From positions 1,240,001-1,304,000 of the forward strand of contig JBLDXI010000012.1 of assembly GCA_047495785.1 (NCBI GenBank): a stretch of 64,000 nucleotides of DNA, read 5' to 3'. The stretch's first letter is position 1; each line of letters opens with the position of its first letter. The DNA comes from Lepidodermella squamata (taxonomy: Eukaryota > Animalia > Gastrotricha). A program made the translations under genes and the position numbers. Positions 1 through 64,000 of this stretch are shown here, in pieces. Below the pieces are notes generated by a model that saw only the letters and a list, made by a program, of their open reading frames with translations, was not told the DNA's origin and did not search any database.

Positions 1-89
1 AAAACACAATGACGAATGAACACAGCCTTATTTAACACAATCGTTAACAGGAAAAGTTATATCGAAATTGCAGCAAATTGTTGAGCTTG

Positions 90-1024
90 TCATTCAGCAT
101 CATCACCTGAAAAAAATCGTAAACAAATTGTAAACATTTAAAAAATCCACCTTAATTTTCAAACAAATTTAATTTTGAATTTCAATAAATTTGCACACCT
201 GTGTCGGCATTTTGAGTTGACAGAGGCGCGACTGACGACGGCAATTGGCCAGCTTTGAGCATTGCGTTGAGCCGCTCGACTTCTTCCAGCGTTTTCGCCT
301 GAGAAATCGCGCGTTTAATTTTGTCAACCTCTTCTTTACTGAGACCAATAGCCGACGCCGCTTGCTTCTTCGCAGCCGGCGCGCCAACAGCTTCACCGGG
401 AACGAAAGTCTGCGCGCGTTTCTGTTGTTGTTGTTGCTGGTCTTCTTTGCCGCTGTTCGCCTTTTCAGCCTTTTTCAACGATTTAAACAGCTTCTTCGCA
501 GCGGCGCGTTCACGCTTTCGCACGCGTTGAAAGTCCAAGCGTTTCAAACTTGGGATTCTGTGAATCAGGTAGTAGCGGTAGTTTCTTTTCGTGCACAGAG
601 GATTGCCGAGTAGACAGAGGTATTCAAGATTGGCGAAATTGGCCAGTGGGTCGATGTCTTCCAACTCCTGAATGTTATTATTCGTCAAAATGAGCCATTG
701 CAAGTTCGGCAGACACTCTTCAAGCTTTTCACCAATATGCCTAAAATAAATTAGAGAAATTCGAATAAAATCTAAAAATAATAGAAAAAATTACCCAATA
801 CGATTGTTGCTTAGCAACAACCATTTGAGACGACGTAATAATGGGAATCCATCCAACTTGCGGATGTCGTTATCTGTGAAGTCGATGGCATCAAACTGGT
901 CGAGAGTAGCGCCCAGGCTTTCAATCGCCGATATTTTGTAACCGCGAAGATCCAGCTCGCGTTCACGTACCGGGTTCGTGCGTTGAAACGCCTGTTCAAT
1001 CATTTCCGGGGTTAATTTTACCAT
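90..1024 (-). CDS. SNRPA1: U2 snRNP protein A' (LRR), ~262 aa; exons 1024-795, 740-199, 106-90
   Basis: MVKLTPEMIEQA..NPVRERELDLRGYKI..LGATLDQFDAIDFTDNDIRKLDGFPLLRRLK matches the U2A' N-terminus. A GT-AG intron at 741-794 restores NNRIGHIGEKLEECLPNL. The C-terminal IKRAISQAKTLEEVERLNAMLKAG motif is present. The last intron (107-198) is less certain; unspliced, the ORF ends at 182. Confidence 0.95.
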
Positions 1025-1227
1025 TTTTTTCTGGTGTTAAAAAAACCTAAAAAATAAACAGAAAATGATTAATCAAAACAGCAAATTTATTGCGACAGTG
1101 CAAATAAAAAGTGTCACACGTAAATAAAAAAAAAGAGATCAAGTCACAACCGTGTTTAAAAACACAACCAAAGATGGAATGACTCTTCATTGAGCAGGCA
1201 AGTGGAGGAAGAGCATAAAAAATGAGA

Positions 1228-4062
1228 TCAAGTACTCGTGGAAACAGATATTTGGCTGCTATAACAATTATTATTAGGTAATGGCAATTTCGGCACGATC
1301 ATTTTGGCAACTTCAAAGAAAACTGGTGATAACGCCTTTGGCGATATAACCAACTGCTTGTTTTCCCCGCCATTTTTGCTGCGAGATCCTAGAATAAATA
1401 AATTCCTCCTTAAAATAGAAAAACGCAAGTTGCGAATAAACTCACGTCTTCTTCTTTGCTTTGACTCCTTTTTATCATTTGAGCTGCTTTCGTCCTTGTC
1501 AGCTAATAGTGACAAAAGAGTTTTCTCCTTCGACTTCCCGTTGCTGCTTAACGGGGAATCACTCATGCCAGGAAATGACATTTTAGCCCGTCTAACGAGT
1601 TCAGCTTCAAGTCTAGTAACGTAAGAAGCCGCAGCTTCCAATTGCGCTCGATAGCTTTTCGCCTCGGCGTGAAATTTCGCAGCTTCGCGATGAAGCAACG
1701 AAACTCGGCTCTTTTCCGAGTCTAGCCGCTCCTTCAATTTTTGAACAACTACTGTCGCTTCAGTAGCCCGTTTCTCCGCCAGCTTTTTCTTCGAATTCGC
1801 CTCTCCCAGTTCAAACAATGCGTCTTTCAGCTTTTCCTCGCATAGTTGCAGCTTCGATTTCGCCGAATCAAGTTCAGTGAATAAATTCATTTCGCTTTGC
1901 GATTTCGGCGATCGGCCCATTAAAACCAGTTGCCGCTCAGCAGTTGCTAGTTTTTTCGCCAGGGCTCTCAGCGCTGCTAATTGGTCAGTTTGATGGCACC
2001 CGCTAGCCGCTTCCATTTGTTTCTTCTCCGCGGTCATAGTTGCAAGTCGAGCCTCTTGTTCGGCCAAATTTTTCAGCAGACGATCGACTTCTTCTCGCAA
2101 ATGATTGCTTTCTTCCTTGGCTTGATTTTCCAACTCTTTGTGACGTTTGGCAAGTAATTGAGCTGATTTCACTGATTCAGCGGCTGCTAAACGAGAAGCT
2201 ATCGAGTCTTTACGCAACTGATCCATTTCCTTGCGACATGAGTCGAGTTCTTCTTCCAAGCGCTGTTTAGCTTTTTCAAGAGATGAGCATTTTTCAGAGG
2301 AATCTTCAAGCATTTGAACAATTTTCGACGCATCCTCTCGATATTTCTCGTTGTCACCAGCTACCTTAGAAACCCGATCCAATTCTTCGCGGTAATTAGC
2401 CATACATTCAAGTGTTTTTTCAAGTTCGTGAGACAAGGCGGTGACCTGCTCTCTGGAATTTGCTAGTTCCTTTTCGATAGAGCTATTTTTAGATTCAAGA
2501 TCGTCCATTAGATGCTTCGAGTCGACAGTTCTTTGATGCAACTCATTTTCCAACTCGGAAATGCGGCGACGTAAAACGCTTTCCCTAGTTTCAGATTCAC
2601 GGATTTGAGTCGATCGAGTGCCATCGGCGTGCCAGATTCGACAGAGCCGTTCATGTTCGCCAGCCAATTCATCCTCCATCTGGGTATAGCGACGTTTAAT
2701 CTCGTCGAGTTCGAGCTCGAGCTGGCGAGACCTTGCATCAGCATCAGTTGCTAGCGCTACAGCTCTCAAGCGATTGCCCTCACTTTCGGCTAGCAAACGC
2801 TCCGCTTCAGTGGCTCGGCTGATGGCTTCACTTTTTTCCCGATCGCCATATTCTCGCGATTCTCTCATTTCATTGCGAAGGGCGTCGATTTGACCGTCTT
2901 TCGCAGCCAATTGTTTCGATAGCTCATCTCTTGTGAGGTTCAGTTGGTCTTCGACTGAGCGCAATCGGTCTTGGGCGGCTGATAAACGCTGTTGGCCTAA
3001 CTTCAACGCATGCTCCGCCTCAGCTTGAATCGCAGCAATAGCCCTAGCACGATCAGATTCCATTCTCTCAATGTTACGCGCACATTCTAACTTGACTGCA
3101 TTTATTTCCGCAGCCATTCGATCGCAATGAGCTCGAGCGGAAGCGCTCTGGTCCCAAGCGGCGCGAATGCAAGCGGAAATACTGTGAGTTAGAACCATGA
3201 CTGATTGACATGAAGGTGGCGGCAGCGGAGGAGCGGCGAAGACTTCCTCCGCAGAATCGTATTGAACTTGGAATTTCTCTGTCACTTCGTTCAACAGAGC
3301 TCTCAACTGGTTCGCCGATGATGTATGAATAGATAGCTCTGATCTGAGTCGATCCATTTCTCGCTCTTGAGTAGTCAAAGCCTAAAAATTATGGTTAAAT
3401 ACATACTTTAACTGGGCTTAAATTTCACCTACTTCTCTAGTAACAGCTAATTCTTCTTCTAACTGACCAACCCTCCGATTACATTGTTCAAAATTGTATT
3501 CCGACCTCGAGAGAGCTTCTTCTTTATCCAGCAAACGCCGTTCAAACTCAGCACGCGTCTGATCGGCGCTGAGACGCATTTGATTCATCGCCGTGGTTAA
3601 ACGAGCGCGCTCATCTTCACGCTGCAGCGCTAATTGCGATAGTTCCTGTTGCAACGACCACAGGGCATCTGGTGTTGACGCGCGGAGTAGATTATTGGTA
3701 GATTCAACAGTTTGCTTAGGAAGAATTTCAAAACAAGTCGGATTTAACGTCAACGAAGATCGGAAAAGGCGTCTAGCCGAAGATCCTTGAACAGGGGGTA
3801 GAGCAGCGTGATGCATTACAGGATCGAATCGCTTTATATCTGTCAATGGGTAGTCATGATGAGAAACCATGTCACTCAGATTGTGAGAGTTATAGCTGTC
3901 ATTAAGTAAATTGGCGGACGAGGATGCACGTCTAATCGTTGTTTGAGCGTGTCGATGGCCAGATTCCTCCATTAGGGTTTTGCCTTTCTGTTCCAACATT
4001 CGAACGCGATTGAGAAGCGCTTCCGTTGCCAGATTCTCTGAGACCTCTTCCCCGGAGGCCAT
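1228..4062 (-). CDS. Long coiled-coil protein, CCDC158-like, ~908 aa; exons 4062-3433, 3381-1446, 1388-1228
   Basis: Two long ORFs are joined in phase 0 by a 51-nt GT-AG intron (3382-3432). The protein is heptad-rich. The segment EDELAGEHERLCRIWHADGTRS resembles CCDC158 EKELSLEKEQNKRLWDRDTGNS (recalled, not searched). Confidence 0.6.
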
Positions 4063-4944
4063 CAGGAATCAGGAAGGTAGACTAGACACTAACAGAAGGT
4101 GATAAAATCCTAATGAGCGGAAGAAATGCAAATGTAATGCAAGTTTTAAACAATATAGATCTTCGCTTTTCGTAGTAGATTTATGAAACAGCAGAGCAAG
4201 ATTACCCATGGAGATTCTTTTACATTTAAATTGCTTTATATGCGCGCCAAAAATGTGAAATGTTTAAATTAACATGCAAAATGAGCTTGAAGAGTGATGC
4301 TATACACTATACACCACACAGCACCTGCAAGGGCAAGTAGCAAAACGGAGGAGCGACTGCGTCTGTCTGGTCAGATACGTAGTTGGCTTGCAGAGGCAGA
4401 CTCAAACTCGCATAACGGCGAAAACAGTTTGGACATCGTAAGGGAAATAACGGTATATTTCGCTTCTTTTTTTATCTTCAAATATAATTATAATTGAATT
4501 CCGTTATTCGAATTTTAAGTCGATGAAGTCTCTGTTACCAAAAAATCCATTTTAGCGGCCTTGACTTGGCGAAAGTTACGAAAACGCGCGCTAACGATCG
4601 CGCAGAACAAGCCTTTTTTCTCTCTCGTTTCGCTGGCTCTCGCTGTGGCGCTGCATTCAACTGTTTTTTTCTACTTGATTCCTCCCCGTGTAATGCATGC
4701 ATTAACGCATTCTACGTCAATATTGGCGGCGGTGTGTTAAAAAAAAAACAAGCTGTAACTTTTCCTCGTGGCCTCATTGCCCGCATGCATTCACAGTTGA
4801 AGTTTCATTAGTTAGCCTCTCGGTGTGGCAGATGCACTTGATTACCTTGGATGTTTTCTTTTACCGTTTGAACCTTTTATGTTGGGCACTATATTGCTTG
4901 TTTTTTATTTAGTTGAATATACCTCAGAGAGTTTTTATCTGGCC
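4063..4944. promoter_or_regulatory. Putative bidirectional promoter/outron region between two divergent gene clusters
   Basis: This is the only sizeable head-to-head gap between the minus-strand and plus-strand clusters. Acceptor-like sites lie near both ATGs (e.g. TTTATTTAG at 4904-4912). No core promoter motif was firmly identified. Confidence 0.45.
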
Positions 4945-5799
4945 ATGCCTCCCGCTTCCGAGATTAAAGTTACGGGCGGTAACACTGATGAAACCGGTAA
5001 TACCGATAATACCGTCTCATCTTTCCCTCAAGGAGGCGATATTTGGCAACTTATTGTTTTTCTGGTCAGTCGAGGATCCGAGCTGGCTATCATTTTCGGT
5101 GGCATTCCGCCCTTCATACCGCAGTACCTCAAGCTCAAACAAACTGGTAACGTTGAAGGTTTCTCTCTGTATGTGTGCTTCACCTTGATTCTGGCCAACA
5201 TATTGCGTATTCTCTTTTGGGTACTCAAAAGATTCGAAACTCCTCTGTTGTTGCAAAGCTTTGTCATGATTACTACTATGCTCTTTCTCGTTCATGCCTA
5301 CGTAAACGCTAAAAAGAAAGTAGTTGGCAATCAAGGGCGTAAATACGAGGATTCTTTTAACCCCTTGTTTGACCGAGAAATGTTTTGGCAGTGGCCCGAT
5401 TATTCAACGTATGTTTATTGCATTTTCTTGATGACTGCTGGCTTATCTATGCTCACTATGGTGTTTCAACATTCGTTCATATACACGGAGGTAATTGGTT
5501 TTTTCTCTGTATTTGTTGAAGCATGCCTTGGTCTTCCTCAATTTATCCGTAATTTGCAAAATAGATCTACTACCGGTATGAGTGTTATCATGGTGTGTAT
5601 GTGGACATCAGGTGACACATTTAAATTCTTCTACTTCATCATGCGTGATGCGCCTTTGCAGTTTTCAATCTGTGCCATGCTTCAAATAATTCTCGACATT
5701 GGTATCCTCGCCCAAGTTTGTTACTACTCGTCGCTTTCAAAGCCAGTTTCTAAAATACTACCTACTCAGCTTGCTAGCTTGAGACATACTGTTGAGTAA
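4945..5799 (+). CDS. SLC66A2: PQ-loop repeat transporter SLC66A2/PQLC1, 284 aa, intronless
   Basis: Two PQ-loops are present: GGIPPFIPQY..GFSLYVCFTLILANILRILFW and EACLGLPQF..NRSTTGMS..WTSGDTFK. ATG 4945 is the first ATG after the acceptor at 4911-4912. Confidence 0.88.
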   Translation: MPPASEIKVTGGNTDETGNTDNTVSSFPQGGDIWQLIVFLVSRGSELAIIFGGIPPFIPQYLKLKQTGNVEGFSLYVCFTLILANILRILFWVLKRFETPLLLQSFVMITTMLFLVHAYVNAKKKVVGNQGRKYEDSFNPLFDREMFWQWPDYSTYVYCIFLMTAGLSMLTMVFQHSFIYTEVIGFFSVFVEACLGLPQFIRNLQNRSTTGMSVIMVCMWTSGDTFKFFYFIMRDAPLQFSICAMLQIILDIGILAQVCYYSSLSKPVSKILPTQLASLRHTVE

Positions 5800-5979
5800 T
5801 ATGTGCGCGTTCAATCTGTTGTAGCCCGCATTGTCAAACATATTTCGATTTTATTCACAATGAATTTATAATCTCTGGTGTTTTCTCCCCCACAGTTTAA
5901 TCGTTTTCAGTTTGCAGTGACAATCCGATTAAAATTACTGACTAATTTTCTCTAAATCAATCCTAGGAAGTTATTAAAC

Positions 5980-7683
5980 ATGAGCAGTCTCCGTGATGTG
6001 GCATTTTCGCCCGGTGGATTCAATGGCCGCGTTTACTCGGTCGAGGAGGTGGACGATGCTGCATATCAACATTTCAATGAATCCAAGTTGAGGGTAGAGG
6101 ATCCCATCGAGGAATCAATTCCCGTGGTAATAAATTCCAGTGTCATGGATGTTGGACTGATCCAAGCCCAGCCGCCAATCAAACACAGATGGACTCTACA
6201 TTTGGTCTATTGCAGTTTAGCGACAATCGTTGGCTCGACCTTCTTGTTCGGCTACAATGCTGTGATGATAAACGAACCGATCAAAATCTTGAAATCGTTT
6301 ATTAACGATTCTTACATTGAGAATCAGGACTCAATCCCATCTGATAGCTTTGTCGAGAACATATTCACGTGGATTGTTTCGATTTTCCTAATTGGCGGCA
6401 CCGTCGGCGCTTTGATCGGCGGCGCAGAAGCTGATAGATTTGGCCGGAAAACGGCACTGTTGTTCAATTCGGTCATTGGTGTCATTGGTGGAGCGCTGAT
6501 GTTAGCCGCCCCTTACGTCAATCGATACGAACTTCTAATGGCAGGTCGTTTTATCGCCGGATTTCACTGCGGATCTGTTTCCGCTATCGTACCTGGTTAT
6601 TTGACCGAATTAGCGCCTTTGTCCCTTCGTGGGGCTGCTGGAACCATAAACCAGCTTTCCATTGTCTTCGGTGGTTTCTCTGCTGCTGTTCTCGGTCTTC
6701 CGGTAGTATTAGCTCGAGCTGACGAACCTGACGTCTGGCCTTTGTTGTTCTTGCCTGCGGTAGCTTTACCGATTCTACAGTTCGGAATGCTGTTTTTCAG
6801 CGAAGAAAGCCCTCGTTGGTTGATAATGAAGAAGCGAGATGACGCCCGTGCTTTTATTTCGATTTCAAAACTTCGCGAAAAGTCATTTTCTCGTCAAGTT
6901 ATCGAAGCTGAAGTCCAGCAGTTGAACCAAGAAAGAGAGATTCAATCGGCTCTTCCTCAGGTCGGATTCGTTCAATCTATGATCAGCTCATTAGGCTGGC
7001 CTCTTCTCGTTTGCGTCATGATGCAATTAGCTCAACAATTGAGTGGAATTAATGCTGCTATTTACTACTCGAGTGATATTTTCAGCAAAATTTTAGCGGA
7101 TCCCATTCCGCAGTACGCTAGTCTTGGGGTTGTTTTCACCACGGTTGTTATGACTATTGTCAGCACTTTCATTATTGAAATTTCCGGCCGTAGAATACTG
7201 ATGATCATCGGCATCGGCATGATGTGGGTGTTCTCCTTCCTTATAACTCTATTTATGGTGCTAGCTGACGAGTCATCAGTTTTCAATTATTTAACAATTG
7301 TTTGCATGATTATTTTTGTTGCGGCTTTCGCTGTTGGACCGGGTCCAATTCCGTGGTTTATCGCTCCAGAGCTGTCGCTGCCTCAACACCGCGGTGCTAC
7401 GATTATGATTTGCACTTTTACGAACTGGATGGCCAATTTGGCTACTGGGGTCGGTTACCCGTACGTGCAAGAAGGCCTAGGCAATTACTCGTTCGCGCCT
7501 TTTTTCGGTCTTTTGACCATTTTCATTGTCTTCACGGTGCTTTTCCTGCCCGAAACTCGCGGCCTTTCAGCCGAGGAGAGTATTCATCGGCTGGCATTGA
7601 AGCGAATCCAGATGAACTTCCGATTTTTCAACCGATTTGGTTCGCGCGCTCAATCGGCTGTTAGTGGCAGCAGTGGTCTTTAA
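5980..7683 (+). CDS. Facilitated sugar transporter (SLC2A/GLUT family) copy 1, 567 aa, intronless
   Basis: Sugar-porter signatures: DRFGRK, ELAPLSLRG, ESPRWL, QQLSGINA, GRR, GPGPIPW, LPETRG. Confidence 0.93.
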   Translation: MSSLRDVAFSPGGFNGRVYSVEEVDDAAYQHFNESKLRVEDPIEESIPVVINSSVMDVGLIQAQPPIKHRWTLHLVYCSLATIVGSTFLFGYNAVMINEPIKILKSFINDSYIENQDSIPSDSFVENIFTWIVSIFLIGGTVGALIGGAEADRFGRKTALLFNSVIGVIGGALMLAAPYVNRYELLMAGRFIAGFHCGSVSAIVPGYLTELAPLSLRGAAGTINQLSIVFGGFSAAVLGLPVVLARADEPDVWPLLFLPAVALPILQFGMLFFSEESPRWLIMKKRDDARAFISISKLREKSFSRQVIEAEVQQLNQEREIQSALPQVGFVQSMISSLGWPLLVCVMMQLAQQLSGINAAIYYSSDIFSKILADPIPQYASLGVVFTTVVMTIVSTFIIEISGRRILMIIGIGMMWVFSFLITLFMVLADESSVFNYLTIVCMIIFVAAFAVGPGPIPWFIAPELSLPQHRGATIMICTFTNWMANLATGVGYPYVQEGLGNYSFAPFFGLLTIFIVFTVLFLPETRGLSAEESIHRLALKRIQMNFRFFNRFGSRAQSAVSGSSGL

Positions 7684-7829
7684 ATAATTTTAGATTCTAT
7701 GACAATTCATTTTATCGTTGTGATTAATTAATTTTACAATCCAAAATTTCTGTGATTTTATACTTGATTTATTTTCAATGAAATTATTCGATTTAATGCA
7801 TTTTTTCTTTAGGTTTTTATGTGTAAAGC

Positions 7830-10068
7830 ATGGAGCAAGATAACGATGCGTCTCAACTAGTCCCGTCGAGGCGTAACTTTGAGTACAAACACCGATGGAC
7901 TCCTTATCTCGTCTACTGCAACTTCGCTGCGGTTATCGGCTCGGCGTTTCTTTTCGGCTACACTGGTGTTATGATCAATGAACCGTATGAAATCTTCGAA
8001 AATTTCATAAACGCTTCATTTGGTGCCCAGCACAATAAGACCAGCTATTTGAACACAGATAGCGTGGAGACGCTATGGACGGTGACTGTTTCACTTTTCC
8101 TAGTTGGTGGGATTGTCGGCGGTCTATTAGGCGGATCCCAGGCTAATTATTTCGGGCGTAAACGATCTCTTTTCATGAACAGCTTCATCGCGATAATCGG
8201 GGGTGGTCTGATGTTCGCCGCTCCGTTTGCGAATAACTTTGAGATGTTGATGGCTGGTCGTGCAGTTACCGGTATCTATTGCGGCCTGATTTCGGGTGTC
8301 GTCCCGGTTTTTCTCACAGAAATCGCTCCGATCTCATTAAGAGGCGCCTCAGGCGCTATAAACCAGTTATTAATTTGTTTCGGCGGTCTCGTTGCGTCAG
8401 TGTTAGGGTTACCCATTGTCCTCGCGAGGGCCGATAACTCTCTTGTATGGCCATTTTTATTCTTCCCGTGCTTGGTTTTGCCGATTTTTCAACTCTTCCT
8501 ACTACTTTTCTCGGTCGAATCGCCAAAATGGTTGATGCTAGTCAAGCAAGATGAAATAGGTGCTATTCGGGCTCTGGAGAGATTGCGCGGTGACGTGCCC
8601 CAAGAGGTCCTAGCAGCTGAAATAGCTGATTTGCGGTTAGAAGCTGAAATCAGCGCTGCAGCCCCGAATTTGACGATCGGCCAACAAATTCGTGGCGCCT
8701 TCAGCTGGCCCCTTGTCATTTGTGTCGTCATGCAGTTAGCGCAGCAACTTAGCGGGATTAACGCGGCAATATTTTATTCCAGTAAGTTCAAGTCGAAATA
8801 TTTTTCATACTTTCAGGTATTTCAGAATTGGCTTCTCTGGGCCTGTCAGATTTGCTAAGAAGAAATATCCGATTGTCAGTTTATAAGTGGAGGAAAGAAA
8901 CTTGAACTTGAGAAATTTATTTCCGAATATCTTTATAGCGGAACCAAAGTTCAAATCTTTACTAGAATAAGCTATGCGAAATTGTAATTTCGAAAAATTC
9001 TCTTAAATTTTGTATCAGACATTATACCAAAAATTACGCAGAAGTTTGAAGTCAATTATATCGATTTTTCCTATCCGAAAATTCAAATGGCCCTTGTAGT
9101 CCGTTTCCAGTCAAATTTGATAAAATTATACTTTTGAGTAATAATTTGAGTCGAGCACCCAGTTATTAGTCTTTTTCATTCTTAAAAAATTGAGCGCAAC
9201 CTGTCCATCAACTCAGAACTGACTTGAAATTTCCAGCGTTTTTATTAAGAACAAAGCATTAAAGGATGATTCACAGATATACGTGTGAGAGACCTGCTAG
9301 TGCTTACCCTGGTCATTATGTGTATTCATCTCGTGACACGAGAGAAAGAAACGTACTGTTGGCATCGACAGTAGCAAGCCTTGAAACTTCCGAGAAAATG
9401 ACTCTTTCACATTTTTTGCGCTAGTTAAAGACATTTGTCGTAATGTCGTCAATTTTTTCTTTTCAGGCGATATCTTCAAGAAGGCTGGCCTGGAAGGCGA
9501 TGTTCCGGAGTATGCTAGCCTCGGAGTGGTCGCTACAACCGTCGTAATGTCTATAATAAGCGCCCTTATCATCGAAAAGGCCGGTCGCAGATCTCTTATG
9601 ATAGTTGGCGTTGCTGGGATGTGGGTGTCCTGCATTCTCGTTACAATTTTCATGACCGTCGCTTCGAAAACTGGAATTCAAATCTTCAACTATCTGACCA
9701 TTGCTACTATCATAATATACGTAGCCTCATTCGCAATTGGACCAGGCCCGATACCGTGGTTCATAGCCCCTGAGTTGTCTTTACCTCAATATCGTCCTGT
9801 CGTCATCAGTATTTGCACCTGCGTGAACTGGAGTGCTAATCTTGCGGTCGGTTTCGGCTTCCCACCTGTTCAGAAGGCGCTTGGGTCGTATTCTTTTACA
9901 CCATTTTTGGGCTTATTGTCGATTTTCTTAGTTTTCACCGTCTTATTTCTGCCAGAGACGAAGGGCAAGACCCCCGAAGAGAGCATTCACGAACTAGATT
10001 TGCATGTCGTCCAAGCAAAATGCTGTTCTCGAAATCAGCCAGCCAACGAATCAAGCATAAACGTGTGA
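7830..10068 (+). CDS. SLC2A/GLUT copy 2, ~517 aa; exons 7830-8781, 9467-10068
   Basis: Same signatures as copy 1. A phase-1 GT-AG intron at 8782-9466 (685 nt) joins IFYS-S-DIFKK in frame. Confidence 0.92.
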
Positions 10069-10172
10069 AATACGATAATATTTTTTCACGACAAAATATT
10101 GCAATCATATTTTTCTTAGCAAAAAGTAAATTATTTATAAAGCCCCTGTGAAACTCAGTTTTTATTTTTTAG

Positions 10173-11773
10173 ATGATATTAAAAAAACGTAGCAACTACG
10201 AATTCACTCCTATTTATCACGAAAGTCGAGAGTACGAACATCGGTGGACTCCGTTTCTCATATTCTCGAATTTCGCCGCGGTAATCGGCTCAGCATTCGT
10301 TTTCGGGTATAATTTAGTCGTTGTCAATGCGCCGTTCGAAATTTTTAAAAATTTTATAAATTCATCATACGCATTTCGTCACAACTCAACGCAATTTCTT
10401 GACACAAATGAAGTAGAAACACTTTGGACAGTCACTGTTTCGATTTTCATGTGTGGTGGCATCGTTGGCGCACTTCTCGGAGGTCCTCAGGGCGACTATT
10501 TCGGGCGAAAAAAGTCTTTGATGATTGATAGCATTCTAGGGATAGTTTCCGGCCTAATGATGTTTAGCGCTCCTTTTCTCAACAGCTACGAACTATTAAT
10601 GGCTGGTAGGGTGGCTGCTGGTATCTATTGCGGTCTTGTCTCGGGGGTCGTCCCAGTTTTCATTACTGAAATTGCCCCAATTTCGTTGAGAGGAGCATCA
10701 GGCACTCTTTTTCAACTCGTTTGTTGCATGGGTGCCGTTCTTTCGTCAGTCTTAGGCCTGCCTGCAGTTTTAGGCCTGCCTGCAGTTTTAGGCCGGGCGG
10801 ACAATGACAATATCTGGCCTTTTTTATTTTTGCCTTCTTGGCTGCTACCTCTCCTTCAGCTGGTTTTGATCTCATTTTCCGTTGAATCGCCCACATGGCT
10901 GATGCTGATAAAGAAAGATGAAAATAGTGCGATTGCTGCGCTGAGGAAATTGAGGGGTAACACTCCGGTCAGCGTTTTATCTGAAGAAATCGAGCAGCTT
11001 CGACTCGAGGGTGAAGCAAGTGCCAAACTGCCGAAATTATCAGTAAGCCAACAAATTAGAGGCGCGATTTCGTGGCCTCTTTTCATATGTGTAATGATGC
11101 AACTGGCTCAGCAGTTCAGTGGGATAAATGCTGCTATTTTTTATTCAAGTATGCTTATTTTCATTTTGGACCCTGAAAAATAACTACTCATATTCCAGCT
11201 GATATTTTCAAGCGAACTGGCTTGCAAGGGGACGAGCCTCAATACGCTAGTTTGAGCACTAATAGCGTAGGTGTGTTGATGGGCCTGATTACTCCCTTCT
11301 TGATAGAAAGATTTGGCCGGCGAACGCTCATGCTAATAGGTATTGGTGGTATGGGGATTTCATGTGCTTTGGTCACGATATTCATGACTAATTCGGAGAA
11401 AAGTCCTGTTTTCAACTATCTTACTGTAGTCGTTCTAATTGCCTACAATGCGCTTTATGCAGTTGGGCCTGGACCTATTCCTTGGTTCCTAGCGGCTGAG
11501 CTGTCAATTCCTCAATACCGGCCGATTTTTTTCAGTATTTGTACGGTGGTTAACTGGTCGTCAGCTCTAACTACTGGATTCTGCTTTCCTCCTATACAAC
11601 AGGCGCTTGCATCGTACTCTTTCATGCCATTTTTTGCCTTGTCAACAGTATTTTTTGTTTTTACTTTTCTCTTCCTGCCAGAAACGAAGGGCAAAACCCC
11701 AGAGCAATCACTTCAGGACCTTCGTACCAAAAGATGTCAAGTTAAAAGTTGCAGTAGCAGTGATAACAAGTAA
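10173..11773 (+). CDS. SLC2A/GLUT copy 3, ~516 aa; exons 10173-11148, 11199-11773
   Basis: Same signatures. A 50-nt intron (11149-11198) sits at the homologous position. Confidence 0.92.
10752..10794 (+). repeat. Perfect 18-bp in-frame tandem duplication (TTAGGCCTGCCTGCAGTT x2.4) in GLUT copy 3
   Basis: Units at 10752-10769 and 10770-10787 give LGLPAV-LGLPAV. The paralogs have a single unit. Confidence 0.95.
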
Positions 11774-12315
11774 TTTTATTTACCTATTTTTAAAGCAATA
11801 GAATTTGCAAAAGTTGAAATGAACATCTTTAAGCTTGACTTCTAATGTAATTTTTCTCCCACTTGTTATGCGTTATTGCGGACTGGATATTCACTAACTT
11901 TCTTCGTCTTTCATTCCTCATATTAAGAAAGTATTTGTAGCTATTTAGCTATTGTGGGAAGCCAATTCAAAGTCCAACAATACAATTGTCCTATTTAACT
12001 ATCTTGGCTTGAAACTGCATTTGACGACTACGAGAATGCATCATCGCTGAACTGGTAGGGGCTTGGGATTTTCCAAGAATTTCCTCAACATTTTGTTGCG
12101 TTTATTCTTCGTTATATCGGCTTGCTGATGTCGTTATTCGAACAAAAAATAAATCAGTTTACGTTTTTATACCGTTAGTTGGTCTAATAGACTCACATAC
12201 TTCTCCTCCGGCTTCATTTGAAGCTTTAATTTTAATAGCAATTTTAACTATTCCTTTCTTCCTCTTGTTCCCTCTTATACGACAAACCTTTGGTACAAAT
12301 ATTATATTTTAGATA

Positions 12316-13902
12316 ATGTTTAAAAAACAGGATAATTATGGATCCACCCTAATTCCTCCCGACAATGATGCATACAAACACCGATGGACTCCTTTCTTGA
12401 TTTTTTCGAATTTCGCCGCAGTTATCGGCTCGGCTTTCGTCTTCGGTTACAATCTAGTCGTTGTTAACGCACCATTTGAAATTTTTAAAAATTTTATCAA
12501 CTCATCATACGCATCTCAGCATAATTCTACGCGATATCTTGACTCAAATGAGCTGGAAACACTTTGGACAGTTACTGTTATCCTATACCTATGTGGCGGA
12601 ATTGTTGGCGCAGTTCTCGGGGGCCCGCAAGGTGACTATTTCGGGCGGAAGAAGTCGTTGTTGCTCAACAGTTTCCTCGGCATTATTTCCGGCCTAATGA
12701 TGTTTGGCGCGCCGTTTTTGAATAACTACGAGTTGCTAATGGCTGGCAGGGCGGTTGCTGGTATCTATTGCGGTCTTATCTCCGGCGTTGTCCCACTTTT
12801 CCTCACAGAAATTGCCCCGCTTTCGCTGCGAGGGGCGTCGGGCACTCTTTATCAACTCGTCCTCTGCACCGGTGGAGTGACTTCGTCTGTCTTAGGCCTG
12901 CCAGCAGTACTAGCCCGGGCGGATAATAACATAATTTGGCCTTTTCTCTTCTCACCCTGCTGGTTGTTGCCTCTCGTTCAACTGATTTTGATCCCATTCA
13001 CAGTGGAATCGCCGACCTGGCTGATGTTGATGAAAAAGGACGAAAATAGTGCGATTCAGGCATTGAAAAAATTAAGAGGGACGATTCCAGATGAGGTTTT
13101 ATCTACAGAAATCGAGCAGCTTCGACTCGAGGGTGAAGCAAGTGCCAAACTGCCGAAATTATCATTAAGCCAACAAATAAGAGGCGCGATTTCGTGGCCT
13201 CTCGCCATATGTATTATGATGCAACTGGCTCAACAATTCAGCGGAATTAGTGCTGCTATTTTTTATTCGAGTACGCTAATTAGCATTTGTGACCTTGTGA
13301 ACTAGAAAAATAGCCCCATTTTTTTTCTAGGTGATATTTTCAAGCGAACTGGTTTACAAGGGGACGAGCCGCAGTACGCTAGTTTGGGCTTTGTTGGTGT
13401 TGGCGTGGTGATGGGCCTAGTCGCTCCCTTTGTGATAGAAAAATCCGGCCGCAGACTGCTGATGCTGGTTGGCATTGGCGGCATGTGGGTATCTTGCGCC
13501 CTAGTCACAGTTTTCATGGCTCTTTCAGATAAAAGCCCGGTTTACAACTACCTAACTGTTGTCGTCCTTATTTTCTACAACGCGGTTTTCGCAATCGGCC
13601 CCGGTCCTATTCCATGGTTCCTAGCCGCTGAGCTGTCAATTCCTCAATACAGACCCATTTTTATCAGTATTTGCACTGTGGTGAACTGGTCTTCCTCTCT
13701 AGCGATTGGATTTTGTTTCCCACCTATCCAACAAGCGCTTGCTTCTTACTCTTTCATGCCATTTTTCGGCTTATTAACAGTATTTTTAATTTTCACATTT
13801 TTCTTTCTACCGGAAACTAAGGGTAGAACACCCGAGGAATCACTCCATGACCTTGAAACTAGTCGAAATCAAGTTAAATGTTGCAAAAGAAATGATCAGT
13901 AA
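12316..13902 (+). CDS. SLC2A/GLUT copy 4, ~508 aa; exons 12316-13270, 13331-13902
   Basis: Same signatures. A 60-nt intron (13271-13330) sits at the homologous position. Closest to copy 3. Confidence 0.92.
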
Positions 13903-14137
13903 TATTTTTTTAATCGGATATTAATCACAAATTGATATTAGAGTTCCCGGTGATCTGTTTTATTTTTACCGATTGAATTGAATTTTTATGATTTTTCAAT
14001 TCTAATCTTTTAAAAAATTCAGCTTGGTGGCGATGCTTTCCTTTTTTGGTGACAGAATTTATCGTAAAATACGTTCAAGTGTTTAATTAATGAATAATCT
14101 CTATTTAGTCTTTATTTAATTGATTGCCTCACGTGGA

Positions 14138-15400
14138 ATGGCTGCTGCCACCTATTTCCAAACCAAAGACCTCGAAGCGCCGTCATGGAAGATGGACAAC
14201 CCGTCCCTGGGTACTACCATCATGGCGGCTGAGTACAACGGTGGCGTTATTCTGGCTGCTGATTCGCGAACCACCACCGGTTCGTACATTGTCGATCGTG
14301 TTTCGGACAAGCTGACCCCGCTCAGCGACTACATCTACTGCTGCCGGTCGGGTTCGGCGGCTGATACGCAGATGATGGCTGAGATTGCCTACTACCGCCT
14401 GTACGCCAACTCCCTGCAGTTGGGCGAGGAGCCGAAGGTTAAGACCGCGGCTACCAATCTGATGAACTTGTGCTACCAGTATCGCGCTGATATTCAAGCT
14501 GGTCTCATTGTCGCTGGTTGGGACAAGTACGAAGGCGGCCAGGTTGGTTGAATATTTCATCTTATTTTGTAGAGAGGATAATTATTGGATAGGTTTCCAA
14601 GAGATTTCCAGACGAAAGCGGGAATATTTTTGAAGAATTTAATGTTAAGATTTCGCTCTTTATTCCTTGAGGTTCAATTAATTTGTGAAGTAATTTTGTC
14701 TTGTTATTATTTTAATTGCGGAACACAAATTTATGGCTAATTCTCAAATTTTAATTGAAGCGGAAAAGGATTTTCTAAATTTATTCAAATTTTACTGAGA
14801 CAAAAATATTCTAATATTATAATTTGAACTGGGATCATCCCATCCCAAAATATTCTATCCCATTTTTCCAAGGAATTTGCGTTTTAAGAATGAAATTAGT
14901 ATAATGAATCTAAAGTCTTTTGTTAGTTACCGATGTTGAAATACTGATTTTTTGTCTTGAAAACTGTTGAAAAACAAAATCCCGAGAAATCTTTATCATC
15001 AAGAAAACCAGAAAAAATTCGAAAATTCGAAATTTTGAAAATAAAAGAAGTTAGTGATCAAATTACAGAATAAATTATACGAATTTACGAATAATTCAGG
15101 AATGAAATGCGTTTTTCATAGGTTTTCGTGATTCCTCTTGGTGGTTTGCTCAATCGCCAGCCGATCGCCATCGGCGGCTCAGGCTCAACCTACCTGTACG
15201 GCTACGTCGACGCCCACTACAAGCCGGGCATGTCCGAGAAGGACTGCATGGAGTTCTGCAAAGCCTCGGTGTCGCTCGCGATCGCCCGAGACGGCTCGTC
15301 TGGTGGCGTGGTCCGTATGGCCAACATCAGCAAGGACGGCGTCAAGCGGTACCTGTACAAGGGCAACGTGCTCGAAAAGTGCGGCGAAAATTGGTTCTAG
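14138..15400 (+). CDS. PSMB6: Proteasome subunit beta type-6 (beta1), ~227 aa; exons 14138-14542, 15122-15400
   Basis: Propeptide followed by G|TTIMA, ADSRTTTGSYI, CCRSGSAADTQ, IGGSGSTYLYGYVDA and ARDGSSGGV. Phase-0 intron at 14543-15121. Confidence 0.95.
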
Positions 15401-15617
15401 ACCCCTGTAGCTACTAGCTATGCATCATTCCAGCTGAACGAATCGTTCTAAAAAGAAAAGATTCCATGACTTGAATTTCAGTCAATAGAATATGTGAAAA
15501 AAAATTTCGCTTCTTCTCTCTCGCCCTGTGAAAGCTTAGCAACTAAGCATGTTTACAATAACACGTGATTGATTAATTTTTTCTACATTTTAGAGATATT
15601 TTTATTTTTCACGAAAA

Positions 15618-18600
15618 ATGATTCGAGCCGCGAGAAGTGGCTTCAGCGCCCGGTTGCTGATCAAAAGAGCCTTATCATCGCAGTTCGCCGATCGGCATGT
15701 AGGAATTACGCAAAAGGAAGCGACTGAAATGTTGAAATCACTCGGCGTGTCGAGTTTTGACGAGCTGATTTCACGCGCCACTCCGGCCTCAATCCGCCTT
15801 AACCGCGAGTTGAAAATCACGCCCGCCATCAGCGAGACGGAACTGCTGCAAGAGGCTGTTCGAATCAGCTCGAAAAACCAGATTTGGCGGTCTTATCTAG
15901 GCCAGGGCTACTACGGCACGATCACGCCGACTGTAATTCTGAGAAATATGTTCGAAAACGCGGGTTGGGTGACTCAATACACGCCTTACCAGGCCGAAAT
16001 TTCTCAAGGCCGTATGGAAAGTTTGGTCAATTTTCAAACAATTGTCGCGGAATTGACTGGGCTTGAAGTTTCAAATGCGAGTCTATTGGACGAGGCAAGC
16101 GCGGCTGCTGAATCTGTCGGGTTGATGGCTCGTCAAACGAAACGATCGAAAGTTCTGATCGACGAAAAATGCCACCCGCAAATCATCGCTGTCATCAAAA
16201 CGTTTTGCGAGGGTTACAAAGTTGAGGCAGTCATGTGCCGGCCGTTGGATGACCCAAAAATCGGCGAGATTCTAGCGACGCAGAAATTTTGCGGGGTCGT
16301 TGTTTCATACCCTGATACGGATGGTGCAATTCGAGATTTATCGAAACTCGTCGAGTTGGCTCATAAATCGAAAAGCTTAGTGTCATGCGTGACTGATTTG
16401 TTGGCCCTGACTGTCGTAAAACCGCCTGGCGAATTCGGCGTTGACGTCGCCGTGGGTAACGCGCAACGTTTCGGCGTTCCGCTGAATTTCGGCGGGCCTC
16501 ATGCTGGGTTCTTAGCTGTTAAAAAGGACTACGTTAAACAAATGCCGGGCCGTTTGATCGGAATCTCGCGAGATGCAAACGGAAATCCGGCTTTCCGCCT
16601 CGCTCTTCAAACTCGTGAGCAGTTCATTCGAAAAGACAGAGCTACTAGCAATATTTGCACGGCTCAAGCTCTGCTAGCTAACATGGCTGCTATGTACGTG
16701 TTGTACCACGGGCCTGATGGTATTACATCAATAGGCCGTAAATGTAACGAAAATGCGAAATTACTCGCTGCGGCTGCTCAAAAAAGCGGATTTGAGGTTC
16801 AACTGCCGAAAGGAGCTCAATTTTTTGATACAGTTAAACTTCGAGTCGCGTCTAAGGAAAAATTCTCCGCGATTAAGGAACGAGCTGAAAAGCATAGGAT
16901 TAACCTGCGTTATTTCCCTGAAATTAACGAAATCGGAATTTCTGTCGATGAGACGGTTAATGAAGCTGATGTTGCTGATTTATTGTCAGTTCTTGGCTCG
17001 GCGAAACCGGCTGAAATTCCGGCGAATCTCGACGTTTCTCAGTCGCAGTTTCGTAGAACTTCGAAATTTTTGCAACAGCCGCGTTTCAGCCAGCACAAAT
17101 CTGAGTTATCGATTGTTCGATACATGAAACATTTGGAAAATAAGGATTACTCGCTGACTCATGGCATGATCCCGCTCGGTTCTTGCACAATGAAACTTAC
17201 AGCTACAACTGAGCTGATGGTGAGAAAAATTTCGAATCTAAATAATCCAGCTTAATAATTATATTTTTCAGCCTTGCTCTTTCCCTGCCTTCACCAACAT
17301 CCATCCTTTTGTGCCTAGTGACCAAGTTAAAGGCTATCTTGAGCTTTTGAAGCAATTGGAGGCTGATTTATGCGAATTGACCGGATATGATGCGATTTGT
17401 TTCCAGCCTAAAAGGTTTGAATTTTTCATTTTTTCGATTTGTCTTGATTTTTTCTTTTAATTTTAGTGGAGCTGCCGGTGAATATTCAGCTCTGCGAACA
17501 ATCCAAGCCTACCACGCGTCTCGCGGCGATTCCCACCGGAATGTTTGCTTGATTCCTGAGTCGGCTCACGGGACCAATCCTGCGACGGCGGCTCAGGCGG
17601 GTATGACTGTGAATTACGTGAAAACAACGCATAACGGCGCTGTCGACATGGCTGCGCTGAAGGCGGCCTGCGAAAAGGCCAAGGATAAGCTGGCGTGCAT
17701 TATGATCACCTACCCGTCGACGTGCGGTGTTTTCGATGAGGAGATCAAAGAAATTTGCCAGATGATTCACCACTACGGCGGCCAGGTGTTCATGGATGGC
17801 GCTAATTTCAATGCTCAGGTTCACTTTTAAATGGCTTATATTTGCTAAATTTAAATAGGTCCTGCCTTAGAATTGTTTACATGAGAAATTTTTTTGCCCT
17901 GTTGAAAAGTCTGTGATTAGAAATGAGGGAAAAACTAGAAAATCCGCAGGCCGCAAGGACTGTGTCTTATCCCCCTATTAAAGAGAAGTTATAAAAGAAC
18001 ATAGGACGACCAATAGAAAATCAGTGCAAAGCGTGACCAAACATCAGACCGGTTTCGTCCCTTGGCCAGAGGGACTCATCACTCATCAGTGATTTTCTTT
18101 TTAGACCCTTTCATACTGGTAACAAACCGAAACAGTTGAGAAGTCGGAGTTGTGTCAACCGCTCCCCTAGTAATACCAAAATTTCGGACAAAAAACTGTC
18201 CGGAAACTGAGTGAAAACTAAGCGAATACTGGCCGTTTTGGACCGTGCTGTTTTGAACCGTAGGTTGCCCATAAGACGCCAGAATCGCCTGTGCATTAGC
18301 TCCTTGAGCTCTCACTGCGGAACTTCCTTGGGAACTCAAAGCGCTAATCAAATTAGGACAAGCAGTCCGGATAACCAAGACTTGGTTAGGATTTTGTTGA
18401 CGCACAGAAAATAGTTGGTTATTACTCATTTAAAAATCTATAATTAACAAAGCAGTAAAAATTGTCGTCGCAAAAAGTTTAATAAAGGTCAGCCCCAATT
18501 CCCCAAGGAATGGCGTCGCATATATAGTTGTCATTGCAGGGGCGGCGTTGGATAACAACTAGTTTTGATGAGATTTTTTCCAAATCAACCAAACAATAAC

Positions 18601-21600
18601 CGGCATTCTCTCTCAAATTAGAAATAGTGTAGGAGCGGAAGATATTTCTAGCGAAATCATCCGACAGAATGATCCGGATTTTTTGGATTTTTCCTTAGAT
18701 TTCTTAGGTTTTGGCGGGAATGCTAGCGGATGTCGCTTAGTTTCATGCTTCTCAAGTTCATACTTGGACTTAAAACTCATATCGCACACGGGGCACACAA
18801 AACTACCATTATGTTCTTTTCGCTCATGCGCCTGCACGGTCAACCATTCGTCGGAGTAAAAATCGCATGACTGACATGAGAAAAAGTCTGCAGGTATCGA
18901 CCGCCCCTTAGTCGGAACTTTGCTAGAATAAATGTAAGACTGCTCTCAATCTTATAGACATTTGAAAATAGTTTGCTAACTGTTTTTTACTGGGTGGTTG
19001 AGGAGCCTCGGAGCGTGAACTGCTTGAGGTCACATCTTCAGCGTCAGAGTCAGATGATTTGAGCTCATGAGATTTGAACAAAGTAGATAGTAAATGAGAC
19101 GCGCCTTTGAAAAAGCTGCACTTCAAGGCATAAAGCATGCAATATGGGTAGATGAACATATGTACATAGGTACATAGGTACAGAGCAATCATACACACCA
19201 GGCGTGCCATATCATAATAACTAGAAACTAATTTTTTCAAATGAAAACATCAAGCAACCTGCATGTAATCAACCAAGTTAGCAGTGAAAGGTTAAGGCGG
19301 CTGGCAGCGCAGATCTCATGCATCGCGGACTTAGCATTTTTTCAAACAAAGCACATCCCCAAAAGCTGCGAAATTAATTATTTATTAAATTATTTATCAT
19401 AATCTTCTAAATATAATCAAAATAGCTCGTACAACAATTTTACCAAGTCGGCCGAAAAGCAGGCGTGAGAATTTTCGGAAAGCGGAGGTTTGGTTAATTT
19501 TTGTAGTTTTTTCAACCAAACTAACCGGAAACTGTCTGTTTCAGGCGTTCAAACGGACAGGAGATTGCATGTTTCCGAACAGTTGATCTAACAGTGCACA
19601 GTGCGGAAACTGAACGAAAACTGTCCGTTTGAACGCCGGACGGGTTTACTAGGGTCCGTCAGAGATTAAGCCCGCGTTTAAATGCGTCAAGGTTAAGGCG
19701 CAATAAAAATTAATTGTTTCACCTGCTTAAATTTAAAATTCCAATTCAATTAGAAGTTACTATTCATTGTGACGAGATTACTGATTCATTCATTCATTGC
19801 ATGAGTTCCAGATAGGAACATACAGCCCTGACAATCTCTAGTTATAAAGTGTACAGATAGGAGGAAGGAGGAAGTTAATAGTCAGTTCAAAGAATAGGAT
19901 TTTTCAGGAGTAGCTATTTTTGCCCTCCAGTCTTCAGATTATTGATTGCCGAGTTAAAAAACATGTGTAATAAAATTTATTTCCATTTTATTCATGTAAT
20001 AACATGAAAACAATTACAAGCAAAATGAACTGTCCCATCTTCCGATATCGTCGCCGCATTACCTCTCTGACCGTGATTCAAGTCGAGTCTGTAAACAGGT
20101 TAAAAAATAGTTAGCGTTAAACGATTCATTAATCCACCTGGTTTATTTTTTTGAAGAAACTGGTACGTTTAAGGGTTGTAGCTGAGAAGGGTTTTACTTT
20201 CCCTTTCAGGCGTGACCCAGTGTAGCGAGATTTGATATTTTTGCCCACTGACAATGCTGCCTTATTGTGAATACTATAGAGGTCGATCAGGGGTTTCACA
20301 GCCTCACAGTAAATCAGGGTAGTCGTAGAGGCTTGCTCTTCCAGGTCTACAGGTTGGTCTGTTCATAGGGCCAGGGGAGATTTTTGTAGTTCTTCACGAC
20401 ATTCAGATAGAACCTAACGAGTGTTCTCCATTGATATCCTCGTTTCAGTAGGCTATTTGCCAAACTGATCCATGCCGTCAAGAAGTTTGGGGTCGTGTCG
20501 GGAATTCGTGAAGCAGCTCGGCAAGAACAATCGCAAACATATTTCTAGACCTCAACTCACAAACGCGTCCAAAAACAGAAATGAAGGAGGAATCGGTAAA
20601 CTTCAGGTTCGCGTGCTAAGAAACCAAGGTTGGAGGAAGAAAAAGCGCCTATTGCAAATTCGTCTCATGCAGCTAAAGATGAATTTCAAAAGCGGCAAAC
20701 TCGAAAGCGTGGTAGTGACAGTGGATACAATAATGGGAAACTGCGGAAAAAATCGAAAACTGATGAACGTTTGGAAAAAATTCGCTCGCTGGAACGAGCT
20801 AAGTTGAACTGATCAATCCCGAGAGAAAAAACCTACTTTTTTCACAAGCTTGTTAGTCAAATGAAATCCCAGCTCGTGTGTGCTGTTTGCGATAGACTGA
20901 TTTCCAAGTCGCAGCTTACCAAGTACCTATCTAATGATGTGGAAATGGCTGATCGTTTTGCGCTACATGTTTGCACGTTTGCGATCAATGCAAGCTTTCG
21001 CTCGACCAGAACAAAGAATGTTTTTTGAAATTTGAATTTTCAATTTTCAAAACGCAATATCAACCCAGTATACACATCAAATTTTAGCAAATCATGGCAT
21101 ATGAAACAGTTGGGTCATTCAAGTAAAATGTTAACTTTACAAACGGAAAATCAAGCCGAAATAAATTTCAAAATGTAGCAAAATATCATGTCATGTGAAA
21201 ATGTTCTCGCGTGGTATCAATGTTCCGTCGGTAGTCGTCGATCGCAACACGTCAGCCGTAGATCGAAGCAACACAGTCGATGAGTATTGGTAACTAGAAC
21301 CCCAACGAATCTTGCATCCAGCATCTTTTGCGGCATTATCCATTACATTCTTCAACCGCGTGAAATCGGTGTACTTGTCGATCGACGAATTTTCACATTT
21401 CTGCGCATGACGAAACAGACGAATAGATAGTAGATAGATAGAGCCTATGAAGGCCTGCGCTATCCGTTCGGCGCTGCCGGACGAACTAATTCATATTCCG
21501 TAAAGAGGGGTAATTTTAGACTAAAACCTAAAACATGATTTTCAATGGATAAGAATTAACTTTTGCTTGAAAAAGTCGGAAATTGTAGCCAACGGTGAGC

Positions 21601-22770
21601 AATGTGATTCCTGATTTTCTTATGAATATTGTTCATTTTGAGAATTTTGAGAATTTTTCACTGGAGATTCTTAGATCCAAATTTCATTGAAAAATCCAAA
21701 ATAGATAAAGGGGCTAAATCGAAATTCAACCGCCTAGAATTTTTAGTTTTAAAATTAATTTTGAAGTGCACCGACTTTTGTCAAATTTGATGAAAATCAT
21801 TAATTTTTGGTATATTTTAATTTAATTTATTTTTCAATTTTTAAGGTGGGTATTTGTCGCCCTGCCGATTGCGGCTCGGACGCTTCTCATTTGAACCTTC
21901 ACAAAACGTTCTGCATTCCTCACGGTGGTGGCGGTCCTGGGGCTGGGCCAATCGGTGTCCGAAAACACCTGATCCCATTTCTACCCGGCCACCCGTCTCA
22001 CACACCCTACTACCTGACAAGTGGAGCTAACGCCAAGCCATTCGGAACCGTGAGCAGCTCACCCTACGGCTCGCCGGCCATTCTTCCGATTTCGTGGTCT
22101 TTCATCCGCATGATGGGCCCCGACGGTCTGTTACGCGCGGCTCGAACGGCCATTTTGAACGCGAATTACATGGCGAAGCGGCTGGAGGGTGCTTACAAAA
22201 TTATGTACCGCAATAAGGCCGGCTTTTGTGCCCACGAATTTATCGTCGATTTGAAGCCGTTCAAAGCTTTTGATGTCACGCCGGCTGATTTTGGCAAGCG
22301 GCTTCAAGACTACGGCTTCCACGCGCCGACTGTTTCGTTTCCTTACATTCACGGGCTCATGATCGAACCAACCGAGTCGGAGAACAAGGCCGAATTGGAC
22401 AGGTTCTGCGATGCTTTAATGTGTAAGTATTTTCCTGGGGTGAAAATTGGAAAATTATTTATAAAATTTTCCAAAATCAAGGCATTCGTGAAGAAATCTC
22501 AAATATTGAATCTGGCAAATGGGACCGAGTTAACAACCCTATAAAACGATCACCACATACGATTCACGATGTCACCCAGGAGAAATGGGATCGACCCTAT
22601 TCTCGCCAAATTGCTGCCTTCCCTGCGGTAATTTGAGAAGATATTTGAAATTTTTGAAATTAATTTTCAATTTTTATTAGCCGTTTGTTCGTACTGATAA
22701 CAAATTTTGGCCAGCGGTCGCTCGAGTCGACGACACGTGGGGCGATTTGAATTTTGTTGGTCGTTTCTGA
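15618..22770 (+). CDS. GLDC: Glycine dehydrogenase (decarboxylating), glycine cleavage P protein, ~969 aa; exons 15618-17219, 17272-17414, 17467-17818, 21846-22422, 22482-22627, 22681-22770
   Basis: Arg-rich mitochondrial presequence; [48 protein letters not shown] lysine in [34 protein letters not shown]. The exons sum to 2910 nt in frame. Confidence 0.96.
18040..18096 (-). ncRNA. Minimal type I hammerhead ribozyme motif, core disrupted by a 7-nt duplication
   Basis: Minus strand reads AAAATCA-CTGATGA-[GTGATGA]-GTCCCT-ctggcca-AGGGAC-GAAA-CCG-GTC|TGATGTT. Stem I, stem II, both core boxes, a palindromic mini stem III and the GUC cleavage triplet are all present. Confidence 0.8.
18613..19104 (-). 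pseudogene. Spliced gene fragment with two tandem C2H2 zinc fingers inside the CACTA-like element
   Basis: [24 protein letters not shown] and [25 protein letters not shown] 58-nt GT-AG intron (18923-18980) joins the upstream acidic/Ser-rich exon in frame (PPSKK-H-KVP). The 5' end was not found, and functional status is unknown. Confidence 0.6.
19544..19637. repeat. Perfect 17-bp inverted repeat (GGCGTTCAAACGGACAG) with a 60-nt spacer containing a second 7-bp IR
   Basis: Arms at 19544-19560 and 19621-19637; inner IR GTTTCCG/CGGAAAC. Confidence 0.9.
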
Positions 22771-23918
22771 AACCGGTCGTAATTATAGTATTATTTTATT
22801 TTAAAGACTGCTTAATGTTTTATCAAATTTATTGAATGATTTTGTTGTTAACTATGTGCTAACATTCCGAAAGGACTTGACGGTGAAAAAATGCGCGGTG
22901 CCAAAGATTTTACATCCAATATTAGTGTTTTTATTACTTGACTATGTTTTAGTGCAAAAGGACTTGCCTGTCACCCTTTTCTAATCGAAGATTTTGCTAA
23001 TTGAATTTTTCAAGATAGGTCTGAAATTTCACGTGAATCATGCGTGTAGCCTCTAGCTTTCAATTAAATTTTAATTAAAAATATTGCCTAACATCTGAGC
23101 ATATTTTTTTCGTCCCAGTGAATCTTAATTTTTACGAAATACTTATTTTCTCCGATATTATTTTTGAGCTGCTGAAACGAGTGCTAGTATCGACAGAAGC
23201 TTTCTTTGTTTACCCGGTGTGCATTATTATTTTGATATAAACATGATATACTTGTATTATGAATATTTTACAACATTTGTGATCAAAAGCCTCAAAAACC
23301 TGTGTTTTTAGCTTTCAGAACATTCCCGCTTTTGATCACGTACTGCTATAATATTATATGGTGGAGGTTGCACCAGAAACGAAAGTATTTTTATATTGAT
23401 AAATATTTACTGAAATAAATTTTGATGAAGAGAAAATTGGGACACGTTATTTGCGAGACGCCATTTTTACTACGGCTTTTCAATTTTTGGAGTCGCCGAA
23501 AACCGCGGTAAGTCAGGAAATGGAACACAATAGCGGCAATAATAAGTTCGATGAAAAGCTTACCTCACCTGTTTCCGCCTATTTTGAGAGTTGAAAATCC
23601 CACTTGATTGCGTGGATCGTGGATTATGCGATGATTAAAAGGGATGATGCTGCTGAAGCCAATATAAATAAAGACGATTATTCGCGACATTTCGATTAAA
23701 TCAGTTGAAAAAATGGCGAGACTTCGCATCTGGGCGGTGGGCGGCGGCTCTGGGTGTGAAACGCGAAACCAGAGGGATAAGGGCGTTTAAAACTTCACTC
23801 ATTAAAACTGATTGAAAAATCAGTCGATAAATCGCGACTAGATGAAACCTCCGCTTTCATCATTCATCAACTTTTTCACTCTCTCGATAAGAAATCAACT
23901 TATGTTAAGTCAGCAAGA

Positions 23919-24251
23919 ATGCTCAAGTCGACTTTGCTTGTAGCTTCACTTGCTTTCATCATCGTGGCAGCAACAGATTTCGAGCAACAGCAGACAAGCA
24001 GGCAAAAACGAGTCGGAGCATTCGGCGGATTTCGCCGCATTTTTCGATCGTTGTTGTGCGTGCGAAGTAACGAGAAATTGCTCGAGTATCTGCCGGAACA
24101 AATCGAACCGACCCCTGTAGCGGCCCGGCCAGATAAGCGCTCCTCCTTCGGCTTTCTGCGTGTCAGCGCACCGGCCTTCGGACTATCGACCACGCACGAG
24201 CCGTTCAACGACCACTCGCACCACACGCATCGCACGTTATGCGATTTTTGA
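23919..24251 (+). CDS. Small secreted prepropeptide-like orphan, 110 aa
   Basis: Signal peptide MLKSTLLVASLAFIIVAA; furin-type sites RQKR and RPDKR; AATAAA ~100 nt after the stop. Confidence 0.6.
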   Translation: MLKSTLLVASLAFIIVAATDFEQQQTSRQKRVGAFGGFRRIFRSLLCVRSNEKLLEYLPEQIEPTPVAARPDKRSSFGFLRVSAPAFGLSTTHEPFNDHSHHTHRTLCDF

Positions 24252-25179
24252 GTAATATTTCAGCCACCTTAATTATTCTGTACTCTTTGTTACTATATAC
24301 CCGACAACGTAGGATTCGATGATGATTAATTTTACCACCAGTTTAAATAATTAATAAAACGCGTGCGTTGGCTTCATTTTACATCAGTTTTATTGTTTTA
24401 TTAGCCCTTTTTCGCAAGAAATCCAGCCAGACACGAAATGAAACTTTGTCAGTTTTTTTCCAGAGCGAGTATATTAGTATTATTATTTTATCATCGATTT
24501 TTTTCAATTAATTTAATAGCATTTTTATTGTTAATTAATTATATAAATTAGACGGCTCACTTTGTTGCCATCACAACACAATAAGAAAAAATAAAACGAC
24601 ACGCAAATCAGTATCACGATGAAATGGCACAGCTAACGGTAACAAAAATCCAACGAAACGTGAATTTCGCTGACGTAGAAAAAAACAACACATGCCATGC
24701 AAATTAATATTATTATGATTATATTCAACGACACAAAAAATTAGGCAGGAATGATTTTTTCGCTTCTACGCATCTATTCTTTTGAAGCAGCGAACGAAAA
24801 AATTCCACAGAGCGACGAAAGAACCGACGGACAAAAGGCGCACGTGTCACCATATTTTATAATAATGAGATCAGGGCGAAAAAGGCGCATCCTAATTACG
24901 ATAACAAGCATGTTTATGCTCTTAGAAAAAATGCGAGGTTGTTAAATCTCTCAATCGACGTGAAAGGTAAGGAGAAATCGATCAAAAAACACCAACAAAC
25001 GGCATAATATTTTAGCGTTTCCTCACATAAGGCGATTATACCGATATAAATTAAACTTGGAATGCAACGAAGGAAACAAAACCTGCGATTAATATTAGAA
25101 AAAATTCTACGCACTTAAAACCTGGAAGCTTCTGTCACATCACGATTATAATTAAGATGGATTTTTTTTCTCGATTTCT

Positions 25180-28100
25180 TTAAATTTGAGTTTGTTTAGC
25201 AGCGGCGGCGGCGTGTCGCGATGAATTGCCAGATCCGGGCCGTTGTTTCGGCTCGTTGCCGCTGTACTTAGGCACAGGCGGTGCTTGCATCGACGTCGGC
25301 GATATGGCGTTCGGGTCCGGCGTGCGCGGAACTTTCGGCCGGGACGCGAACGCTTTTTGGTACTCGACGACTTCGGTCGGGCCGGATTGCTGTTGGTTGC
25401 CCGAATCGCCGGATTTCGCCGATTCGGCTCGCGTCGGCGGCCGGTCGCCGTTCGACGACTGCTGCCGGCTCATGGTCTGGCGCGGCGATGGGTCCGCCAT
25501 TGAATCGCCATGGCCGCCCGCCGATTTTGGCGGCCTCTCCGTCGCACTCGTCCTCGATCCTGAATTACACAATAAAAACCGTTCAATTTCTTCTATTGAT
25601 AACGATTGTAGTGCGATGTAAAAAATTGTGTTAGCCATTCATTAGTTCACTCGTTATTGTAAAAGTTCGTTTCAGGTGCGTCAAATTGGGTAGGATATTT
25701 TTTCACTCTTGTGCTTTGACAAAAAAATCACAGGACAAACCTCCCGCACTGCGGCATCGGCGCTTCGTTCCGATACGAGGCGCGAGAACTTGAATTAGTT
25801 TTCCAGGTGGATTAAAATTAATTAGTGCGAGGAACAAAAATTAGGAAAAAATTAAAATTAGCATGCGATTAGTTCTTATTAAATCGTTAATTGTAAGTCT
25901 TCAAAGCAATGAAAAATCATGACCTGATAAATTGCCTTAGTTACTCATAATTCGACTTTTCTAATAAATTATTCAACCAATTTTCCTGAAAAATCATTGA
26001 TAATTTTTCTGTAACTCATAGAGACACTGGTTTTTCTCTGGAAAAGTCGAAAAAGTTGCGGATCTCACTTCCTCGGAACAAAATATTAACAATTTCATTT
26101 GCTTGAAATCCATTTTTTTCCTAATAATTCAAACAATTATAATTTTACAAATATTGCCATTTTTCGAATTTTTGTTCAACGACAGGAAAATTTGGCTCCG
26201 CTAAAAGTCTTTTTGAAAGGTTAGCATTAAACTGAATCTGTTAAAAGCATGCGAATGAAACTAAAGGTAAAAATGTTAAAAATTAATGGGGTGAAATTAA
26301 AAAATTAAAAAAATGAGAAAATTTCTTCATCTTTTTCGGAAATTTTACCATTTGAAGCGGGACGACGTGCCGACAAATTGCCTGAATCATCCTGAGCAAC
26401 AGCATTCGTAACGGGTTTGTAGGACTGGCGGCCGCGGCTGCTGGTCGACGTCTGGCGCGCGCCAGCGTGCACCGGCGTCGACGGGCGCTGCAACGGCGGC
26501 ACGGCGTCTTGTTTAATCGCCGGCATGCCGTTGTTGGTCGCCGCTGTTTTCGCCTTGACGGGGCCGTGGCTCGCCGAGTGGCCGCCGTGGTTAGCACTGG
26601 GCGTCGGCGATTTCAGCGAGTACTGGCTTAGCAGCAACCGCTCGCCTTGTGGCTCGCCGGATTGCGGCCGTAAAATTTCATCACGGTCAAGTTCGACTTC
26701 GAGCGAATCTTGATCATTCTGCGCAAAAGAAAAAAATTGAAAAATTAATTGGTATTAGAATTTCTTAAATTTTTCAAAAAATTCAACTCGGGATTTCAAC
26801 AAATTTTGTCACATAATTTAAAAAAAAATAAAATTCAAATTTCAAAATTACAGGATTTTTCAAATTTTAATTCAAAATTTTCAATTTTTTTAACCCACCT
26901 CTTCTTCATCCTCATCTTCCATATCAGATTCTTTATCGACCTTGTCGTCGGTTTTCTGCATTTGTTTAACAATAAATCGCAGCTGCCGCGTTAGGTCTGA
27001 ATTTTCGTCGGTCATATAGCCTTTAAGGACTTCGTCCAAGTTGACCGCCCGCGCGTGCTCGCGAATGATCGGATGTGAAAGTATCGAATAGAGCGCACCG
27101 TTAACGTACGGCTTAATAGATTGATTATCGTGGCCTAACAAGTCGCTCAACACTTTGATGACGGCTTGCGGATTAGCGGCACATTTGCGCCGGCCCGAGC
27201 TGCGCAGGCACAGGTTCATCAGCAGGGCAATTGCAAATTCGAGAGAGTAGTCAGACAGCGAATCGCTATCGTCCAATGTATCCAACAGCCAACTGATCAT
27301 TTCTAAAAAAATATTTAAAAAATATAGAAAATTTGATTATGAATTTAAATTTATCTCAAATATTAAACATCAAAATATCGCCCTCAATTTTCCAAAAATT
27401 TCTAAAATTTCTTTGAATTTTCATATTAAAATTTGATTCAATACCGAAATTTTCGCAAATCAGAGCGGAAAAAATATCAATTTTTTTATCCATAATTTTC
27501 ATCAATATTTTCGCATTTTCGGCCATTTACCGTTTTCAATCATGACCAGCTGCATGTCCTGGCGAAGGCTGAGTTTCTGCATAGTTGCAAGTACATGCTC
27601 TTTGCCGACCGGGTCGATTACGTCAGCTTTCAGCGCGTTCTGAAGAGCGGCGATCAGCGCCGGGCTCTGCGCCAGGTAAGATCGGCCCTTGCATATCGAC
27701 GCCAGCGTGTTGAACAGCCGCGCCGCGTACTGCCGAGTTATATGGTCGGTTTCAGAGTCCAACATGTTAACGATAGCGGCGTGGTACTCGGACGCCGGTT
27801 CAGAACAGCCCAGAATGTCATGGGCAATTAACGCCTGAAGAACTGTATCACGATGCGGCCCGGCTGCTGCGTGAGTTAACTGCCACCTTAACACACAGAA
27901 AACACCTCATTAACATCATTTTTGTCCAATTTGCCCATAAATTAGAGCCAGTCAGTTTTTTCATATTTCAATTTTCTTGTCTGTGACGGTTGCTAACTAG
28001 GCTTTTTCAATGGGTCACTCAATAAAAATGGTCAAAGCGAGTCAAGTCACGTTGAAAAGCTATGGAAAATACCGCAACAACGCTATAAATAATATTTTTT

Positions 28101-29971
28101 CTTCCTCCGGGATAGTAATAACTGGGCTCCTTTGACGCATGTCCCCGATTCGCTACTGCGCAGCGCTCTAATGAAATTTTTAAGGTATCAATAGAAATGC
28201 AAACAATGTGCGCAAATCTATTACGCGCAGATGTTGAAAAGATGAGCGAATAAACATGATACTTTTATATGCGGTGAAAGAGCGGCGCTATATTTTTTGT
28301 GCGTCACGACTTGTGGGAAAGCTTTTCAAGCCTCGATGAGCACGAATCGAGGCGTGCCGTTGATTATTGTCTCTATTGCGTAAAAAGCAAACCCGGCGCC
28401 ATGGAGGTGAATAGGCGCCGCTTCTTGCCGGCTGCTCTACTTTTTTCGCCAAATTTTATAAACAAGCCAAAAATAGCTCGACAGAATAAAATTTCAAGGT
28501 TAAGACGAAGGCGGATGAGGAAAAATTAATAACCTTAACGCTTGGAGTAACGCGGCGCGTTCACGTGGTTGGCCATGCCCCAGGGCGTTTTTGACCTTAG
28601 GAAAGTCAACTTTTCGAATGAAACGAAGCAAATCCTGTTCGGTCGGCTGGGCGATGATTGACTGGCGCAGAAGTTGACCAGCCGTGCCGGGGCGAGCGAC
28701 TAGCTCGGCGGCAGAGGGGGCTCCTCGGCCGCCCGAAGAATTTGCGAATTGCTGATGATTTGTAAACAGGCGTGTGCATATTTCTTGCAAGTATTCAGGC
28801 GTAATCTGGTGGCCCTGAATTGTAGCCTCCAACGTGTCGACAAGTTCCGCTGTTAGCGTTATCAAGTTGTGGTAGTCGGCCTGAAGGCGGTTAGCGCACT
28901 TTGTGTAATGAAGTGAACGCTTTTCGGCAGCAACAACCTATGATCAAAGAGAAACAAAAGCGTATTAATGATTTATCGGGGCTGAAATTGAACCTCGACA
29001 AGCTAATTCGCGCGACTATAGCCGCTTGTTAACAATGCAATAGATAAACACTAAATGCACTATTTAAGGAGGAGCACGCTGTTGCTACATCTGCGCAGTA
29101 GAAATCGATTGAGCCAAGCAGTTTATATGCGTAATCGACGCGTGTATAGCGACCGCGCGCCTTTATAATTATTTATGTGACACAGGATGTTAAAGCCCGG
29201 GTGTACACGAAATAAAGCAAACAAACGCCTCACCTGCTGCTGCAGACGCTGAATTTCCATCTGATAGTCCGCAGTGGATGGCCCGGCGCGGTATAACTCG
29301 AAAAGGCGAGGTTTAGCAGAACATTCTAGGCTGGAGGACAAAAAGCCTTCAACTCGTCGGCGTAACTCTGATACCCAAGAATCGGCGAATAGAGTCTGAA
29401 ATGAAGGATGTGATCGAGGATTTTGAACATATGGCATCGCGAAATAAGGAATGAATTCGGGCATGTGGCTCAACTCGGTACCACGAGTTTCCAGGTAAGT
29501 TTTGAATTGAGTCATGCCTTCCTCGATTTCAGCTGCATCCTTCTCCGTAATAGTTGTTTTCCGCAAAGGAAAAACAACAAAATGTAACTATATAGGGATA
29601 AACTCAATAAGTAATTGCAAACATTTATCGGGTTTAGAACAAACCTGAATCAAGAATTCGAGTTTTCTTGCCAGCGGATCATCATCGACCAAATGGTGAG
29701 CAATATTTTGCTTCCACACTTTGAAAAACTCTTTCCGTTGGCCGGCATCTAGGAGATGCAGTAACTGGTTTTGTAAAGCTACCGCACGCTTGTTGATCTT
29801 CGTCCCGCCTTCAGATCGGCCAAGACCTGAAACCGGGCGGCCTTTTTCCGCGCATTCTCCATCAAAAGATGTTACAGTTCCGACGAAATTTGCGAAGTTG
29901 AGGTATTCTCGAACAATGGAGTTTAGCTCCGATTCAAAGGGAATGATAGGGGAATTAACTTTGCTAGACAT
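25180..29971 (-). CDS. ARMC9: LisH domain-containing protein ARMC9, ~864 aa; exons 29971-29645, 29587-29234, 28937-28534, 27886-27531, 27302-26899, 26718-26349, 25559-25180
   Basis: LisH segment ELNSIVREYLNFANFVGTVTSFDGEC; LETRGTELS..EFIPYFAMPYV.NPRSHPSF; QADYHNLITLTAELVDTLE; LQALRWQLT; LSDYSLEFAIALLMNLCLRSSG; PYVNGALYSIL. The exons sum to 2595 nt in frame. Confidence 0.93.
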
Positions 29972-31986
29972 CGACTGGGATCCTAATCAGCTAGATGGTC
30001 ACATTCAACAAGTTTATGTGACTTGGATTTTTCTTAACCTTAACACCTATAAGGAAGAATGAAAATTTTATAACAGGCCAAAATAAAAGTGTCGCAACTA
30101 AATATTGACGACTGAAGCAACGATGATTCGGGAGCGGTAATAAGTATTCAAATGCTCAAGTGCAAATTATATTCGTTATTTACCCTGTAACTCAAAGAAA
30201 AGGCAATGCAGAAAGCCGCCGTTCTACAAATTCTGCATTATATATTCTTACTGTAACTGAAAAAGCAAAACCTGGCCACCCTGGCCACGACTCCCATCAA
30301 TCACGCAAGATGCAAGATTGGAAATACTCATCTGAATGCAGGCATGCACAAGTTACAGTTAGTAAAATAAAATGATTAAACTATCCTATATAGCAACCAA
30401 AGAATTAGTAAAACGGTTACAAGCCAAAACAAATGTGACAACGAATATGAAGGGCGGCTTCCTGTCTCACCGTAAACAAAACAGTCAACAGCGACATCAA
30501 TTTCAGAGACTGCGTAGCAAAACTTCGTTAAAAGCGCTACCACTTGGCAATCAAGAATCAATGAATTAGAACAGCGGAAATGCAAGCAGTCAAATATTGG
30601 TCGAGGATAAAATACGCAAAAAGAGCTGCTTGCACACTTGGATGGTAAAAATGTATAGAATAAAAAACTGAAAATACATGAAAGAACTTTTCGGCTTGAC
30701 AGGTTTACTGGTTTACATATACTACCCTTCTGCGAGCGCTAAGATGTATGAGGCTGAATAAGAAATTTGTTTTGGCGCGGACGATGGATCTTTTGTTAGC
30801 AACGTTGGTAGCAACGCAAAATAATTATTTTTTAAATTTAGCATTAAAACTAAACTATTTAGAATTTTCTATTTTGATAATTATTATTTACACCGAAAAC
30901 GGTAGCATGAATTATTGCTGCTAGAAGAATCTCGCGGCTGATTTTCGCAGCAGCTCTGGAGTCTGAAGCGTGAACTTAGTGTCAAGCTTTTGCGTCAGTT
31001 ATGTCCTGCAAGAGGCTGTTTCTTTTAATTGCCAAGAGAGGGGAGGTGATGATGATTACAGACTGGAAGATTTGAAAGCGAGCTGGCTACCCACCCCCGC
31101 TTCCTCCCACTCAAATGGAGGTTTGACGCCATTGGATGTGGTGCCGAACCCCGCTCGAGTTCATCCAAGCCTTTTCGCAGAAGACCGTCAATCTACATGT
31201 GGGTTTCCCCATCTGTCGAGCGAGACAAACATTGAGAGTCAGGGCAACCCACGTGTTCATCCTTAAGCGGCCTCTGCGGATACAACCGTGTCCTCCGTTT
31301 AGGTCCATGACGACGCCACTACATCAGTTTTTGAGATATTCCAGGAGATGAAGTTAAGGGCCAAGAGGGAGGGGAGTGGTCGGAAAAAGCAAGAAACGCT
31401 CCGGTAAACTAGAGGCTTTTCTTGAGATTAGGATTCTTCAATACAGAACCGAGCATTATTTATTTGCGAACAACATTTTTGTTAGCTTTCCAGATATTTA
31501 GTTTAAGCCATCCAGCAGTTTCCCTTTCCGCCGACAACAAGACACTCTAGAATAAAGGTGGAATCTGTTTCCACTTTCCACTCCCCCTCGGATCTTCAAA
31601 TCAAAGACTTCTGTGTACCCTTGACTGCATTCAAAGATTCATAACAGGCTGTGCAGCATAAAGCATAATAACTGTATCACGATCGAAAGATCAAATTTAG
31701 AAATAATATCCTTCCAAAAATGCAGCACGCGCATATTTTCACACGCCAGTCATGCGAGTAAGCTGACATTAACAGCGGATTAATCCACAACGCACTCATT
31801 CGTCGTAAACCTGTCGTTAAACGCAGATAAGCCGAGATCTGTCGCAGTCAAATAATCGTGAACCCGCCTGACAGATGCCGGTGATAAACAGGCTTGATGA
31901 CACGTGTCGCATCGTAAAAATTCAGAGTATGATGACACAGGAATAACCAAGGAATAACGTCATTGACTTTTTTATTACCCTGAAGT

Positions 31987-34972
31987 ATGAAAAAGAGTTT
32001 GGCTTTGTTTATTTTCGTCGTCCTTAACACTGGCGCTGGTAACTTTCAAAATCGACTTGAATAACAAATATTAATTTTATTCATTTCCTACAGTTGTTGG
32101 TCAGCAAACCATTAAATCATACCCAGGGTTCAAATATTTCAATAAATCGTGGTGTCGAGGTGGAAATGGGAAACTGCTGAGCGCAATCGAGTTGGACGCT
32201 GATAAGTGCGCTAAGCTGTGTCTTGAATCGCCGTTAAGTATCGATGGGAGGGAGTGTTACGGGTTCAATTGGCGGCAGAAGGATGGGGTTTGTGCAACGT
32301 TCTCACAAGGCTGCCTATTCTCGGCTAATGCTGAGTGGGGCTTTTACCATCGATCTGAAATAGAGCCAGAACCGATTGTTGCAACTCTGACTCAGATTCA
32401 AACCTTAACCCCGATTACTGCTCGCCGAATAACTACTGCATCAACAAATGGTTTGTTGCGTGTTTAAGACTCCGACTCTATATTTATTTTTTGATCAAAT
32501 TAACAGAGTTCGAAACAGAGATGAGAACTACCGCAATTTCTCCAGCTATCATCACTGCAACAACTGGCTCAACCGCACCAGTTATGACTTCCACGCCCGC
32601 GAGCCAAATTGATACCACTCAGAGTACACGTACCACAACAACAGCTATTCCTGATGCCACAGCAGGACCGTCATGGAGGATTCGCAGAAATACCATATGC
32701 GAGCAGAACGATTTGTTTGAAGCCAAAGAATCCAGAACTGCGACAGGCTTGCGTAGTTGCCAGTCCATCTGCAACGCATGGAGCGATTGTTACGGATTTA
32801 CGTTGTTCTCTCCTGCCAGTGCATCAAACTCTCGATGTTTGATTATTCCGAACTTTGTTCAAGGATGCTCCTTTCGCACGGCAGCCGATGTCAATTTTTA
32901 CGAGAAAGTGCTTCAGGCGAGTCGTGTGACGTCGTCAACATTACCTTCAGCTTCAGGTATAAACTATTCACGGGATCTCTTATTCCTGATATGAAAACGT
33001 TTCAGAAGCCTCGTCAACGACCACTACTGGGAATCCTTCCGCGACATCTGAAAGTGAATTTTCTGGATTTGTGGCTTCTGATTCATTTAGGTGTACTGGT
33101 GATGAGAGTACGAGAATAAGCGTCCTACCTGATCGAAACGAGTGCGCTCGAGTATGTAGCAATGCTTTTGATTGCTTTGGCTTCAACTGGGACGGTTCGC
33201 AATGCGTGGTTAGGAGGTTAGGCTGCTCACTTTTGGCGTCAGACTCAAACTTCAGGTTTTATCGAAAAACTGCTCTTCTCACAACAACGTCATCAATCTT
33301 AACTACGCTGCGCTTTGTAACTTCCACAGCCAGTCGTCTAGTAACTAGCGAGTCAGCGCCATCCACTGAATCTCCAGCAAATGGATCACCAAGCCTGGCG
33401 TATCCCGGCTATAGAGAAATTGAGGCTTCCGAATGCACAGGAGACGATAGTACGCGAATCGCCGTTCTCTTGGATAGAAGTGACTGTCAGAAAAATTGCT
33501 CTAATGTCGTCGATTGCTATGGCTTCGATTGGGACGGCTGCCAGTGCGTTGTCAGAAGAATCGGATGCTCTCTCAAATCAGCGAATCCCTATTCCCGATT
33601 CTATCGGAAATCAATCACACCGGTCTCAGTGAGCACGGCATCAAGCGTTTCTACTAGGGTTAGTTCGTCGGTGTCACCTACTACTGCTTTCCAGGCAGTT
33701 CCACCGAATCTTATTTCAACCCCTGGAGCAATTATTCGCAACATACTGCAAAATTATGAGCTTCAGGAAGGAAAGAGATGCTCCGGTGGAAGTTTAATAG
33801 GATCTGGGACAAACCCCACTGATTGCGCCATACTTTGCGAAGGTGTGCTCTACTAGCCATTAATTTTGGAATCCTGGTGATGATTTTCCTTATATTCGCT
33901 GTTATATAGGCAATATTCGCTGCGCAGGATTCAATTTCGTGTCTGGGGCGACAATATGCGCAGCTCGCACAGACTGTTCAATAAATGACGATGAAAGTTC
34001 AACTTTCTACAGAAAGAAATCCACAGCGAGTAATCTTGGATCATCAGCAGCTTCCCCTGTTACGACATCTCCATCTTCCACAACTACGATATTGAAATCA
34101 TGCAAGTCTCACTTAGCCATAATCACATTCATGAAGTTTTATCTTTTTGAGCAGCCTCGGATGATTCAGACTGGGAGTCGGATCCTCAGTACCCAGGATA
34201 CCGAATTGCTCGAGGTAGACTTTGCAAGGGTTCAAACGCGATAGATTTTCGGGAATTCCCAAGCGACTGCGCGACTGCTTGTCGATCACAATCGTTTTGC
34301 TATGGCTTCAACTACCGCCCATTCGATAACTTGTGCTCTATGTTAACAGAAGGATGCACTGTGACCGTTGACAGCGCTGGTTCTTTTTACATGAAAAGTG
34401 GCTCTTTGTTGCAGATGGTAACGAGCCCGAGCTTGGATGCGCAAAGAAAGGAAGAAATTTCAACTGTCAGGACGACATCCATTGAAGATATATCATCCAT
34501 TCCTAACTCACCGCTATTGGATAACTTTTCGCCGTATGTTAACTCCCGTTGCACTATTCCAGATGATAGGGAAAATTATCCAAATGCTGATGCCTGTGCT
34601 GTGGCTTGTACTGCTCGAAAAGAGTGCATAGGGTTTACTTGGCGATTTTTAAACCCGCTATGTACTCTGCAGTTATCCTCTTGCGTTTCGAAACAATTTG
34701 ATAGAGGTAGCATATTTTACGAGAAAAAGATAACCTCTGCGTCATCGACTAGGGCTGTCGATAAATTCAACGCGATCCTTGGGAAAAGGTGCTCCGCTGG
34801 GACTTCTCGCGCTCTTTTGAGAACTCAGGGATTGAATGAATGTGCTACTGCATGTTTGGGCGATCAATCTTGCGATGGTTTCAACATTTTGGCTGACAAC
34901 AGCTGTACACTGAGAACCAGAGGTTGCCTACCGATGGATGAAGATGGGACAGCCTACTATCAAAAGCAATAA
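31987..34972 (+). CDS. Secreted protein with eight PAN/Apple-like Cys domains and S/T-rich linkers, ~901 aa; exons 31987-32038, 32094-32450, 32507-32956, 33006-33842, 33910-34101, 34155-34972
   Basis: Signal peptide exon MKKSLALFIFVVLNTGA. The pattern C..CxxxCx5-11CxGFx(W/F/Y)..Cx5C..FYxK repeats eight times. All introns are phase 1 (49-67 nt), one probably GC-AG. AATAAA at ~35109. Confidence 0.8.
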
Positions 34973-35619
34973 TGCTAAATCGCTTCACACATGCGAAACG
35001 CCATGAGAGAACTGGCTCTAATTCTATCGCAGGACTTCATAACGACTTTTGAATTCTGCATTGTTTAATTAGCAGCTTTGATCGGTCATTTAATGACAAG
35101 ATATTGTGCAATAAAAAATAATTCGGCTCTTTAAGATGGATGGAAGCAGATGATTCTAAAACTAAACCCAATCTTTTGGCGTGTAAGGATCATCGGCATA
35201 ACTCTAGCATATGGTAAGGTATAACGATCTCAAACACTCGAGTTTTATATTCTTGTGGCTATTGCTGGCCCGAGGCCAAGGAGGTCATCAGCGTGTTATT
35301 TTCTCTAGTTGGTTCTTGTTTGACAGTTGACAGATAGCACGTAAGTACCTAGCAATCCTTTGCTGAATGGGTGGGTTTTAAAGATCTCAATAAAACGAAG
35401 GTCGCATAGGTATATGATTGTAAAAGATCCGAGAACCCGACGAGGACGAACCGGAATACCAGTAGACTATATTGCTCCAGGTGAGCAAGTTGCAGGTCAA
35501 TCACTGCGATGAAACATTCGAATTGCACCGAAATTAAGACTGTTTCATTCAATAATTACGTTGCAATCAAAATGATTTGAAGCTGATATGATACGATAGG
35601 TTCTACGAGCGCGTCTCGT

Positions 35620-36500
35620 TATTTTCTGTTGTCTTAATAGCGTGTTAGCAAGAGCGTAGGAGAGAACTGCCTGCAAGCTAAAATAAGCAATACAATAAAA
35701 TAAAATATATTACATTTGGTTGAATATAGGGTTTGTAAAAATATAAATATAAATTTGGAAAACTCATTTAGTTCGGCACGTAGTTGCAGACGAAGGCGGC
35801 TTTGGTTCGCCGATGGGTAAGACCTTGTGAGAAGAAAGACTCAGAGTAGTATTAATATGCCTAAGGGACTTAGCTATTCTTTTGTGAAGGACTCGGTCCC
35901 GCCTAGGTGGCGCCACCTCAGGAGGGTCCGGTAGTAGTGGCTGAGGCGGATGAGATGGCGCCGGCGGTTCGGTCTTTTCAGTCGAGCTGTTAGGTTTGCC
36001 TTGATGATGGCGTCGTATTTGGCCTGTTCGCGCAGGAATTCGAGCGTGGCTTGCCGGCACGCCTTTGAGGAAGCAGACAGCCTGATCTTCGCTGGCAGCT
36101 GATTCCACCACTGGTTGACCTTGGTTGGGAACGAGCGCTGGCCTGTGGCGAGCTTGCACGATGGCTTGACGTACTTCTTCCCGGTGACAGCGCCTCGAGT
36201 GTTGTCATGCTGTAGGTTCATCGGCTTGACTAGCGACGAGAGTGCCTCGGGGGTCTCAGGATCCCTGCTGCACTTCCGCATGGTTGTAGCCAGGTGGACC
36301 AGTCGTTTGCCTTGCAGATTCACCCATCGCAATCGCACGAGAACTTCATCGGCGGGCACGTCAGGACTGACGTCGAGAATGGCACGAACGGCTTTGTTTT
36401 GCGCGTGTTGAAGTCGATCCAGCTGGGTCTTGCAGCCTTGATCAATGACGGCGTCGCAGTAGTTGAATTTCGATCCAATGGTTCCGTCGTACATCATTGT
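35620..36500 (-). mobile_element. 5'-truncated non-LTR retrotransposon (L2/CR1-like), 3' part of ORF2 plus 3' UTR
   Basis: SKFNYCDAV..LDRLQHAQNKAVRAIL..VLVRLRWVNL..QRSF..VNQWWNQLP is the typical post-RT region of L2/CR1-group LINEs. The block is GC-rich against AT-rich flanks. Ends are approximate. Confidence 0.8.
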
Positions 36501-39500
36501 TCGAGTCTTCAGGACCTAAGAGACCTAAGGCTGGAGGTTGAAAAATGTTCTTTCAACCAGTCAGTCTTCTGACTCAATCCCAGGTAGTCATTTGTACAAA
36601 ATGATAACAATGATCTAGGATTGGTAAGATGATTTATAGCATCGGCCACAGTCAGGAACTTTCCACTGATTGTGTAGAACAGTAGCCGAGCTATCAAAGA
36701 TTCTTTCGACGTGTTCGGCCAGGCGATATAACGGTCGAGTAACTTTCCTTAAATTTCATATTAATTAGGGCTATATTATATCAAAGAGCATATAAAGTTG
36801 CGCCATTTGCATTCGGTGGCGTTGATGTGCGAGGAGAAAGTCGTCAATGCAGTCGTCAAGTTTTAAAGCAGTTCAAAATTCGAACTTTCCGCTGATCTTT
36901 GCGATTCGAATCTGCGGCTTTGCAGATCCAATCGGCACTAGGTTTAGATTTGGTTGATTGAAGTAAACATTGAGTATGAAGAAAGCAGATTCTATAAATC
37001 ATGAGCACAACGTTACAAACCTATACCCGGATTAGTCTTGCCAGAATCCTGGTATTAGGAACCAGGAGCCCCTCGCGCATCGGTTTATTCGCTATGATAA
37101 TATCGCTTATTTTGAGATAATATTTATTCATTTTATTTTAATACATCTTCAAATTAAAAAATTTGAATTAAAATAAATAAAGTCATTTTTGCTGTCCACC
37201 AAGTCGAAAAAAATGCTGTGAACCGGGAGCCCGCCGATTTCGTTTTTGAAAGTCCTCACATTTCTGAACTTCTCTTGTTGGTCTTCAGCTTGTGGCTCTT
37301 GGCTTTAAAGAGTTTTTAAAGGGATGATGAATTGTTATCTTGGACTTATCAGGCTGCAGGCTGCAGGCTGCAATATGCAATATGCAATATTTCCCATCCG
37401 TCTTACGTTTCCTCTTTCCTCTCCCGAGTCGATACTTGTTTATCTTCCATCTTCCCCCGCGTCTCGTCTCTTTCTTCAGTCATTTGTTTAGGATACGTGT
37501 TATCTAGTATTTTTATTTCATAAGTGGCTGCGACTGAAATCTAATGAAGCTGTGTATACGAGAGAGCCTAACTAGTCGTTGAGTTGGGGTTATCGGTCAT
37601 CTTTCGACTTTTGATCACAGCCCCCTAAGTTTAATTTGGTGTGTTTCCATTTTCCTCGAAAGGTTCAAAGGTGCATATCTATGCTCGCTATGCTCTATGC
37701 CCACCCTTTAGCTTATTCTCAGACATTCTGCGCCCTTTAATGATGAGAGATAGGAGTTACTAGTTACTTTTTCACCCAAAGAAATCTGACAGTAACACTG
37801 TTAACAGAGTATGTGATGAGCACCAATTGTGGTTCAGCGCATGAGAACTGAGTTTTTTTAGAACGATTGGTATAGTGGTTATGTGTGGTGTTTGGTGTCT
37901 TACATTTAAAATCCAAGTGAACCTCCTCCACCCTCCACCACTAGTTTTTCTTGCACATTCTTGTCCTTTGTCGCTGGCAACGACTTTGATTTTTTTATCG
38001 TGAGCTTCTAATAGAAGCGTTTTACATTCTATGTAAGTATCTCGTTAACGTTTCCACAATCCTACGAAGCACTATTATGCCAATGTTTCGCAAATAATGA
38101 AGATTGAGCAGTGAGAGCTCCCCAACACTAAAATTACCCCATGAATCAATTATCTGCGATTAGACTTGCGGTGGACTTTCGATCACTGTCATTAATTTCG
38201 TTTTGTTTCTAGGCCATATTACTTGTTCCGCTACTTCTGGCCTTTTTCACTGCAAATTGAAATGGTGGTTCATAACATCCTGTAGATTTACGTGTGATTC
38301 ATCTCAGATTACTTTAAGAGAGTTGGTATTTTGAAGGCTTGTTAATAATACAGAGCCTTAGTGGAAATTGAACCTCGAATCTCACGCTGTCTCTCTCTCT
38401 TAATTTTTCACTCTGATCTACTGCCAAAGTGAAACGTTACCCAATTAGCAATGAACACAAGTTGACTTTTGGTTGGTTTCAATGCATTCAACTTGAAATG
38501 TATGATGATGGTCCGTTCTTCGACTGATTTTAGTGAAAGTAAGCTATCTGGACTTCCTAAGAATTGGGAGAATGTACTCTTGAGGTTTACCTATGCCTTG
38601 AAGTCTTCGTTCAATGTTCATTCCGAGTACTCGGGTGGGCCTACCATTCGAAAACACCAGTAGCAACGTGATATATTGCCGAAAATCATTATTTATTTTA
38701 GTTGCAATGTGCGCGGCTTTCCTTCTTGTTTGTTTATTTGTTTATTTATTAGCTCGAACTAAGTATTAGGAATACACAGCCCAGCGATATGCAATATTTT
38801 TTAAGGATTCTTGAGTTCACTCATTTAGCGCACCTGCCGCTGAAGTTATTTCCTCCGTAGTATTTTGCACTACAAGCTGCCTGTTATTCGTATGCATTTC
38901 GATCATTTGCGAGAGATGAATGCTGGCCGTCAACTTCTCCTGGGTTAGAATTATCATTCCTGTCCGATGAATCATTGCGCTGTTTATTGATATTTTTGCG
39001 CAATCTTCTGGTGTAGGATTGCCGTTGTTTTTATTTGGCGCATTGACGAGGGTCATTCGCGATCATTTTCTTGGCATTTGTGAGCGTAACTTCCTGTTCA
39101 GTTTGCTTCTCACGTCACTTCAGCGCGTCACTAATAGCCTTCCACAGCAAACATATTTATATCACGCAGTTATTTATCGCCTTTAGCCCTGCTATATATT
39201 TATAAATTGTGAGAGGTGGAATGCACGCACACGCAAACGACTTTAACTGGTCTACTACTCGCAGTTAACCAGTATTGTTGTTGAAAAGAATGACTCTTTA
39301 AAGGGCCGCGCCCTCATTCTGACCTCCTACAGGTGATACACGAGGCTTTGTACGCGGCCGAGTGGCCATGCGCCGACGTCTTTTATATTGACACAGGCGA
39401 CGACGGTACTTGACCGTGGCTTGTATGATTGTCATTGTTATTATTCTTTCATTTACTATATGTACTATTTACGTACAAATTGCAGTTTTCTTGTATCAAT

Positions 39501-40030
39501 GAATAGATGTTTTACGAGTGCAACTTTTTTCACGGTTTTGACGACGCCCTTTGAACGAGACAATCTGCTGATTTTATTGAGTGGCGAAGTTCAACTGACA
39601 TGGCCGACTACTACAGTGGTATGTGTGTCTCGATCCTCGTTAGAGCCGCCGAGGCGTCGCCTCTATCGATGTTTAATAATTATTCGATATGTTCGGGTCA
39701 CGAATTTTATTAAATCGGCTACTGCCCTCTAGCTGTAATAACAAGACTGCGGGCGGTCGTTCGCTCTGTTTATGCGAGTAAATTGATGCCAGGCCGAGTG
39801 TTACTAGTGGCTACTTTATAAACAGATGCATAGCGCCGCACCCTAATTCGCGATTTAATACATGGGGGTGTTAGGACCAGCCCATCTGCCGAAGATAATG
39901 TTGTCAAAACAAACGCGGCCAGGATAAGATTGATTGCTGCGAGTCGATATTAGTATATTTACAGTTATATACTTGCCATGTACTAATTTATTTTTTGTTG
40001 TTTATGGCTGCGATTGCAGAGCATGTGGTT

Positions 40031-43000
40031 ATGACGCCCTCGCGCATTACGACCCCACGCGGGCCGTGCACGATCATTCAGGTGGAGCGCGTGCCGGCGT
40101 CGATGCTGGACACCTCGCGCGCCGCCGCCTCCTACGCCGGCCTTGTCGTTAACGAATCGGGCCAGCAGCCGTCGGCCACCGCCGGCCGCCTCGCCGACCT
40201 GCAGCTCGAGTTCAAGTGCTGGCTCGTCGATAAAGTCACATCCGCCAGCCACACGGTTCGTTGATTTCACTATATGCTTGCTGCTCGATGAGCGAAAACT
40301 TGTTTACCCTACGAAATAAACAGGAAATTCGGCGGTTGAAGTACTACTTGGTACCGGAGACGCCTCAGAAGGAGAAGGTTGCCTTCGAATTTTTCCGCGA
40401 TCTCATCAAACCGGAGGAATTCCCTCGAGACTACGTCGGTTTCGTTAAAAAAGTCATGAAATTAGTCCAACATGCCAAATATCGGCCTCTCCTGCGAGTC
40501 GACTGTGAAATGGAACCGGCAGGTGCTGAAGATCAAGAATTACCAGCTGGGCATGGTAAGCTAAAAAAATATGAAACATTACAAATTCAGAAAAAATATC
40601 AAAAATGAAGTGAACAAGCCAATATTTGCCCAAAAATGAAGATATTGTGTAGGATAATTTTACTAATTAATTGGCTGATAAATTAGTAAAAATAATTAAT
40701 CTATTATGAGAATCTGGAAATTCTTATTATTTTCTATAAGTAGATGTTGATTGAAAAAATTGAAAGTTAACTAAGAAAATAGTTCTACATTTTTTTTTAT
40801 AAATCGAAGAGTCTCTTATATAGAATTGAAAAAATTCACGCAAGCCACCTATGTAATGTTTTTTGAATAATGAAGAAAGGGATTTTTCGAAGTAATGCTA
40901 CGAAATTATTGCGTTATTGGCGATTTTTCTTCAAGCCGCCAAAAATTTCCGAGATCATTGAAATTTAGATGTGCTAAGAGTATGATACAATTTATATTGG
41001 ATTCCACTGTAAAAAACACTAAAAAATGTTCTAGTTGATTGATGTATGTGGTAGCCCTGAAGGCATCTTGCGGAGTACGTCTAGCCAATAATTTTTCGTT
41101 TTATGATGACAAAAGACGAGGCAACGAATTATAAATGGTTTAAAAAGCGTAAGTCCCTCACCTGATTAGCGCGGTGATCTGGCTTGTATTATCAGTTTTA
41201 TTTCCCTTATATTTTGAGCCATATTCATTACCTAGCGTAATTTTTCAAGTCCGCTATTTCAGATGCAAATTTGCTTCTTCTTTCGTTCCATTTATTATAA
41301 TTACAATATAATTACTCTGATAATTTGTTGTTCTATTAACACTGTTCTGTAACGCGTGAAGCGTTGTCGAAAAGCTCGAGCCTTCATCAAATCCAAGACT
41401 TCTGCGATGGTGATCTCGTGATTGAAGACGGCCGGTCTGAGGCGTCGCTTCCGACCGGTCTCGAAGTTGACGTCGATGAAGGTGATGATGATGATTGGTC
41501 TTGATGATGCCATTGCTGCCGTGTTGTTGTTCCATTTCTGAGTTTACTTCCTTGAATTAGCTCCTATCACCACCCTATAAAAAGCATGCTATAAACAGCC
41601 CATTTATTTTCAGTGGTGGGAAATGTCATGTCGTGGCGTTCACTTATGTATTTTTGATTGAAAAAATTGTTGAAGAACAGCTTTACGTGACGTGTTTTGG
41701 TTTCTGCTAATTTCCGAATCCAATTTTTACGAGGGAAAGGCGAAACCTTGCTAGTAGAAATACCTGTTTTTAGACTAGATTTAGAAATTTAATTGTGATT
41801 TTTTCTTTAAATTTACTTCACCCTGCATCTTGAGTCTTGTTACCGGTTTTTTTAAGCAAAAATGACCTTTCTATAGTTTGACGCATTTTAATTCGATTTT
41901 TCGATAATTTTTGTTTAATTTTATTTTACAGCTCGTCGGCCCGTTGAAGATTCTCGAACAACAGAAGAGCGGCTGCGAGACAATCTACTTCTAACCCTCG
42001 AATACGCCTATCCAAACGTACTATCAGTCGACGATTTTGTCAGGTGAGTCATTTTTAAAAAGTCGAAAGAAATTTTAAGGAGGATTTTTTTTTAGAATTT
42101 TGAAATGCGAACCTGGTCAAATTGTCGCGCAACTTCAGAGTCTAGCCTCGAAAAATCTTGTCAAGGACATGGAAAGCGGCCGGCTGTGGGTGCGAAATGC
42201 CGTCGATACATCGGCGAATGTTCAAATCGTGAAACAAATGCCGGTTTTCCACCGCGCCCAACAGCCGACTATTGCGATAATTACCGCGCTTTACTGCGAA
42301 AAACTCGCCGTTGACGCGATGATGGAGGAAAAAACGACTTTTGTGCGGTACAAATTGGAGGGAGAATCGCACGTTTACACGCTGGGTTACATTGGCGATT
42401 TTCGGGTTGTTTCCACGAAATTACCCGCGATTGGCCGGCATCAAGCCGCGCAAATCGCCTCGGGTAACACGACCACCCGCTTACTCGGCACTTTCAGCGA
42501 AATCGAGCACGTTCTGCTCGTCGGCGTTGGCGGCGGGGTGCCTCATTTTATGGATTTTCACAAGCACGTCCGCCTCGGCGATTGCGTTGTTTCAGTGCCG
42601 AATAGCCGGCGGTATATGTACTACTTCTGTGATAAGGTGTTGAAGGACGAACGGACCCAGGAATTGACGTATACCGTCAAAGGCTGGGGCGCGTCGAGTC
42701 TGGAATTGCAGGACGCGATTCGTTTAATCCAGGAAAGGACGTCTTCCGAGCCGAATTACGCGCCCTGGGAGCAGTTTGTCGAGGAGGGTCAATTAGCGTT
42801 GAATGACCAGGATTTGGATTTCAAACGACCGCCACCAGGGTCGGATCGTTTGTATATGAATATCGGCGAGGATGACGTTATTGAGGTGCAACACCCGCCT
42901 GTCCCCGAGGGCGCTATGGCCTACTACCGGCCGGGTATGCCCACGCTGCGCTACGGCCAAATCGGCTGCGGCAAACCGCTGGTGAAAAACGAAGTTTTGC

Positions 43001-43245
43001 GTCAAGATTTTGCGGCGCGGCAAAATTTGATTTGTTTCGATACGGAATTCGACCAAGTTATGGAGTCGATTTGCGGCAACCGGAAAGATTCATTCCTATT
43101 TGTTCGAGGCGTTTCCGACTATTTGGACGGGTCGCGGGGTAAGGATTGGCAACCGTACGCGGCGCTGGTAGCGGCGGCTGTTGCGAAATCAATCATTCTA
43201 TCGCTTCCAAATAACGCGCGTGGTTCAGGCTACTACCCGAACTAA
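40031..43245 (+). CDS. Conserved invertebrate protein with a winged-helix-like segment and a nucleoside phosphorylase (PNP/UDP)-fold domain, ~572 aa; exons 40031-40255, 40324-40555, 41932-42043, 42096-43245
   Basis: EIRRLKYY..FPRDYVGFVKKVMK; LLTLEYAYPN; PTIAIITALYCEKLAVDAMM, YTLGYIG, VLLVGVGGGVP..VRLGDCVVS, FVRGVSDY..WQPYAALVAAA. The start could be 40004 instead of 40031. Confidence 0.85.
41301..41513 (-). CDS. Possible nested antisense small ORF (70 aa) in intron 2 of the phosphorylase-fold gene
   Basis: ATG-initiated ORF, GC-richer than the flanking intron. An acceptor-like TTTTTATAG lies upstream, and AATAAA (41291-41296, minus) follows the stop. No homology recognised. Confidence 0.35.
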   Translation of the reverse strand: MASSRPIIIITFIDVNFETGRKRRLRPAVFNHEITIAEVLDLMKARAFRQRFTRYRTVLIEQQIIRVIIL

Positions 43246-44270
43246 TCAACTGGTTGAGAAGGAGGAGGGGTGAAAAAATAATTATAAACACTGCCATCAT
43301 TTTGTAGTACTTCTAACCCTGGTTATCATTATAAAAACGACTTGCGCGTATCCACGATTTTTTAACATCAAGAAAAACGGTGATTTTTTTGTTTTTGGTT
43401 TACTTTTCTCGTTCAGTTTCAGCTGTTTTTACTTGCTGTGTATATGGGAAATATAGTCATATCTTGTTCTGTAAATAAATAAATGCATCCGACAATGCCT
43501 GATATGATTCGATTCGGCATCATCCAGCCAAGGCTGCTACTACTTCTACCTAGAATTTTTCTATGATCGCAAAAAAGCTGAGGACTATTTCAATCAGATA
43601 ACAAAACTGCATGATGAATGTTCTTGTTTTTTTCAGTGCAAAAATCGAAGCGATAACCGCGTTATTACACATCAGTCTGTTCGCTTTTATCAAATATCAC
43701 ACAAAAATTGCGTCTTTTTCGTTCGTTTATTATTATTATTAATATTAGTCGCTGCATACTGAGTATAAATTGTTGTCGTTATTTCTGATGCGATTATATC
43801 GGCTATATATTATAACAATACTTTGAATATTCATACGAAAAATATATTAAAGTGAGATGAGAAAATGAGAATTTTTCTGAATTTTTGAAGCTGAAAAATA
43901 TACAATAAAATTTGTTGCCGACATTGATGCTACGATATTACCGTGTTTTTCCACTACCGCCGGTGCGAGTTGTTTTTCTGGCCATCATTATTATTAAGGC
44001 GGAACATTTCGGTACAGTTTTTATCGCACTCGAGTGCTATTAAAAATTAGCATAGCGCGGTGTGGCGGCGATGATTGATCGCCGGTGCGAAACCTGGCTA
44101 CAAAATAATGCAATTCCTAATACGGCACGCGTTATATTCTGAGCAAACAGCAATCGTGTCACATCTGATGCGCTGTTGTTCGCACATCTCAGCACAAAAC
44201 TCGATGATGAAAAATAATAATATCAGAAACTAATTTGCTTACAAACAGGTGAAGCACGGCACAAATAACA

Positions 44271-44848
44271 ATGATTAGGCATATTATCGCTTTGTTTTTG
44301 ATGCTGTCAACAACTTCATTACTGGCCACAGCCGAGATGGATAATTCAACAACAACAACACCAATCGATCAAGCACTAATTGACCCTAATTTATCGATTC
44401 ACGGCGGTCCGCTTCAACAACATTTCGGCCTACTAACCCTCCTTAATTACTGGAAGGAAATTCTAGCATTTTTAAAAGGGCAAGCTCTGGCGTTGGAAAC
44501 AAATGAATTGAAAAATTGCTCAAATGCGGATTTTTTCTGCAAAGCTGGCGTTGTCCCGACAGAGGAGAAAACAACTGATGAGTCATTCCTGGCCTGGAGC
44601 AAATCGAATTGCCTGAGGTACCATTGCAGTGAGTCTCGTGGGGGAATCTCGAAAATTAATGTTTTTCTATATTATTTATTTCTGAAGGTAAAAATCCGTG
44701 CATGTTCGCAAGTTGCCAACTGTTTCCGCGTGCCAAGTGCAGGCCTTATTATTGCAACGGCGAGTGCCGAGCTGATTTTTACTTACTGGACACGCAAGTC
44801 GAATGCTCAGCCGCGCCGAAAGTGCCTTTCGTTAAAAAACGCCCGTGA
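44271..44848 (+). CDS. Secreted cysteine-rich protein, ~172 aa; exons 44271-44628, 44688-44848
   Basis: Signal peptide. Splicing of a phase-1 intron (44629-44687) gives C.KNPCMFASCQLFPRAKCRPYYCNGECRADFY..VEC. AATAAA ~30 nt after the TGA. Confidence 0.7.
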
Positions 44849-45496
44849 TTTTTTCATTGAAAATGATTTTTTACTAATAAAAATCGCGGTAAACGCAAGT
44901 GGCCGGTGATGCATTGTTTTTTGCGTGCAGGAAGGGCGGTTGCACCGCTGATGATGGTCATCGCCGGTTTGACTCGGGTTGCTAACCAAGCCGGTGTCTT
45001 GGCAACGCGTCGCCCCTAGCAACGCGTCACCGATATATCATATCGATACAGTAAAGACGGCGCTCGGGGAGCAGGCGGCGCTGCCTTTGTTGACCGCTGT
45101 TGTCAACGGCCACGTTTCCGTTATTAAGGATGCCGAATAAAACTGTTTCCGCGCAACGGCGCGGTCATCACATCGCGCGCACCTTGATTGGGCATCTGCG
45201 CGCTCGCAACGCGTCCCCATGTGCGATATAAATTTATACCTATGAGCGAACAACAGCGTCGCCCAAGTTCTCTACCTTCTTGCTATACCTAATAAAAGTT
45301 TTCCTCAAAATAAAAACGTGCAGCACAAATATTATTACGAGGCCAAACAAAGGCTCACTGCTTGCGCGGCTTTAAATTTTATGCAAACAATTTCTTTCAA
45401 TTTTCTCAACCAATTTTCTCGACGCATCAAAAATATTGCGAAAATTTTTAGAAATTTTTACAACAATAAGGCAACGAAACTATCAGTTACAACCAG

Positions 45497-45839
45497 ATGT
45501 CAGGTATATTTTTGAATTTTTAAGTGAATTTCATAGAATTTTCTCGATTTTTTTCTAGACACTGTAGATGTGAGTATCGTTGAAGCAGCGGTTTACGGCG
45601 GTATAGCTGCAGCTGGTTTTATTTTGCTCGGGGTTGCAATTGGCTTGTGCTGTAGCTGTATCTGCTGCCGAAACCGCCACAGCCAGGCGCAGCAACTACG
45701 GCAACGCCGGTCCATCGTGCACCCGTCAACCTTCGAAGGCCCATCGACCAGCTCGAAGCACCCCCAGCAACGGGTCGGCAGTGCTGGCTCGCGGGAGATC
45801 ATACTTTCTGGCGATAACCGTGAAATAATGCATGACTGA
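45497..45839 (+). CDS. Single-pass membrane microprotein with a juxtamembrane Cys cluster, ~95 aa; exons 45497-45503, 45559-45839
   Basis: ATGTCAG|gtatat...ttttctag|AC gives MSDTVDVSIVEAAVYGGIAAAGFILLGVAIGLCCSCICCRNR. Confidence 0.65.
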
Positions 45840-46571
45840 TGACTGCCTTGGAATTGTGTATACTAGCAATCGTTTTTATTTGGAGAATTAGTCAACAAAA
45901 TACATGATTTTTATGATAATTTTTAGAAAAAAACGGCTATTTATCAAAATTTGAAAAAATGCTACAAGATCTTGCAAAATCACAAAAAACCCTCTCATCA
46001 AAAAACATGAATAAAATCTTATCTTATTCTCGGTTCCTTAATTAATGTAAATATATAAAATATAAAAATCGGAATATTGTGATAAAAGTGATGAGCATAT
46101 TTCCTTTTACATACCTGTAAACATTATTTATTATAAAAAAATGCTATAATTTTTAGCGATTGTTTTATTGTTGAAGTGATGCGTTTGAATTTGCATGAAT
46201 TGTGATGCGAGTTGCAACTGTATACCGGAAAAATCCGACTGAGAGAGATGATCGATAGCATTTGTGAGGAAAATAAAGCCGAATCTTTGAATACACAGAT
46301 ATATTAACCTATAGCGAAATGCCGGTTACTGATTCATAGTTTCCAATCATGCAGTGTCAACTTTATGTACAAATTTTTCAATCAAATTTAGTGCAATCTT
46401 TAACCTTTCATACATATTTTATATATTTATTTTGAGCTGGAAACGTTATGGAAATGCCAGAGGACAAGTTTTCGGTTTATGAAAACGGGGTTCCGGAAGC
46501 GCACTCAAATTTTTCCGCTTGAAATGGTTCTTGGTAAAGTTCAAGGGCCCTAAAATCGAACTTTGTAAAAA

Positions 46572-46662
46572 CTAAAAAACCCTATCCTTAACCCTGAACC
46601 CTATAACCAAACCCCAACCCTAAAACCTAAAACCCTAACTCCTAATCCCAATTCCTAATCCT
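46572..46662 (+). repeat. Degenerate interstitial telomere-like (CCCTAA)n tract
   Basis: AACCCTATCCTTAACCCTGAACCCTATAACCAAACCCCAACCCTAAAACCTAAAACCCTAACTCCTAATCCCAATTCCTAATCC. Confidence 0.7.
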
Positions 46663-47416
46663 CATTTTGTGAAAGGTTAACATTGGTTAGCCGAATAAAT
46701 TTAACTAACCAATTTTTTCCAGTGCATTCAATCGCCATTCCGTATTTGTTATTAATTTTATACTTGAATAGCCCTGGTTCTTTTCGGCCTAATTTGACAG
46801 TTATTGATGGCGGTCATCATACAATTTTTTCAGCTATTTAATCACCATTTCTATTGGCTGTCTAGCTGTCAACTGCGTCAAAATGAATCCTGTTATTCGC
46901 AAGGCGAAAAGCTTAGTTAAACCGGTCATGTCGGTGCAATTCACCCTAATATTTTGACCGTAAGCTGTGGACACTTTTTCAAAAGGCAAAGCGAGTATCC
47001 CACGTGATACTAACATCAGCACGAGGAAGCCAGAGCTATCGCTTATGCTGACGTAAAAGTCAAAATCGAGCCAGGGATCGCTTTAAGCCGATCATCCTCG
47101 ACAGTCCGGCGGAAGTCAAATATGTCCTTTTCCGGGTTAATCAACAAAACGCAACTGCTTAGAAACTCCCCTCGATTTATTTCTTCGAAATAACGTATGA
47201 ATGTGAATAAAAACTTCCATATTAGAAAAATGACAAGTTGTTGGATTACATAGTCGACAAAACAAGCGCAACCAGCGGCTCTCCAAGAGCGATGTTAAAA
47301 ATCAGCGTAAAAATTGGGGAAATTTACCGACCATCAAACAGTAAAAAATTGATAGGTACAACACGACGTAGTGATTTTAATATTTTTGTTTAACAACAAT
47401 TACAATAAAAATAACA

Positions 47417-47998
47417 TCAGCGTCCTAAAACTTCAGCCCATAACAATCGTTGTTTTGATTGTTTCGACTTTTCTTTCGGAGGCGCTGGTGTCGTAGTTGA
47501 TGTTAACAAAACTTGGGGCTGCGATTGAACCCGTGCGATCGGCTTGTTATGCAGCATATTTTGCAATTTTTCCGTCATAGTTTTCGCCGTTGTCGTCGGA
47601 CGTAGCTTGCCAGATTTCGATTTTTTGCTCGATTTTTTGCTAGGTTTAGTTTCGTTCGATTTACCACCGGCTGATGTCGCGATGCCGGCTCGAAGCCTGA
47701 GCGGGTTGGATGACAGTGATTGAGCAAATTTCTTGTTCTTCCGGCCAAGTGCCGCTAGTTCCATGTAGGCGTCTTCTATGAAGTCGTCATTGAATAAGCT
47801 ATTACGTCTGCCTGGCGATAGTTCTACGCTGAAATCATCGTCCCGCCTCCTCGCCAATTTTCTATGCAGCTGATGGGAACTATCGGATGAAATTTCGTGG
47901 AGATAGGAAGGAAAGGCATGGCGATAATTTTCGTTAGCTGAAGCTTCCAGAGCTACAATTAAGGTAGCGAAAACGAAAGCCACGTCGACCAATCGCAT
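47417..47998 (-). CDS. Secreted prohormone-like precursor, 193 aa (alternative start 48037)
   Basis: Signal peptide MRLVDVAFVFATLIVALEASA; processing and amidation signals RRR, G-RR, G-RK and a C-terminal L-G-R-stop. Confidence 0.65.
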   Translation of the reverse strand: MRLVDVAFVFATLIVALEASANENYRHAFPSYLHEISSDSSHQLHRKLARRRDDDFSVELSPGRRNSLFNDDFIEDAYMELAALGRKNKKFAQSLSSNPLRLRAGIATSAGGKSNETKPSKKSSKKSKSGKLRPTTTAKTMTEKLQNMLHNKPIARVQSQPQVLLTSTTTPAPPKEKSKQSKQRLLWAEVLGR

Positions 47999-50970
47999 CG
48001 AATTCCGATCTATCCGAAAATCGTCGTAGATTATCATTGTAAATTATTATTTTTCTAAACAGAAAAAGCTTATAATTAGCAGGTCTGATGCAATTAGAAC
48101 ATGAGACTGATACCGATCGATTCACTCCTTCACTATATGGTGAAAATTCGCGGTTCATGAAGCCGACGTCATTATTAGCGTAAATTAAATGAAATATGAA
48201 GCGAGGGGGGTAGAGCATCATGTGATTATTGAAATGCATCTTCCGAATGAAAACAAAATTACGCTACGAAATTTGATTTGCTTGAAAAATTTTGTTTCTC
48301 AGAAATATGTCATGATCCAAAATATAAATTGGAGACACCGAAAAATTCCCAGAATGAATGGCGGAAATTTATTAATGGGAAAATTATTAAAAAATCCGGA
48401 ATATTGCTAAATAGCAATCATCGATAATGTAAACAATAATAAAAGCCAGTTCTGGGGTGTGAAAATGTTGCGCGTAGGCTGGCTAGAGTTGTATGCAAAA
48501 AGCTGTTGGTACTGTATGCAAAAAAATCCTTACTTATACTGTTATTAATACCCTACGCGTCCCTTTGGGGTTTTTCCGCGCGCGTTAAAATGTGGCTATT
48601 TTCGCTCATTTTTTCATTACTAATGCGATTTGTGATTGGCTATTCAAATATAAACCGATTTTTATTCATGGCTTCGCCATGATGACGTGCGCGTTAGGAA
48701 ACAATCTCTACATATATAGGTTTTTGAGCCTTAAAATTTGTCAGCAGCTATATATCGTGCTTATGTGGACACGATAATATACGCCCTTTGGTTCGCAAAA
48801 CAAATTAGGTGTAAAAATACATTATTTATGATAATCGTCATCGTCAGACGCGTGCTGAAGGTCATCCTCAAGAGGCGACGGCCACTATAAGTATTGAGAT
48901 GTAGCTTCCGCACGATTTTTCGCCGTGTGATACGTTTTACGCGCGGTCCATTGTTCGAAATGAATTTTTCTGACAGGAATAAAAAGCAAAACAAAACGCG
49001 CTATGAGCGGCCCACTCATGACTAATAACACCCCTCCCTCTAGCCTCCCCCAATAAAATCCGAAAAAGCTTCCAATAAATTTTTTAAAAATTTATTAAAA
49101 TTCTTTTGCCATATGCCAAGTGGGCGTATCGTGAATAAAGATAACATGTTGATTCTAATAAAAATTCCAAAGCTCAATAAAATTTTAGACAAGAATTGCG
49201 ATGGTTGAAGCAACATATTTTGAGACCCAGAATAAACTGTAACACTAGACGAACTTGAGGTTTTCTTGGCGCTAAGGAAGCACTTATAGGTAACAAAAAA
49301 CTTAGATCACGACTGAACCTCTGAATTTCCGGGTTTTATATAGCTCGGTCGACCTTAACGCTCTATGAATCATAGTGTAATATTTACACGAATTTTATTG
49401 CACGGAACAATAGATGAGGGGAGTTTTTTGCTGCCACGCACACCTGGAGCGACAAAATCGAACGCGCAGCTACTTATATAGATAATCAAATGCAGGTGCA
49501 TATCACAAATTTATATATCTGTAATTTAATATCGAATCTTGAGGAAGAGTGAATGAAATTTATACGCATTTCCGGTAGCAACCTGCCAATATTCAATATC
49601 GGATGTTCACATCACATTGTTAGAGAGCTCATTCGTTCCAATAAATTACGTCAGTAACGTAGGAGTATCGCTATTTAGGATGGACGCGGAAATTTTAAAT
49701 AATAATTGTTTAGTGACCCCTCTATAAAGCGTGGCGGGATATTGAATGTTAAACTATTCACCTGCGGGGTACATTTTATTAGAGAAGCGCATAAGTTGAG
49801 AGGTATTTATTTAATTTGCGAGTTCTAGATTCCAATAGAACACCCACGGTCTTGAGTAATTCCGCTCTGAAAAGTCTAGACAATGAAGTTTTCGACTCAG
49901 CCTTATAGGTGAAATCGATTTTACGCCCAGTATGATCACATTAACCACGCCAGAAAGTGTTGTTTTTATAGACGGTCCATATATACATATTTTCATTTCA
50001 TATCTCCTTATTTTCCCTGCCATTCATGTCGCTTTCCTACGCTTGCTCAGACATTGGTAGTGAAGGGTAAATACTTTTTTAAGTTGTTTTGACTTTCGTC
50101 GAGCTTAAAAGCTCAGACAAATATTAAGGCGGAATGCGGTGCTGCCGGCTTTGACGACGGATGCGTGGAGCGTCTCTTTTTTTAGCTACATCAAGTGCGC
50201 ACTTGCAAGTGAGGACGAAACGGTAAAGTGTTCACAAAACACACCTTTCGTCCGTGAACTTGGAATTGAAAACAACAAATCCGGCAAAATGTCATCCAAA
50301 TAATAAACAAAGCAATTAGTGAAAGCGTTTCATCACAAAGCATTCTTGAAATGTCCGCGACAGAACAACTTGCAACCAAATGTCAGAGATTACGAGATGA
50401 AACCGGCGACTCTGCGGCTTAGTTTTCTGTTCAGTATCTAAGATGCGATTCATGAATATGAGAGAAGAAAACAATCAAGGTACAATCAAGAAATAATCCG
50501 CCTTAATCTGTATGCGCGTTCCGAAATTGTAATACGAAGTCGTGAAATGAGAGAGCATATAATTATTAGGTAAGAGCGAAGGCTGCTTGAACCTCTACAA
50601 GACTGCGGCCCAACAAAATTAATCCCTTGTTTCTAAGCCTGTCTCCAGAATTATGTTAACTACACCTTTTCCATTTTTTCATAACAAGTTTTAGCAGAGC
50701 CCGAATTCATTATTTTTCCATTTTATTTCATCTTTCTGTTTTCAATGAAAAAAATGGAAAAAATTGAAACGCTTCGCGTTCTGCCGATCTCCAAGAACGT
50801 ATGTCAAAATTGTTTTGAAGTAAATGAATACGCAAATAAAAAGGTGTACCTATTTTACTACAGTTCAGCGTTCAGCTATTGCATATTATATAACAAATGC
50901 ATAAGAAAATTCATGGATCAGGTATCAAATCTGGATTCTTCCCTTTTTGGCGGTTTATAGTTCGTATAAC

Positions 50971-51172
50971 TTCGGAGACTACTAGCAACTTGTGGTTTCC
51001 AGAGTTGTTACAGTCGTTTAATTATGGATCCTCATTATTTGTAAGAGGTTCGGTTATAGCAGGTTCCTTTGCTTTTTTAACAGTAGATGGAGTAACATCC
51101 TACTAATTAGGATCCATGATTAAACGACTATGGCAACTCTGGAAACCACAAGTTGCTAGTGCGGTCTCCGAA
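50971..51172. repeat. Fold-back element: ~62-bp inverted arms with a 76-nt spacer (MITE or hairpin RNA)
   Basis: Arms at 50971-51032 and 51109-51172 are reverse complements with about five substitutions and one small indel. Confidence 0.85.
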
Positions 51173-51527
51173 CTTGAAGTTCGAAGCCTTTTTTAGCTCT
51201 TTTTTATTAACATTTCAGCTGAGGGTGGCCCGAGATTGCTGCGACAAGTTTGAAACTCTGGAAAAGCATAGCTTTGATTAGCGATTCTAAAAATCAGAAA
51301 ACTCAATAAATTCGGGTCTTGCACTATTGATTTCCACAGCTGGAAACAAGCCGGAGTTTCACATATCAGAATTGGATTCGTTGAGCTTTAACTTTGTTCA
51401 ATGAGAGCAATTGGTTTTTGGTGGCGAAGCAAGGTACCTTGCTAAGTCGAAGGTTGTGGAAGAAGGCTAGGTTCATCTCTCGCAGCCGAAATAAATCTGT
51501 AAAAACGAATCTAGTAAAGATACTTGC

Positions 51528-51858
51528 TAAGATAATCGGTAGGACCACGGTAGAGACCCGAAGGTTCTCCTATGGGATTCCTCTCGCAGCCTGGGACCTC
51601 CACACCCATCTCCGTTTAGTTCAATGTTGTGAACATTTTAAGCACAGGGGCCCCGACAGCCCCGCCAAGGCAGGAGACGACGGTCACTTGTAAACCGAGA
51701 CCGAACTTGAAAATTTCTCTCACCTATGTGAGAACCGAGGCGTTACGCGACCCAACATTTGCCGTAAAAAATACGTTGCCCGTTACCGACAAGGGGAGGC
51801 TGCTGGTGTCACTTGAACCGCGGTCGGCTCCACGATTCCTGTGGTAAGATAATCGGTA
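51528..51858 (-). mobile_element. 303-bp SINE-like insert (51542-51844) flanked by a 14-bp target-site duplication
   Basis: TAAGATAATCGGTA occurs at 51528-51541 and 51845-51858. The insert is GC-rich and structured, with a 3' GAGA(A)CC-TTCG-GGTCTC hairpin. Confidence 0.8.
51752..51848 (-). ncRNA. HDV-like self-cleaving ribozyme at the 5' end of the SINE-like insert
   Basis: Minus strand: P2 CCAGCA / P3 GCC / L3 TCCCCTT / P3' GTC / P1' GGTAAC / P1.1 GG / GCAA / P4 CGTA-TTTTT-TACG / G-C-AAA / P2' TGTTGG. The order and the junction nucleotides match the genomic HDV ribozyme. The candidate catalytic C is at 51761. Confidence 0.75.
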
Positions 51859-54800
51859 AGATTTTTGCCACGAGCCAGTTCCGAATAGAGCTGAATGAAG
51901 AAAGTTCGAACTGAGCCCTCATTACTCATATCAATCAAACATATAGCTCTTATTCCCACAACTATAGATTACAATTCCTGCTTTCTTTCAACTTCAACAT
52001 GAACATTTAGATCAGCAGCATATCGCCCTACTTTTTCTCGCTTCTCAATCAACATTTTGGCTGTTTTTACTGTGATTACTCGCCTCTAGCCTTAATTATC
52101 CGCCACTGAGGCAAAATTTCAATTTCAACTTCCGAACGAGGGTATTGCGTTATTATTCCAAATGATGATGTCGACGATGATGAGATGCATTTCGCGTTAT
52201 ATTTATTATTCATGTCGAACGAAAAACGTGTCGCTGTTATATTCACGCTCACCTTCACACGCGCTCTCACAGCAGCAGCAGCGGTATAGGCATACAGAGC
52301 GGAAATGCTTTTCGGTTGTTCGGTTGAAATGTTTTCAAATCATACATACTATAAAGAGGCGAAGTAATGTTTATTTGTAATTATTTAGCCAGGTATTCTA
52401 ATTTGTTGTTTCGACGTCGTTTTATTTACTGCAATTTGGCGCCTGCTGCGCTTGCTGCGCGCTTTTAGCTCAGATTCGCGCGCTAAAATGCGATTCGCGC
52501 GTGTTGTGCCGCTCAACGCCTCTCCGCCTCAATTAGTCTACGCCAAAAGTCAAAATCAAGGGTTTTCATAAAAATTCTGGAAGCGCGTATTTTTGCTGTT
52601 TTTTTTCAAAATCCAGGCCTATTTATTTTGCGCAGTTAATAATAGCACATTTTAATATTTAATTCGGAATCAAAAATTATCAGACAGTTTTAAATACAAT
52701 TAGCAGGTTAATTGGTCGACCCAGGGACCGATCGCCACGCATTTTCAGTAAAATTTTGTTGATATTTACGCACAGGCACGCACTTGCTGGTCATGTTTTA
52801 ATAAATTATCACAGGTGCGCTTCGACTTTTTCACTAAATTTCCGGCAAAATTTTTCATTTTTGCATCACCAGGCATGCGAAGTCTATAATAATCTGCGTA
52901 ACGACTATAGCACCTATATACTTATGCATTGGGGGTGTATAAAAATCTGCTACAATAGTCTAGATTTTCGAGATTTTGATTGCAAAATTTTTGTCGTGCT
53001 CACTTGGGATCTCGCATGAAAATTGCGCGCACTTTGCCGCACCCCTCGCGCACCTGCGCCTGAAAACATCTGCAGTTTTCATAGGTATTATAATTATTGC
53101 CCGTATCAGAAAAAACTTTGAAAACGCTAATAACGCGCATACCTTTTGTCAAGTGCGTATATATAACGCTGCGATATTTATTTTTCACGCGGGCGGAAAT
53201 TTTATCTAGAACTCGATAATACAAGTTTGAACAACAAACTAGTATATATATCTTCATTCGCTCTTTTTGCGGCTTGTGTATTGCGAGTTTGAAAACACTT
53301 GACAACATCAGAGGGAGCGAAAGCAACAACTGTTTCATGGAGTGCTTACAGCGATACAAGTTGATATCGTAATAACAATATTAGTAATTTTATTATCGTT
53401 TTTCGTCTCGTTTTTCCGCGCGCGCACAAGGACACGCGCGCGTTCAATGCGCGCAACTCGGTGCAGAAAATAATAATATATCCATATCTTGTTTCGCGCT
53501 TTGAGCCGAGAAATTTATATTAATACTCATTGCTTACAAAGTTAAGAAGAAATGCGCGCCTTTATAGCGATATAGCCTATTTATTGTAGTAGATAGGATG
53601 GCTTTTTGTTTTTGTGTACGTGAGATCGCCGCGCGAGCGCCGCCTTTTCATGCTGCTGGTGGCTATTCGCCGGCGTGTTTTTTGTTAAACAACTCCATTA
53701 CTAAAAGTCCGTCTCTCTTTTCCCAGGACAGCTATGTATTTCGGATACATTTATTCAAAAGTGACAGCCATTTATTATTATTATCATTATTTTTATTTAT
53801 TGGCACGTAAAATGCCGAGACGGCGAAAAAAACGGAATATATATCTGCGCTTGATGATGATGATAGATATATTATATACAACATGTTAAATGCATTATTT
53901 TTGCAGTCAACGCGATCGCCGTATTACGGCGACCACTGAGGTCGCGCCGCTAAGAGCAACCAAACATGTAATTTTTACCCGCCAAAATGTGTTGTCTAAT
54001 ACTGCTGGCACTGCTTGGTACTTCTTGGTGGCGAGTATTTTTGGCGCGCGCGCGCGTCAGTGTTGACGCACTCGCTTTTTGCACAAGCGCGCGCGACGGG
54101 TAATCATATACCAGAAATGAGAAGATGATGATGATCGTCATTATCTTTGCGCCACGTCCGCATGTCTCACACGAAAATAACATCGTCATCACGCATTTTT
54201 CGCAATCTATCATCTACTGCGCTGGGAGCATCTTCATCACCCACAGTGCATATGACACATCATGTAAATAATGGCTTTTTTCCGATCACTATACGCGCCA
54301 TGTCTCACATTTCATCAGTTTCTAATGAAAAATATTTCTACCTTATTTCCATTAGTGTCAACGGAAATCCATGCCTAGATATCGTTTTATTTTGCTTGTA
54401 GACTGAGAGTGGACGTAAGGCCTAGAAGTGAAATCCGAGAATTTTAAACCCATAAATAGGAAATGAAATAACTTTTTGATGCGCACGCAGAGGCTTGAAA
54501 CCTGTCCCAGTCGATCGAATTCAAGTATTAACAGTACTAATTGAAGCATTGCTGTCATCATATGGTTTCTTAATATTATATACCCCGCAAGTTTTGAACA
54601 CATCTCAAGTTTACCACGTGATTAGTTTTTGTTAACCATTTTGGAGAATTTTTTGCTCCATTTAAGATGAAATTTAAAATGTGCGAGACATATTTTTTAT
54701 AAATTCATTATGAATCAGCATAATTAATTAGAAATTTTTTATAAAATTAGTGAGATTCATCGGTTAAGGCATCAACTAAATTTTCTGTCTATTTTATTTT

Positions 54801-57800
54801 CGGATTCTGAAATTATTAATAGGTTATTTTTTTCAATACCGAATTCCGATGAAAATTCCTAAGTTAACGTCTTAATTTGGTACGGCGACAAAACAGCAAA
54901 TTTTTAATTTCGCGACAAAACAGCTAAAACTTACTATGTAAAAGATGCATCGTGTTTCTGCTGTTATGTCGCGGTTGATTTTAGGGGTATTTGCGACGTT
55001 AATTCGCAACCTGTTTGTAAAACGATAATTATTGCATTGTTTATGATCAAATTTCAAATTTCGAGTCTTAAAATCGTGATATTTACCGGCGATTTACCCT
55101 ATATCTAACTTAATTTAAATCGGCTTGCTTGTTTTTTTCATGCCTCACTGTAAAATTGGCTAGAAGTCACGAGCTGGCGAAAAATTAACAACAACAACGC
55201 GTGCTTATTTCCTCGTATTATAGCTGCTGCTGCCGCGTTTAAAAATGGGCTGCAATACGCGCTGGTGGCGGTGGTGGTTGTGTTTGCGCAAAAATGACGC
55301 GCAAAATACTCGCTCTAGACATCATCCGTATAAGAGACAGGCAGCGAGTGATGACCATTTTTCAACAAAACACTCCGTTAATGCGGTTATTATGATTATA
55401 TGATTATTATTTTTCCTGTATATATATATATAGTTTTATTTTTGCAAGATGCATGCATATACCTATTACTAATATTATATGTACAACAACAACAACTAAC
55501 AAAACAATGTTACCGCTGCTCTGTCATGTTATATGAGCACTTGTTAAATAGCGAAAAATTATCCGTGTATAAAATAACCATCAGCAGACAGATCTGTCTG
55601 TTTTGTTCCGCAACATTCAAGCGCAGAGCCGTTTACCACTCAAGCCTGTATAAGTGGATGGCTGCTTATCTTCGTCCAACCTTATACTTAATCATCTTTG
55701 TAATTATTTTCATAATGATGCGCTTATATTTTTAATTATATATAACCGGAAAATGTTGAGTTGGATTTTTCATTATACGAAATATTCTGATTATCATCTT
55801 TATTATTATTTTTATTTATCACACCAAAAAAGGCAGCTAACAAAAACAAAACACTTGTTTTTTAGATGTTGAAAAAAAGTCCACCGGAGTTTCTCGAGTG
55901 GTGCGGCCGTTGATTGTAGAATAGCGCGCGAGCGTGATATGGTGTTTAAAAATTAGTATTTTTATACGCGCAAAAGCGCGGCCACCTTAATATAACGCGC
56001 GCGGTCATTATCGTTATATCCATCATCGAAAACCACCATCATCATCAACTCAAGTTGTCGTCGCGTATAGCATACGAACAGAGGCACGCAACAACAACGA
56101 AGCAAGATGATAATAAAATAATAATAATTGCGCACATATTTATCGCACCATCTAGCCCCCATCATCCGCGCTACTCACTTGGCGCGTAGAGCAGAGAGAG
56201 AGACAGGCGCCGCGCTTCATAATACACATCATCATCGCTATCTTGCATGTTGTACGCTGAGATTTTTGCGGCTGCCGCGACTAAGAACTCGGCAAAGTGG
56301 CCACAGCAACAAATAACAAATAACACAACAAGTCCATGTGTCCTATTATCCTATCATTCGATGCGCCAAGTAGTGAGTAATAATAATAAATAATAACAAA
56401 AACCACCTAGTTCAATATCCTCGCTTAATACATGTACTCTTATTTAAAATCCGTAAATCCAATTACTAGATTAGTTCAAAAATGCCAAAAGTCGTTTTTC
56501 GATTGGAAGCGGAAATGAATTTTCCGAACGCACTCGAATTATGTAGGTCAAATCTCACCTGTTGATTTTATTTCCGAAGAAAACAACTCTTATACCATAG
56601 CTATTTGTTTCGCGTTGAAGCTTCTATATTATTATAATGTTATATCGATCATCAGCGTTAACGCCCGTGGCCACAAAGCAAGCGTTTTTTTTCGCTCGCG
56701 CAATATCATTTTACATTTTTTTTGCGAGGTTCGAAAAAACAAAGCGAACGCTGCGTTCGGATTGTTACATTTTATTATGTTCTCATGCCGCGATTTATTA
56801 AGCGTTTTTTTCCCGCAGCAGACATGTTAATCGAACACACCGTGTTGCAGTTCGTACACACCTTGGTATCTGGCTAGTAGTAATAAACTGTTCCTCATGG
56901 CGCGAATATAGAATGAGCGGCGTGTCCATCAGCTTTTTTGTTCGCAGACAGGATGATTGATGATTGAAACCACCGGCCGCGCGTGAATTAGACAGATGGA
57001 GAGTCATAAGTCAAAAAGTCAGCATTCAGCTGATGCGATTTTTTACTATACTACAGGGTGCGCGCAATAACAAATAAACACATTACGAAAAGGTATATTA
57101 CGCTAGAAAAATCGAGGCTAGATTTTTGCGTATATACTTCATTGTTTTTATTTTAGCATATCGAAAATCGCCCTTTCAGCCTCGGAGAGCGTTGTTATTA
57201 TTTACGCCTAAAAATATTGCTCGAGCGCCCAAGTTATTATCCCGCGCTTTTATTATAGTTATATCCTGGAAGGAATAATGCACCCAATCGGCGCACCGAA
57301 AATTTGTTTGCATTTAGGTTTATTTCTTTCGGGTTTTTTGCTTGTATAGGAAATAAAAATCAATGTTTTTCGAGAGCAAGGCAAAAATGCAAATTGAACC
57401 CTGGACGCTTAGTCGGCACCTGCGCGTGCGCTTGATTTTTTGACGCTTTCTTTATAGCCATTAATTTACGGTAATACATTTGAATTTAAAGTGCAAAAAA
57501 CCAATAAATAAAATGACATTACCATTACATCAACAATAGAGGAAACTTCGTTTTTTTTCACTCGTGTTCTTGCGCGGTGCCTGTGCGATATACTAATAAT
57601 ATCAACCCGGAAGGCAAGATAATTGTTTTTCCGCCGTCTGTTCGGCAGAAAAATTAGTGCTCTATTACTTTGTTATTATTTCTTACGTCGCATTGTGTTT
57701 AACAGACAACGAGAAAACGGCCGACTAATTTCCGGCGATTCGTCGCAATTTCCTTCCGTTTTTACATATTATATAATAGTGATTCGTCGTCGAACTCTGT

Positions 57801-58056
57801 GCGTCTCTCTTGTGAGCGCCTCGGCAAACCTCTCGATAATACATTTTTTGTAAGCGCACGACCCTCTCATTCTTGGTTCTCAGTTAGATTAGTTTTTTGC
57901 CGCACTACAACATGTGTGTATGACGCGAAACCTCATTACTTTTTCCTCTTTATAGACGCTTTTCTTGTTATTTTTTCTTCTCGATTCGACCGGAGGCGAG
58001 ACAACGAGCAAATCATGGTGTTTGGTTTTTTGAATTTCGGCTGATTTCTCGCCATC

Positions 58057-61000
58057 ATGCTGGAGGCTATGTACCGTGTTGGCGCGACGCGGCGCATCGC
58101 GTTATGCCAGTCGCCCTTCTCCAGCGAGCCGCCCTACCTCGCCGGCAATTTTACAGACGACGAACTAGCATCACCGCCCGACGACTGGGTAGCACCTGAC
58201 GGCTCCGACGGCTCGGTACCATCTTCACTGTGGTCCGTTATGGACCCAAATGCAGGCGTTGCGACGGGTATTACCGCGGTGGAACCCGACCTGGAACCGC
58301 CGGCGATTTGCGTCACGCAGGAGATGTTGGACGTGCTGGAGGCGTCGATTCAACCGCGCGGTTGGGTTCTAGTGATAATGGCGGCTTTTGCTATCGTATT
58401 CGTTGTCGGTGTTATTGGCAATATTTTAGTATGCATCGCCATTGCCAAGTACAAATTTGTGCGTTCGGTGACGGCGGTTTTCATCGCAAGCCTCGCGATA
58501 AGCGACATCAATGTACTGCTCATTTGTCTACCGGTGACTGTTATCGACGATGTTTATCACACCTGGTATTGGGTAAGTGCATAAATACTCTCTAAAAATT
58601 ATTCTCAAATTAAAGCAAAAATAGTATAGTGAAAGCCCAAATAGCGATGAAAGACAGTTTATTCTGTTGATGTAGATCAAACGTCATACATTGAAAAGCT
58701 TTTATTTGAGATATCCATAGGTAAATACGAAGAGATTATTAATTATCGTGCACCCAATAAAACAGGGTGATCCGAATTTTAGAAATTGAACAAAAAATTA
58801 CAGGTAAAACAGAAGGAGAAAATGAAATTCAACATGTATGTGACAGTGCACACCCTAAAATTAAAGTTCCAGCATCAAAATTCCAAAAATATGGGGTTTC
58901 AAGTTTTTATTCTCAATTTCACTTTTTTTAATATTGAATTGTTTGATGGCTGATAGATTATTTACCCTCTAGGCTAATTTTTGGCTACGCTAATTTGGGG
59001 TCGGTTAACAATTTGTGCATCAATTTGCAGAGCCGAGATCGATTTGCCGAGATCGATTTGACTTTAGAAATTCTTTCTCTCGATGTCTCGAAGTCTCGAA
59101 GTCAAATTTAAAAAATTGTACATACCTGAAGGTCACATGAAAAATACTAAAATAAAGAATCCTAGTAATATAAAGTGAAAGAAAGAAAAATTTGAAAAGG
59201 CAAAAATTCTGAAAAATCGCGAAAAACCTCAAGCGTTGCAAAATTTTGAAACCATTTAAAATTTTGTTGAACCTCTCGATTGAAGTAAAAATAGGTTTGA
59301 GAATTTGAATTTGACCGTTAAAAAGTAAAAAATGGGGTTTGGCGTATTTTCTGTATTTTCCAGCAATTCGCATAAGCGTGTTGACTTGAAGAGAAACGAA
59401 TCTTAGATTCCTTGTTGTTCCTACTAAGCTTTTCTTGAGGATTTTGAAATTCCAAAATTCAGACCTCTTGGAGGCTCCCGTCCACCGCAAAAGACGGGAG
59501 ACCCCAAAGTGACGCCGAAAAGGCTTATCGATTTAGGTTGACGCGGAAGCACTAGCTTGATTCCATAAATCTTTTGACTATCTTGCAAGATTCCTCACCT
59601 CAGATTACCCCCAAAAACATCGAATTCGCATGAGAAAATAACACCAGAATTTAGTGCGCGGCAAATAATATTTGCAATAAAAACTAAAATTTTTAAGCGC
59701 GCATTTTCACCCGTGAACTTGGAAGCCGATTTGCTCAGCAACCCTGATGACTATCAACATATTTTTGATATCGTTCGGCTACTTGTTCCTTGATCTTGAA
59801 AAAGGCATCAAAATCTCAAAATTTCGCCAAACCCCTTTTTTCATTTGTTAACGGTGAAATTACATGAGCTCTCTTGCATTTCGGATATGAATAATGATTT
59901 TTAATATATCAAGTTGGATTTTTTTAGCAATTTAATTTTCGTTGACACCTGGAGTTTCCGGATAGATTTTAGAACTACTTGATTGGTTTAGGTAGGCGTG
60001 TCAATATTTTTAGATAATTCCGGAAAGAAATTTATAGGCGCCTCTACTAAAATAAAGAAATTATTCACGATTATGATGCGATTTAATTTCTTTTAGGGCA
60101 CAACTACGTGTAAGACGATCAAATTTTTCCAACAACTGTTCGTGTTCGTGACCATCCTAACGCTGGCGATGCTGGCGGCCGAGCGGTACGCCACGATTTG
60201 CTACTACTCATACGGCCGAGGGTGTCGCAACTACCGCAAGAGGCGCAAGTGCCGCGACGCCGTCGGCATAGTCGTCGCCGTTTGGATAATATCGGCGTTG
60301 TTGGCGCTGCCGGAGGTCTTCCGCGTCACCGCCGTGCCGGTTTTCGCTGATTCGCCGCTGCTCACTAGCTGCCAATCGGAGTGGCCCGTGCTATCCGATT
60401 TCATCCTGCAACTTTTCTACTTTGCATTTTTGTTCATACTCCCACTCGGCGTTATCGGCTTTTGCTACTACAAAATCGTCCGGGCATTGTCGGGCGGTCG
60501 TAATTCGGAATCAGACCAGGGCGATGCAACGCCCGCGCTACCTCCCCTGCCCGCCGACCAGTCGTGCCCGTCCCTCATGGTCCCATCCGGTATGTTTCCG
60601 ACCCGGTCGCGAAGTTCGTCAGCTCATCGTAAAGAAACGAAAATCAGCCAACTACAATCGGACTACTCCGAGCCAAATTTGAATAATAATAATAATGGGA
60701 CATCACACGTGAATCATCACAGCCATCAGCTGTTGAGTTCAACGGCGAATAACAGCCGCAATGCCTCTATTTCGCTAGCCCCGCTTCCTAATGCTGTGAC
60801 TTGCAGTAGCAATTTGGCGGATGGGGCTGGCGAGAACGGGAAATTGGCTGATATGCCGTCGGCGCAGCTGCGACAGCGGTGGCGGTTGACGAAAATGCTG
60901 ATCACAATCGTTATCCTGTTCCTCGTCAGTTATCTACCTGTCTACATTTACCTTCTTACTCAGTAAGCATTTTTCTATTTAAAAACTTTTTTAATTTTTT

Positions 61001-62459
61001 ATTAGATATCAACACTACCTCTATTGAAATTTTTTAAATTGACCCAATTCCAACAAACTAAATTAGCAAAACGAAAAATCAGTCAGATAGAATATCTAGA
61101 AAATCGTAAAATTTACAGAAATTATTATCCACTCTTAACCTACACTTCATTACTACACATTTAAGTGAATTTTGAGGCAAAAACTTTCAACTTTTTTCAA
61201 GGTATAGTTATAGCTCTTTTCAACTTTTATTAAGGTTTCATTTTCACAGTCTTAGTTCCACACGCTCAAAAAACCCGCCTTTTGGGGTATACACTGGACG
61301 CGCGTCCCCGTTTTAATAATTAATTTGCCCGAAAATGCCTTATCAAAAGTTTCGGGAATTCTTGATTTATTTAAAAAAATCCAAATAAATTATAAATTAC
61401 TATAAATTTCTCCGGAATTGTCATTATCAGTATTACAAGTTTTGAGAACACGATGCAACCGTGATTCAACAAAATCATTCGAAACTGAAGATTCGAACAG
61501 TTTGCAGTTTGCTGTTTGCAATTAGCAATTTTCAAATTTTCTGCCGGTTATTTAAAGTCACATTTCTGGATGTCGGATGAAATATTAAGACAATGAATGT
61601 CTGATAAAAGAAGACATGTCTGATGTCTGATGAAAAACTTTTTTCTCTAACCAACGTTCTCAAATAATTGCCCAATGATAGTGGACAAGTATTTCAATTC
61701 CCATATGATTTTAATTATTTCGAAATTTTGCTTCATTCAAACGTGCATTTTATTGTCAATAGGCCTTTCGATTTGGTGACTCGATGGATTGCTTCAATAA
61801 CGGACGAAGTTGTCGGTAACGGAACTTCGAAGAGTAACTGGCGCCTGCACTGGGACACAAAAACTGGCGTGGCCCTTACCGTTCATTTTTTAGTTTACAT
61901 CAACTCAACAGTAAATCCGGTAAGAAATATCAAAATCCGCCTTAATTTTATTATTTTTCAAATTTTGATTTAATTTTAGGTGATTTATTATTTCATGAGC
62001 GACAAATTCCGGCAGGCCTTTCGAAAGTTGTTATTTTGCGGTATTTTGAAGCGTTGGTGCGAGCGGCGCAAGCGGGTGCTCATAAAACGAGGCAGCCAGG
62101 GTGGCTACGACATCCACAACGGCGCCTATCGAGAGATCGGCGACAACCAGGCGACGCTGTTCGGCCAGCAACAGACCGCTAATAATACCAGTGCTAATGT
62201 TACGAACATGCCGCGAAATTTCTCGTCGCCCAATGTCATTCCTATCATCGTCGTGGGCAACAGTAATTCGAGCACGACGCCGTCCTACCCGCCGCCTGGG
62301 CCGCCTAACATCGTGGCTACTACTGTACCTCGTTTGCAGGTTTTCAGCAACGGCTCGGCTAGTTACAGTAGTAATAACAACAACAACGGCCATGTTGCAA
62401 GCAATGGCCGGCGAAGCAGTTTGAAAGGAATGCCGGACGTTGACGAACAGAAGCGGTAG
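58057..62459 (+). CDS. Class A neuropeptide GPCR, orexin/allatotropin receptor family, ~672 aa; exons 58057-58572, 60097-60962, 61763-61919, 61980-62459
   Basis: GNILVC, LAISD..LICLPVTVIDDVYHTWYWG..CK, ERYATIC, SYLPV, HFLVYINSTVNPVIYYFMSDKFR. The exons sum to 2019 nt in frame. Confidence 0.82.
59308..59861. mobile_element. MITE-like element in GPCR intron 1 (imperfect ~44-bp inverted repeats, internal 8-bp hairpin)
   Basis: AATTTGACCGTTAAAAAGTAAAAAATGGGGTTTGGCGTATTTT matches the reverse complement of 59817-59861. Hairpin CTCCCGTC/GACGGGAG at 59475-59500. No TSD was established. Confidence 0.5.
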
Positions 62460-62861
62460 TGAAATCCTTCTACTCATTATAACCTCCAATCGGGTGAAGA
62501 TGATTTCGGTAGAACAAATCATCGCCTCATAGAGATACTAAAATATACACCTTGATATAAAGCATTAAACTGGTACGCGTTATTTTTACTTTTTTATACG
62601 AAAGTTTCGAAGGAATAAATGGGAAAATATTTGTGAAAACTGAATTTTTTCTTGTTCTTCGGAAGCGAACTTGCGATCATTTTTCAAGTTCCATTCATAT
62701 GATGTTGGCATTAATTGGTTTGAAGCTTTTTAATGAAGATTGCTTCGTTTCAAAAATGATTGAATTCGAGTATTTATGCCGGTTCAAGCATAGCAGATTC
62801 ATCATTCACTCGATTCTGCATTTTATTCGAAGATAAATTTTCACCAACTCTAATTTCAAAG

Positions 62862-63453
62862 ATGCGCGCTGTTTTTGCCTTAGCTGCTGTCGTCCTAATG
62901 GCTTTTGGTAACTGAAATTTTCGAACTCCCAGAGAGTGATTAGTTTGTTGATGATATCTATACTATAGCTCTCTCCGAGGTTGAGGCTGGCCGTGGTAAC
63001 AAAGGCAAAAGCGTTTCGAAGAGCGTCTCGATCAGCGTGTCGTACAACCGGCAGCCGAAGAAGCACGCGATGAAGAAGCGCCCGGCCAAGAAGGCCTTCG
63101 TCGCTGGGCGCAAGCACCGCCGTGCCTCGTTCTCCAAGTCCGTGTCCGCGTCGGTGTCGGCCCGCACGAACAAGCACACCCGCAAGGTCTCCACCAAGAA
63201 GTTCATGCGCGTGCACAAGCGCGGATCCATGTCCGGCTCGTTCTCGCGGTCGGGCTCCTTCGGCGGCTACAACAAGAAGGGCGGCAACAAGCGCCACGGT
63301 GGCAAGAAGTTCGGTGGCAAGAAGTTTGGCGGAAAGAAGCACGGTGGCAAGCACGGCAAGGGCCGCAAGGGCAGCAAGAGCGGCAGCTACTCGGCCTCCA
63401 ACAACTTCTCCTACTCGGTTGCCGTCGAGACCGGTGCTGCTCCCAGCAAATAA
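62862..63453 (+). CDS. Secreted, highly basic Lys/Gly/Ser-rich protein, 176 aa; exons 62862-62907, 62969-63453
   Basis: Signal peptide MRAVFALAAVVLMAFALSEVEA is split by a 61-nt phase-1 intron. The mature part has SxSx strands and GGKK(F/H) repeats, and its codons are strongly C/G-ending. Confidence 0.8.
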
Positions 63454-64000
63454 ATGAGAATTTATATTGAAAACTGTATGGCTCAGGCTGAATAATTATG
63501 ATTGATTTTGAATAAATTATAGAAGTATGAAAAATCTTAGCTTCTCTTGCGATACCGCGTCAGGGAGGGTCGGAAAACGTGTGTTCTTCACAATAGCTGC
63601 TGATAAGTTGAACGTGCATCCCATTTCAAGGCCATTTTGGGGATCCATAATTGCACAATAGAGATGAAGATCACGAGCCCATGAGGACAACATGTTTGAG
63701 ACAAACATTTCCATTTCTAAAATGAAAAATTTTGTCGCTCGAAATTTTTTATCTCGTTAGATAGTGGCTCGGCTGGTATTATTATCGCCATATTACTACA
63801 GAAACCCACTTTTATTGAATACTTATTCAAATGGTTATCAGAGGGTTATGAGATCGACACAATCATGGATATGAACTAAAATCGCTTACAATTTCAACCT
63901 CCTGGCTGAATCTACTGCCAAAGCCACGCCAAGTTTTTCTTTGTGTCACAATAGCTTCAATCGCGTGCAGCGCGAAAGCACGAGCCGGTGGACTATACTT

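Follow-up and report, generated by a model that had tools for sequence, protein, structure and literature searches.

The window analysed here is a stretch of 64,000 nucleotides from the gastrotrich Lepidodermella squamata (contig JBLDXI010000012.1, positions 1,240,001 to 1,304,000 of the forward strand). Within it, two direct repeats of the sequence TAAGATAATCGGTA (51528-51541 and 51845-51858), identical at 14 of 14 positions, enclose an insert of 303 bp (51542-51844) with a GC content of 0.551 (55.1%), against 0.400 and 0.398 in the 500-bp flanks. The sense strand of the insert is the minus strand of the window; read on that strand, the insert starts with CCACAGGAAUCG and ends with a hairpin (51569-51553) followed by UACCGUGGUCC, and a run of A is absent. 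The borders, the identity of the repeats, the GC contrast, the C(UUCG)G hairpin, and the lack of poly(A) all reproduce what an earlier reading of the letters alone (the sequence-only reading) had described. The features of the locus are:

51542..51844, minus strand: whole non-coding element, a stray copy of 303 nt; the 14-bp repeats bound it, family homology stops at its borders, and it has no ORF of note
51845..51858, no strand: target-site duplication, upstream copy in the element sense, TACCGATTATCTTA
51528..51541, no strand: target-site duplication, downstream copy in the element sense
51832..51847, minus strand: 28S-derived leader (G)UUACCACAGGAAUCG, including the P1 5' strand UUACC (51847-51843); the rDNA copies have the same leader, GTTACCACAGGGATCG, at their 28S junction, and copies L021, L020, L052, and L050 have it at their 5' end
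51859..51875, minus strand: 28S-like pseudo-target CTCGTGGCAAAAATCT, then T^ACC, directly upstream of the duplication; 10 of 17 positions equal 28S GAGGTGTCAGAAAAGTT
51815..51838, minus strand: 9-bp hairpin within a long J1/2 linker, present when the window copy, L004, and L021 are folded to minimum energy
51749..51810, minus strand: putative ribozyme core, P2 5' strand to P2 3' strand, based on pair counts and on the Rfam model RF02682, which aligns to 51751-51818
51553..51569, minus strand: 3' hairpin GAG(A)ACC-UUCG-GGUCUC, kept in L020, L002, L003, L062, and C45:852576
51542..51552, minus strand: 3' tail UACCGUGGUCC, lacking poly(A); extended by four bases it gives ...GGUCCUACC, an ending also found in the 5'-truncated copy L062

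By analogy with the 28S copies and with L052, whose 10-bp duplications start ACC, the core duplication at the window copy is probably the 10 bp ACCGATTATC; the RNA's own ends have T on one side and TTA on the other in common with the 14-bp repeat. Classical SINEs have a head derived from tRNA, 7SL, or 5S RNA with an internal Pol III promoter. The insert has no such head: a scan with 4227 Rfam families gave no tRNA, 5S, or 7SL match in it at E values up to 10. Its 3' domain folds with a stability not above that of shuffled sequence (z -0.48). About 400 bp from the insert, at 51003-51139, lies a near-perfect hairpin of 137 nt that resembles a small palindromic repeat; the Rfam matches to it are confined to microRNA-like models below threshold (mir-3179, 30.6 bits; threshold 90).

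In the genome (121 Mb in 151 contigs) the insert gave 72 BLAST pieces; homology with the window ends at the insert borders in every copy, and the copies contain no notable ORF. A covariance model of the core (R1, covering P2, P3, and P4) was used for a whole-genome search in which 150 of ~36,000 first-look candidates were scored. This search identified at least 40 copies bearing the ribozyme: 12 in rDNA, the window copy (88.7 bits, with the window copy among the sequences from which the model was built), five other dispersed copies (L002, L020, L021, L050, and a weak L003), and 22 within another repeat. Identity between the window copy and its closest relatives is only 72-88%; the assembly accordingly lacks the master lineage of this copy.

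The 22 copies in the other repeat (group c) carry the ribozyme module at the center of a ~3.8-kb unit with 1.16-kb inverted arms that are 83% identical (for example L033:4514-8331, C4:624513-628330; ~21 further loci include L023-L030 and L037-L045). These copies share flanks at 96-98% identity and no empty target site for them was found in the genome, so they were apparently carried along in the spread of the larger repeat rather than inserting anew. One group c copy is adjoined by a tandem array of 2594-bp units with repeated ORFs of 610 aa that have SET and TPR domains (L049:2522-8984, C3:4090521-4096983).

The 12 rDNA copies are 397 nt long and are located in 28S rDNA at GTT^ACCACAGGGA^TAAC, in the orientation of the rRNA; the context is ...GUCAGAAAAGUU^ACCACAGGGA^UAACUGGCUUGUGG, with ACCACAGGGA on either side of the element, and the 10-bp duplications start ACC. 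The flanks of L004 match eukaryotic LSU rRNA with 1600 bits, and the genome has ~505 28S candidates. The insertion site is in the peptidyl-transferase region of 28S and is neither the R2 nor the R1 site. A 5'-truncated copy of 81 nt at this site of a 28S gene (L063:41-121, C27:75980-76060) is 98% identical to the 397-nt copies, which indicates that the family was recently active.

Other elements occupy the same 28S site. One is a truncated LINE (L064), and another is a 1.5-kb non-coding element (L065:44-1533, C27:23923-25412, with L066 on C122 98.9% identical to it) whose core, AGCCUCCAUGUGGCGGUAACG, is related to that of the family and which has a duplicated 13-nt 28S leader, GGGA-T-GTTACCACAGGGA. 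A third is a 4.5-kb LINE (L058:523-5037, C118) with identical 28S junctions and a single ORF of 1119 aa; this ORF has a reverse transcriptase domain, to which its PDB matches are confined, a weak AP-endonuclease match at the N-terminus (E 0.0015), and weak C2H2 fingers at the C-terminus. The non-coding family thus shares its 28S site with an autonomous LINE, while the window copy itself lies outside rDNA. About 250 nt into the 5' UTR of L058 is the sequence CAGCCU...GGCGGUAACG, possibly a divergent form of the family ribozyme. The rDNA unit also includes a 5S rRNA gene on the strand opposite 28S (L004:536-654, L058:5854-5972).

HDV-like ribozymes are nested double pseudoknots in which P1, P1.1, P2, P3, and an optional P4 follow in canonical order, with the catalytic cytosine in J4/2 just ahead of the P2 3' strand; in L3, a conserved U is followed by the CC of P1.1 and then by a G that forms a reverse wobble with the U. 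Threading of the window copy finds each helix listed by the sequence-only reading at the place given there, on the minus strand:

51847-51843, minus strand: P1 5' strand, UUACC
51806-51801 with 51757-51752, minus strand: P2, CCAGCA with UGUUGG
51810-51801 with 51757-51749, minus strand: extended P2, 5' strand with a bulged A
51800-51798 with 51790-51788, minus strand: P3, GCC with GUC, one C.U mismatch
51797-51791, minus strand: L3, UCCCCUU
51787-51782, minus strand: P1 3' strand, GGUAAC
51781-51780, minus strand: P1.1, GG with CC of L3, then GGGCAAC
51775-51763, minus strand: P4, CGUA/UACG
51761, minus strand: candidate catalytic C in J4/2, GCAAA

The rDNA copies can be laid out in the same order, as G1UUACC - 35 nt - GAC(A)CCAACA - GCC - UCCUCGU - GGC - GGUAAC - GG - AUAAC - GCUAA - UGUUGGGUC, with the core reading CAGCCUCCUCGUGGC-GGUAAC-GG...GCUAAUGUUGG and no P4. 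P1 is 6 bp in the family; its 3' strand, GGUAAC, is exactly complementary to the 28S hexamer GUUACC, and its 5' strand lies ~55 nt away from the rest. The L3 sequences UCCUCGU and UCCCCGU have the conserved U-CC-G pattern, and P3, L3, P1.1, and J4/2 of the rDNA copy follow the HDV core nearly letter for letter; in the cmscan alignment, CAGCCUCCCCGU-GGC...GGGCAAC...GGCAAAUG is set against the HDV consensus. In common with the HDV genomic ribozyme and the models RF00094, RF02682, and RF01787, the family has CAGCCUCC(U/C)CG.GGC ... GGGCAAC ... GGC(A/G)AAUG, which align column by column. The rDNA copy also contains CCUCCUCGUGG, the 11-mer reported as the most conserved sequence of the R2 ribozymes of Drosophila and zebra finch (Kojima et al., PMC5035012).

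Nevertheless, the family differs from these HDV-type models in its distant P1 5' strand and scores below the curated gathering thresholds. The only match of the window stretch among the 4227 Rfam families is RF02682 (18.9 bits, E 0.095 on 126 nt, below gathering); across family copies, RF02682 gives 18.9-25.9 bits (threshold 44), RF00094 15.6 (50), and RF01787 14.0 (37), and matches over the ribozyme stretch are to HDV-type models save for one weak unrelated match. These low scores are explained by the models' expectation of an adjacent P1 5' strand. R2 ribozymes may likewise incorporate 28S sequence in P1, cut 13-36 nt upstream of the junction, lack P4, and have a long J1/2 (PMC3774820).

Among 19 aligned copies, 86.5% of cells pair in the proposed helices, compared with 27-51% when the partners are slid. 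P1.1, the CC of L3, and the J4/2 cytosine are invariant (19 of 19), and GGC(A/U)AAUG is kept in 18, the exception being L019 (GGCUCAUG), in which the C itself is retained. A few two-sided changes do occur. The window copy has one in its J1/2 hairpin, with G-C at a pair that is A-U in the majority of copies (a further pair alternates between C-G and G-U), while P2 of L021 shows a paired deletion of one base and L050 a different P4; on these 19 copies, which are close relatives and many of them decaying, they are no better than in shuffled controls. The covariation is not statistically significant. Judged on this alignment, the copies appear compatible with the ribozyme structure and strongly HDV-like in sequence.

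The dispersed copies have their own flanks and their own duplications of 7-14 bp: 14 bp at the window copy, 10 bp at L052 (ACCGTTGGCG), 9 bp at L021 (CTAAGAAGT; 10 bp with one mismatch), 13 bp with one mismatch at L002, ~10 bp at L020, and 7 bp at L003. They start no more than 3 nt from the G of the 28S-derived leader GTTACCACAGGGA: L021 and L020 at G1-T3, the window copy at T2-T3 (TTACC), and L052 with GTTACC after four untemplated bases; L002 reads GGTACC at the leader start (one base different). These 5' letters are the 28S sequence found upstream of the duplication in rDNA, and the chance of finding the complement of the P1 3' strand within 3 nt of the unit end is ~1 in 600 by our own arithmetic. 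The sequence-only reading had predicted GTTACC at the 5' end of relatives, GGC in P3', and variable duplications, all of which were found.

That copies distant from rDNA bear 13 nt of rRNA as a leader implies that the template RNA began at G1, which is the base where an HDV-type cut would be expected if GUUACC pairs with GGUAAC in P1. Release of the RNA from a pre-rRNA co-transcript thus appears to involve a cut 13 nt upstream of the junction, like that of many R2 elements. The second full GTTACCACAGGGA of L065 is likely to be another record of an RNA starting at G1. At the other end, L002 carries ACCAC and L021 carries AC of the downstream 28S, and 5'-truncated copies keep the minus-strand 3' end (~40 nt in L062, from P4 onward in L061, and 118 nt in C45:852567). 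The variable duplications, the truncated copies, the untemplated bases of L052, and the 3'-terminal 28S letters of L002 and L021 mark the copies as products of target-primed reverse transcription (TPRT) of the processed pre-rRNA co-transcript.

An alternative is that the family is truly retroposed but owes its uniform 5' end to rRNA processing or decay, or to annealing of the cDNA, with the HDV-like core a relic. This agrees with the sub-gathering Rfam scores, the covariation that is not significant, and the rDNA copies without P4. It is nonetheless improbable, because the 5' ends fall within 3 nt of the base predicted from P1 in independent insertions outside rDNA, where there is no 28S target to anneal, because P1.1, the CC of L3, and the J4/2 C are invariant, and because R2 ribozymes without P4 exist (PMC3774820). 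Cleavage by the ribozyme is what we infer from these comparisons.

The landing sites of the stray copies resemble 28S as well. A comparison of the 17-nt stretch upstream of each nick with 28S GAGGTGTCAGAAAAGTT gave 10 matching positions for each of the window copy, L002, and L003 and 8 for L021 and L052, while the 1324 T^AC sites of the window used as background had a mean of 5.2 and only 10 of them reached 10; several of the duplications begin AC(C), like that in 28S. At least five stray copies therefore seem to sit in 28S-like pseudo-sites, pointing to a site preference. The flanks of the window copy and L002 agree at 15 of 16 letters and at nothing beyond, which indicates two hits on similar pseudo-sites; a single segmental duplication containing both copies was considered and rejected, flank homology being absent beyond 16 nt.

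The pseudo-sites account for the two TTACC motifs at the window copy: one comes from the pseudo-site (T^ACC), and the other is the RNA leader, joined through TTA microhomology. The sequence-only reading had placed the TTACC strand of P1 at the junction of insert and duplication, with 3 nt of microhomology; the microhomology stands, and the strand is now read as part of a 28S-derived leader. It had also noted that the target TTACCGA could pair with TCGGTAA of the ribozyme, hinting at target-assisted formation of P1 or a site preference. Of these, site preference is borne out by the 28S-like pseudo-sites, and no result demonstrates target-assisted P1.

Target-assisted P1 is the basis of a further alternative, in which the family is a free SINE released from any host transcript, with TTACCGA forming P1 at each new site. 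The pseudo-site does keep TTACC upstream of the duplication, and in group c the copies' own leader is degenerate, such that only the flank AUUACC can pair with GGUAGC. However, TTACC belongs to the 28S-like recognition and nick site; the stray copies, each with its own duplication and flanks, have no close sibling and so spawned no daughters; and the group c copies, with shared flanks and no empty site, spread within the larger repeat. This alternative is very unlikely. A related route from rDNA parasite to genome-wide element, in which a stray copy rebuilds P1 from a flanking TTACC and stays self-processing in read-through transcripts, would make group c an escaped lineage and not passengers; this route is doubtful.

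The family is better described as a SIDE-like rDNA parasite (SIDE, short internally deleted element of an rDNA LINE) than as a free SINE, because its masters are in 28S rDNA, the 5' strand of P1 is 28S sequence, and every stray copy carries the 13-nt leader. The sequence-only reading had proposed a promoter-less, non-tRNA SINE freed from host transcripts by self-cleavage and moved by a LINE. Much of this remains: the element is short, non-coding, headed by an HDV-like sequence and not by tRNA, 5S, or 7SL, and spread by TPRT. What has changed is the source, which is no arbitrary transcript but 28S rDNA, where the masters reside and from which the 13-nt leader derives.

The insert is thus probably an old, dead, off-target copy of a family whose active members reside in 28S at GTT^ACCACAGGGA^TAAC, are released by a ribozyme, and are mobilized by a LINE. 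In the proposed mechanism, an rDNA copy would be transcribed by Pol I within pre-rRNA, and the HDV-like ribozyme at its head would fold with 28S GUUACC and element GGUAAC as P1, followed by the long J1/2 with its own hairpin, P2, P3, L3, P1.1, an optional P4, and the J4/2 cytosine. Cleavage by the ribozyme would take place immediately 5' of G1, at a point 13 nt upstream of the junction. An endonuclease-bearing LINE of the same 28S site would supply reverse transcriptase in trans; it would nick T^ACC, prime on the 3' end of the element (...CCU(C)ACC), and make a second nick ~10 bp downstream. Occasionally the machinery would land on a 28S-like pseudo-site, as at the window copy.

The sequence-only reading had looked to a LINE sharing the 3' end of the element as a check on LINE mobilization, and none was found: BLAST of the last 119 nt and a genome-wide pattern search for the 3' hairpin returned only family copies and 5'-truncated fragments, and local alignment to the ends of L058 and L064 gave matches of 10-13 nt, no better than shuffles. 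The ends of the element therefore differ from the pattern of SIDEs, whose ends resemble those of a partner LINE. A search for a LINE with the same ribozyme by BLAST (first 106 nt), by core pattern, and with R1 (150 of ~36,000 candidates) found no ORF-bearing element; among the neighbors at the 28S site, only the non-coding L065 shares the ribozyme core. The single long ORF adjoining a 3'-tail match belongs to a host GPCR gene. We infer from the shared site and the pseudo-site preference that the best helper candidates are LINEs using the same two 28S nicks (L058 type). The idea that the insert is instead the 5'-truncated 3' end of a LINE coding on the plus strand, with a chance HDV likeness on the minus strand, fits the duplication and the lack of poly(A), features of many LINE tails, but it is hardly credible given that no copy is joined to an ORF, that truncated copies retain the minus-strand 3' end and not the plus-strand one, that the rDNA copies follow the orientation of the rRNA, and that the 28S leader is at the minus-strand 5' end.

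The design proposed for the rDNA-based family is already known from the R2 SIDEs and especially the R2/R1 hybrid SIDEs of Drosophila, and the upstream 28S cut from many R2 lineages. Like the family described here, the Drosophila SIDEs are short and non-coding, reside in 28S rDNA, rely on being co-transcribed with rRNA, have a 5' HDV-like ribozyme with a long J1/2, and insert by TPRT with variation at the 5' junction; the hybrids combine an R2-type ribozyme with dependence on an AP-endonuclease LINE (R1) and a 14-bp duplication (Eickbush & Eickbush, 2012, PMC3414825). Drosophila SIDEs are 64-83% identical to the ends of their partners (PMC3414825), whereas the searches here found no LINE whose 3' end matches; the family also differs in its 28S site, its animal group, and its documented stray copies outside rDNA.

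Autonomous R2 elements share with the family a P1 5' strand of 28S sequence, a predicted cut that lies upstream of the junction by 13 nt (like that of R2 in Nasonia vitripennis), retained 28S letters that can anneal to the target, and a variable or absent P4 (Eickbush, Burke & Eickbush, 2013, PMC3774820). R2 has a restriction-like endonuclease and another target site; the family here lacks an ORF, and the LINE at its site, L058, has the weak AP-endonuclease match. The LINE L1Tc and the short element NARTc of Trypanosoma cruzi share an HDV-like ribozyme within their first ~77 nt that frees the RNA from long transcripts; NARTc is, like the stray copies, short, non-autonomous, dispersed, and flanked by duplications (PMC3185411, PMC5814959). 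The trypanosome elements are genome-wide and have poly(A), while the present family is based in rDNA, borrows P1 from host rRNA, and has no A tail.

The stray copies are in effect fossil cDNAs that record both ends of the reverse-transcribed RNA, and they place its 5' end 13 nt within the rRNA, on the base where the ribozyme is predicted to cut. They thereby furnish in vivo evidence that R2's combination of ribozyme and rRNA also serves a second 28S site, unrelated to that of R2, in an animal group that has received little study. A preliminary outline of what the helper enzyme may recognize comes from the pseudo-sites, ~15 nt upstream of the T^ACC nick. For annotation, GC-rich inserts of 0.3-0.4 kb of this kind in this genome are likely to be debris of rDNA elements and not new small-RNA genes.

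The window copy itself is old and almost certainly inactive, and it should neither cleave nor move. It has C in place of G1 (the target's C at 51848), and L3 reads UCCCCUU where the family has UCCCCGU, its conserved G replaced by U; P3' reads GUC instead of GGC, another G-to-U change. P1 has five of six pairs and P3 two of three, and ~95 nt of the central segment are also absent. The sequence-only reading had already suspected inactivity from the missing G1 and the P3 mismatch, to which the L3 change is now added. In R2 of Nasonia, a G-to-A change at the same L3 G abolished cleavage (PMC3774820).

In the contigs of one sequencing run (X1; type unrecorded, possibly made from the source sample), both junctions of the insert were covered and no empty-site joint was found. 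In this run, the contig across the 3' junction (window 51250-51603) had a depth of 43.9, compared with 86.5 about 500 bp away (52051-52150); this halving might reflect a heterozygous insertion haplotype.
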